64,000 nucleotides of DNA from an uncultured Holophagales bacterium (GTDB lineage: Bacteria; Acidobacteriota; Thermoanaerobaculia; Multivoradales; UBA5704), in NCBI GenBank assembly GCA_963842525.1, contig CAWJGT010000004.1, positions 64,001-128,000 on the forward strand, given 5' to 3'. Below are positions 1 to 64,000 of the stretch, piece by piece (within the stretch, counting starts at the first letter, position 1; each line of letters begins with the position of its first letter). The notes beneath the pieces were generated by a model. It was not told where the DNA came from and searched no databases. It saw only the letters and a program-made list of their open reading frames with translations. Both the position numbers and the translations under genes were made by a program.

Positions 1-724
1 CCAGGACCAGGAAGGCGTCGCACATGGGAGCCGAGCAGAACCACTTGTGGCCGGTCAGCTCGTACTCGGCCCCGGGACCACCTTCGAATCGATCCCCAAG
101 GGGGACCGCCCGGGTCGTATTGGCCCGCACATCCGATCCCCCCTGCTTCTCGGTCATGGCCATGCCGAAGAGCGCGCCGGCCTTCTCGCCGGGCGGCACC
201 AGCCGCGGGTCATAGGCATACGAGCAGATCCGGGGCTCCCACTCCGCGGCCAGCTCCGGCTGCATCCGCAAGGCCGGTATGGCCGAGTAGGTCATGGACA
301 GGGGGCAGCCCACACCGGCCTCGACCTGGGCGAGCGTCATGAACAGGGCCGCCCGAGCCACATGAGCACCAGCCTGCGGCTCGCACCAGGGCAAAGCATG
401 CAGCCCATGCTCGACCCCCAGGCCCAGGAGGGCATGCCAGGAGGGATGGAATTCGACGTCGTCGATCTGCCGTCCCGTCCGGTCGTGCGTCCGCAGCAAC
501 GGCCGGTTCTCGTTCGCCTGGAACCCCCAGGAGATCGTCTCCCGCCGCCCCACAATCGCGCCGAAAGCCCGAGCCCGCTCCTCCGCCCACCCCGCCCCCT
601 CCCGCCGGAGCGCCTCGACGAGCACCCGGTCGCAGGCGAAGACGTTGTAGTCCTCCAGCGGCGGAGGCTGGTTGAAGACCTCGTGGGTCGTGAAGGGCTC
701 CGTGGCCGGGATCGGACGGGCCAT
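1..724 (-). CDS. aidB: AidB-like acyl-CoA dehydrogenase (DNA alkylation response), 3' end runs off the window
   Basis: Manual minus-strand translation from ATG at 724 gives MARPIPATEPFTTHEVFNQPPPLEDYN...GMAMTEKQGGSDVRANTTRA...YELTGHKWFCSAPMCDAFLVL, which are AidB-type motifs. Not in the ORF track because no stop falls inside the window. Confidence 0.85.
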   Translation of the reverse strand, partial: MARPIPATEPFTTHEVFNQPPPLEDYNVFACDRVLVEALRREGAGWAEERARAFGAIVGRRETISWGFQANENRPLLRTHDRTGRQIDDVEFHPSWHALLGLGVEHGLHALPWCEPQAGAHVARAALFMTLAQVEAGVGCPLSMTYSAIPALRMQPELAAEWEPRICSYAYDPRLVPPGEKAGALFGMAMTEKQGGSDVRANTTRAVPLGDRFEGGPGAEYELTGHKWFCSAPMCDAFLVL

Positions 725-810
725 GAATAGAGGATAACCTGGGAGCCGGCTCCAGGCGCAGTTTCTCCCTGGGACCGCGGGCGTCCCGCCCGCCGGGATC
801 CTCGCCCGCT

Positions 811-1365
811 CAGCGGAGCTTGCCTCGTCTCTGGGCAGGCTTATGGCGGTTTGGCGGAGCTTGCACCGCCTCAGCGGAGCTTGCCTCGCTTCAAGGTAAG
901 CGAGTGGCGTCCTGGCGGAGCTTGGGTCGTCGTGGAGGAGCTTACCGCGGCTCAGGGCAAGCTTGCGTCAGCCTGGCGGAGCTTGCGTTGCTTCAGCGGA
1001 GCTTACGTCGGCTCAGCGTAAGCTCCGCTGGCACGATGTAAGCTCCGCCACGCCGATGCAAGCTTACATCGGCTCGCCGTAAGCTCCGCCAAGCTGGTGC
1101 AAGCTCCGCTGGCCCAATGCAAGCTTACATTGGCCCAACGTAAGCTCCGCTGGCGCGATGTAAGCTCCGCCACGGCGGTGTAAGCTTACATCGGCTCGCC
1201 GTAAGCTCCGCCAGGCTGATGCAAGCTCCGCTGGTCCAATGCAAGCTTACATTGGCTCAACGTAAGCTCCGCTGGCGCGATGTAAGCTCCGCCACGCCGA
1301 TGCAAGCTTACGTCGGCTTGCCGTAAGCTCCTCCAGGCCAACGCAAGCTCCGCTGGCGCGATGTT
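811..1365. repeat. Phased array of about 27 units with AGCT core at 20/20/21-bp spacing; orientation inverts near 1010
   Basis: Cores at 817, 838, 858, 878 ... 1000 read CGGAGCTTGC-like. Cores at 1021, 1041, 1061, 1082 ... 1346 read GCAAGCTCCG-like. The right half has a 122-bp higher-order repeat. Confidence 0.9.
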
Positions 1366-1910
1366 CATCTGCGGGGCTCCCTCGCCCGGGAAAGTCATCC
1401 GCCCGTTGGGATCTGGTGCCAGGGACTCGAGCAGGGCCGTGCGGCTCTGGGCTCGCGTGACGAAGGCTTGCTCCTGTTGGGCAAGCTAAGTTAGAACGCG
1501 GCAGCGAATGAGTTGCATATCCGTCGTCTATTACCAACGAGCTTCCCGGGTCAGGCCGCAGTCGCAATGCCCGGTTCGGACTCCTTGCGTTTCTTGTCCC
1601 GGAGCATCGCCCGGATCACCGTCACCGCCCTTTCGGCGCCAGATTCAGGAAGTCGTTCGGCGCCTGTGACCTCCCGGATATAGGCATCATCTACGATTAT
1701 CCGGACGGCAGCTCCACTCGCCACAGAGAGGACGAGCTCCTGTTGAACAGTAGCCTTGCGGCCGGTCGGCAGGGATCCGGAAATGCGAGAGCTGGAACTC
1801 GACGTCTCGCGTGTCTCCAGTGAAATGGCGTCACAGTAATGAATCTCGTTAGTCCACTCGTTTACCGCGATGTCGCGAAGGAAGTCGTAAAAGCAGGAGT
1901 ACGAGGCTAA

Positions 1911-2685
1911 GGGCTCGTCACGAAATAAGTGTCTCATCTGCGGGCTCTCTCGCCCCGGGAAGTCAACGCCGTCTGACGACTGCACCAAAGGTACGGCGCG
2001 ACGCTAGGAGCGCCAGCGTCTCGCCGGCATCATCAAGACAGCGGGCCGAAAGCCCGGCCTTCTGGGAAGAACGGCGGGAAGCGAGGTGGGGGTTCGGGCT
2101 GGCTGCGGAGGCCCATCGCCGGTCGCCGTAGCCGCGGGGACTGTGGGCCGGCGGGACGCCGGCGCTCCCAGTGGGCGATGGCTCGGCCCTTGCGCGAGTT
2201 CGAACCGCTGCCGCGGCGGCGACAACGCCCACCGCGGGACCAGCTACAGCCACCGCAGGGAGTTCGAACCGCTGCCGCGGCGGCGACAACGCCCGCCGCG
2301 GGACCAGCTACAGCCACCGCGGGGAGTTCGAACCGCTGCCGCGGCGGCGACAACGCCCACCGCGGGACCAGCTACAGCCACCGCGGGAAGTTCGAACCGC
2401 TGCCGCGGCGGCGACAACGCCCGCCGCGGGACCAGCTACAGCCACCGCGGGAAGTTCGAACCGCTGCCGCGGCGGCGGCAACGCCCACCGCGGCAGCAGC
2501 TCCATCCACCGCGGGGAGTTCGAACCAGTCCGCGGGACCAGCAGGACTGCCGGCTTCCCGCCCTAGATCCTACACTCCCGTTCAGCATGACACGATAGAC
2601 CGGGCTCTGCGGTGAGAACCTTCCTGGATCGCTGGCGAGCTTCTTTGGAAGACCGAAACTGCGACACTTATTTCGTGACGAGCCC
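1911..2685. mobile_element. Non-autonomous MITE, 775 bp, 23-bp perfect terminal inverted repeats, 3-bp TAA target duplication (IS5-family-like ends)
   Basis: GGGCTCGTCACGAAATAAGTGTC (1911-1933) and GACACTTATTTCGTGACGAGCCC (2663-2685); TAA at 1908-1910 and 2686-2688; no transposase inside. Confidence 0.85.
2197..2540. repeat. 64-bp tandem repeat, 5 full copies plus a partial one, inside the MITE
   Basis: AGTTCGAACC starts at 2197, 2261, 2325, 2389, 2453 and 2517; three CCGCGG-type cores per unit (about 21-bp sub-period). Confidence 0.95.
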
Positions 2686-3014
2686 TAAGTGGCGATCGGT
2701 GAGCCATAAGATGTTAACTCGGTAGACCCCGAAGCGCAGAGCTCCATCATCTCCTATTCTCCGCAATCCTAAATTCCGAGAATCAATATCAACGCCCTCG
2801 ATCCCCGCTCCTGGTTAGATAGACACCAGGGCAATGATGTTTGTTGACCTTCGGTAGTTTGGTTGGGCCGCCCTATCCCTTCACCGCCCCCGCCGTCAGA
2901 CGAGCGGCAGGAGCACCCTGGTAAAGGTCTGCTTGGCGGGCGCAGCATGCTGCGCCCCTACAGCCTGTTTGAGGAGATATCGGGTCGACCTTGCCCTGAA
3001 AGCTCCGCATGCGT

Positions 3015-3068
3015 CCCCCCTCTCCCGGTTGGGGGGAGGGCGATGGGAGAGGGGGACAGGGGGTGAGG
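3015..3068. repeat. Half copy of the CCCTCACCCC..CCTCTCCC REP-like palindrome family
   Basis: CCCCCTCTCCCGGT...GCGATGGGAGAGGGGGACAGGGGGTGAGG is nearly identical to the right arm at about 27086-27139. Confidence 0.8.
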
Positions 3069-3074
3069 AGCCGT

Positions 3075-4591
3075 CTACCCCAGGTCTTTGTTCGTCGGCC
3101 CGTTGAGGGCCCTGCCGTAGGGGTCGAAGCGCGAGCCGTGGCAAGGGCAATCCCAGGTGGATTCGGTCGAATTCCAGTGGACGACGCAGCCCAGGTGGGG
3201 GCACAGGGCGGACCTCTCGTGGAGGACGCCGTTCTCGTCCCGGTAGACGGCGTATTTGGCCAGCCCGCGCCGTACGACGGCCCCTCCTCCCGGCAGGATC
3301 TCGCGCTCGGACTCGACCTCGCCCGGCGTCAGCCAGTCCGCATACTGCGCGAGGATGTTGGCGTTCTCGACGATGAAGTCGCGCTCCGTGGCCCAGCGCG
3401 CGCGGCGGGGGTCGTAGAGGCCCGCCCAGGGATTCTCCCGGCCGAGGAGCAGGTCGGTGAGGAGCATGCCGGCGATGGTGCCGTGCGTCATGCCGTGCCC
3501 CGAATCGCCGGTGGCGATGAGGACGTTGCCGGGGCCGGTCAGCGGGCGTCCGAGGAAGGCGAGGCTGTCCACCGGCTCCAGGACCTGCCCGGACCAGCGA
3601 AATTCGACCTCCCGGATCGGGAACCGCTGCCGGGTCCAGGCCTCAAGCGACAGGAAGCGCTCGTCGCCGTCGTCCCGCTGGCCCGTCCGGTGGTCCTCGC
3701 CGCCCACGATCAGGATGTCCGTATCGCCGTTGTGGGAGCCGCCGCGCAGGCGCACGTAGTGGTAGGAGTCCAGGGTGTCCCAGTAGAGGGCCTTCGGAAT
3801 GGCGCCGTGGTCGATCCGTGCGCCGATCACATAGGTCCGGTAGGCGGCCTGGATCACGTCCTTGAAGAGGTCGTCGACGATCGGTGCGTTGGTCGCGACC
3901 ACGGCGGCGCGGGCCCGCACCACCGGCCCGCCCGCGGTCTGGACCCGGGCGTCGCACCCTCCTTCGACGCGGACGGCGCGCGTCCCGGTGTGGATCCGGC
4001 CGCCCCGGCGCTCGACCGCGCGCGCCAGCCCGGCGAGGTAGCGGACCGCGTCGATCTGGCCCTGGCCGGGGAAGCGCAGGCACGGTCCGGTGTCGAAGTC
4101 GGGCAGTGGGGCCGCGGCACGCGCTCGACGCCGGTCAGGCCCGCACGGCGGGCGGCATCGAGCTCGCGGCTCAGCTCGTCGACCGTCTCGCCCGGCGGCG
4201 CGAAGAGATATCCGTCCAGCCGCTCATAGCCGCAGTCGATCTCCTCGCGGGCGACGATCTCGCCAATGCGCTCGATCGCCGCCGTGTGGCTCTCGGCGGC
4301 GCGCCGCGCCCCGTCCTGCCCGAACAGCCGTTCGAGCTCGTAGTAGCGGTCGTCGAGCGCGTTCGAGAGGTGGGCGGTGGTGCGGCTCGTCTCGCCCCCG
4401 GCGATCGGCCCGTCGTCGAGAACCACGACCGAGACGCCGCTCTGGACGAGGTGCCAGGCGGTCGACAGCCCGGCGATGCCGGCTCCGACGATGCAGATGT
4501 CGGCCCGGGCGTCCGCGGTCAGAGGGCTGCGGACCGGCAGCTCGGTGTCGGCGGTCCAGACCGGAATGCACTGCCCCGCATCGGTCTTCAT
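3075..4591 (-). CDS. FAD-dependent oxidoreductase with C-terminal Rieske [2Fe-2S] domain (YhfW-like); 1-nt frameshift near 4112
   Basis: IVGAGIAGLS dinucleotide-binding motif; TGDSGHGMTHG; Rieske motifs CPHLGC and CPCHGSRF. Adding one G near 4112 joins the two ORF halves (VPRAPLPDFDTGPCLRF). Confidence 0.85.
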
Positions 4592-4695
4592 ACCACTCCC
4601 CAGCATTGGCGCAAAAAACGCCTTCCGCAAGGGGGGCGGGGAACCAAAAACGGTCCAAGACCGCATAGAATCGGTTGGGGTCAACCGGAGAAGAC

Positions 4696-5057
4696 ATGCA
4701 AGCCACCATGCGTACCCGCTTCTACTCCTCATCCCGCCCGTCGAGGCCGTGATCGGCCGTTTTTCGCCGATGATCGGGTTGCTCGAGAAGATCGGCGGGA
4801 AGGACGCGGCCGAGGTGCTCGGCTTCAGCATGGACGTGGCGCGGCAGGACGCCTGGAACCACGCCGTGATCCTGGCCCATCTGCCCTTGCGCCTCCAGGA
4901 GATCACCATCGACGCTCTCGACGGCAAGGTCTCGTTCCTGGGCAAGATCATCGCCAACCCCGTGGGGGTCGTGGGCAAGGCCGTCGAGCTGATCCGGATG
5001 ACCGAGAGCGACGACGTGCCGGCCATCATCGACGCCCTGAACAGCGTCGTGCAGTGA
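4696..5057 (+). CDS. Small hypothetical protein (about 120 aa); probable 1-nt frameshift near 4726
   Basis: GGAG RBS before ATG 4696. One extra C gives MQATMRTRFYSLIPPVEAVIGRF..., joining the frame that ends at 5057, which has GC3-rich codons. Confidence 0.55.
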
Positions 5058-5066
5058 GGAGCCCCC

Positions 5067-5570
5067 ATGCCCCCAATACCTGGCCCGCGCGTCCAGATGC
5101 TCCTGCGGATCCTCGACCAGGGCTTCGACCGCAAGTCCTGGCACGGCACCAACCTGCGCGGCTCGCTGCGCGGGGTGACGGCCGAGGAGGCAGCCTGGCG
5201 GCCGGCCCCGGACCGGCACAACATCTGGGAGCTGGCGGTCCACGCCGCCTACTGGAAATACTCGGTGGCGCGCCGCCTCCGTGGCGGCGAGCGGGGCTCG
5301 TTCCCCTTGAAAGGGAGCAACTGGTTTCCCCGGCCGCTCGGCCCTACCGATCGCGATCCGGACGAGAAGGCCTGGAAGGAGGATCTCGCGCTCCTCGGCC
5401 GGATGCACCGCGAGCTGCGCGAGGCGGTCGAGGAGCTACCCGACGATGCCCTCGACCAGATTCCTCCGGGCAGCAAGACCCGGCTGGACGACCTCATCTC
5501 CGGCGTGGCGTTTCACGACATCTACCACGCCGGACAGATTCAGATATTGAAGCGGCTGATGCGGAGCTGA
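5067..5570 (+). CDS. DinB-family protein
   Basis: WHG..L...L.GVT.EEA, HNIWELAVHAAYW, HDIYHAGQI metal-binding His motif. Confidence 0.85.
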   Translation: MPPIPGPRVQMLLRILDQGFDRKSWHGTNLRGSLRGVTAEEAAWRPAPDRHNIWELAVHAAYWKYSVARRLRGGERGSFPLKGSNWFPRPLGPTDRDPDEKAWKEDLALLGRMHRELREAVEELPDDALDQIPPGSKTRLDDLISGVAFHDIYHAGQIQILKRLMRS

Positions 5571-5682
5571 CGCTCGATATACTCGGCGGGGCCGGAAACC
5601 GCTTTCCGGCCAGCAGCTCCGGAGCTATCGTGAACCATCCAGCAGATGAGAGGGCCCATGACGGCCTTATAGCGAACAAGAC

Positions 5683-6861
5683 TTGGAGGCCATGCTCTGC
5701 GACCTCGAATCGGATGTGGCCGAGCGGAAAGAATCCTTCAAGGGTGACGCGCCAACCAAGGTACGTGAGGCCGTCTGTGCGTTCGCCAATGACCTGCCCG
5801 ACCACCGGCGGCCGGGCGTGATCTTCATCGGCGCGCGGGACGACGGGAGCCCGGCGGGGCTGGCGGTGACGGACGAGCTCCTCCGCCAGCTCGCAGACAT
5901 GAAGACCGACGGCAACATCGTCCCGCCGCCGACGCTGACCGTTGGGAAGCACCTGCTCCGTGGCTCTGAAATGGCCGTCGTGACCGTCTGGCCTGCGGAT
6001 TCACCTCCTGCTCGTTTCAAGGGACGGATCTGGGTCCGCGTCGGACCGAGAAGGGCCATCGCCCAGGACGAGCGCATCTTGAACGAGAAGAGACGGCACC
6101 GCGATCCCCATTTCGATGCGCAACCCGTTCCCGCGGCCACGCTGGCCGACCTCAGCCGGCGGCGTTTCGAGGAGGACTACCTGCCCTCCGCATTCAGCGC
6201 CGAGGTGCTGGCCGCGAACGACCGCAGCTATGAGCAGCGTCTCGCCTCGACCAAGATGGTCCTCTCGACCGATGTTCCGACGCCGACGGTGGCCGGGATC
6301 CTCGTCCTTGGCACCCGCCCGCGGGATTTCATCCCGAGCGCCTATGTGCAATTCCTTCGCGTGGCCGGCCTGGAATGGGGCGATCCGGTCCGCGACGAGG
6401 CCGTGCTGGAGGGACCGATCGGGGACCTGGTTCGGCGCGTCGACGAAAAGCTCGCCGCGCACAACCGGACGGCGGTCGACTTCACCTCCGGGCCGGTCGA
6501 GACCCGCTCTTCCACCTATCCGATGGCCGCCCTGCAGCAGCTCGTCCGCAATGCTGTCATGCACCGAGCCTATGAGGGGACGAACTCGCCGATCCGCGTT
6601 TACTGGTTCGACGATCGCATCGAGATCATCAGCCCGGGCGGTCCCTACGGCATCGTCACCTCGGAGACGTTCGGGCAACCCGGCGTCGTCGACTACCGCA
6701 ATCCGATCCTTGCCGAGGCGATGCGCGTGCTGGGGCTCGTGCAGCGCTTCGGTTTCGGCATTCCGACGGCACGCCGGGAGCTCCGCGAGAAAAACCACCC
6801 CGATCCCGCATTCCTCGTCGAACCCACCCGCGTCCAATGCACGGTATGGGCTCGTCGATAA
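5683..6861 (+). CDS. Schlafen/AlbA_2 domain plus RecG-C-like (HATPase_c_4) protein; true start may be 5658 with a frameshift
   Basis: ESDVAERKES, CAFAND, GVIFIGARDDG, NAVMHRAYE, DDRIEIISPGG, YRNPILAEAM..LGLVQRFGFGI. Confidence 0.85.
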   Translation: MEAMLCDLESDVAERKESFKGDAPTKVREAVCAFANDLPDHRRPGVIFIGARDDGSPAGLAVTDELLRQLADMKTDGNIVPPPTLTVGKHLLRGSEMAVVTVWPADSPPARFKGRIWVRVGPRRAIAQDERILNEKRRHRDPHFDAQPVPAATLADLSRRRFEEDYLPSAFSAEVLAANDRSYEQRLASTKMVLSTDVPTPTVAGILVLGTRPRDFIPSAYVQFLRVAGLEWGDPVRDEAVLEGPIGDLVRRVDEKLAAHNRTAVDFTSGPVETRSSTYPMAALQQLVRNAVMHRAYEGTNSPIRVYWFDDRIEIISPGGPYGIVTSETFGQPGVVDYRNPILAEAMRVLGLVQRFGFGIPTARRELREKNHPDPAFLVEPTRVQCTVWARR

Positions 6862-6890
6862 CTTGACCAGCCGTGTCCTTCCACAGCGTC

Positions 6891-8141
6891 TCACACCCGT
6901 TCGATCACCGCGGCGATCCCCTGGCCGCCGCCGATGCAGAGCGTGATGAGCGCTGTGCCCAGGCCGCGCCGTTCGAGCTCGTCCACGGCCGTGCCCAGGA
7001 GCATGGCTCCCGTGGCTCCGAGAGGATGCCCGAGCGCGATGGCGCCGCCGTTGACGTTGACCTTCTCCGGATCGATCCCCAGATTGCGGATCGTCTGCAG
7101 CGGGACCGTGGCGAAGGCTTCGTTGATCTCCCAGAGGTCGATGTCGCCCGGCTCCATGCCGGCCGCCGCGAGCGCCTTGCGGGAGGCCGGGGTCGGAGCG
7201 GTCAGCATGATCACCGGCTCGGCGCCGGCGGTGGCCATCGCCCGGATGCGCGCCCGGGGTTTCAGGCCGCGCTCCCGAACGTGCTCCTCCGAGGCGAGCA
7301 GGACCGCCGCCGCGCCGTCCACCACGCCGCTCGAGTTGCCGGCGGTGTGCACGTGGCGGATCTCCTGCACCTGGGGGTAGCGCCGCAGGGCGATCTCGTC
7401 CCAGGTCTCCTCGCTGTCCGCGGGCCGGGAGGCGCCGAAGGCCGCGAACGAGGGGGCGAGCTGGGCGAGGCCCTCCAGGGTGGTGTCCGGGCGCAGGTGC
7501 TCGTCCTTCTCCAGGACGATCCGGCCGGTCTCCGGATCGAGCACCGGGAACAGGCTGCGCGAGAAACGGCACTCGGCCTGCGCCCGCGCGGCACGCCGCT
7601 GGGACAACAGGGCGAAGGCATCCACGTCCTCGCGCGAGAAGCCTTCGAGGGTGGCGATCAGGTCGGCGCTGATCCCTTGGGGCACCTGCCAGACCTTCCC
7701 TCGCAGCCGCAGGTTGCCGCCGTCCTGGCCCGCGCCGTCCGAGCCGATGCCGTTGCGCGACATGCTCTCGACGCCTCCGGCCACGACCAGCCGCTGCATC
7801 CCGGACATCACGCCCATGGCGCCGAAATGGACCGCCTGGAGGCCGGAGCCACAGAAGCGGTTCAAGGTGACGCCGGTCACCTCCTCGGGCCAGCCGGCCG
7901 CGAGGACGGCATTGCGGGCGATATTCGCTCCCTGCTCGCCCGCCTGGGAGACGCATCCGACGACCACGTCGTCGACCTCCCGCCGGTCGAGGCCGGTGCG
8001 CCCGGCGAGAGCTTCGAGGGTCTGGGCGAACAGCTCCTGGGGATGAATGTGGGACAGAGCTCCCTTGCCGGCCTTGCCGCGTCCGCGGGGGGTCCGGACG
8101 GCATCGAGGATGTAGGCGTGCGAGGTCTGATTTTGAGGCAT
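6891..8141 (-). CDS. Acetyl-CoA C-acetyltransferase (thiolase)
   Basis: [39 protein letters not shown]. Confidence 0.95.
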
Positions 8142-8153
8142 GTCTGATCTCCG

Positions 8154-8170
8154 GTACGAACGATCGTACG
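8154..8170. promoter_or_regulatory. Probable TetR operator upstream of the thiolase
   Basis: GTACGA-ACGA-TCGTAC palindrome; aligns with TGCGAACGGTCGTTCTA upstream of tetR. Confidence 0.65.
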
Positions 8171-8219
8171 ATTTTGGAAACGGTGTGGAGCGGCGTTCTC
8201 TCTCATTGGGCCGTCCTCC

Positions 8220-8810
8220 TCAGACGCGGCAGTCGGCGAGCAGCCGCTCGAAGGCGTAGCGGGCACGGGCCTCGGCGCGCGGATCGCGCAGCAGCCGCCG
8301 GGAGTCGTGGTAGCCGAGGGTGATCGCGTAGAAATCGAAAGCGAACTGCTCGGGGTCGAGGCCGGTCCGGAAGTGTCCGGCTTCCTGGGCGATGCGGGCC
8401 GCCTTGGCAAGCGCGGCCACGCGGGCGCGATGCGCCTGGACCAGGAAATCGCGGAGCGGCCCCGGCCGGTCGTCCAGCTCCGCCGAGGCGGCGATCAGGG
8501 GACAGCCACCGGGCATGTCCTGGCCGTTGATCCATTCGATCCACCGGTCGAACAGGGCGCGGATGCGCGGCTCGCCCCGCGGCCCGGTGAGAGCCGGGCG
8601 GATGACCTCGTATTCGAAGCGGTGGACCGCGCTCTGGAGGACCTGGAGCTGGAGCTCGTCCTTGGAGCCGAAATGGGCGAAGAGGCCGCTCTTCGACAGC
8701 CCCAGCTCGGCCGACAGCGTGCCGATGGTCAACCCCTCCAGGCCGTCCCGGCTGGCGAGGCGGACGGCCTGGTCGACGATACGGTCGCGGGTCTCGGCTC
8801 CCTTGCCCAT
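8220..8810 (-). CDS. TetR/AcrR-family transcriptional regulator
   Basis: GLEGLTIGTLSAELGLSKSGLFAHFGSKDEL helix-turn-helix; GGCP C-domain motif. Confidence 0.95.
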   Translation of the reverse strand: MGKGAETRDRIVDQAVRLASRDGLEGLTIGTLSAELGLSKSGLFAHFGSKDELQLQVLQSAVHRFEYEVIRPALTGPRGEPRIRALFDRWIEWINGQDMPGGCPLIAASAELDDRPGPLRDFLVQAHRARVAALAKAARIAQEAGHFRTGLDPEQFAFDFYAITLGYHDSRRLLRDPRAEARARYAFERLLADCRV

Positions 8811-8816
8811 GGCGGT

Positions 8817-8846
8817 ATTATGCGAACGGTCGTTCTATTTTGTCAA
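8817..8846 (-). promoter_or_regulatory. Sigma70-type, probably leaderless tetR promoter with operator between -35 and -10
   Basis: Minus strand TTGACA-18 bp-CATAAT-6 bp-ATG; the spacer contains the palindrome GAACG-AC-CGTTC. Confidence 0.7.
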
Positions 8847-10820
8847 GGGGGTACGGAGCCGGCGCCACCGGTCGGGGGCGGAGGGCTCGCGGGACCTGGT
8901 GAGGAGCCGCAGGAGACGGCTTGCGGTGTGGCCGATGCGCCAGCTCCGAGACGCGAAGACGGCGGCCAGCAACTGGTCCCGCGCTGCCACCTTCGCCCCG
9001 GTGCGCAGCAGCTCGTCGCCATGGCGGGTCTGCAGCTCGACCGATTCCCGGTCCTGCAGGGTGCTCCGGACCTCCGACTCGGCAATGACACCATCGCGGT
9101 AGTCGATCCCCGCGCGGAGCCTGCGTCTTTCCACGAGGGCGTACCGATGCGCAGCGAGCGCATCACGGGCGCCGGCCGAAAGCGGAGGCACCGGGTCGAG
9201 ATCGAGAGCGGCGCCGCTTTCCAGGGCTTCCAGCAACTCGAGCTGACAGGCATTGAGATAGCTGCGCCGGGCTGTGGGGTCGCAGGGGTGGCGGTCCAGG
9301 GCAGGATCGAGGAAGGATCTGACGTCAGCCTCCTCCAGCTCGCGGAGGCCGGCGCCCCCGAATCGGGCGATCTCCTCGCGCAACCGCCGAAGCGTGGCCA
9401 TGGGGTCGGCGATCAGGTCGTGATACGAGACCAGGACGCGGGGCAGGCCGAGCGAGCCCGCCAGAGCAGCCTGGGTGTGCAGCTCCCAGAGCGCGATCCC
9501 GAACGGGATCGGGAGGCAGTCGTGATCCTGCAGCGAGCGGGCGACCGACAGCGGATCGCGGTGGACCAGCACGCAGAGAGGCTTCTCCAGAAGCTCCTTC
9601 CAGAACGGGAAGAGAAGGCAGAGGCGCGGATCCGTGACGGCCCAGGGGCCCTGGTCGTCAAAGCCCTGGATCAGCTCGCGAGCGCGCGCCTCGAAGGCGG
9701 AGCGTTGGGATGCGGAGAGCCGGCCGAGGTCGAGGTGATCCACCTCGGACCAGCTTGCGTCGAGCATCGCCAGCACGGCATCGTCAAGGATCGCAGCATC
9801 GTCGTGATCGGCCCACAGTCCCATCAGGCTGAGGAGCCGCGTCACGGCGGAGACCCCGGCCCGGTGCATGCCGAGCACGGCGAGCCGCGGTGGCGGGGCG
9901 GACCGCGCCGGCGGGTGCAGGCCCCGGCCTCGATCAGTCCCTCGATCAGTCCCCTGGCGCAGCCGCTGGTTGAACACCTCGCCGCGCATCCGGGCGAGCG
10001 GATAGGGCGTCGGGAGCAGAGCGCCGGCAGGGTCCACGAGGCCGTGGTAGTGGAGGATGGCGGGATCGCGGGCGAGGAAGCCCTCGGGAGGCTCGAGGTG
10101 CGTCGCATTGAGCTGATAGTTCAGCTCGACCGGGGCCTCCTCGAAAGGCACGGGACAGGCCGCCAGGGCCAGGCTGAGGCTTGCCTGGTGAAGGTGCCGC
10201 TCACAGGGGTACACCAGCTCGGGGCGCTCGGCGAGCTCGCGGTTGAAACCGCCCCAGACTGGAACAAGCTGCCGGGCCAGTTTGGATGGGATGAGGATGA
10301 AGCCTGCATTGAAATAGGGGATCGTCGGAGCACGGGTCCATCCGATGACATGACTGCGCAGCGGCAGCGGCAGCTTGAAATGTTCAAAGAGGCGCACGAA
10401 GACGTCGTGCGTCACCGTCGGCAGCGATTCGATCTTCGCCTGCAACCGCCCGTACTGCATCAGGGGGAGCGGGTCGCGCACGACCACCATGTCGCAGTCG
10501 AGGGCGAGGAGCATCTCGCGGCCCTCGTCCCAGGCCTCTTCGAAGAACCGCAACCTGTTCGCGGAGCCATTGTTCGGGTGGAAGCTCCGGACGGTGCGCA
10601 CCTCGCAGCCGTAGCTTTCGAGCTCCTTCCGCGAGGAGCCTGCGATCCCCTCCACGGCGCAGACCAGCAGCCTTGCCTGCGCAAGGCCGCCGCCGAACCA
10701 GCGGATCGACTGGACAAGGCGGAGCGCCTGGCCGAGGTACTTGGGATTGTTCTCCGCGACGCAGCCGACCAGGAGATCGGCAGCGGAGAGGGCTGTCTCC
10801 TGAGGCACGAGGGAGGCCAT
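8835..10820 (-). CDS. Fusion of GT-A/GT8-like glycosyltransferase domain, sulfotransferase-like domain and coiled-coil tail
   Basis: LALDCD (DxD), YFNAGFIL, ILHYH in the N-half; VLGMHRAG.SA..RLL, DPRLCLL.PFW, HRDPLSVARSL, VSYHDLIADP in the C-half. Confidence 0.75.
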   Translation of the reverse strand: MASLVPQETALSAADLLVGCVAENNPKYLGQALRLVQSIRWFGGGLAQARLLVCAVEGIAGSSRKELESYGCEVRTVRSFHPNNGSANRLRFFEEAWDEGREMLLALDCDMVVVRDPLPLMQYGRLQAKIESLPTVTHDVFVRLFEHFKLPLPLRSHVIGWTRAPTIPYFNAGFILIPSKLARQLVPVWGGFNRELAERPELVYPCERHLHQASLSLALAACPVPFEEAPVELNYQLNATHLEPPEGFLARDPAILHYHGLVDPAGALLPTPYPLARMRGEVFNQRLRQGTDRGTDRGRGLHPPARSAPPPRLAVLGMHRAGVSAVTRLLSLMGLWADHDDAAILDDAVLAMLDASWSEVDHLDLGRLSASQRSAFEARARELIQGFDDQGPWAVTDPRLCLLFPFWKELLEKPLCVLVHRDPLSVARSLQDHDCLPIPFGIALWELHTQAALAGSLGLPRVLVSYHDLIADPMATLRRLREEIARFGGAGLRELEEADVRSFLDPALDRHPCDPTARRSYLNACQLELLEALESGAALDLDPVPPLSAGARDALAAHRYALVERRRLRAGIDYRDGVIAESEVRSTLQDRESVELQTRHGDELLRTGAKVAARDQLLAAVFASRSWRIGHTASRLLRLLTRSREPSAPDRWRRLRTPLTK

Positions 10821-10827
10821 GAACCGT

Positions 10828-11298
10828 CTACGGCTGACTGGCGGGCGGCGTGGTCTGCGGGGGCAGTGCCGGGGAGCCCTCCAGGCTGCGGATGTCGGTC
10901 ACGAAATACTGGGTCTCCCCGAAGCAGGAGGTGGGGACCCCCTTGTGCTGCTCGTAGTGCATGGTGACGCGCTGGCCCATGGTCTGGTTGATGCGCTCGG
11001 CCACGGCGTCGTCGCGCACGCTGAAGGTGAAGATCTGGGGCATGGCCCCGGGGAGGTTGACCATGGCCAACTCCCCCTCCCAGGTCTTGCAGATCCAACC
11101 CTTCTTCGAAAACTTCTGGACGTAGCCCGCGCGTTCCCCGTCGGCATAGCTGTAGCTCAGGGCGATCCAGGAGTAGAGAAAAACCCCGCCGACGGCGACG
11201 AGGAGCAGCAGGACGAGAAAGAAGACGGCCTTGCCGCAGCCGCGGCGGCGGGGCCGGGAAGTCTGCGGTGCACCGGGCGCAACGGCCGGGTCGGTCAT
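10828..11298 (-). CDS. Conserved hypothetical single-pass membrane protein
   Basis: Hydrophobic helix followed by YSYADGERAGYVQKFSKKGWICKTWEGELAM; RBS GGAGG upstream. Confidence 0.8.
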   Translation of the reverse strand: MTDPAVAPGAPQTSRPRRRGCGKAVFFLVLLLLVAVGGVFLYSWIALSYSYADGERAGYVQKFSKKGWICKTWEGELAMVNLPGAMPQIFTFSVRDDAVAERINQTMGQRVTMHYEQHKGVPTSCFGETQYFVTDIRSLEGSPALPPQTTPPASQP

Positions 11299-11367
11299 GG
11301 GTAATCCTCCCGGGCCGGTATTTTTTCACAGATCGGGGTATTCTGGTCTGAGCGGAGGGAGAGAGCC

Positions 11368-11946
11368 ATGGCCGTCCAGACCAAGCCCACGCGGACCTAC
11401 CTGACCGCCGACGAGTATTTGGCCCTCGAGCGGAGCTCTGAGGAGAGGCACGAATACCTCGACGGCGAGATGCTGGCCATGACCGGGGGGAGTTGGGAGC
11501 ACAGCCTGATCATCAGCAATCTCGTCGCCGAGCTGAAGCAGCGGCTGCGGGGCGGCCCTTGTAAGGTCCACGCCAGCGAGATGCGGATCCGCGTCCCCTC
11601 CGGAGACTGTAGCTACCCGGACGTCGTGGTCGTCTGCGGACCTCCTCGCTTCGCAGACGAGCGGCGCGACACGGTGCTCAACCCCACGCTCCTCATCGAG
11701 GTGCTCTCTCCCTCCACGGAGTCCTATGACCGGGGACGGAAGTCCGAGGGCTACCGGACCCTGGAGTCCCTGCAGGAATACGTCCTCGCCGCGCAGGACC
11801 GGCCCTCGATCGAGAGGTACCTGCGCCAGGAGAACGGCTTCTGGCTCCTTTCGGATATCGCCGGTCTCGACAGGAGCCTTCCGCTCGCCTCGCTCGGGTG
11901 CGAGCTGCCCCTGACCGTCATCTACGACGGCGTCGAATTCCCCTGA
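11368..11946 (+). CDS. Uma2-family endonuclease
   Basis: EYLALE..SEERHEYLDG, YPDVVVVC, LIEVLSPSTESYDRG.K, LQEYVL. Confidence 0.93.
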   Translation: MAVQTKPTRTYLTADEYLALERSSEERHEYLDGEMLAMTGGSWEHSLIISNLVAELKQRLRGGPCKVHASEMRIRVPSGDCSYPDVVVVCGPPRFADERRDTVLNPTLLIEVLSPSTESYDRGRKSEGYRTLESLQEYVLAAQDRPSIERYLRQENGFWLLSDIAGLDRSLPLASLGCELPLTVIYDGVEFP

Positions 11947-14469
11947 TCATCCCCTCTTGCGCACCCGGAACGCTGCCACCGCCAGCGGCTTGGGGTCGGG
12001 GAGCGCGGCGGCCATGCGCTGGATGACCTTGTTCCAACTCGCCTGGCCGGTCCACTTCTTGGGATCGATGGGCTCGGTTTCCAGGGATTCCCGGGTCAGC
12101 AGCTTGGCGAGATCCGGACGGAGCCGGCCCTTGCCGTCGACGGCGACCACCTCGAAGTCGGGGCCCCGCCGGTAGAGGGCGAGGAGGCCGAAGACCTCCT
12201 TGTCGCCGGGCACCTGGAGGAGGGCCACCCGGCCGCGCGGGCCCTCTTCGAGCTCGGCGAGGACCCCTTCGATGAGGGGATGGCCGGTGGCGAAGAAATC
12301 CAGCGTCTCCCTGACGACCGCCTCCTCGCGGTCGAAGGTGCCCAGCCAGCGCGAGCCCGGCGGGATGCCGGGGAGGTGGTCCAGCAGCGCCTCGTAGCCG
12401 AACTCGATCAGCCAGGTCCGCCGTCCGCTCTGCTCGTCCGTGTCGAATCCGAAGCGGTGGAGGGCCCGCATCACCACGTCCTCGTTGAGACGGTCGAGGT
12501 CGGGCGGCACGCGGGCCAGGATTTCCGGCACCATCCCGGGGCGGAACGGGTCGCGGTGCAGCTCGTGGAAGGCGGCCTGCCGCACCCGGTCGTGCGCCTC
12601 CTGCGCTTCGCGCAGCACGTCCGCGAAGGCCGCCGGGTCCGGGTCTTCGGACCCGTGCAGGGCTTCCCGCTCGACCGCCCGGGCGACGTGGCGCAGCTCC
12701 CGCTCAAGGCCCCCCAGCGGCTCTTCGAAAAGGCCGATGGCCTCGTGGAGGTTGGCGACGGTCCTTCCGAGGCCCGCCGGCGGGCGGAAGTAGAGGATCT
12801 CGGTCGGGATCGTGCGGCCGATGCGGTCGAGCCGGCCGATCCGCTGCTCGACGACCGCCGGGTTCCATGGCAGGTCGAAGAGGATGAGCCGGCGGCAGAA
12901 CTCGAAGTTGCGTCCTTCGCCGCCCGCTTCTGTTGAAATCAGCAGGCCCGGCCCTTCGGGGAGGCGGAACTGCGCCACCTCGATGTCCCGCCGTTCCGCG
13001 GGGAGCCCCTCGTGGAAGAGGCCGACCCGGGCGCGGCCGGTGCGTTCGATCTCCCCCTTGAGCCGGTCCAGGGTCTCGCGGTGGGCGACGAAGATCAGGG
13101 TCTTCTCGCCGGCCTGCTGCCAGCGCGCCGCCTGTTCCACGAGCCAGCGGACCCGGGGATCGGAACGGTCCGCCTCGGCGGCCAGCTCGGCTGTAGAGGG
13201 GTCGTCCCGGTCGAGGACCGGCAGGAGGGCCGCGGGCGAGGCGAGGGCACGCACGATGCGGTCGGCCTTCCTCTTCTCGGCCACCGGACCTTCGGCCGGC
13301 ATCTCCCGCATCCGCTGTTCGAGACGGCGCAGGGCCTCCCAGCCTGGAGGGTCGTCGATCTCCACCGGGGCCGGCACCCGCGGCGGCAGGCCCCCGATGT
13401 CGGCGCGGCGGGTGGCGCTGGTGCAGGGAGGGAGGGGCTCGCGGCGGGCCAGCCGCTCCTCGAAGGACTCGCGCTCCGGAAACTCCTCGGGGCGGAGGAG
13501 CTGGAGCAGGCGGAAGAAGCCGTGCGCGTCGTCCTCCAGCGGCGTGGCGGTGAGCAGCAGCACGTGCCGGCCGAGGGCCGCGGTCGGCGCCACGGCGCGG
13601 TATTCGGGGCTGCCGGGATGGCCGGGCTGCCGCCGCAGGTGGTGCGCCTCGTCGACGACCAGCAGGTCGATTCCCGCCTCGGCCGCCTGCTCGGCAAGCC
13701 GCCGGCGCGCGGCGAGCAGCTCCAGCGAGACGATGGACCGCCGGTGGACCTCGAACGGGTTCATGTCCGGCCCGTAGTCGCGGGCCACGTCGGCCAGGCG
13801 CTTCTCGTCCATCAGCACGAAAATCTGGTGATATTTGCGCCACAGCTCGCCGAGCCACTGGAGGGTCAGGGTCTCGGGGGCGACGACCAGGGTGCGGTCC
13901 GCCCGGCCGGTGTAGAGGAGCCGGTTCATGATGAGGCAGGCCTCGACCGTCTTGCCGAGGCCGACCTCGTCGGCGAGGAGCCAGCGCACCGGGTCGCTGT
14001 GGCACGCTCGCTCGGCCGCGTAGAGCTGGTGAGGGAAGAGCTGGATGCGCCCGCCGAGGAACGAGCCGAGGCCGTCGGCCTCGCGCAGGCGCAGCAGGCG
14101 AAGCCCGTCGAGCCGGTTTGCGAAGTCCTCGAAGGCGTCGACCTGCCCGCGGCCCAGGCGCTCCAACGGCGACAGCTCGACCGGCAACGGCCAGAGGTCG
14201 TCGATCGAAACGTCCCGCCCATCGGCGAGCCGGCAGATCCCGCGCGCGCAGGCTTCGACGACCACGGTGTCGCCATCCGGAGCGAGTCGGGCGCGGCTTC
14301 CCGGCGCCAGGGTGAAGGGGATGAGCGCGTTGGAGCTGGAGGCCAGGCTCAGGCTCTGGCCGGCCTGCGGGAAGTCCACCACGACCGTCCGGCCGCTGAT
14401 CTCCCGCACCACGCCGGGGCCGAGCTCGGGGTTGAAACGATGGGTGAGGCGGTCGCCAGGGTGCCACAT
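11947..14469 (-). CDS. SNF2-family helicase, RapA/HepA-like
   Basis: LLADEVGLGKTVEA, VVDEAHH, LLLTATP, STEAGGEGRNFEF, FDLPWNP..EQRIGRLDRIG. Start taken at MWHPGD. Confidence 0.92.
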   Translation of the reverse strand: MWHPGDRLTHRFNPELGPGVVREISGRTVVVDFPQAGQSLSLASSSNALIPFTLAPGSRARLAPDGDTVVVEACARGICRLADGRDVSIDDLWPLPVELSPLERLGRGQVDAFEDFANRLDGLRLLRLREADGLGSFLGGRIQLFPHQLYAAERACHSDPVRWLLADEVGLGKTVEACLIMNRLLYTGRADRTLVVAPETLTLQWLGELWRKYHQIFVLMDEKRLADVARDYGPDMNPFEVHRRSIVSLELLAARRRLAEQAAEAGIDLLVVDEAHHLRRQPGHPGSPEYRAVAPTAALGRHVLLLTATPLEDDAHGFFRLLQLLRPEEFPERESFEERLARREPLPPCTSATRRADIGGLPPRVPAPVEIDDPPGWEALRRLEQRMREMPAEGPVAEKRKADRIVRALASPAALLPVLDRDDPSTAELAAEADRSDPRVRWLVEQAARWQQAGEKTLIFVAHRETLDRLKGEIERTGRARVGLFHEGLPAERRDIEVAQFRLPEGPGLLISTEAGGEGRNFEFCRRLILFDLPWNPAVVEQRIGRLDRIGRTIPTEILYFRPPAGLGRTVANLHEAIGLFEEPLGGLERELRHVARAVEREALHGSEDPDPAAFADVLREAQEAHDRVRQAAFHELHRDPFRPGMVPEILARVPPDLDRLNEDVVMRALHRFGFDTDEQSGRRTWLIEFGYEALLDHLPGIPPGSRWLGTFDREEAVVRETLDFFATGHPLIEGVLAELEEGPRGRVALLQVPGDKEVFGLLALYRRGPDFEVVAVDGKGRLRPDLAKLLTRESLETEPIDPKKWTGQASWNKVIQRMAAALPDPKPLAVAAFRVRKRG

Positions 14470-14563
14470 GCGGGGGGCATTGTAGCGGGAGAAGACCCTC
14501 ACCCCTTGTTGTCCCCTCCCTGGTGCGGCCCTACCCAGCCGAGACAGCTCTGGATACAGAGAG

Positions 14564-14592
14564 TTGACTTTGCGATAATGCGCACCTATTCT
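14564..14592 (+). promoter_or_regulatory. Sigma70-type promoter for the thioredoxin-fold/Cys-rich peptide pair
   Basis: TTGACT-17 bp-TATTCT, 23 bp before ATG 14616. Confidence 0.55.
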
Positions 14593-14615
14593 AGGGTCGT
14601 TTTTGTGAATCTTCT

Positions 14616-15278
14616 ATGAGGCCATCTGAACCGATGCGCGAGCCAGGGGAGACCGATGGCGGGCTGGGCCGTCCGGCAGAAGGCTGGCAACTTCGACGCG
14701 GGCCGGCTCTCGTGCTAGCCGGACTGTGCCTGACCTTGGCCGTCGCAAACTTTGCGCTGCTGCTCCAGAATCAAGAGCTCAAGCGTCTGCTGGCCGCTGC
14801 TCGGCTCTCCGCACAGCTCGCGCCGGGTGATCGGCTTCCTGTGCTGCGCGGCCAGAACCTGAAGGGGACCCCCTCGACCGTGGACTTTCACGGGCCGCGG
14901 AAGACCGTTTTACTGCTCCTTTCCCCTCGCTGCGGATGGTGCATCGAGAACATGGACAACTGGCTCGCACTCACCCGGGGGCTCGACCGAAGAAAGTACG
15001 ACTTCCTGGTGTTGTCGCTCCTCGACGAAGGTCTGGACGAGTACGTTGCGCTGCAGAGGCTTACGGACCTTCCGGTTGTCACCCGTGTCGATCTCCAGTC
15101 CGACGTGGCCCTAAAACTGGTCACAACGCCCCAGACCCTGGTTGTCTCTCCCGGAGGGGTTGTGGAGCAGGTCTGGATTGGGGCACTGCATGGTCCCAGC
15201 CTCAGGGCTGCGGAGAGCTATTTCGGTGTTCAACTTCCTGGGATTCGCCATCCCGGGTTGCTGGCTGGCGCGAGCTAG
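14616..15278 (+). CDS. Membrane-anchored thioredoxin-fold (TlpA/peroxiredoxin-like) protein
   Basis: N-terminal TM plus coiled segment, LAPGD.LP, SPRCGWC (CxxC), TPQTLVV cis-Pro motif. Confidence 0.8.
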   Translation: MRPSEPMREPGETDGGLGRPAEGWQLRRGPALVLAGLCLTLAVANFALLLQNQELKRLLAAARLSAQLAPGDRLPVLRGQNLKGTPSTVDFHGPRKTVLLLLSPRCGWCIENMDNWLALTRGLDRRKYDFLVLSLLDEGLDEYVALQRLTDLPVVTRVDLQSDVALKLVTTPQTLVVSPGGVVEQVWIGALHGPSLRAAESYFGVQLPGIRHPGLLAGAS

Positions 15279-15398
15279 CGCCAGAGTTAGCTCGTCAGGC
15301 AGCAAAGATATCTCGCTCAGTGGGTGACTTGTGCCGCGACAGAGGTAAACAGCCACACCATGAGCGTCAACGTTAGTCTGTCTCGAAAGGAGAAAAAA

Positions 15399-15659
15399 AT
15401 GCGAACCAGGGTCCACCGCGGTTTCCAGATGCTGGTCCTTCTCCTGGCAACGATGATCGCCCTGACCGGTCTACAGCTCTTCGGAGGGCTTCCGGACGCG
15501 GGAGCCGAAGCTGCAATGGCCTGCCAAGGCCTCAGGTGCACGACAAAGAGCGACTGTGGCAGCTATTGCTTCTGCAACAATCCCGACGGCGGGCAGGGGA
15601 AAGGGACGTGCTTCTGGGACACGCCACCGCCGCATGACGAACTCCCGATTCTTGAGTAG
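15399..15659 (+). CDS. Secreted 6-cysteine peptide precursor (86 aa), knottin-like spacing
   Basis: AAAGGAG RBS; signal-like MRTRVHRGFQMLVLLLATMIALTGLQLFGG...AEAAMA; core CQGLRCTTKSDCGSYCFCNNPDGGQGKGTC. Confidence 0.75.
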   Translation: MRTRVHRGFQMLVLLLATMIALTGLQLFGGLPDAGAEAAMACQGLRCTTKSDCGSYCFCNNPDGGQGKGTCFWDTPPPHDELPILE

Positions 15660-15743
15660 GTAGGCTTCCGTTCCTCTGTCGCGGCCTTTCAACCTCTTGA
15701 AGTTCTTCGGCTCGAACGGGCCGCGATGGCGGTGTCGCGCTCC

Positions 15744-16811
15744 CTAGGCGGTGAGGGCCTCCAGCCTTTCATCGAGCACCGCGTACAGCCGCTCGTTGCC
15801 GTCCTGCTCGTAGGTGGCCAGACGCTCCTTGCAAGCGGGGATGGCATCCAGAAAGCGCCGGACCACTGCGGGATCGTCGAGCGACGCGGCGTACTGGCCG
15901 TAGCCGAGGCGCTCGAGCCAGCGGGCGTTGAGGACCTGTTCTGGCTGCTTGTCGACCGGCGCCGAGAGCAGCGGCTTGCGCAGGTAGACGGCCTCGCCCA
16001 TCACCGTGAAGCTGCCGCCGGCGATCACCGCCCGCGCAGAGGCCAGGTCGGCGATGAAGCCGGCCTCGTCGAACGGGCGATAGCGCAGGCTCCCTTCGAC
16101 CTGTTCCTCCGCGATCCCGCGGCGCATGCCGTAGATCCGGCACTCTAGCCCCGTGGCGGTAAGGGTGCGGGCGAGCCTGGTGTTGCCCTCGGCCGTCTGG
16201 TAGACCAGCAGGTGGTCGCCACGAGAAGGCTGCGCCGCGAGGATCTCCGGCCGCAGGATCGGCTGCACCAGGGTCGTCCGCGGCCTGCGGACCTCGGGGA
16301 AGAAGAAGGTCGTAATGACGTAGTGATGGCAGAAGGGGAGCTTGCTGCGGATGAAGGTGCGGGCGAGCCGGAAGTCCATCTCGTGCCCGGCGAGCACCTC
16401 CGGCGGATGGACGCACCGGTTGACGATCTGCATGTTGTCGATCGACAGGATCGGCAGGCCGTGCGCCTTGCCATAGATATAGGTCCAGGAGTCGAAGTCG
16501 CTGAGCACAGCGTCCGGGGAGAAGCGGCGGATGAGGTCGAAATAGGCCGAGACGTTCTCGGGGATGCCTCCGGCCCCGGCGATCAGGTTCGAGCCGATCG
16601 TGGCCGCGAGCTGCATCCGGTTCTCCTGGTAGACGATATGAAGACCATGGATGCGCCCGGTGCGCCCGAACCGCTTGTCCAGGAAATCCGCGGCCCGGCC
16701 CGAAGCCATGATCTCCACCTCGTGCCCTCGCGCCAGCAGCCGCTCGATCACCACCCGCGACCGCACCGCGTGCCCCATCCCCTCGCCGACCACGCCGTAG
16801 AGGATCTTCAT
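15744..16811 (-). CDS. GT-B glycosyltransferase (MJ1255/VC2487-like)
   Basis: MKILYGVVGEGMGHAVRS, SDFD, SIDNMQ, PILRPEIL, EAVYLRKP, QPEQ.LNA. Confidence 0.9.
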   Translation of the reverse strand: MKILYGVVGEGMGHAVRSRVVIERLLARGHEVEIMASGRAADFLDKRFGRTGRIHGLHIVYQENRMQLAATIGSNLIAGAGGIPENVSAYFDLIRRFSPDAVLSDFDSWTYIYGKAHGLPILSIDNMQIVNRCVHPPEVLAGHEMDFRLARTFIRSKLPFCHHYVITTFFFPEVRRPRTTLVQPILRPEILAAQPSRGDHLLVYQTAEGNTRLARTLTATGLECRIYGMRRGIAEEQVEGSLRYRPFDEAGFIADLASARAVIAGGSFTVMGEAVYLRKPLLSAPVDKQPEQVLNARWLERLGYGQYAASLDDPAVVRRFLDAIPACKERLATYEQDGNERLYAVLDERLEALTA

Positions 16812-17014
16812 GGCGAGGGAGTGTAGCGGAGGGCTCACGACACCCGCATCGGCCGTTGCGACCGCGACAAGTTCAACGGAGACGAGGCCGGTTTGCGGAG
16901 GCTCTGGGGTCTGGCGGACTGAAAGCGTGTCTGGAAATTCTCGCAGGCGGAGCCAAGCGTCCTCACCCCCGGTCCTCAACGTCTCGGATGTCCAGAAACG
17001 GGAGGGCGGGGGGA

Positions 17015-17210
17015 AAAGCCCCAACGGGGCTTCGGCGTAAAGCCTGGGGTTTCAACCCCAGGACAGCGGCCCGTTTTCACCTCAAGCCCCGAAGGGGCGG
17101 CGGCAGGGTGGTGGAGGTGCCTGCGTCCCTTCGGGACTTGAAAAGTCAAATGGCCCTTCACCTGGGGTTGAAACCCCAGGCTTTATGCCTGCGCCCCCCT
17201 CCGGGGGCTC
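17015..17210. repeat. Composite REP-like palindromic element (CCTGGGGTTTCAACCCCAGG / GCCCCGAAGGGGC family)
   Basis: TAAAGCCTGGGGTTTCAACCCCAGG at about 17038 and its inverse CCTGGGGTTGAAACCCCAGGCTTTA at 17161; the left half recurs at about 52420-52505. Confidence 0.85.
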
Positions 17211-17228
17211 TCCATAAGATGTCGCCCC

Positions 17229-17393
17229 TCAGAATTCGGGCCATGCGGCAGAGTCTTCCCGCATCCCTTCTTCGGCCAAGCTCTGCTCGAACCGAGGATC
17301 CAACCTTGCGCACTCCCGAGCGAGCCGGCTCTGCTCCGGCTTCTTCTTCAGGGCCTCTCCTTCGATCGGTTTACCTTTTCTTGGGGAGCTCAT
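17229..17393 (-). pseudogene. Orphan or truncated antitoxin-like peptide (54 aa)
   Basis: RLARECARLDPRFEQSLAEEGM...WPEF resembles the C-terminus of MazF-associated RHH antitoxins; no RHH N-terminus and no toxin gene follow. Confidence 0.5.
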
Positions 17394-17435
17394 AGGGCGG
17401 CGCCATGCTAGCAGGGCGGCTAGGATATACCTTCC

Positions 17436-18278
17436 ATGCCCACCCTCCTCTGCCCGGTCCGCGATTGCGGCCTTCCCCTGGAACGAACGGAGCGGGCGTG
17501 GCAATGCCCGCAGGGACACTCGTTCGATATCGCCCGCAGCGGCTACACGAACCTGCTTCAGCCGCAGGACCGGCGCTCGAAGCAGCCGGGCGACCCGCCG
17601 GAGGCTGCGTTCGCTCGGCGGCGCCTTCTGGGTGCAGGTTACGGCGACTTCCTTCTGCGCGCCCTTCTGGAGGCATTCGACTCGCTTCCGCTCCCGCCCC
17701 AGCCGGCCGTCCTCGACGTGGGCTGCGGCGAGGGGTACTACCTCGGCTCGCTCGCCCAGGAGCGGGAGGTCGAGGCCTGGGGGATCGATCTGTCCGTGCC
17801 GGCCATCGACCTCGCGGCCCGGCGTTGGCCCGGAGTGGGCTGGCTGGTGGTCAATGCCGATCGCCGGCTGCCCTGGGCCGATAGCTCCTTCGACCTGGTC
17901 CTGTCGCTCACCGCGCGCCGCAACGCTCCGGAATTCCGCCGGGTCCTGACCCCCGAGGGCCGGCTGCTGGTCGCGATCCCCGGGGAGGACGACCTCGTCG
18001 AGCTACGCGCGGCCGTGCAGGGCGAAAAGGTCTTGCGCAGCCGCCTCGAAGGGGCGGTCGCCGCGTTCTCGGAAGACTTCGAGCTGGCGGAGCACCGTCC
18101 ACTGCGACATCAGACGCATTTCGATGCCGCGGCGGTCCGCGACCTCCTGGCCTCGACCTACCGCGGCGCGCGGGAAAGCGAGCGCCGGCGGGCCGAGGGG
18201 CTTGGGGAGATGGAGGTGACACAGAGCCTGGAGCTGCTTCTCTTCCGGCCTGTGCAACACCTCACACCCGGACGGTGA
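17436..18278 (+). CDS. rlmA: 23S rRNA m1G745/m1G748 methyltransferase-like (RlmA)
   Basis: Zn-finger LCP...C.QGHSFDIARSGYTNLL; LDVGCGEGYY SAM motif. Confidence 0.85.
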   Translation: MPTLLCPVRDCGLPLERTERAWQCPQGHSFDIARSGYTNLLQPQDRRSKQPGDPPEAAFARRRLLGAGYGDFLLRALLEAFDSLPLPPQPAVLDVGCGEGYYLGSLAQEREVEAWGIDLSVPAIDLAARRWPGVGWLVVNADRRLPWADSSFDLVLSLTARRNAPEFRRVLTPEGRLLVAIPGEDDLVELRAAVQGEKVLRSRLEGAVAAFSEDFELAEHRPLRHQTHFDAAAVRDLLASTYRGARESERRRAEGLGEMEVTQSLELLLFRPVQHLTPGR

Positions 18279-18362
18279 CCCACCTCACAGACAGCCGCAG
18301 CCCCCGTAGTCAAGGATGCTGGAAAGGTTTCGCAGCGTTCATCCGGAGAAAGGGAAAAGGCC

Positions 18363-21041
18363 ATGGAGGAGACCGGCTCTAACGTCCGGCGGTGCACCCT
18401 GCGGTGGCTGCTGCCGGGATTCCTGGCGCTCGTCGGCGCCACGTCCCTCCAGGCCGCGGGCACGGCCTTCTATACGGTGACGCCCTGCCGGATCATCGAC
18501 ACCCGCAACGCCGCCGGGCCGCTCGGCGGACCCGCGCTCGGCCCGAACCAGACCCGGTCTCTCGCCTCGGCCAGCCGGTGCGGTGTGTCGACCTCGGCCA
18601 CGGCGGTGGCCGTCAACGTCACGGTCGTCTCGCCGGCGCAGAGCGGACATCTGACCCTGGCTCCCACCGGCATCCCCAAGCCGAACACAACGACGATCAA
18701 TTTCCGCGCCGGCCAGGTGCGTGCCAACAATGCGATCCTGCCGCTGGGCGCGGCAGGCGGGCTGACCGTCTATTCCAGCTCGCCTGGCGACGTCCATCTG
18801 GTGGTCGACGTCAACGGCTATTTCGCCGACCCGGTCCTCGAAGCGACGACCGTGGCGCGGCCCGCGTTCAACCCGCCGCCCGGAAGCTACACCGGCGAGC
18901 AGGTGGTCGAGGTCGTGACCAGCACGCCCGGCGCGCAGATCCGCTACACCACGGACGGCTCGGCGCCGTCGCGCACGCACGGCACGCTCTACTCCGGGCT
19001 GCTCACGCTCACCGGCAACACGGACCTGCGGGCGATCGCCTGGAAGGACGGGCTGGCCGACAGCGCCGTCACCCAGGGCGCCTACTCCATCACCCGGCAG
19101 GAGACGCTCTTCCTCGCCACCCTGACGCCCCAGAGCGGCGCTCTCAGTCTGGCATCGGGCCAGGCGACGCTCCTGCTGGCCGCCGACGAGCAGACCGCGC
19201 TTCTCCAGGCGACCTGGTCGAACCTGAGCACACCCCTGACCGCAGCCCACATCCATGCGCCGGACGGCCAGATCATCTTCGACCTCGACACCGCGCCGTC
19301 CGGCCCGGACGGCTCCTGGGAGTGGACGATCGTGTCGGTAGGGACCTGGACGCGGGCGCAGATCCTGGCGGCGTTGCGGGCCGGGCAGTGCTACCTCAAT
19401 CTGCACACCGCCAACTATCCGAACGGCGAGATCAAGGGGTTCTTCCGCCTGAGCAGCGGCAGCACGGTCTTCACGCCACCGCCCCCGCCGCCGCCGCTGC
19501 CGTCCGGTCCGCCCAGCGCGGCCGACGCCGCCCGCTTCCTTGTCCAGGCGAGCTTCGGGCCGACGCCGCAGACGATCGCCACCGTGCAGTCCATGGGCTA
19601 TGCGCCGTGGATCGAGGACCAGTTTACGAAGCCCCGCATCGCGCACCTGACGTATGTCGATGCCTTGCCAGGGACCGACCTGCCGAGCGAGAACGCGCGG
19701 GAGTCGATCTGGAAACAGGCGATCCAGGGCAACGACCAGCTCCGCCAGCGGGTCGCCTGGGCGCTCTCCGAGATCTTCGTCATCTCCGATCGGGACGACG
19801 ACCTGACCGGCGTCGAGGCGACCGCGGTCTACATGGACCTGCTCGCTCGCAACTCCTTCGGCAACGTCCGGCAGCTCCTGGAGGACGTGACGCTCTCGCC
19901 GGCCATGGGCGCCTACCTCGACATGCTGGGCAACGACAAGGAGGACCCGGAGACCGGGCGCAAGCCCAATGAGAACTACGCGCGGGAGATCCTCCAGCTC
20001 TTCTCGATCGGGCTCTACAAGCTCCATCCCGACGGCTCCCTGCAGCTCAGCGCCCAGGGCCTGCCGATCCCGACCTACGGCCAGGAGACGGTCGAGGGCT
20101 TCGCCCAGGTCTTCACCGGCTGGACCTTCGCCGGCCAGAACCATGCCGAGGAGTGGCGGTTCTACTGGCCGGAGCGCGAATGGCGGAACCCCATGGAGGT
20201 GTGGCCGGAGCACCATTCGACGGGGACGAAGAGCCTCCTCGACGGTGTCCTCCTGCCGCCCGGGAGCCCGCAGAGCGACCTGGCGGCGGCCCACAACGCG
20301 GTCTTCCAGCACCCGAACATCGGACCGTTCCTCTGCCGCCAGCTCATGCAGCGGCTGGTGACGAGCAACCCGAGCCCGGCCTACATCTATCGCTGCGCCC
20401 AGGCCTTTGCCAACAACGGCCAGGGAATAAGGGGAGACATGAAGGCGGTGGTCCGCGCCATCCTCCTGGACTGGGAGGCGCGGAGCCCGGACGTCCTCTC
20501 GCAGCCGGGTTACGGCAAGGTGCGCGAGCCGATGATCCGGTTCGTGGCCTTGCTGCGCGCGATGAACGCCCAGCCGCCGGCCGACGGCCGCTTCCGCTAC
20601 TACTGGCAGTCGAGCGCCGAATGGGGCTTGAACCAGAGCCCGCTCCAGGCACCGACGGTGTTCAACTTCTTCGAGCCGACCTATGCCCAGCCGGGTCCGA
20701 TCGCGGACGCCGGACTGGTCTCCCCGGAGCTGCACATCATCAACGAGACCTCGGTCTTCGGCACCGCCAACTTCCTGCACGCCGTGCTCTTCGAGGGCTA
20801 TGCCGACGACCAGACCAACATCACCCTCAACTACTCGTACTTCACCAGCGCCGGGACCAACAACGCGGCCCTGCTCGACCGCGTCAACCTCGTCTTCTAT
20901 GCCGGCCGGATGGCGCCGGAGACGCGCACGATCTTCGCCGATGCGCTGGCCGACCCCGACTTCGAGACCAACCCGTTGGAGCGCGTGCAGACCCTGATCT
21001 GGCTGGTCAGCCTGTCGCCCGAATTCGCCGTCCAGAGATGA
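18363..21041 (+). CDS. Secreted DUF1800-family protein with N-terminal beta-sandwich, chitobiase/Fn3-associated and CHRD domains
   Basis: TPCRIIDTR..DVNGYF; IRYTTDGSAPS; AAHIH..YLNLHTANYPNGEIKG; AARFLVQASFGP, DQLRQRVAWALSEIFV, PNENYAREILQLFSIG. Confidence 0.92.
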   Translation: MEETGSNVRRCTLRWLLPGFLALVGATSLQAAGTAFYTVTPCRIIDTRNAAGPLGGPALGPNQTRSLASASRCGVSTSATAVAVNVTVVSPAQSGHLTLAPTGIPKPNTTTINFRAGQVRANNAILPLGAAGGLTVYSSSPGDVHLVVDVNGYFADPVLEATTVARPAFNPPPGSYTGEQVVEVVTSTPGAQIRYTTDGSAPSRTHGTLYSGLLTLTGNTDLRAIAWKDGLADSAVTQGAYSITRQETLFLATLTPQSGALSLASGQATLLLAADEQTALLQATWSNLSTPLTAAHIHAPDGQIIFDLDTAPSGPDGSWEWTIVSVGTWTRAQILAALRAGQCYLNLHTANYPNGEIKGFFRLSSGSTVFTPPPPPPPLPSGPPSAADAARFLVQASFGPTPQTIATVQSMGYAPWIEDQFTKPRIAHLTYVDALPGTDLPSENARESIWKQAIQGNDQLRQRVAWALSEIFVISDRDDDLTGVEATAVYMDLLARNSFGNVRQLLEDVTLSPAMGAYLDMLGNDKEDPETGRKPNENYAREILQLFSIGLYKLHPDGSLQLSAQGLPIPTYGQETVEGFAQVFTGWTFAGQNHAEEWRFYWPEREWRNPMEVWPEHHSTGTKSLLDGVLLPPGSPQSDLAAAHNAVFQHPNIGPFLCRQLMQRLVTSNPSPAYIYRCAQAFANNGQGIRGDMKAVVRAILLDWEARSPDVLSQPGYGKVREPMIRFVALLRAMNAQPPADGRFRYYWQSSAEWGLNQSPLQAPTVFNFFEPTYAQPGPIADAGLVSPELHIINETSVFGTANFLHAVLFEGYADDQTNITLNYSYFTSAGTNNAALLDRVNLVFYAGRMAPETRTIFADALADPDFETNPLERVQTLIWLVSLSPEFAVQR

Positions 21042-21051
21042 GGAGAGCCCG

Positions 21052-22464
21052 ATGAGCGACCCCCGTACGAACGAGAGCCTGCCGGGCGGCGGCGTCACGC
21101 GGCGCAGGTTCCTGCGCGGCTGCGCGGCCCTGGGCATGACCTCGCTCGCCTCGACCGTCTTCGACCTGCGGCGCATCGCCGCCGCGGCGCCGCTCGCCGG
21201 CGACTACAAGGCGCTGGTCTGCCTCTTCCTCTACGGCGGCAACGACAGCAACAACCTCGTGGTGCCGCGCGGGCCCGAGTACCCCGCCTATGCGGCGGCG
21301 CGCGGCAACCTGGCGCTTCCGCAGGCATTGCTGCGGCCGATCACGCCGCTCGCCGGCGACGGCCGGCAGTGGGGCCTCCACCCGAGCCTGGCCGGTCTCC
21401 AGGGGCTCTTCGCGCAGCGGCGGATGGCCCTGCTCGCCAACGTCGGCCCGCTGGTGGCGCCGGTCACCCGCGGCGAGATCGAGGCCGGCACGGCCGACCT
21501 GCCGCCCCAGCTCTTTTCGCACAGCGACCAGACCGTGCACTGGCAGACGGGCATCCCCGACCAGCCGGCGCGCAGCGGCTGGGGGGGACGGACCGCCGAC
21601 CTCCTGAACGCCCTCAATAGCTCTCAGGGGGGCTCGCAAGTCTCGATGTCCATGTCGCTCGCCGGCAACAACACGTTCCAGATCGGCTCGGCGGTGACGC
21701 AATACCAGGTCTCGCCGGACGGCAGCATCGGCCTGGGCTGGTACTACGACGGCAACGACTGGAACCATCCGCCGTCGATCGCCATCCGGCGCCTGCTGGC
21801 GCGCAGCTATGGAAACCTGTTCGAGAAGGGCTACCGCGACGTCTTCCAGCGCGCCCTGGACCAGGACCGCCTCCTGTCGGGCGCCCTGGACACGGCGCCG
21901 GCTCTCAACACCGCCTTCCCGGATACGCACCTCGGCCGGCAGATGCGGACGATCGCGCGGCTGATCTCGGTCCGGGAGACGCTCGGGCTGCGCCGGCAGG
22001 TCTTCTTCTGCGCCGCCGACGGCTACGACACCCACGGCGGCCAGATCGGCGGCCAGCCCGAGATCGGGGCCCACGCCGACCTCCTGACCGAGCTCGACGG
22101 CGCCCTCACAGCCTTCTACAACGCCACCGTCGAGCTCAGCGTAGCGAGCAGCGTGACCACCTTCACGGCGTCAGATTTCGGCCGTACCTACGTGAGCAAC
22201 GGCGACGGCTCCGACCACGGCTGGGGTGCCAACCACCTGATCGTCGGAGGTGCCGTCGACGGCGGGCGGATCTACGGCGACATGCCGATTCTGACAGTGG
22301 ACGGTCCTGATGACGTGGGGGAGGGCCGCTGGATCCCCACCACCTCGGTCGACGAGTACAGCGCCACCCTCGCCAGTTGGCTCGGAGTGGCCGCGAGCGA
22401 CCTGCCGCTCGTCCTGCCCAACCTGGGCCGGTTTTCCAATCCGGATCTGGGGTTCATGGTCTGA
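21052..22464 (+). CDS. DUF1501-family protein with Tat signal
   Basis: TRRRFL; DYKALVCLFLYGGNDSNN; LFSHSDQ; SDFGRT..SNGDGSDHGWG. Confidence 0.93.
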   Translation: MSDPRTNESLPGGGVTRRRFLRGCAALGMTSLASTVFDLRRIAAAAPLAGDYKALVCLFLYGGNDSNNLVVPRGPEYPAYAAARGNLALPQALLRPITPLAGDGRQWGLHPSLAGLQGLFAQRRMALLANVGPLVAPVTRGEIEAGTADLPPQLFSHSDQTVHWQTGIPDQPARSGWGGRTADLLNALNSSQGGSQVSMSMSLAGNNTFQIGSAVTQYQVSPDGSIGLGWYYDGNDWNHPPSIAIRRLLARSYGNLFEKGYRDVFQRALDQDRLLSGALDTAPALNTAFPDTHLGRQMRTIARLISVRETLGLRRQVFFCAADGYDTHGGQIGGQPEIGAHADLLTELDGALTAFYNATVELSVASSVTTFTASDFGRTYVSNGDGSDHGWGANHLIVGGAVDGGRIYGDMPILTVDGPDDVGEGRWIPTTSVDEYSATLASWLGVAASDLPLVLPNLGRFSNPDLGFMV

Positions 22465-22484
22465 GGCCGGCCCGGCCGCGCGGC

Positions 22485-22624
22485 CCCTCACCCCCGACCC
22501 CTCTCCCACCCGCACTCCCTTCCCCCGGGAGAGGGGGGAAATGCACTGTCAGGAAACTCCTGGGTGGGGCTCCCCTCTCCCGGGCGGGTGTGAGTGCGGG
22601 TGGGAGAGGGGCTGGGGGTGAGGG
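22485..22624. repeat. REP-like long palindrome (CCCTCACCCC..CCTCTCCC ... GGGAGAGG..GGGGTGAGGG)
   Basis: Inverted arms visible directly; same family as 26972-27141, 46899-47051 and 52333-52577. Confidence 0.9.
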
Positions 22625-22631
22625 ACGACCA

Positions 22632-22668
22632 AACGAAAAGCCCCGGCCTCTTGCGAGACCGGGGCTTT
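22632..22668 (-). terminator. Intrinsic terminator (possibly bidirectional)
   Basis: Minus strand AAAGCCCCGGTCTC-GCAA-GAGGCCGGGGCTTTTCGTTT. Confidence 0.85.
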
Positions 22669-22754
22669 CGGGTCCGTTGTAGGTGGCGTTGGGATGGCCC
22701 CGCGTGTGGGGACGCGCCCTTCGGAAGCGCCTACGACGCTCGGAGGGAATCCCC

Positions 22755-22799
22755 TTACAGGGACGCCACCTCCATCAAACCGGGTTGGTAACTATCCAC
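22755..22799 (-). CDS. 14-aa micro-ORF MDSYQPGLMEVASL
   Basis: GTG start 7 nt after the AGGAGG of an extended Shine-Dalgarno; TAA stop. Confidence 0.45.
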   Translation of the reverse strand: MDSYQPGLMEVASL

Positions 22800-22934
22800 C
22801 GGATCACCTCCTTTCCAGGCGTGTCCCTCATCGGCGGGTCCCAACCCGCCCGGCTCCGTGGGCCGCCCGAAGCCTCTTGAGAGCCGCCGCGCAGCTCCCG
22901 ATCTTCGAGAGCCCGCGGACCGCGAGACGGCGTT

Positions 22935-22963
22935 AGTGTCGGGCATCCGGCGTCCCATGTCAA
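22935..22963 (-). promoter_or_regulatory. Sigma70-type promoter of the candidate small RNA
   Basis: Consensus -35 TTGACA (22963-22958), 17-bp spacer, -10 GACACT (22940-22935). Confidence 0.6.
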
Positions 22964-23682
22964 CGAGCTTCCGCCGCCGCCTCGTCCCCCCTTTCCTTTT
23001 CCACCTGTCCTCGCCGTTGCAGCCGGATCGCCACGTTCCAGCAGAGCAGGGCCCAGCAGCCGCCCGCGGTCCAGCCGGCCAGCACGTCCGTCGGCCAGTG
23101 GACGCCCAGGTAGACGCGGGTCAGGCCGACCATCAGCGTGAGGAGGATGGCAAAGCCGAGCAGGTAGGCTTTCAGGCGCCGCCGTTTCTGGGCCCGCGCC
23201 AGCAGGGCACCCAGGGTCAGATAGGTGGCCGCCGCCGACGTGGAGTGCGCGCTGGGAAAGCTCGTCGTCACCACGCGGACCGCATGCGGCACCAGCATCG
23301 GCCGGGGGCGCTGGAACGCCTCCTTGAGCAGGAAGCCGGTGCCGATCCCGCCGCCGACGGCCAATAGAAGGAGGAGGGCCAGCCGCGCCTTGTGGTCCAG
23401 CACCAGGAACCCGGCGACCGCCAGGGTCAGGATCGACAAGACCACCGTGCTGCCCAGGGCCGTGATGTCGCGCGCCGCCACCTCCACCCACTGCGGACCG
23501 AGCGGGTCGGCCGGGTTGCCCCGCTCGCGCAGGGCGAGCATCAGGGACCGGTCGAACACGTTCGTCTCCCCCTCCCGCACCTCGCCGGCCAGCGCCAGGA
23601 GGCCCCAGATCCCGCCGGCCAGCAGGATCAGGAGGAGCAGGGGGCCGAGCTCACGGCGGGCGAGAAGGGTCCACGGCTTCAT
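22960..23682 (-). CDS. PAP2-family membrane phosphatase
   Basis: K.AFQRPRP, SFPSAH, TRVYLGVHWPTDVLAGW. Start taken at MKPWTLL. Confidence 0.92.
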   Translation of the reverse strand: MKPWTLLARRELGPLLLLILLAGGIWGLLALAGEVREGETNVFDRSLMLALRERGNPADPLGPQWVEVAARDITALGSTVVLSILTLAVAGFLVLDHKARLALLLLLAVGGGIGTGFLLKEAFQRPRPMLVPHAVRVVTTSFPSAHSTSAAATYLTLGALLARAQKRRRLKAYLLGFAILLTLMVGLTRVYLGVHWPTDVLAGWTAGGCWALLCWNVAIRLQRRGQVEKERGDEAAAEAR

Positions 23683-23809
23683 GGCGGCAGGTTGTTTGCA
23701 AGCTTCGCACCGGGCAAGCTCCACCGGAGCCATGGAACGGTGGCTGTGGTACCCTTCCGCTGCCTCAAACCGGCCGCAAGCAAAGACATTTTTTCTACCT
23801 GGAGGGTGG

Positions 23810-24760
23810 ATGAAGAAGATCGGAATCCTGTTCGGCCAGGAGGACACGTTCCCCTGGGCCCTCGTCGACCGGATCAACCGCAAGGACGTGGACGGCATCA
23901 CCGCCGAGCCGGTGCGCATCGACAAGGTCGTCCAGGGAGAGCCCACCGACTATGCGGTTGTCTTCGACCGCATCTCCCAGGACGTGCCCTTCTACCGCGC
24001 CTGGCTCAAGAACGCGGCCCTGAACGGCACGGCCGTCGTCAACAACCCCTTCTGGTGGAGCGCCGACGAGAAGTTCTTCAACAACTGTCTGGCGACCAAG
24101 CTCGGCGTGGCCGTGCCCAAGACCGTGCTGCTCCCCTCGTACGAGCGTCCGCCGGACACCGGCGAGAATTCGTTCCGCAACCTGGCCTATCCGCTGGACT
24201 GGGAAGGTATTTTCGACTACATCGGCTGGCCGGCCTTCTTCAAGCCGTTCGCCGGCGGCGGCTGGAAGAACGTCTACAAACTGCACGACCCCGAGGAGTT
24301 CTTCCGCGTCTATAGCGAGACCGGCGAGCTCGTGATGATGCTCCAGGAGGAGATCGACTTCACCGAGTACTTCCGGTGCTATTCCGTCGACTGCCGCGAC
24401 GTGAAGATCATGCAGTACGATCCCCGCGCCTATTTCCACCAGCGGTATGTGCGCGACGGGCCGCCGGTGCGGCAGGAGCTGCTCGACCGCATGCACGAGG
24501 ACGTGCTCAAGCTCAATCGCGGCCTGGGATACGACTTCAACACCGTCGAGCTGGCGGTGCGCGACGGCATACCCTACGCGATCGACTTCTGCAATCCGGC
24601 GCCGGACGCGGACGTCAAGTCGGTGGGCGAGGACAACTTCGAGTGGGTCGTCGAGACGGTGGCCAACATGGCGATCCGCAAGGCGCAGGCCTACGTCGAA
24701 GGGCAGAACAACCTGACCTGGGGCGAGTTCGTGCGCTCCTACGCGGCGGACGTGCGCTAA
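23810..24760 (+). CDS. RimK-like ATP-grasp ligase
   Basis: MKKIGILFGQE, NNPFWWSADEKF, FFKPFAGGGWKNVY, MLQEEI, TVELAVRDGIPYAIDFCNPAPD; RBS GGAGG. Confidence 0.88.
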   Translation: MKKIGILFGQEDTFPWALVDRINRKDVDGITAEPVRIDKVVQGEPTDYAVVFDRISQDVPFYRAWLKNAALNGTAVVNNPFWWSADEKFFNNCLATKLGVAVPKTVLLPSYERPPDTGENSFRNLAYPLDWEGIFDYIGWPAFFKPFAGGGWKNVYKLHDPEEFFRVYSETGELVMMLQEEIDFTEYFRCYSVDCRDVKIMQYDPRAYFHQRYVRDGPPVRQELLDRMHEDVLKLNRGLGYDFNTVELAVRDGIPYAIDFCNPAPDADVKSVGEDNFEWVVETVANMAIRKAQAYVEGQNNLTWGEFVRSYAADVR

Positions 24761-24777
24761 ACGCGGGAGGGGAGTCC

Positions 24778-25887
24778 ATGGCGCAGGCGAAGCTGTTCAC
24801 CCTGGGGATCGAGGAAGAGTTTCAGCTCATCGATCCGGAGACCCGCGACCTGCGGTCCCACATCCACCAGCTCCTCGAAGCCGGCCAGATGAAGGACGAG
24901 ATCAAGGCCGAGCTCCACCAGTCGGTCATCGAGGTGGGCACCCCCATCTGCCAGGATATCCACGAGGCCCGCCGCGAGGTGGTGCGCCTGCGCAGCGGCC
25001 TCGCCAACCTGGTGCGGCAGAACGGCCTGACCATCGCCGCCGCCGGCACCCACCCCTTCGCCCGCTGGCAGGACCAGCTCATCACGCCCCACCCGCGCTA
25101 CGCCGAGATCATCGAAGACCTGCAGCAGGTGGCGCGGGCCAACCTCATCTTCGGCCTGCACGTCCACGTCGGCATCGACGATCGCGAGGTGGCGGTCCAC
25201 ATCATGAACGCCGCCCGGTACTTCCTGCCGCACATCTTCGCCCTGTCGACCAACTCCCCCTTCTGGGAAGGCCGCAACACGGGCCTCAAGTCCTATCGCA
25301 GCAAGATCTTCGACCGCTTCCCGCGCACCGGCATCCCCGACCACTTCGTGAGCCTGGCGGAGTACGACAATTACATCAAGTTGTTGATCAAGACCCGGTG
25401 CATCGACAACGCCAAGAAGATCTGGTGGGACATCCGGATGCACCCGTTCTTCGACACCCTCGAGTTCCGCATCTGTGACGTGCCGATGCGGATCGAGGAG
25501 ACCTTGACGCTCGCGGCGCTTTGCCAGGCCGTGACCGCCAAGCTCTACAAGCTGATCAAGAAGAACCTCGGCTTCCGGCTCTACCGCCGGATCCTGATCA
25601 ACGAGAACAAGTGGCGCGCCGCGCGCTACGGCATCTCGGGCAAGCTGATCGACTACGGCAAGCAGGAGGAGGTCGATTGCGTAGCCCTGCTCAACGAGCT
25701 GCTGGAGTTCATCGACGACGTGGTCGACGAGCTGGGGAGCCGCGAGGCGCTCTCCTATGTCCACGAAATCGTCCGTGGCGGCACCGGCGCAGACCGCCAG
25801 ATCGCGGTCTGGAACCAGACGAACGAGATCAAGACCGTGGTCGACTACATCGTGTCCGAGACCCATCGTGGCCTGGAGCTTGCTTAG
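24778..25887 (+). CDS. ybdK: Carboxylate-amine ligase YbdK / GCS2 family
   Basis: FTLGIEEEFQLID, FGLHVHVG, NSPFWEG, WWDIR.HP.F.TLEFRICD, NKWRAARYG. Confidence 0.92.
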   Translation: MAQAKLFTLGIEEEFQLIDPETRDLRSHIHQLLEAGQMKDEIKAELHQSVIEVGTPICQDIHEARREVVRLRSGLANLVRQNGLTIAAAGTHPFARWQDQLITPHPRYAEIIEDLQQVARANLIFGLHVHVGIDDREVAVHIMNAARYFLPHIFALSTNSPFWEGRNTGLKSYRSKIFDRFPRTGIPDHFVSLAEYDNYIKLLIKTRCIDNAKKIWWDIRMHPFFDTLEFRICDVPMRIEETLTLAALCQAVTAKLYKLIKKNLGFRLYRRILINENKWRAARYGISGKLIDYGKQEEVDCVALLNELLEFIDDVVDELGSREALSYVHEIVRGGTGADRQIAVWNQTNEIKTVVDYIVSETHRGLELA

Positions 25888-25950
25888 GAGGTGAGGACCA
25901 GGGTGGGGGAGCGAGGGGACTCGTAGTAGAATGATGACAAGGAGCTCCTG

Positions 25951-26958
25951 ATGACCGAGACGACCTACAGCCCGGAGCTCGCTCCCGGGGCATACAACGC
26001 GATCCATACGTGCCTGCGGCTGCAGCCGGCGGAGAGGATCACCCTCATCACCGACCGCGAGACCCTGGACATCGCCTCCGCCCTGGTACGCGAGGTGGAG
26101 ACGGTGGGCTCCGAGTACAGCCTCTTCGTGATGGAGGACTACGCGCCGCGCCCCCTCGCCGGCATGCCGCGGCCCATCCTGGAAGACCTGGCCCGCTCGC
26201 AGGTGAGCGTCTTTGCCGCCCAGGCGCTGACCGGCGAGCTGCGCTCGCGCATCGACATGTGCGAGGTCGTCAACCGCCACGGCATCCGCCACGGCCACAT
26301 GGTCAACATCAGCCGGCACATCATGATGGAAGGGATGCGGGCCGACTTCGAGGAGGTCGACCGCCTGAGCTCGCGGCTGATCGCCAAGGCGCGGGCGGCC
26401 CGTGAGATCCGGGTGACCTCGCCAGGCGGCACAGACATCGTCGCCACCTTCGAGCCGCACCTCAAGTGGATCAAGACGAGCGGCATCATCACCCCCGACA
26501 AATGGGGCAACCTCCCGGGCGGCGAGATCTTCACCGCTCCCGGCAACGTCGAGGGCCGCTTCGTCGTCGACGGCGTGGTGGGGGACTACCTCTGCCGCAA
26601 GTACGGCGACATCAAGGACACGCCGCTCACCATCGACATCCGGAACAACCGGATTGCCGGCCTCGCCTGCGACGACGAAGAGCTGTTGGAGGAGTTCCGG
26701 CTCTACACCTCGACCGACGAGAACAGCAACCGCGTCGGCGAGTTCGCCATCGGCACCAACATCGCCATCGCCGACGTCTGCGGCAACATCCTGCAGGACG
26801 AGAAGATCCCGGGCATCCACATTGCCTTCGGCCACCCCTACGCCGAGCACACCGGCGCCGACTGGATCTCGACCACGCACATCGACTGCGTCGGCCGCGA
26901 CGCCGACATCTGGATCGACGGCGACCCCGTGATGCGCCAGGGGCGGTTCCTGATCTAG
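25951..26958 (+). CDS. Aminopeptidase, thermophilic metalloprotease (M29)-like
   Basis: GNLPGGEIFTAP, VGEFAIGTN, LQDEKIPGIHIAFG, THIDCV. Confidence 0.88.
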   Translation: MTETTYSPELAPGAYNAIHTCLRLQPAERITLITDRETLDIASALVREVETVGSEYSLFVMEDYAPRPLAGMPRPILEDLARSQVSVFAAQALTGELRSRIDMCEVVNRHGIRHGHMVNISRHIMMEGMRADFEEVDRLSSRLIAKARAAREIRVTSPGGTDIVATFEPHLKWIKTSGIITPDKWGNLPGGEIFTAPGNVEGRFVVDGVVGDYLCRKYGDIKDTPLTIDIRNNRIAGLACDDEELLEEFRLYTSTDENSNRVGEFAIGTNIAIADVCGNILQDEKIPGIHIAFGHPYAEHTGADWISTTHIDCVGRDADIWIDGDPVMRQGRFLI

Positions 26959-26971
26959 CCCCCTCCCGAAG

Positions 26972-27141
26972 AACCTCACCCCCTGTCCCCCTCTCCCATC
27001 GCACTCCCCCCGACCGGGAGAGGGGGGACGTAGATGAGGCTTCAGGGACAAGGTTGCGGGCTCGCGGAAACGGCTCCAACCACGTCCCCCCTCTCCCGGT
27101 GGAAGGGGGGGCGATGGGAGAGGGGGACAGGGGGTGAGGTT
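26972..27141. repeat. REP-like long palindrome
   Basis: AACCTCACCCCCTGTCCCCCTCTCCCATCGC ... GCGATGGGAGAGGGGGACAGGGGGTGAGGTT perfect inverted arms. Confidence 0.9.
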
Positions 27142-27173
27142 TCCGGGCGGTCGGTGATACGCTTCGCCCGCCC

Positions 27174-28364
27174 ATGAACCCGGACCTTCGACGCGCCTAC
27201 AACGCGAGCTTCACCCCGGAGCGCTACGATCGCCTCCAGAGCTGGCTGGAGGCCCAGGTCGACCACCCGGTCGACTTCCGCATCTCCGAGACGCCGCTGT
27301 TCCTCACCGAGGAGCTGACCCGCGAGCTGGCGCAGGCCGCGCAGGAGATCGCGGAGACGGTGACCTCGCCGTCCTACCTGGCGCAGGCGGACCGGTCGAT
27401 CCCTCCCGGGCTCGCCGTCCCGAACGAGAACGCCCATACCACCTTCCTTCAGGTCGACTTCGCCATCGCCCACGGTGACGACGGCCGGCTCATCCCCCAG
27501 CTCATCGAGCTTCAGGGCTTCCCGTCGCTCTACGGTTTCCAGTGGCTCCTCGACCAGGGCTTCCGCGAGGCTTTCGACATCCCGGCGGGGCTCACCTGCT
27601 ACTTCGACGGCCTGGACGAGCTCTCCTATATCGAGACCTTGCGCGACATCGTCGTGGGGGACGCCGATCCGGAGACCGTGGTCCTGCTGGAGATCGAGCC
27701 CGAGAAGCAGAAGACGCGGGCGGACTTCTGCGTCACCGAAAGCCTCCTCGGCGTGCCGGCCCTGGACCTCTCCGAAGTGGTCGAACGCAACGGCCGCCTG
27801 TTCTACGAGAGGGACGGCCGTGAGGTCCCCATCCGCCGCATCTACAACCGGGTGATCTTCGACGAGCTGGCGCGCAAGGGCCTGCCGGTCGACCTCTTCC
27901 AGCGCGACCTGGACGTCGAATGGGTGGGGCACCCGAACTGGTATTTCAAGATCAGCAAGTTCTCCCTGCCGTTCCTGAAGAGCCGCTACGCTCCACCCGC
28001 CTGGTTTCTGAGCGACCTGAACGAGCTTCCCGCGGACCTGGAGAGCTACGTCCTCAAGCCCCTCTACTCCTTCGCCGGCCTGGGCGTCGAGCTGGGCCCG
28101 AGCGCGGAGCGTCTGCGTGGCATCGCCGACCCCGAGAACTACGTCCTCCAGCGCCGGATCGAATACGCCCCCTGCGTTGAAACGCCCGACGTCCCCGCCA
28201 AGGCCGAGGTCCGGATGATGTTCGTCTGGAAGGACCGCCTGCGGCTGATCAACAACCTCGTCCGCATGAGCAAGGGCAAGATGATGGGCGTCGACTTCAA
28301 CAAGGAACGCACCTGGGTCGGGGCCAGCCTGGCCTACCACCCGGGAGCAGAGGGGCCGGGGTGA
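27174..28364 (+). CDS. Conserved hypothetical protein, probably a circularly permuted ATP-grasp-like ligase
   Basis: QVDFAI, PQLIELQGFPSLY, IRRIYNRVIFDE, GHPNW..KISK..LP, YVLKPLYSFAG.GV, YVLQRRIEY, EVRMM resemble CP ATP-grasp/glutathione-synthase-like motifs. Confidence 0.7.
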   Translation: MNPDLRRAYNASFTPERYDRLQSWLEAQVDHPVDFRISETPLFLTEELTRELAQAAQEIAETVTSPSYLAQADRSIPPGLAVPNENAHTTFLQVDFAIAHGDDGRLIPQLIELQGFPSLYGFQWLLDQGFREAFDIPAGLTCYFDGLDELSYIETLRDIVVGDADPETVVLLEIEPEKQKTRADFCVTESLLGVPALDLSEVVERNGRLFYERDGREVPIRRIYNRVIFDELARKGLPVDLFQRDLDVEWVGHPNWYFKISKFSLPFLKSRYAPPAWFLSDLNELPADLESYVLKPLYSFAGLGVELGPSAERLRGIADPENYVLQRRIEYAPCVETPDVPAKAEVRMMFVWKDRLRLINNLVRMSKGKMMGVDFNKERTWVGASLAYHPGAEGPG

Positions 28365-28549
28365 GGGAGGCTGCTCAACGGCGTGGCCTTGCCGTGACAG
28401 GACTGCTCGGGCTTCTCTCCTATGCCGCAAGCGAGGGCCTACTTGACCTGACGGATGCCGTAGAGAGGCTCCGCAAGACGAATTTCCGCGTCGAGCGGAA
28501 GTTGCTCAAACTTCTTTCGGAAGGGATCAAGGATCCACCCTGGCGTTGA
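28361..28549 (+). pseudogene. C-terminal fragment of a DUF3368-type PIN protein
   Basis: REAAQRRGLAVTGLLGLL..A..EGL.....ERLRKTNFRV; parallels the C-terminus of 43012-43512. Confidence 0.6.
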
Positions 28550-28672
28550 CACCCCGGCTGTAGAAAGAGCGGTGCTGGAACTCGCCTGAATTTCTGCCAC
28601 AGGCTATGGCAGAAACAGACAAGCCGCCCCTGAGCGGTCCATTTCTCGCACGGGCTGTGCGAGAAAATCAGG

Positions 28673-29611
28673 TCACTGGTTCTCCCGCCCCCGCTGCCAC
28701 TCTTCGAACATCTCGTGGGCGTTGCGAATGAAGCCGCGAAAGCGGGGTCTCCAGCCGAGGACTTTCTCGGACCGGGGGGAGAGCACGACCTGGTCCATGA
28801 CGACCGCGTCGGCCACTGGGCCCATCTTTTCCCTGGCCTTCTCGAGCGGCAGGCTGCGGATGGTGCCCTTGGCCCCGGCGGCGAGGCTGACCGCGTGGAC
28901 GATTTCGCCGACCCGCTCGGCGCAGCCGTCGGTGGCGTGGAAGATGCGCTCTTCGGGCGGTGCGCCGGTGAGGACTGGCCGCCCGAGGTCGATGAGGCGG
29001 CGGTAGAGGTCGGCCAGGTCGTCGACGTGGACGCAGGACCAGTGGTTTGCACCGTCTCCCACGAGGGTCGGCGCGCCATGCTCGACCGCCGCGGCGAAGA
29101 AGTCTCCGAAGAAGCTGCCTGCGCCGCCGTAGACCATGCCGGGACGGACCACCGCGGTCCGCAGGTGCTCGTCCTCGGCTTCGAGGGCGATGCGCTCGTG
29201 GCTGGGCCGCCAGGCCACCGCGGCGGGGGCGTTTTCGGTGGAGGCAGTCTCGTCGACGGTGTGGCCGCCGGTGGGGCCGAGGACCCAGAGGCCCGAGGTA
29301 TAGATGAGGACGCGCGGCCCCTGGTCTCGCGCCGCGCCGATCAGGCCGTCCAGTGCTTGCCGGTCACGAGCCTGGTGCTTGGGGCCGTACTCGGCCGCGG
29401 TGTGGATGAGTCCTTCGCAGGAGACCGCCGCCTCGTGATAGCTCTCGGGAGTCTTGAGGTCCCCGATCACCCACTCGGCCCCCTCGATCCGCAGCCGGTC
29501 CGCCTTCTCCTGTGAACGGGCCAGCCCGACCGGATGATGCCCCGCCCGGTGCAGCGCCCGCATCAGGGCCGATCCGATGTATCCCGTGGCTCCGGTGACG
29601 AAGACTCTCAT
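28673..29611 (-). CDS. NAD-dependent epimerase/dehydratase (atypical SDR)
   Basis: MRVFVTGATGYIG, IYTSG, VRPGMVYG, CVHVDDLADLY. Confidence 0.92.
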   Translation of the reverse strand: MRVFVTGATGYIGSALMRALHRAGHHPVGLARSQEKADRLRIEGAEWVIGDLKTPESYHEAAVSCEGLIHTAAEYGPKHQARDRQALDGLIGAARDQGPRVLIYTSGLWVLGPTGGHTVDETASTENAPAAVAWRPSHERIALEAEDEHLRTAVVRPGMVYGGAGSFFGDFFAAAVEHGAPTLVGDGANHWSCVHVDDLADLYRRLIDLGRPVLTGAPPEERIFHATDGCAERVGEIVHAVSLAAGAKGTIRSLPLEKAREKMGPVADAVVMDQVVLSPRSEKVLGWRPRFRGFIRNAHEMFEEWQRGRENQ

Positions 29612-29648
29612 CGTGTTACCCCCTTGCCCCTTCCTGTCGGGCACCACA

Positions 29649-30413
29649 TTATGGCGAAACACGAGACAGACGCTCGCCGAGCCGGCGGATCTGCTTCTCG
29701 CCGAGCCTCATGCCTGCGAACCAGACCCTGGGATACCCGTCGAGACGTGGTCGAAGAGTCTGAAGCTGTCGCCGCGTCGGCACCGTCGAGCCGTGGAGAT
29801 GGACGCTTTGCGGTGCCTCCACGATCTCGCCCTGGAGCGCGCCTGCGAGCTCACGGAGCCGCTTCTCCTCGATGCCATAGCGCGTGTAGTCCCGAGAGCC
29901 CCAGAAGCTCGCCGGGTCCGCGAAGCGCGAACGCATCGGCTTTGCCCGGATACCGCACAACCCGGCCAGCCACAGCTTCCAGTGCAATCTGGCGCGATAC
30001 AGGTGCAACGCCTTGCCGGATTGGAGGAAGAAACGCATGTTGGCAACCTCGTCGAGGGTCGGTAGAGAGTCAAGATCCCGCGGGAAGACGTAGTCGGTGG
30101 CCCCCGACCAGATCGGCTCGAAACGCCAGAGCACCCCGTTCCGCCCCATGGACGGCGGTCGATCGATGAGACGGAGAGCCTGCAATTCTGCCAGCCGCTC
30201 GATGGGCTTCAGCAGCGGCAGAGGCACGGACTCGCGATGGATATAGACAACGACCTCGGCGTCCGGCATTAGCAATGTCCATGCTTTCGAGACCATCTCG
30301 ACGCCGCGGGCGTAGGCGGCGACGCCGCGATTTCTCCAGTCGGTCGCGCCTCCGAAGAGCGAATAGGAAATCGTGATCCTGCCGGGCCGGCCCTCTGCCT
30401 GTGGCTCGCTCAT
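29649..30413 (-). CDS. Hypothetical glycosyltransferase-like protein
   Basis: ISYSLFG...Y..G, GVLWRF.P, YVFPRDLDS (DxD), LAGLCG. Confidence 0.65.
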   Translation of the reverse strand: MSEPQAEGRPGRITISYSLFGGATDWRNRGVAAYARGVEMVSKAWTLLMPDAEVVVYIHRESVPLPLLKPIERLAELQALRLIDRPPSMGRNGVLWRFEPIWSGATDYVFPRDLDSLPTLDEVANMRFFLQSGKALHLYRARLHWKLWLAGLCGIRAKPMRSRFADPASFWGSRDYTRYGIEEKRLRELAGALQGEIVEAPQSVHLHGSTVPTRRQLQTLRPRLDGYPRVWFAGMRLGEKQIRRLGERLSRVSP

Positions 30414-30461
30414 GTTCGTGAGGCCTCATCGTATAGGCTGCAAACACGGGAGCCGGGAAGC

Positions 30462-31211
30462 ATGCGGTCCAAAGCATATGACGCCATCTATCTTGCTCCC
30501 CATCTGGATGATGCGGTCCTCTCCTGCGGCGGTCAGATCGTGCGCCGGATCGGTAGTGGGGAGCGCGTCCTCGTGGTCACCTGCTTCGCCGGTCGCGAGC
30601 CTCCAGGGCGCTTGTCACCGTTTGCGCGTCGGCTCCACTGGGTCTGCGGTCTGCACGTCGACGCCATCGCCCGGCGCAGATCGGAAGACTGCCGGGCGTG
30701 TCACAGGCTCGGCGCGGCGGTTCTTCACCTGGAGGAGCTCGAAGCGATCTACCGGCGCGACCCGAGAAGCGGATCGCCGCTCTATGCCAGCCAGCGCGCG
30801 CTTTTCGATGCGTGCCACGCCGCGGATGGAGAGCTTCTGGACCGTCTCGCCGGCCGATTGGCCGAGCTGTCCTCCGGCGAGCAGGTGGTCGTGCCGCTGG
30901 CGGTCGGCGGCCACGTCGACCACCAATTGGTGCGAGCTGCGGCGGAACGCGCGATCGATCGGCTGACGTATTATGAAGACTATCCTTACGTGGAACGAAG
31001 CGGTGCGCTCCACAAGGCGCTCGGGGATCCGGCACGGTGGCGTTCTTGCACCGTGGCTCTGGAGGAGTCGCACATCGAGGAAAAACTGGCCGCGATCGCG
31101 AGCTACCACTCGCAGATACAGCTTCTGTTTCTGACCTCGGGCCGTATGACGAGGCGAGTGCGTCGCTACGTTCGGAGCGTCGGCGGTGAGCGCCTGTGGT
31201 GCAGGGTCTGA
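30462..31211 (+). CDS. PIG-L/LmbE-family deacetylase
   Basis: APHLDDAVLSCGG, RRSED, GGHVDH, YEDYPY, AIASYHSQ. Confidence 0.92.
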   Translation: MRSKAYDAIYLAPHLDDAVLSCGGQIVRRIGSGERVLVVTCFAGREPPGRLSPFARRLHWVCGLHVDAIARRRSEDCRACHRLGAAVLHLEELEAIYRRDPRSGSPLYASQRALFDACHAADGELLDRLAGRLAELSSGEQVVVPLAVGGHVDHQLVRAAAERAIDRLTYYEDYPYVERSGALHKALGDPARWRSCTVALEESHIEEKLAAIASYHSQIQLLFLTSGRMTRRVRRYVRSVGGERLWCRV

Positions 31212-31223
31212 TCGTCGCGGCCG

Positions 31224-32528
31224 CTACCGATACAGGAACCGCAGCGCCTTGGGCAGCCTCCGCCGCCAACTCGCCTCGTTGTGGCCGCCCCGGGCGTCGG
31301 GGCGCCACAGGAGGCGGTCGTCGTCCCAGCCGCGGTTGGTGAGGTGGGCGGCCATGGCGGCGACCATGGGGAGGAGCCTCCCCCTGTCCTCGCGGGCGCC
31401 GGCATCCAGGTAGATGCGCGAGACCGGCGGATCGGGCTGCGCCGCAATGTCCTCGAAGATGGCCTGATCCTGGAGCCAGAAGGAGGGGGACATCACGAGG
31501 GCGCCGCCGAAGGCCTGCGGATGGTGGAAATGCGACCAGAGCGCGGCGAGACCCCCCATCGACGAGCCCCCCACCACCGCCCCCAAAGGTGCGGGCTGGA
31601 GGTGGAGCTCCGCGGTGAGGGCCGGCATCAGGGTGCCGGTGACCCAGGCGAGCAAGTCGCCGATCCGGCCGGGCTTGCCGTCGTGCTCGAACGGGTTGAG
31701 CTCGTCGATCCGGCTCTTGCCGCCATGGTCGATGCCAATCACGACGGGGACCGGCCGGCGGACCCGGGCGAGCCCCTCCACCGCCGTATGGAGGTGCCAG
31801 CCGCCTGCGAAGGACTCCTCGTCGCCGAAGACGTTCTGTCCGTTGAACATCCAGAGCCCGAACCAGTGCCGCTCGGGCGTATAGGAGCGCGGCAGGTAGA
31901 CCCGGACGCGATGCGGCTGGAAGCCGGGCACTGTGAAGGGGCCGAGGACGTTCACCTCGCCGGCCCGCATCCGGGCCAGCGATCCGGGGATCCCCTTCTC
32001 CACGGGGACCGGGCTCGGGGACGACAGGGCTTCCTCCGGCCAGTCCTTCTTGTTGCGGAGCTCTTCGATCCGGTAGAGGTGCAGCCCATCGTGGAGCGCC
32101 ATCTGGCGGCTCATGGCCAGCACGGAGTAGCCAGGGACCTCCGGATGATCCGCTGTGCAGTGCCAGTCTGCGTCGGAGAGAGAGAGCAGGAGGGCGATCA
32201 GCTCGGACCGGTCGTGGGCGAAACGCTCCAGAGCCTCCCCGAGGTCGACTTCGAGATAGGCCCCGGCCTCCTCCGCCGGCGAGGGAGATGCCGGCTCGAT
32301 TCGCGGGTGCTCCTCGGCGAGCATCCGCTCCAGCCGCGAGAAGACGAGAGGGTGTTCCACGGACAGATGGACGGCATGCTCGTGCGCCGACCACCTGGCC
32401 GGGGACGGCCGCCGCTTGCGCAACGGCTCGGGGATCTCCTGCATCAGCGAACCGAGGAGCGCCGGAGCGCTCCCCAGGGTCGCCAGGACGGCTTGGATGT
32501 CGTTCACGTTCGCTCGTCTCCCAGACAC
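31224..32528 (-). CDS. DinB_2 domain fused to an alpha/beta-hydrolase (putative esterase); start may be 32507
   Basis: WSAHEHAVHL and HDGLHLYRIEE (DinB); VRVYLPRSY, GQNVF, GSSMGG, GGHNEASWRRR (esterase). Confidence 0.85.
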   Translation of the reverse strand: MSGRRANVNDIQAVLATLGSAPALLGSLMQEIPEPLRKRRPSPARWSAHEHAVHLSVEHPLVFSRLERMLAEEHPRIEPASPSPAEEAGAYLEVDLGEALERFAHDRSELIALLLSLSDADWHCTADHPEVPGYSVLAMSRQMALHDGLHLYRIEELRNKKDWPEEALSSPSPVPVEKGIPGSLARMRAGEVNVLGPFTVPGFQPHRVRVYLPRSYTPERHWFGLWMFNGQNVFGDEESFAGGWHLHTAVEGLARVRRPVPVVIGIDHGGKSRIDELNPFEHDGKPGRIGDLLAWVTGTLMPALTAELHLQPAPLGAVVGGSSMGGLAALWSHFHHPQAFGGALVMSPSFWLQDQAIFEDIAAQPDPPVSRIYLDAGAREDRGRLLPMVAAMAAHLTNRGWDDDRLLWRPDARGGHNEASWRRRLPKALRFLYR

Positions 32529-32738
32529 GTCGCGGTAGAGTAGGGCTGCAGCGCCGCCCTCAGAAACCGGGAGTCTTGCATGAGGTTGCCTTGTTGAGCC
32601 ATCTCTTCTTCATCGCCTCGTCGCGGGGCACGCGTGCTATTCTCGGATGAAGGCGTCGGTCGAGCTGATCAGGATCTTAGCCGGCTATGTGTCGAAAAAG
32701 GCGCCGAACGACGCGAGGCAACATCCAGGGGAAGACAG

Positions 32739-32975
32739 ATGGAGACGAAAACGATCGAGCTCTCCGAAGCTCAAAGCCAACTGGCAGACTTGGTGACGCA
32801 GGCTGCCGCTGGCACGGAAATCGTCTTGACGGAAGGCAACACTCCACTGGCCCGATTGGTTGCGGTGACAGGGCTTGGCGGGCGGCGAGTGCCGGGCCTG
32901 CACCCCGGCAGCATGGAAGCCTCCGACGACTTCGATGCGCCGCTGCCGGATGAGCTCTGGATCGGGACCACGTGA
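32739..32975 (+). CDS. Phd/YefM-type antitoxin (DUF2281-like tail)
   Basis: EAQSQLADLV..A.AG.EIVLT..N.PLARLV; PG...G....SDDFDAPLPDE. Confidence 0.88.
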   Translation: METKTIELSEAQSQLADLVTQAAAGTEIVLTEGNTPLARLVAVTGLGGRRVPGLHPGSMEASDDFDAPLPDELWIGTT

Positions 32976-33129
32976 AGCTCCTCCTCGACACTCGGCGCTG
33001 GAGGAGCTTCCCCGCCACCATCGGGACCCCTTCGACCGCATGCTCGTGGCACAGGCTGTTGTGGAAGGAGCAACGCTCCTCAGCGTGGACTCCTTCCTGA
33101 GGTCCTATCCCGTCGAAGTTCGGTGGTGA
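32972..33129 (+). pseudogene. vapC: VapC PIN toxin with large internal deletion
   Basis: GTG start overlaps the antitoxin stop; MKLLLDT is joined out of frame directly to LEELPRHHRDPFDRMLVAQA..EGATLLSVD..YPVEVRW*. Confidence 0.8.
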
Positions 33130-33142
33130 CGAAGGATTTTCC

Positions 33143-34840
33143 TTGCTGCTTCGGTCCCGATGGCTGGGTTACGGCGTGCTTGCCCTGGCGCTGGCCGGGA
33201 TGCATATCGCGCTCATGCCTTACGCGTTCGACGACGCGTACATCCACCTGCGCATCGCCCGCCATCTGGTTGAGGACGGAGTGCCGTATTTCCACCTCGG
33301 CGAGCCGCTGCGCGCCAGCTCCTCGTCCGGCTGGACCCTCGTCCTGGCCGGGCTGATTGCCCTCTTCGGCCCTTCCCTGACCGCGGTCGCGGCCTTCGAG
33401 GCGCTGGCGACCACGACGGCCGCGGCGATCTATGCGCGGCTCGCCCGCGGTGCCGTGGGACCGGACGCCCGGGGCGTCGAGCCGGCGGTGGCGGCGGTTA
33501 CAGTCACTGTGCTCCTGGCGCCGAGCCTCGGGCTCATGGAGACGTCCACGACGCTGGCGCTCGTCGGGGGCGGGTTTCTGCTGCTCCAGAGGGGGCGCGC
33601 TTCCGGGTTCGCCCTGCTCGCTGCTGCTAGCTTTTTCCGCATCGAGGCGGTCGTGTTCCTGCTCGCAGCTTTGGCCCTGAACCTGGTGCGGCGCGAGGTC
33701 CCCTGGGGACGTTCCCTCGGCGCGGCGCTCCTCGGCGGCGCTCCGCTGCTGGCCTACGACCTCTGGTTCTTCGGCACCCTCCTGCCGCACGCGGCCCGGG
33801 CGAAGCGCCTGGCCTATGACCTGCCGTTCACCGAATCGATCGCCACGGCGGGGCCGACCCTGCACACCGGCCATGCCATGGAGAAGGCTGCCTACCTGTC
33901 GATGCTGCTGGCCGCGCTGGCGATCCTCGCCCTGTCGGCACGGCTGAGCGAGCGGCTGCGTCCGGGACCGCCGCGGGACCCCGGGCTGTGGGCCCTCACC
34001 TTCATCGGCGCGGGAGTGGCGATCCTGGGGACCTATCTCGTCGCGCGCACCTTCGTCTTTACGTGGTACATGCCGCTCTACCTGCTGCCGGGCGCCCTCG
34101 GCGCGCTCTGGCTCGGCTGGCAGCGGCGCGGGCTCGCCACGGGGCTGATGACGGCGATCCTGCTCTTCCCGTTCGCGCGGGACGCCGTGGGGCAGGCTGC
34201 CGGAGCCGTGGCCGATCCCGAAAAGTCGCCGCTCTTCCTGGAGCAGGCGCGCGTCGGTCAATATCTCGACATCGGAGCCACTCTCGACCGGGTCTGCCCC
34301 GGGTGTGACCTGCTGACCAGCGAGATCGGGGGGCTGGGCTGGTCCTTCCACGGCCGCATTCGCGACGGTTTAGGCCTTGCCAGCCCGGAGGCGCTGCGCT
34401 GGCATCCGATGAAGATCCCCGAGGAGCGCGGGGCTCCGGTGGTCGGCGCGGTCCCGGTGGGCTTCGTCCGCGAGGCCCATCCGGGGCTCATCGTCAGCGC
34501 CGACATCTTCGCCGTGGCGTTGCTGCGGTCGGACGCGCTGGCCGGCTACGAGCAGTGGGCCTGTCCGATCTACAACGAGCGGGACCGGCGGCTCACCGAC
34601 CTCCCCGGCCCCTGGGGGGCGGTCGTGCTGCACGTCTTCGCGCGTCGCGACGTGGCCGCCGCCCACTCCGATCTCGGGAAGCTCCTGGTCCATCACCACC
34701 GCTGCCGGCGGCTGGTGGGCGAGCCCGACCAGCTCCAGATGCCTGTCCGGACCTGGATCCAGGACAGCCCGGCGCGGCGGATTCAGAGCAATCCGGCCTT
34801 GCGGGCGCGGCGGAGGACCTCGCCGCCCAAAAGCCCATAG
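33143..34840 (+). CDS. Multi-pass membrane protein, GT-C glycosyltransferase-like
   Basis: DDAYIHLRIARHL..G, SS.GW, GLMET, RIEA, FG.LLP....K, EIGGLG. Confidence 0.7.
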   Translation: MLLRSRWLGYGVLALALAGMHIALMPYAFDDAYIHLRIARHLVEDGVPYFHLGEPLRASSSSGWTLVLAGLIALFGPSLTAVAAFEALATTTAAAIYARLARGAVGPDARGVEPAVAAVTVTVLLAPSLGLMETSTTLALVGGGFLLLQRGRASGFALLAAASFFRIEAVVFLLAALALNLVRREVPWGRSLGAALLGGAPLLAYDLWFFGTLLPHAARAKRLAYDLPFTESIATAGPTLHTGHAMEKAAYLSMLLAALAILALSARLSERLRPGPPRDPGLWALTFIGAGVAILGTYLVARTFVFTWYMPLYLLPGALGALWLGWQRRGLATGLMTAILLFPFARDAVGQAAGAVADPEKSPLFLEQARVGQYLDIGATLDRVCPGCDLLTSEIGGLGWSFHGRIRDGLGLASPEALRWHPMKIPEERGAPVVGAVPVGFVREAHPGLIVSADIFAVALLRSDALAGYEQWACPIYNERDRRLTDLPGPWGAVVLHVFARRDVAAAHSDLGKLLVHHHRCRRLVGEPDQLQMPVRTWIQDSPARRIQSNPALRARRRTSPPKSP

Positions 34841-35556
34841 GCGACGGCGCCCGAGGACCAGCTCTCGTAGTCGAAGATGGTCTGGCCGTGCCCCGGAGCC
34901 TCGGCGAGGCGGACGTTGATCGGGATCTCGGCGCGGAAGACCTTCGACCCATAGGACTTGCGGAGCGCCGCCACCATCTCGTCGGTCACCAGGGTGCGGT
35001 GGTCGACCATGGTCAGGAGGATGCCCAGCGGCTCGGGCAGCTTGCCGATGCGCTCGCGGACGATCTCCAGCGCTTCGAAGAAACGGCCGAGGGCGTCCAT
35101 GTCCAGGTGGTGGGGGGTGACCGGGACGAGGAAGGCGTCCGCGGCAGCCAGGCCGTTGAGGGTCAGGATCGACAGCCCGGGCGGGCAGTCCAGGACCACG
35201 ACGTCGTAGCGCCGGCGGACCGGGGTGAGGGCCTTCCTGAGGAGCTTCTCCGGCTCCTGCTTGCGCGACAGCGCCAGGTCGGCGCCGGCAAGCTGGAGCG
35301 AGGAGGGGAGGAGGTCGACCCCCTCGACCCCCGAGGCGCGGATCGCCTCGGCCGCGCCGGCCTTGCCGAGCAGCACCGCGGCCAGGGTCGGGGCTTCCTC
35401 GTCCCCGCCGGCTCCGAACGAATAGGTGGCCGACCCTTGCGGATCGAGGTCGACGAGCAGCACCTTGAGGCCGCTGCGCGCGAACGCCGCCGCCAGGTTG
35501 ACCGCCGTCGTCGTCTTGCCTACGCCTCCCTTGACATTGACCAGGGCCAGTCTCAT
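34783..35556 (-). CDS. ParA/Soj-family ATPase (orphan)
   Basis: KGGVGKTTTAVNLA, VDLDPQG, LDCPPGL, IPINVRLAEAP. Confidence 0.93.
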   Translation of the reverse strand: MRLALVNVKGGVGKTTTAVNLAAAFARSGLKVLLVDLDPQGSATYSFGAGGDEEAPTLAAVLLGKAGAAEAIRASGVEGVDLLPSSLQLAGADLALSRKQEPEKLLRKALTPVRRRYDVVVLDCPPGLSILTLNGLAAADAFLVPVTPHHLDMDALGRFFEALEIVRERIGKLPEPLGILLTMVDHRTLVTDEMVAALRKSYGSKVFRAEIPINVRLAEAPGHGQTIFDYESWSSGAVAYGLLGGEVLRRARKAGLL

Positions 35557-35723
35557 GGCACCTCCCGAGCCGGGAAAGAATCGTTTCGTGACAACACGAG
35601 GGCTGATTCTAGGTCACGCAGGGGAGGACCGGAAACCTTTCGCCCTTCACGGGCATTTATAAGAGGAGAAAAAGAAGGGAGGCCGCGCCATGGGCGGTGG
35701 GGCGGGAGCTGCCGCGGACGGCG

Positions 35724-35828
35724 TGAGCCCGGCGATGAATCGCCGGGCTAGAAACGGCGCCCCATGAATGGGGCTTGAAGCCGGGTTCACCCGGCGCTGC
35801 TTCTAGCCCGGGCATTCATGCCCGGGCG
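35724..35828. repeat. Cluster of REP-like hairpins
   Basis: AGCCCGGCGATGAATCGCCGGGCT, GCCCCATGAATGGGGC, GCCGGGTTCACCCGGC, GCCCGGGCATTCATGCCCGGGC. Confidence 0.75.
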
Positions 35829-35840
35829 ATGGGGCTGCCC

Positions 35841-36199
35841 CTATCGCCCCGTGATCTCATCCTTGGCGATCCGGCCCATTTTCATCACGAACCGCCCGTT
35901 CTCCAAGGCGGTGATGTCATCGAGCGGGTTGCCGGGGACGGCGATCTCAGCCCGGGCAGCACCGTGGCCTGGCCGAGGTCCACGACCCGCGCCTCGGCGG
36001 GGATCGCCACATCGGCGCCAACGGCCCGGATGCGCGTCCCTTCGACGAGCACGACGGCATTGGGGATGGCGCTGCCCTTCTCGACGTCGATCAGGTGCCC
36101 GCACTTGATCGCGGTGACCTGCGGCTCGGCGGCCCGGGCCGTTCCTGCAGACAGCAGCATAGCGAGGACAATCGGAGCCGTGGATTTCGCTCGAAGCAT
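35841..36199 (-). pseudogene. Secreted amidohydrolase with the catalytic barrel deleted
   Basis: Signal peptide plus ...GHLIDV..NAVVLVEGTRI...VDLGQATVLPGL joined out of frame to IAVPGNPLDDITALE...FVMKMG*; junction near 35947. Confidence 0.8.
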
Positions 36200-36275
36200 G
36201 GATCCTCCCTTGGGATGAACAGGCACAGGGAGGATAGACGGGAGAGGGGCCGGTGGGGAAGAAGCCGGAAGCACC

Positions 36276-45363: not shown

Positions 45364-46886
45364 CCCTCCTCCATCAGGAGGGCGTCCATCGGGATCGGCG
45401 GCAGGTACTCCGCCGGGGTCCGGAAATCGTCCGGCACGGAGCCCAGGGCGGCGCGCAGGTAGTAGTCGACCCACCAGAAGATGTCCTGCTCGTGGACGAT
45501 CTTCTGCATCGCCTCCATCCGCCGCCGCCGCTCGGCGTCCGGCATGTCGAAGGCGGCCTTGAGCGCGTCGGCCATCCCCTCGATGTCGTGCGGGTTGACC
45601 AGCAGGGCCCCCTCCTGGAGCTGCGAGGCCGCCCCCGCGAGCTCGGAGAGGACGAGGACGCCGGTGCGGTCGATCTGGCAGGCGCAGAATTCCTTGGCCA
45701 CGAGGTTCATGCCGTCCTTGATCGAGGTGACGAAGCCGACCCGCGCCATGCGGTAGAGGGACAGCAGGTCGCGGCGGGTCAGGCTCTTGTAATGATATTG
45801 GATCGGCACCCAGCCTGCCATGGAGAACTCGCCGTTGATCTCCCCGACCAGCCGCTCGATGTGGGCCTTGAGGGCCTGGTACTCGGGCACCCCTTCGCGG
45901 CTGGGCACCACGACCTGCATCAGGATCGCGCGCTCGCGCAGCTCCGGGAAACGCCGCAGGGCGTCGCGAAAGGCCTCCAGGCGCTCGGGCAGCCCTTTGG
46001 TGTAGTCCAGGCGGTCGACCCCGACGATCAGGTGCGCCGGGCCCATCCTGCGCCGCAGGTCCTCGATCCGCCGCTCCACCTCGTCGGAGCGCGCGCCGGC
46101 CTCGAACGACTTGGCGTCGATGCCGATGGGGAAGGCGCCGACGCGCACCATCCGGGGGCCGATCCGCACTTCGACGATCGGACCGTCGCTGTCGAGGATC
46201 CCGGCCTGCGGCACAAGCTGCTCCAGGCAGGTCAGGAAGTTGCGGCTGTCGCGCGGGGTCTGGAAGCCGATGAGGTCGTAGGCGAGCAGGGCGCTCAGGA
46301 TCTGGGCCCGCCAGGGGAGCCTCAGGAGCATGTCGAGCGGTGGGAACGGGATGTGGAGGAAGAAGCCGATCCGCCGCGACTCCGTCTGCTCGCGGACGAA
46401 GTGGGCGACATGGATGAGCTGGTAGTCCTGGACCCAGATGAAATCGTCCTCGTCGCTGTTCGCGAGGACTCCATCGGCGAACTTGCGGTTCACCTTCTGA
46501 TAGGCGTACCAGAACGACGGGTCGAAGTTGCACTGGCCGAGCAGATCGTGGAAGAGCGGCCAGACGATGGCGTTGGAGAACCCTTCGTAGAAGCCCTTGA
46601 CCTCCTCTTCGCTCAGCAGGACCGGGACGAGCTCGTAGCCGTGCTCTCCATGGCCTTCCGCAAGGACGGCTTCCCAGGAGCCTTCCTTTTCGAGAGGCAG
46701 GCCCGGCCAACCGATCCACCGGCCGCCGCGATGGGAGAGCACGGGTGCGAGGGCGCTCACCAGCCCTCCCGAGCCCGGCTTGAGGCTCCATCCCGAATCC
46801 TTCCTCTCGAGTACGATCGGCAGGCGGTTGGAGACGACGAGGAGACGACGGCCAGGCGAGCTCAAAACATCCAGGATCTTGTGCAA
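45360..46886 (-). CDS. otsA: Trehalose-6-phosphate synthase (exact start uncertain)
   Basis: VSNRLP, GGLVSAL, WPLFH, WVQDYQL, FLHIPFP, GVDRLDYTKGL, DGMNLVAKE. Confidence 0.95.
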   Translation of the reverse strand: MHKILDVLSSPGRRLLVVSNRLPIVLERKDSGWSLKPGSGGLVSALAPVLSHRGGRWIGWPGLPLEKEGSWEAVLAEGHGEHGYELVPVLLSEEEVKGFYEGFSNAIVWPLFHDLLGQCNFDPSFWYAYQKVNRKFADGVLANSDEDDFIWVQDYQLIHVAHFVREQTESRRIGFFLHIPFPPLDMLLRLPWRAQILSALLAYDLIGFQTPRDSRNFLTCLEQLVPQAGILDSDGPIVEVRIGPRMVRVGAFPIGIDAKSFEAGARSDEVERRIEDLRRRMGPAHLIVGVDRLDYTKGLPERLEAFRDALRRFPELRERAILMQVVVPSREGVPEYQALKAHIERLVGEINGEFSMAGWVPIQYHYKSLTRRDLLSLYRMARVGFVTSIKDGMNLVAKEFCACQIDRTGVLVLSELAGAASQLQEGALLVNPHDIEGMADALKAAFDMPDAERRRRMEAMQKIVHEQDIFWWVDYYLRAALGSVPDDFRTPAEYLPPIPMDALLMEEG

Positions 46887-46898
46887 TCCGTGAGCCAG

Positions 46899-47051
46899 AA
46901 GCCCCCTCCCCCGACCCCTCCCCCGCGCGGCCACCACCACCCGCCCCGAGCGGGAGAGGGGAGCCCCCTCTCAGTTTCTGGTTTTCTCCCCTCTCCCGTT
47001 CGGGGTGGAAGGGCGGTGGACGCACGGGGGAGGGGTCGGGGGAGGGGGCTT
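46899..47051. repeat. REP-like long palindrome
   Basis: AAGCCCCCTCCCCCGACCCCTCCCCC ... GGGGGAGGGGTCGGGGGAGGGGGCTT. Confidence 0.85.
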
Positions 47052-47085
47052 CAACTTTTCGCCGGCTATTGCGTAGAGTGAAGCC

Positions 47086-49359
47086 ATGCCCTTCGTGTGC
47101 TCCAAGTGGATCCGGATCCATGCTCCTCTGCTCGCCGTTCTAGCTTTCGCTGCCGCGGTCCCCCTCCAGGCCCAGAGCCCGGAGCCTTTGCCGCCCCTGC
47201 CGGACATCCGCGTGGAACGGGCAGCCGGCGAGATCACGATCGACGGCCAGCTCGGCGATCCGGGGTGGCAGGGGGCGGCCCGGGTCGACACCTTCTTCGA
47301 GACCAATCCGGGGGACAACGTGCCGCCGAAGGTGCCTACCGTCGCCTGGCTCACCTACGACGACCATTTCTTCTATGCCGCCTTCGACTTCGAGGACGAT
47401 CCCAAGACCCTCCGCGCGCCGCTCGGCGACCGCGACAACGTCCCCAGCTCCACCGATTACGGCGGGCTGATCCTCGACACCCGCAACGACGGCCGGACGG
47501 CGGTGATGATGCTGGTCAATCCCAGCAATATCCAGTATGACGCCCTGACCAGCGACGCCAGCGGCGAGGACTCCTCCTACGACCTCTTCTGGGATTCGGC
47601 GACCCGCGTCACCGAGCGCGGATGGACGCTGGAGATCCGCGTCCCCTTCTCGTCGCTGCGGTACGACAAGGCCGACCCCCAGACCTGGGGCATCCTCATC
47701 TATCGCAACCGTCCTCGCGACTTCCGGTACCAGATGTTCAGCAACCGGCTGCCGCGCGCCTCCAACTGCTTCATCTGTCACGAGAGGAAGCTCGTCGGTC
47801 TTACGGGCCTGCCCGCCGGCAACCATCTGGTGCTGGCGCCCTATGCCACGTCCCGGCAGCCCTGGCGTCCCGCCGGCGCGCTGGGATCGTCTCTGGAGGA
47901 GGAGACGCTGGAGTGGGACGGCGGCCTCGACGCCAAGTGGACGCCCAACGCCGACACGGCGCTCGATGCGACGATCAATCCCGACTTCTCGCAGATCGAG
48001 TCGGACGTGGCGCAGATCGCCACCAACGAGCGCTTCGCCCTGTTCTTCCCGGAGAGGCGCCCCTTCTTCCTCGAAGGCCTCGACCTGTTCGCGACGCCGA
48101 TCCAGGCGGTCTACACCCGCACCATCACCTCGCCGCGCTGGGGTTTGCGCTCGACCGGCGAGCTCGCCAATACGGCCTATACCCTGCTGGTCACCCAGGA
48201 CCGGGGCGGCGGCAGCGTCATCATCCCCGGCGCCGAGTCGTCGAGCCTCGCCCTCCAGGACTTCGCCTCGACGGTCGTCGTCGGCCGGGCGCGCCGCGAC
48301 CTGGGCCGGTCGTTCGTCAGCTTCCTGCTCACCAGCCGCGAGGTCGAGGGCGGCGGCCACAACCGGGTCGGCGGGCCGGACTTCCAGTGGCGCCCCTCGG
48401 AGGCGGATACGGTCACGGGGCAGCTCCTGGCGAGCGACAGCCGCACGCCCGAGCGGCCGGAGCTGGCCGCGGAATGGGACGGCCGCAGCCTCACCTCGCA
48501 CGCGGTTTTCTTCTCCTGGGAACACTCCAAGCGCACCCACGCCTGGGTTCTGCAGCTCAAGGACATCGGCGACGACTTCCGGGCCGATGCCGGTTTCCTG
48601 CCTCAGGTCGGCTTCCGCGAAGCCGACGGCCAGGCCAGCCGCCGCTTCTATCCCACCAAAGGGCCCTTCCACCGGATCCGCCCGTTCGCCCGGGTGCGCT
48701 ATACCGCTGACAGGGAGGGAGACCTCATCTTCCAGCGGGCGTTTCCAGGGATCGGGATGGAGGGGAAGTGGAACAGCTACGCCGAGGTCGACTACTTCTT
48801 CGACCGGGTGCGTGCGGGGGAGCGCCTCTTCGACCGCCAGCAACTTTCCTGGTACGTCGAGATGAGCCCTTCGGGGTCGGTCACCGACGTCTCCTTCGAG
48901 GGCTGGGCCGGCGAGGAGGTCGACTTCGACAACGTTCGGGCCGGTGAGGGGGCGTCGATCGGGGTGAGCGCCACGCTGCGGCCGACGAACCACCTGGAGC
49001 TGCGCCTGAACGGCAGCCGACGCTGGCTCGACCTGGCCGAAGGGCCTCACACCGGAGAGCGCCTGTTCACGGCCGAGGTGGCGCGCCTGCGGGCGACCTA
49101 TACGTTCACCTCGCGGGCCTTCCTGCGGCTGATCGGCCAGCAGGTGCGGGCCGAATTCGATCCGGCGCTCTACACTTTCGAGGTCGCGCCGGAGGACGAG
49201 TCCTTCTCCGGCTCGGCGCTCTTCGCCTACAAGCTCAACTGGCAGACCGTGCTTTTCCTGGGCTATGGCGACGAGCGGGCCCTTGCCGAGACCACCGGCC
49301 GGCTGGAGCGCTCCGGCCGTGAGCTGTTCCTGAAGATCTCGTACGCGTTCCAGAGATAG
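47086..49359 (+). CDS. Secreted CBM9-like / DUF5916 protein
   Basis: Signal peptide; IDG.L.D..W, GWTLEIRVPFSSLRY, ATINPDFSQIESD, ERF.LFFPERRPFFLEG, C-terminal FLKISYAFQ. Confidence 0.88.
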   Translation: MPFVCSKWIRIHAPLLAVLAFAAAVPLQAQSPEPLPPLPDIRVERAAGEITIDGQLGDPGWQGAARVDTFFETNPGDNVPPKVPTVAWLTYDDHFFYAAFDFEDDPKTLRAPLGDRDNVPSSTDYGGLILDTRNDGRTAVMMLVNPSNIQYDALTSDASGEDSSYDLFWDSATRVTERGWTLEIRVPFSSLRYDKADPQTWGILIYRNRPRDFRYQMFSNRLPRASNCFICHERKLVGLTGLPAGNHLVLAPYATSRQPWRPAGALGSSLEEETLEWDGGLDAKWTPNADTALDATINPDFSQIESDVAQIATNERFALFFPERRPFFLEGLDLFATPIQAVYTRTITSPRWGLRSTGELANTAYTLLVTQDRGGGSVIIPGAESSSLALQDFASTVVVGRARRDLGRSFVSFLLTSREVEGGGHNRVGGPDFQWRPSEADTVTGQLLASDSRTPERPELAAEWDGRSLTSHAVFFSWEHSKRTHAWVLQLKDIGDDFRADAGFLPQVGFREADGQASRRFYPTKGPFHRIRPFARVRYTADREGDLIFQRAFPGIGMEGKWNSYAEVDYFFDRVRAGERLFDRQQLSWYVEMSPSGSVTDVSFEGWAGEEVDFDNVRAGEGASIGVSATLRPTNHLELRLNGSRRWLDLAEGPHTGERLFTAEVARLRATYTFTSRAFLRLIGQQVRAEFDPALYTFEVAPEDESFSGSALFAYKLNWQTVLFLGYGDERALAETTGRLERSGRELFLKISYAFQR

Positions 49360-49390
49360 AATCCCCTCTCATCATTCCGGGAGGAGAGCC

Positions 49391-49996
49391 ATGGGTGTCG
49401 ACGAGCAGCTTCAGCAGGGCGAGGAGATCGTCTACCGGGCGCACGTGACCCGGATTTCGCTGGTCCCCTGGGTTGTGGCCCTCGTCGTGGTCCTGGCCGC
49501 CGGGGTGTTCGCGTGGAGCGTCCTGGCCCACGACGTCCTGTTCTTCGTGAGCCTGGCGATCTGCCTGGTGCTCCTGGGCGTGATCGTGGTCAAGCTCGTG
49601 GTGCTCCGCTTCCAGGAGCACGTCCTGACGGACCGGCGGGTGATCCAGCATCTCGGAGTGTTCAACCGGCGGTCGGTGGATGCCCGCCTCGACAAGATCA
49701 ACAACGTCGAGCACCGGCAGACGATCTGGGGGAGGATCCTGGGCTACGGCGACCTGGAGATCGATACCGCGAGCGAGACCGGCACGACCCGCTTCCACAA
49801 GATCCGCCACCCGCTCGATTTCAAACTCGCCATCATGGGCGCCGCCGAGACCTACCGCGCCCGCGGCATCGCCGCCCCGGTCGCCGTCGTCTCGCCCGCC
49901 GAGAAGATCCGCCAGCTCAAGGCCCTCCTGGACGACGGCCTGATCTCCGCCCAGGAGTTCGAAGCCAAGCGGCGGCAGTTGCTGGAAGAGATGTAG
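49391..49996 (+). CDS. Bacterial PH-domain membrane protein with SHOCT tail
   Basis: LTDRRVI..GVF.R, GRILGYGDLEI, LK.LLDDGLIS.QEFEAKR. Confidence 0.9.
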   Translation: MGVDEQLQQGEEIVYRAHVTRISLVPWVVALVVVLAAGVFAWSVLAHDVLFFVSLAICLVLLGVIVVKLVVLRFQEHVLTDRRVIQHLGVFNRRSVDARLDKINNVEHRQTIWGRILGYGDLEIDTASETGTTRFHKIRHPLDFKLAIMGAAETYRARGIAAPVAVVSPAEKIRQLKALLDDGLISAQEFEAKRRQLLEEM

Positions 49997-50008
49997 AATC
50001 CGGCGGTA

Positions 50009-53000
50009 ATGCCCCGTAATCTGCCGTTTGCCGCACCCCTTTCCCTGACCGACCTGATCGACGAGCTGGGCCGGGATGCGAAGCTGGGGCCGCAGATCGT
50101 GCATGCGGCCTATCTGCCGGGGAGCGAGCCGCAATATGGAGAGCTGGACCCGCCGCTGCCGGAGCCGCTGGCGCGGGCAGTGGCCGCGGGCGGGGTGCCA
50201 CGCCTGTGGAGCCATCAGGCGGAGGGGATCGCGGCGGTGCGGCGGGGGGAGAGCGTCCTCATCACGACGCCGACCGCGTCGGGCAAGTCGCTCGTCTTTC
50301 AGCTCCCGGTGCTCGAAGAGGCCGCGCGCGGCGGCCCGGGGCACGGGCTGTTCCTCTTCCCCCTGAAGGCCCTGGGACAGGACCAGCGGGGCAAGCTCGT
50401 CCGCCTCGCCGAGGCGGCCGGCCTGTCGCCCGAGGTGGCGGGCTGCGAGATCTACGACGGCGACACGCCCACGGCCAAGCGGGCGGAGATCCGCAAGCAG
50501 TTCCCGCGGGTGGTGATCTCCAACCCGGACATGCTCCATCTGGGCGTGCTCGGCTCGTGGACCAACTGGGGGCCGTTCCTGGCCGACCTGCGCTGGATCG
50601 TGCTCGACGAGCTGCACACCTACCGCGGTATCTTCGGCAGCCATTTCCATCACGTCCTGCAGCGGCTGCTGCGCCTCTGCCGCTCGGTCGGCGGCGACCC
50701 GGTGCTGATCGCCTCGTCGGCCACGGCGGCCAACGCCGCGGAATTCGCCGAAACGCTGGCGGGCCGGCCGTTCCGTTGGATCACCGAATCGGGGGCGCCG
50801 CGCGAAGGACGGCACTTCCTCCTCTTCCGGCCGGAGGCGAGCCCATACACGCTGACGCTGCAGCTCTTTACGCGGCTCCTGCGGGCCGGCCTCAAGACGA
50901 TCGTGTTCACCAAGGCGCGGCGGATCACCGAGCTGCTCTATTCCTGGCTGCGCCGGGAGGACCCGGACCTCGCCGCCAGGGTGGCGAGCTACCGCGCGGG
51001 CTTCCTTCCCGAGGAGCGGCGGCGCATCGAGAAGTCGCTGTTCGAGGGCCGCCTCGCCGGGGTGATCTCCACGTCCGCCCTCGAGATGGGGATCGACGTG
51101 GGCGGGCTCGACGCCTGCATCCTGGTCGGCTATCCCGGCAGCATGATGGCGACCTGGCAGCGCTCGGGCCGGGTGGGACGTTCGGGGAAGGAGTCGGTCA
51201 CCGCCCTGGTGGCCCTGCCGGACGCGCTCGATCAGTTCTTCCTGGACCACCCCGACCAGTTCCTGGAACGCCCCTGCGAGCGGCTGGTGGTCGATCCGGA
51301 CAACGACCCGGTCTCCCGCGCTCATCTGGTGTGCGCCGCGTCCGAGCTGCCGCTCTGCCGGACGGAGGATCAGACCTATCTGGAGAGGCATGCGCCGCGG
51401 GTCGCGTCGCTCCTCTCCGAGGGGCATCTGCGCGAGTCGGCCGACGGCGCGGACCTTTATTCCGTGCGCCGGCGCCCGCAGAGGAGCATCAACCTGCGGG
51501 GGACCGGGGCTCAGTTCGCCATCCTGGACCAGAGCCGGAGCGGAGTGACGATCGGCACGATCGACGGGGTGCGGGTGCTGCACGAGTGCCACCCCGGGGC
51601 GGTCTACCTCCATGCCGGCCGGCAGTTCCTGATCCAGGATCTGGACCGCGAGAAGCGCCGTGTGCTGGCGACCGGCGCCGACCTCGACTATTTCACCAGC
51701 CCGCTCACCGAGAAGGAGACGGAGATCCTGGAGACCCTGCGGGAGCGGACGGACGGCCCGCTGCGCGCCGGGCTGGGGCGGCTCAAGGTGACCGAGCGGG
51801 TGGTGGGCTACGAGCGCAAGCGCATTCACGGCCAGGAGACGATCGACCAGCACCCGCTGGACCTGCCGCCTGTGGAATTCGAGACGGTCGGCCTCTGGTG
51901 GGAGGCCCCCCGCGAGGTGGAGGAGACGCTGCGGCGCCAGGGGGAGCACTTCATGGGCTCGCTCCACGCCTCGGAGCATGCGGCCATCTCGCTCTTCCCC
52001 TTGCTCGCCCTCTGTGACCGGATGGACATCGGAGGGATCTCCTACTCGTTCCACCCGCAGATCGGCAGCGGTGCGGTGTTCGTGTACGACGGCCATCCCG
52101 GGGGCGTAGGAATCGCGGCGCGCGGCTTCGCGGATCTGCCCGAGCTGCTGCGGCAGGTGCAGGTGCTGATCGAAGGGTGCGACTGCGAGGAGGGCTGCCC
52201 CTCCTGCATCCAGTCGCCCAAGTGCGGCAACGGCAACCGGCCGCTGCACAAGGCCGGGGCCGCGCGGGCGCTGCGGCTGCTGTTGGGGATGGAGGAGCCG
52301 GTGATCCCGTGGGGAGAGTTTCCGGAGGTGGGCCCTCACCCCCCGGCCCCCTCTCCCATCCTCACTCCCACCCTACCGGGAGAGGGGGAGATGGCCATCG
52401 GAGAGGGTGGTGTGAGGGAAGAGCCCCAAAGGGGCGTCGGCATAAAGCCTGGGGTTTCAACCCCAGGACAGCGGCCCGTTTTCATCTCAAGCCCCGAAGG
52501 GGCGTCGGAAACCATTCCCCCCTCTCCCGGGGGGGTGGGAGGGCGGATGGGAGAGGGGGGCCAGGGGGGTGAGGGGTCCGACCTCGACGTCGACCCGCGC
52601 GACGTGGAGGTCTGGCTCGTGCCGGGGCCGGAGCCGCGCCGGTTCGAGCGTGCTCCCGCGGTGGCGACCGGTCTGCCGCGCACGATCCTCTTCGACCTGG
52701 AGACCCTGCGCTCGGCTGCGGATGTGGGCGGGTGGCGCAAGGTCCACCGCATGGGGGTGGCCGTCGGCGTCGCTTGTCATCTGGAGGAGGGGCGCTTCGA
52801 AATCTTTTCCGAGACCCGGGTGCGCGATCTCTGCGAGCTGCTGCGCAGCGCCACGCTGGTGATCGGCTTCAACATCAAGCGGTTCGACTACCGCGTCCTC
52901 TCCGGCTACACGGGCGAGGACTATGCGCGGCTGGTCCCCACGCTCGACCTCCTGGAGGACGTCTACGCGCGGGCGGGCTTCCGGATCGGGATGGGGCACC

Positions 53001-53212
53001 TGGCCCAGGAGACCCTGGGGGCGGGCAAGTCGGCCGACGGGCTGCAGAGCCTCGAATGGGTCCGGCAGGGGAGGCTCGATCTGGTCGAGGCCTATTGCCG
53101 CCGCGACGTCGAGGTCCTCCGCGACCTTTATCTCCATGGCCGCCGCGAGGGGTGCCTCTTCTACCGCGACCGCAAGCGCGACCTCCGCCGCAAGCTCAGC
53201 GTCGACTGGTGA
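50009..53212 (+). CDS. DEAD/DEAH helicase with DUF1998 (Hrq1/MrfA-like) fused to a C-terminal RNase H-like exonuclease
   Basis: TPTASGKS, LDELHTY, QRSGRVGR, YDGHPGG.G, CDCEEGCPSC; then FDLET, GFNIKRFD, AYCRRDVEV. Confidence 0.93.
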   Translation: MPRNLPFAAPLSLTDLIDELGRDAKLGPQIVHAAYLPGSEPQYGELDPPLPEPLARAVAAGGVPRLWSHQAEGIAAVRRGESVLITTPTASGKSLVFQLPVLEEAARGGPGHGLFLFPLKALGQDQRGKLVRLAEAAGLSPEVAGCEIYDGDTPTAKRAEIRKQFPRVVISNPDMLHLGVLGSWTNWGPFLADLRWIVLDELHTYRGIFGSHFHHVLQRLLRLCRSVGGDPVLIASSATAANAAEFAETLAGRPFRWITESGAPREGRHFLLFRPEASPYTLTLQLFTRLLRAGLKTIVFTKARRITELLYSWLRREDPDLAARVASYRAGFLPEERRRIEKSLFEGRLAGVISTSALEMGIDVGGLDACILVGYPGSMMATWQRSGRVGRSGKESVTALVALPDALDQFFLDHPDQFLERPCERLVVDPDNDPVSRAHLVCAASELPLCRTEDQTYLERHAPRVASLLSEGHLRESADGADLYSVRRRPQRSINLRGTGAQFAILDQSRSGVTIGTIDGVRVLHECHPGAVYLHAGRQFLIQDLDREKRRVLATGADLDYFTSPLTEKETEILETLRERTDGPLRAGLGRLKVTERVVGYERKRIHGQETIDQHPLDLPPVEFETVGLWWEAPREVEETLRRQGEHFMGSLHASEHAAISLFPLLALCDRMDIGGISYSFHPQIGSGAVFVYDGHPGGVGIAARGFADLPELLRQVQVLIEGCDCEEGCPSCIQSPKCGNGNRPLHKAGAARALRLLLGMEEPVIPWGEFPEVGPHPPAPSPILTPTLPGEGEMAIGEGGVREEPQRGVGIKPGVSTPGQRPVFISSPEGASETIPPSPGGVGGRMGEGGQGGEGSDLDVDPRDVEVWLVPGPEPRRFERAPAVATGLPRTILFDLETLRSAADVGGWRKVHRMGVAVGVACHLEEGRFEIFSETRVRDLCELLRSATLVIGFNIKRFDYRVLSGYTGEDYARLVPTLDLLEDVYARAGFRIGMGHLAQETLGAGKSADGLQSLEWVRQGRLDLVEAYCRRDVEVLRDLYLHGRREGCLFYRDRKRDLRRKLSVDW
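52333..52577. repeat. Two nested REP-like elements lying in frame inside the helicase linker
   Basis: Outer arms CCCTCACCCCCCGGCCCCCTCTCCCATCC / GGATGGGAGAGGGGGGCCAGGGGGGTGAGGG; inner 52420-52505 matches about 17016-17100. Confidence 0.9.
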
Positions 53213-56127
53213 GGCTGGCGGCCCGCCTGACGATCTGCCCGAAACCCTTCGCGGCGGCCTGCCTCTGCAAGGCCTGCAGCGTCCGTTGGCCGGCGTCGGC
53301 GTCGCCGTGCCGCAGCTCGACCTCTCCCAGGGCGAGCTCCGCTTCCAGGTGCTGGATCCAAAGGCCGCGGGACACCGCCTCGTCGCGGGCCGTTTCCAGC
53401 GTCTGGCGAGCCTCGGCGAGCCGGCCGGCCGCGGCGGCGACCCGGCTGGACGCGATCAGCACCTGCAGTCGGGACCGCCGGTTCTGGCTCCAGTCCGTGA
53501 GCTGCAGCGCATCGCGGGCGGCCTTCTCGGCCGGCGCGATCTTCCCCTGGGCCAGCAGGGCCCGCGCCAGCAGCTCGCGGGCCAATCCCTCCCAATCCCG
53601 CGCGCCAAGGGTGCGGAGCTGTTCCGCGACCGATTGCGCCTCGCGTTCCGCAGCCTGCGGATCTCCCGCGTCGAGCGCAATCTGGGCCAGGGCGAGCCGG
53701 CTGAGGACGAGCGAGAACCTCTCCTGGGACTTTTCCCGGCTGTCCAGTGCCGCGCGCTCGTTCTTCCGGGCCGCCGCCAGGTCCCCCTCCAGCCGGTTGA
53801 CGGAGGCCAGGCCGGATTCGGCCTCGGCGAGGAGGGAGCTGTGCGTCGCCGACATGTCTTTCACCCTCTGATAGGTCGTGGCGGCCTCCTTCAGGCTGCC
53901 CTCGTCGGTGAGCAGGGAGCCGATGCGGATGAGAGAGAAGGCGACTCCGCGTGTGTACGAGGCCGCCTCGAAGAGGCGGAGGGCGGTCTCCGCCTGGCGC
54001 CGGGCCTCCTGGAGGTCTCCCTGGTCCTGCAGGATGCCGGCGAGGTTGGCGCGGGCGGTGGCCTCTCCGGTCGGAGAGCCCACCTCCTGGAAGAGGGACA
54101 GGCACTCCTCGAAGCCTTTTTGAGCACCGGCCAGGTCCCCTTCCGTGCGGAGGACATAGCCGAGGTTGACGAGGACCCCGGCCTGTCCCGTCCGGTCGCG
54201 GATCTCGCGCGCGATCGCGTCGGCCTCGATCAGGAGCTGCTTTGCCCGGGCGAACCTCCCCATCTCCGACTCGATGCCTCCCAGATTGCGGAGCGCGATC
54301 ATGCTGCCGCGCTGATTGCCGGTCTCGCGGTGGATGGCCAGGGCCCGCTCGTACTCTCGTAAGGAGCCTTCGAAGTCCCCCTGATCCATGAGCAGATTGG
54401 CGGAGTGGTTCGCCGTGGCGGCCACTCCTGCCCGGTCTCCGGCCTTGGCGTAGAGCCCGGCCGCCTCGCGGCTGCGGATCAGGGCCTCGGCGTTCCGGCC
54501 CAGGCTTCGGAGGGCGTGGGCCTGGCGATGCCGTGCCCGCGCGACGAGCAGACGGGCTCCCTGCGCATTGCCCGCGGCGGCGGCCCGGGCCGTCAGCTCC
54601 TCCTGCCGGGAGTAATTCCCCAGAGCGCCGCTCGCCTCGGCCTCGGCGAGATCGAGCCGCGGGTCGCCCGCGACCGGGGCCGGGAGCCGCCGCAGCACCG
54701 CCACGGTGGTCAGTGCCTCTTTGGCCTGGCCGGCATCGGTCTGCGCCCAGGCAAGCCGCAGGCCGTGCTCGAGGTCGTCCGGAAAGAACGTCCAGAGCGT
54801 CTTGTAGATGTCGACGGCCTGCATCCAGTCCTGGGTGGTCTCGGCGCGCAGGGCGTCGATCAGGAGGCGCTCCTCGCGGGGCAGGGCGGCGGAGAGCTCG
54901 AAGGCCTCCGTGGCCTGGCGCGCGGCGTTGGCGTCGTATCCCAGGTTGAGCCAGGCGCGGGCGAGCGCGGCGTGCGCCAGGGGGAAGCCGGGCTCCTCCT
55001 GGACCGCGCGGCTCAGGAGGTCGCGCGCCTTCAGGTAGTCCAGCGTGCGGAGCGAGTGCAGCCCCTCGGAGTAGAGGCGGCGGGCCTTGCGGTCGGAAGG
55101 GAACGAGGCGCGGGTGGCCGGGCTGGCGGCCGGAGCCTCCAGCGCCCAGGCTGCGGCGCAAGGCCGCTCCCAGCTCCTCGACCATGGTGAAGAGCTCCGT
55201 CTCAGGTCCGATTTTGCTGGCTGACAGGCGCAGCTCGCCGGTCGCCGTATCGACGAGGCGCAGGTCGACCCGCACCCTGCGCCCGCCCTTCACGGGCAGG
55301 TCGAGGTAGGAGCCGAGGAGCACTGCGTCGCAGCCCAGGCTGTTGCGCACCCGCGCCAGGCTCTCGGGCGAGAGGTCGCCGGCGTCCTCGAGCCCCAGGT
55401 CCAGCCGGGCGCGGGCGACCGCCTCGCCGGAGAGGATGTGGAGCGTCTCGCCCACCGCGAGCTCGACGGTGAACATCTCCGCGAGGGCGGTGGAGAGCCA
55501 GGCGCTGTTCTTGTCGCCGGACATGTTGTGAAAGCCCCAGACCGCCACCGACCGGCGGAGGGACGAGCTCTTCGGCGTCTCCTGGACCGCTTTCCGACCG
55601 GCAAACCGGGAGACGAGGAAGAAACCCGAAGCGAGGAGGAGCAGGGCGAGACCGGCCGCGAGCAGCGCCCGGCGGCGGAAGCCGCGTGAGCTGGGAGGAG
55701 GCTCGACCGGAGGCTCCGGCGGTGGGACGGCGATCGGCATCTGCGGACGGGATGGAGCCTCGGTGCGGGCCGGCTCCCCGGCCGGGGCCTCCTCGATCGC
55801 CTTCCACGCCGCCTTGGCCACGAAGCTGTACCCCCGCCCGGGGACTGTCACGATGAAGCGGTGCTCGCCTGCCCCTTCGCCGAGCGCCTTCCGCAACCGG
55901 AAGATGTTCTGGGTCAAGGTGGCCTCGGAGATGAAGGTGTCGGGCCAGACCATCTGCAGGAGCTCGTCCTTGGCCACGACCTCGCCCTGCCGCTCGAGCA
56001 GCGCCACCAGGGTGGCGAGCGCCTTCGGAGGGAGTGGAATGGGCTCGTCCTCCCGCAGCAGGAGCCGCCGGGACGGGTCGAGCCGGAACCGTTCGAACTG
56101 GTAGAAACCTTTTTCTTCCTGGGACAT
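53196..56127 (-). CDS. CadC-like wHTH-TM-TPR regulator, copy 2; frameshift near 55132
   Basis: YQFERFRLD, LPPKA..TL..L, VWPDTF.SEATL.QNIFRLRKALG, TVPGRGYSF; TM helix; long TPR array continues in the 53196 frame. Confidence 0.85.
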
Positions 56128-56132
56128 AGAAG

Positions 56133-64000: not shown

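Follow-up and report, generated by a model that had tools for sequence, protein, structure and literature searches.

The locus

The element lies on the minus strand of the window (the whole 64 000-nt stretch of DNA analysed, from the genome of an uncultured Holophagales bacterium) and runs from a promoter through a series of hairpins, an extended Shine-Dalgarno (SD) sequence and a micro-ORF to a terminator (Table 1). A PAP2-family gene (22960-23946, minus strand) adjoins it upstream, with a TGA stop codon that overlaps the -35 box. The downstream neighbour, a gene for a DUF1501 protein (plus strand, 21052-22464), is convergent. An earlier note, made from the sequence of this region, had picked out the promoter boxes, a hairpin, the 16S rRNA complement, the GTG ORF, the two arms of the helix that we call P5, and the terminator; on re-reading, each of these was found again at the same place.

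Table 1. Features of the element, with window positions and the observations on which each is based
Feature	Position	Strand	Observations
Whole element, promoter to terminator	22963-22631	minus	read directly
-35 box TTGACA	22958..22963	minus	read in sequence; TTGAC kept in 20/20 same-order homologues
-10 box GACACT	22935..22940	minus	17-nt spacer from the -35 box; homologues have a cAnnAT-like box at equal spacing
P1, variable hairpin located at the RNA 5' end or close to it	22887..22918	minus	7/9 pairs changed on both sides
P2, CGGCUCU/GGAGCCG helix around conserved UUGGGCGGCC loop region	22851..22886	minus	5/7 outer pairs compensatory; 98.0% of cells paired
P3, hairpin GGCGGG-UUGGGA-CCCGCC (DNA: GGCGGGTTGGGACCCGCC)	22833..22850	minus	5/6 pairs compensatory; 96.6% paired
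P4, predicted SD hairpin: GGGACACGCC with GGUGAUCC (3' half of extended SD), GGAAA (5' half) in loop	22801..22827	minus	89.0% paired; one-sided changes only
Extended SD	22799..22815	minus	pairs perfectly with the 16S 3' tail over 15 nt, then by G.U and G-C
15-nt perfect 16S complement GAAAGGAGGTGATCC	22815-22801	minus	followed by G, then GTG at 22799-22797
Micro-ORF, GTG + 13 codons + TAA (TAA at 22757-22755), encoding MDSYQPGLMEVASL	22755..22799	minus	frame open in 49/49 homologues
Internal SD-like GGAGGUG (E-V codons)	22767..22773	minus	nearly invariant across homologues
P5 5' arm AGGUGGCGU (DNA: AGGTGGCGT), within the ORF	22763..22771	minus	95.9% paired; 2/8 pairs compensatory
P5 3' arm ACGCCACCU (DNA: ACGCCACCT), closing the 3' domain	22681..22689	minus	complementary to 22771-22763
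3' domain: stop-codon hairpin (22762-22751, stop in loop), GCGUC/GGCGC hairpin, CCCC/GGGG hairpin, conserved ACCCAAC	22690..22754	minus	consensus fold and pair counts
Intrinsic terminator, GC-rich stem then U-run	22631..22668	minus	9/11 pairs compensatory; 89.6% of cells paired

A simple promoter scan called no site at the locus, because GACACT agrees with TATAAT at only three of six positions. The putative promoter is supported instead by its conservation in the alignment of same-order homologues, in which the -35 sequence, a -10-like box and the fixed spacing between them are all kept (Table 1).

Pairing to the 16S rRNA tail

The genome has two rRNA operons, and its own 16S gene ends CTGGATCACCTCCTTTCT. 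The perfect 15-nt complement that the earlier note had reported matches this end and is lengthened by a G.U and a G-C pair, giving a duplex of 17 contiguous pairs whose final paired base is the first G of the GTG start codon. The predicted energy of the duplex is -32.7 kcal/mol, compared with -11.6 for a canonical AAGGAGG site.

This extended complement is far above chance expectation. Across the 9.95 Mb of the genome the 14-mer AAAGGAGGTGATCC has six copies and its reversal, used as a control, has none; the 16S 3' ends, read antisense, account for two of the copies, and the present site is among the other four. In a whole-genome scan, 119 sites paired perfectly with the 18-nt 16S tail over at least 11 nt. 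Runs of 12-14 nt are mostly GAGGTGATCCAG, have no start codon nearby and are presumed to fall within coding sequence. Perfect runs of at least 15 nt occur at just four non-rRNA sites, each of which has an ORF (of 14, 17, 18 or 18 codons) at SD distance. The three other 15-16-nt SD sites of this genome also stand before micro-ORFs, and no peptide-maturation enzymes were found beside them.

The 18-nt tail was identical in all five relatives checked. Most relatives form 18 pairs with it, one of them G.U, and one homologue from Krumholzibacteriia forms 16 perfect pairs. Same-family relatives mostly have GGUGGUCC in the SD, which makes a G.U pair with the 16S tail and a C-G pair in the P4 hairpin; at that place the window has GGUGAUCC, making A-U with the tail and a C.A mismatch that weakens the hairpin. 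Pairing-probability prediction gives the SD bases in the P4 loop an unpaired probability of about 1.0.

Conservation and distribution

BLAST with the 334-nt stretch found a match in 29 of 41 genomes (40 relatives and the window's own), including 19 of the 24 from the same family. Each matching genome has one strong match, and three have an extra short, weak second match. In a sample of the phylum, 61 of 401 genomes matched by BLAST. We also built a covariance model of the element core, R1, from alignment A3; at E <= 1e-6 it found exactly one copy in each of 24 of the 151 phylum genomes sampled. The spread by R1 is all-or-none by family, with for example 5/5, 6/6 and 2/2 sampled genomes in some families and 0/8 and 0/10 in others, where the zeros mean not found rather than absent. 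A close homologue is present in a public record labelled Acidobacteriota (L159), which together with an Acido-Lenti-1 RNA elsewhere in the window points to Acidobacteriota as the phylum of this genome. In two records of Candidatus Krumholzibacteriia, a different phylum, the architecture is complete, 5' and 3' domains included.

Conservation is highest outside the coding sequence, with P2, P3 and the SD region nearly invariant. No conserved neighbour genes were found beyond close relatives, the largest flank cluster comprising 6 of 34 loci. The PAP2 gene has a full or near-full-length match at only 3 of 20 loci, the window's own included, and at three more the match covers only its first ~46-56 residues.

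RNA fold

The 306-nt RNA has a predicted energy of -166.8 kcal/mol, compared with -140.05 +/- 5.95 for shuffled sequences (z -4.5; none of 100 shuffles as low). An RNAalifold consensus was made on a 49-sequence alignment (A2) and tested by pair counting. The share of paired cells in this consensus is 87.5% (82.2% in shuffles), and both sides have changed in 42 of 68 pairs (shuffle average 25.6). None of 500 shuffles matched any of the five measures, and slid controls went no higher than 50.3% paired and 25 both-side pairs.

Four helices covary. P5, whose long-range pairing the earlier note had proposed, is borne out by compensated pairs that go from G-C to A-U in three sequences and from U-A to G-C in eight. 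The SD hairpin P4 has no compensatory change in any of its eight pairs; its changes are one-sided, as expected because the 16S tail fixes one strand. The fourth P4 pair has partial covariation, being paired in 27 of the 49 sequences.

A mutual-information search of A2 for tertiary or pseudoknot pairs gave nothing convincing beyond the nested helices. Two further candidate pairings were rejected: that of the P3 loop GUUGGG with the conserved CCCAAC fits some sequences and fails in several, and an extension of P5 by GGUUUG with CAGACC has a mean best helix of 5.1 in cognate pairs and 4.4 in cross pairs, which is weak support.

Micro-ORF

The reading frame is open and in frame in all 49 homologues, which have 43 distinct variable regions. 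The start codon and the conserved GAGGUGGC lie 24, 27, 30 or 33 nt apart in 4, 38, 4 and 3 sequences, respectively, so that the indels among homologues are of 3, 6 and 9 nt, multiples of three only. The variable part has no in-frame stop codon; when it is read in each of the other frames, there are 28 and 46. Start codons are GTG in 47 homologues and TTG in two. Stop codons are TAA in 26 and TAG in 23, at the aligned position in 48 of the 49 and one codon later in the remaining one (L131), and fall within a small hairpin loop.

The predicted peptides have 13-16 residues and the pattern M-x(4-7)-G-L-x-E-V-A-S/A-x; they are polar to acidic and have no hydrophobic stretch. Residues 2-6 vary freely. 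The conserved C-terminal codons GAG GUG GCG double as an arm of P5, so peptide conservation there may reflect RNA structure. On this comparative evidence selection for translation is clear; selection for the peptide sequence is not. The GGAGG core of the internal GGAGGUG ends 11 nt before the stop codon, hence 8 nt before the last sense codon, a spacing that would suit the anti-SD of a ribosome at termination.

Taken together, the conserved putative promoter and terminator, the single copy, the lack of conserved neighbours, the covarying helices and the kept frame confirm that the element is a real, conserved, unannotated single-copy gene. The earlier note's main proposal, a stand-alone small RNA or micropeptide gene missed by annotation, is upheld by these homologue, covariation and ORF comparisons.

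RNA evidence

An index search of RNA data matched small shares of the window only, all in soil and rhizosphere metatranscriptomes. Contigs of 204-342 nt at 80% likeness, from four runs in four soil metatranscriptome studies, cover 22676-22968; parts of the window that have no such cover carry no weight. Summed contig depth reaches 140.7, with 116.1 for a single contig, and falls to near 0 in the flanks. Three of the contigs, each from a different study, have an end at 22914-22916, near where P1 begins. All the contigs are assembled from relatives in mixed communities, strand and true ends are not given, and DNA carry-over is possible; they are consistent with an abundant small RNA, short of proof, and the gene is probably expressed.

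Comparison with known systems

The closest parallel is with the rre genes, whose small mRNAs have among the strangest ribosome-binding sites known. As described in the sections of Hahn et al. (RNA Biol 2016, PMC5711450) available to us, rreB is a 165-nt mRNA with a 14-aa sORF, and 17 nt of it, the G of the GTG start among them, are complementary to the 16S tail. Most of this RNA is found in the ribosomal fraction, and it co-sediments with 30S subunits. Its translation is weak, which is put down to the long SD and the GTG start, and a very stable SD duplex is said to impede translation both in Escherichia coli and in rreB. Replacing the rreB start codon by a stop made the RNA more stable. Only the first 5 nt of its complement are predicted to be single-stranded. 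Overproduction of rreB in Bradyrhizobium had no growth effect, synthetic RreB and RreR peptides were unstructured and without phenotype, and the function of rre genes is called elusive (PMC5711450, same sections). The same source places rreB in Bradyrhizobiaceae and rreR in Rhodobacterales, gives rre sORFs as 14-18 aa and reports rre genes in four alpha-proteobacterial orders only. A literature search for rre genes outside those orders found none in the portions of papers retrieved, and in the portions retrieved of recent work on extended SDs rre genes are not mentioned.

By comparison with those sections of PMC5711450, the element resembles rre genes in being a stand-alone small transcript with its own putative promoter and terminator (strand and ends being read here from the sequence and the contigs), in having a 16-18-nt 16S complement that ends on the G of the GTG start, and in its clade-conserved sORF (13-16 aa here, about 14-18 codons in rre). 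Both are also predicted to have the 5' part of the SD single-stranded and the remainder in a hairpin, and in neither is genomic context conserved across wider taxa. Set beside the rre criterion of at least 16 nt of complementarity, as worded in those sections, the element has 17 contiguous pairs, or 15, one short, when strictly perfect pairs alone are counted.

There are also differences. The RNA is about 290 nt long, compared with 165 nt for rreB. The SD 3' half pairs with upstream sequence in the element, whereas in rreB, as far as those sections describe it, this takes place within the first stem-loop of the RNA. The element has a conserved, covarying 5' domain of ~115 nt (P1-P3), whereas at the alpha-proteobacterial loci the SD comes ~15-20 nt after the promoter. 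Its peptide (M-x5-G-L-x-E-V-A-S-S) is unlike the MSxxKRCHLAGIAR of RreB and MSRxxLERGVGT... of RreR, both read by us from genome loci (L145, Afipia broomeae ATCC 49717, and L155, Dinoroseobacter), and it belongs to a different phylum. Beyond the SD-GTG we detected no homology to rreB or rreR: R1 scores the alpha-proteobacterial loci at 10.7-25.2 bits, where the SD by itself gives ~11.8; the resemblance may therefore be convergent. As judged from sequence, the element has the defining anatomy of an rre gene and no detectable homology to the described ones.

In Rfam, no family reached its gathering threshold at the site. An E-value scan gave RF01867 (CC2171) at 34 bits (E 8.7e-6), below the gathering score of 75, as the only hint of a known family; the element fails membership in CC2171. 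Microrna matches on a neighbouring palindrome in the E-value scans were spurious, and a second RF01867 match in the genome (C25, 24.8 bits) was rejected because it lies inside a coding region. CC2171 is a Caulobacter sRNA that, according to the part of bioRxiv 10.1101/2022.01.24.477521 available to us, was confirmed by Northern blot in Methylorubrum. Its consensus starts ...GAAAGGAGGUGAUCCAGUG, the same extended SD and GUG as here, and has a terminator at its end, and the window aligns with the model over its full length (positions 1-159). Unlike the element, CC2171 has ORFs of 21-25 codons (MSHCHQPRS...) and no 5' domain, and nearly all of the 34 bits come from the SD and the terminator. The earlier note recognised no named family here; this stands as regards Rfam thresholds, but genes of this kind are already in the literature under the name rre, and CC2171 shares the SD-GUG motif.

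Leader-peptide attenuators such as trpL likewise place a short ORF within a structured RNA closed by a terminator, and there as here translation would rearrange the pairing. Unlike them, the element has no downstream gene and no regulatory codon run, and its terminator has no alternative pairing with the ORF region. ARAGORN found no tRNA or tmRNA genes in the window, and the Rfam tmRNA models gave no match. An Acido-Lenti-1 RNA is also present in the window.

Interpretation

We consider it probable that the element is an rre-type, ribosome-docking small mRNA of ~290 nt with a translated micro-ORF, whose fold and lifetime are coupled to 30S binding and translation. Translation of the micro-ORF is something that we infer here, and 30S binding with its coupling to translation would hold by analogy with rreB. 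The earlier note's suggestion of a 30S-binding RNA agrees with rreB, the sole analogue studied by experiment. The RNA would be made from its own sigma-70-like promoter and ended by its own terminator. The 5' half of the 17-18-nt anti-anti-SD, presented in the loop of P4, would serve as a seed for the 16S 3' tail, after which pairing could extend through the P4 hairpin. A ribosome that escapes this grip would read 13-16 codons and in doing so unwind P5, by which the 3' end of the ORF is locked to the far side of the 3' domain. It would terminate at a stop codon held in a hairpin loop, with GGAGGUG at SD distance from the last sense codon. Through such docking, reading and unwinding of P5, how the RNA folds and how long it lasts would be tied to 30S availability and to translation, in line with what was shown for the stability of rreB.

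The gene could instead be an ordinary micropeptide gene in which the 13-16-aa peptide is the effector, with the SD and structure merely tuning expression or stability. We think this unlikely. The frame kept in every homologue and the recurring G-L-x-E-V-A-S/A motif speak for it, as do the micro-ORFs behind the three other long SD sites of the genome. Against it, the strongest conservation is non-coding (P2, P3 and the SD region), residues 2-6 are free to vary and the codons that are conserved form a helix arm; the inert synthetic RreB and RreR peptides of PMC5711450, in the sections available, also count against a peptide effector. The earlier note's suggestion of a very highly translated micropeptide is doubtful.

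That the RNA is a non-coding binder of the 30S subunit or 16S tail, a sponge or assembly factor with an ORF that is an accident of helix spacing, we regard as more improbable still. Its structure is strong, and a duplex as stable as -32.7 kcal/mol would fit such a role, stability of this order impeding translation in E. coli and rreB in the sections of PMC5711450 available. However, the indels keep to multiples of three, in-frame stops are absent where the other frames have 28 and 46, the start is always GTG or TTG, and the stop keeps to its aligned place; chance spacing is no explanation for this pattern.

Only a very small probability attaches to a cis-acting element, whether as a leader-peptide attenuator acting on a gene downstream or as the 3' UTR of the PAP2 gene upstream. 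The overlap of the PAP2 stop with the -35 box and the attenuator-like order of short ORF and terminator point that way; the DUF1501 gene downstream is convergent, however, PAP2 is full or near-full-length at few of the loci, flanks are unconserved beyond close relatives, and the element's own promoter appears to be kept everywhere. The type I toxin mRNA that the earlier note had also suggested has a small ORF, structured RNA and a sequestered ribosome-binding site in its favour and is the least credible of all, the short acidic to polar peptide having no membrane-spanning stretch, the gene being single copy, vertically conserved and outside any mobile context, and an antisense partner not being seen.

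The hallmark of rre genes is now found in a conserved, apparently expressed gene of a phylum distant from the alpha-proteobacteria, together with an added covarying RNA domain and a clean sign of selection on the reading frame. It offers a second, independent system for comparison with the rre small mRNAs, and its structured 5' domain is a target for probing for a ligand or protein partner. It also represents a class of unannotated genes missed by present genome annotation and by Rfam.

Extended-SD loci in other genomes

A pattern scan of public genomes for RAAGGAGGTGRTCCAGTG gave at least 120 loci. Of the 120 listed, 113 have a complete ORF of no more than 27 codons that starts at the GTG; in six the ORF is longer, and in one it meets the contig end. 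The peptide types among them include an RreR-like type of 18 aa, an RreB-like type of 14 aa (including Afipia broomeae ATCC 49717, which is named in the Fig. 2 legend in the sections of PMC5711450 available), a CC2171-like type of 21-25 aa, a 6-aa type (MRYGLR) in Acidiferrales and other Acidobacteriota, types of 11-16 aa in Phycisphaerae and other Planctomycetota, and that of the present element, in Acidobacteriota and Krumholzibacteriia. Single matches also occur, among the loci listed, in records of Gemmatimonadota and Burkholderiales. When R1 was run on 100 of the listed loci (L064-L163), the two training members among them scored 146 and 113 bits and the next best locus 31.5. The loci of Planctomycetota and Phycisphaerae appear to have 5' domains of their own. 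The scan suggests that separate extended-SD families may be present in Acidobacteriota, Krumholzibacteriota and Planctomycetota/Phycisphaerae besides the alpha-proteobacteria.

A far-reaching reading of the element, speculative and given little confidence by us, is that it belongs to an ancient multi-phylum class of 30S-docking riboregulators. Its P1-P3 domain would bind a ligand or protein and gate exposure of the 18-nt anti-anti-SD, so that a physiological signal would govern how the cell marks, titrates or quality-checks its free small subunits, and the micro-ORF with the second SD-like site would release and reset the ribosome.

The recurrence of an SD-like site by the stop codon is a lead rather than a result. 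An SD-like pentamer ending 5-14 nt before the stop occurs in 44 of the 113 (39%) listed micro-ORFs of the pattern scan, against 4.4% in mononucleotide shuffles, a comparison in which independence is overstated as the loci are inter-related. By type, and among the loci listed, the pentamer is present in 20/34 RreR-like, 13/44 CC2171-like, 1/8 RreB-like and 0/6 MRY-type loci, in 3/14 others, and in 7/7 of the Acidobacteriota/Krumholzibacteriia types.

Extended SD micro-ORFs beyond the alpha-proteobacteria

The extended Shine-Dalgarno (SD) sequence of the small RNA, a long complement to the 16S rRNA 3′ tail directly before the start codon, is not confined to one lineage. Among the matches listed from our pattern scan for an extended SD followed by GTG (120 loci in public genome records), micro-ORFs occur in several phyla besides alpha-proteobacteria. 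A type encoding the six-residue peptide MRYGLR is found in Acidiferrales and other Acidobacteriota, and Cys-containing types of 11–16 aa in Phycisphaerae, Pirellulales and Kolteria, where the loci apparently have structured 5′ domains of their own; Gemmatimonadota and Burkholderiales records gave single matches. At six of the listed loci the GTG opens a long ORF rather than a micro-ORF, for example one of 82–83 aa in two Flavobacteriia records.

Second SD-like pentamer. We counted GGAGG, GAGGT or AGGAG as SD-like. Such a pentamer ends 5–14 nt upstream of the stop codon in 44 of the 113 listed loci, related to one another, whose GTG opens a complete ORF of at most 27 codons, versus 4.4% in shuffles. 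When the scan is taken together with the alignment of 49 homologues of the small RNA, at least three peptide types with no relation to one another have this pentamer.

Further micro-ORFs in the same genome

Three more micro-ORFs were found in this genome outside the window, each behind a 15–16-nt perfect complement to the 16S tail that is followed by C and an ATG start. Their peptides are MKIRSNLKAGNFVNPNV, MKIRTNVKAGTENIVWGT and MKVRTNVKAGDENIVWSV, the latter two encoded in tandem at a distance of 107 nt. Surrounding genes encode an ankyrin-repeat protein, a metallo-beta-lactamase-fold protein and purine-synthesis functions; peptide-maturation enzymes were not found among these neighbours.

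Genomic neighbourhood of the small RNA

The PAP2-family gene ends within the small RNA promoter, its stop codon lying inside the −35 hexamer. A full or near-full-length PAP2 match adjoins the small RNA at only three of 20 loci, counting the window's own, and at three further loci the match is limited to the first ~46–56 residues. Three loci that lack a full PAP2 match have the small RNA right next to a divergent gene whose function is unknown, and a GCS2-family gene comes after that gene.

The palindrome beside the terminator has a centre of roughly 73 nt flanked by two GC-rich arms of roughly 33 nt each. It is a REP- or MITE-like dispersed repeat, with 118 near-full-length copies genome-wide, and it causes spurious microRNA matches in Rfam E-value mode.

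Features in the window and extended SD micro-ORFs elsewhere in the genome
Feature	Position	Strand	Remark
Long palindrome	window 22484–22625		just downstream of small RNA terminator
−35 hexamer, small RNA promoter	window 22958–22963	minus	
PAP2-family gene	window 22960–23946	minus	
Acido-Lenti-1 RNA (RF01687)	window 52422–52467	minus	Rfam match, 42.6 bits, above gathering score of 37
Extended SD micro-ORF	locus L003, about 1499–1570		contig C3 near 1249544
Extended SD micro-ORFs, pair	locus L005, about 1499–1680		contig C11 near 212912 and 213019
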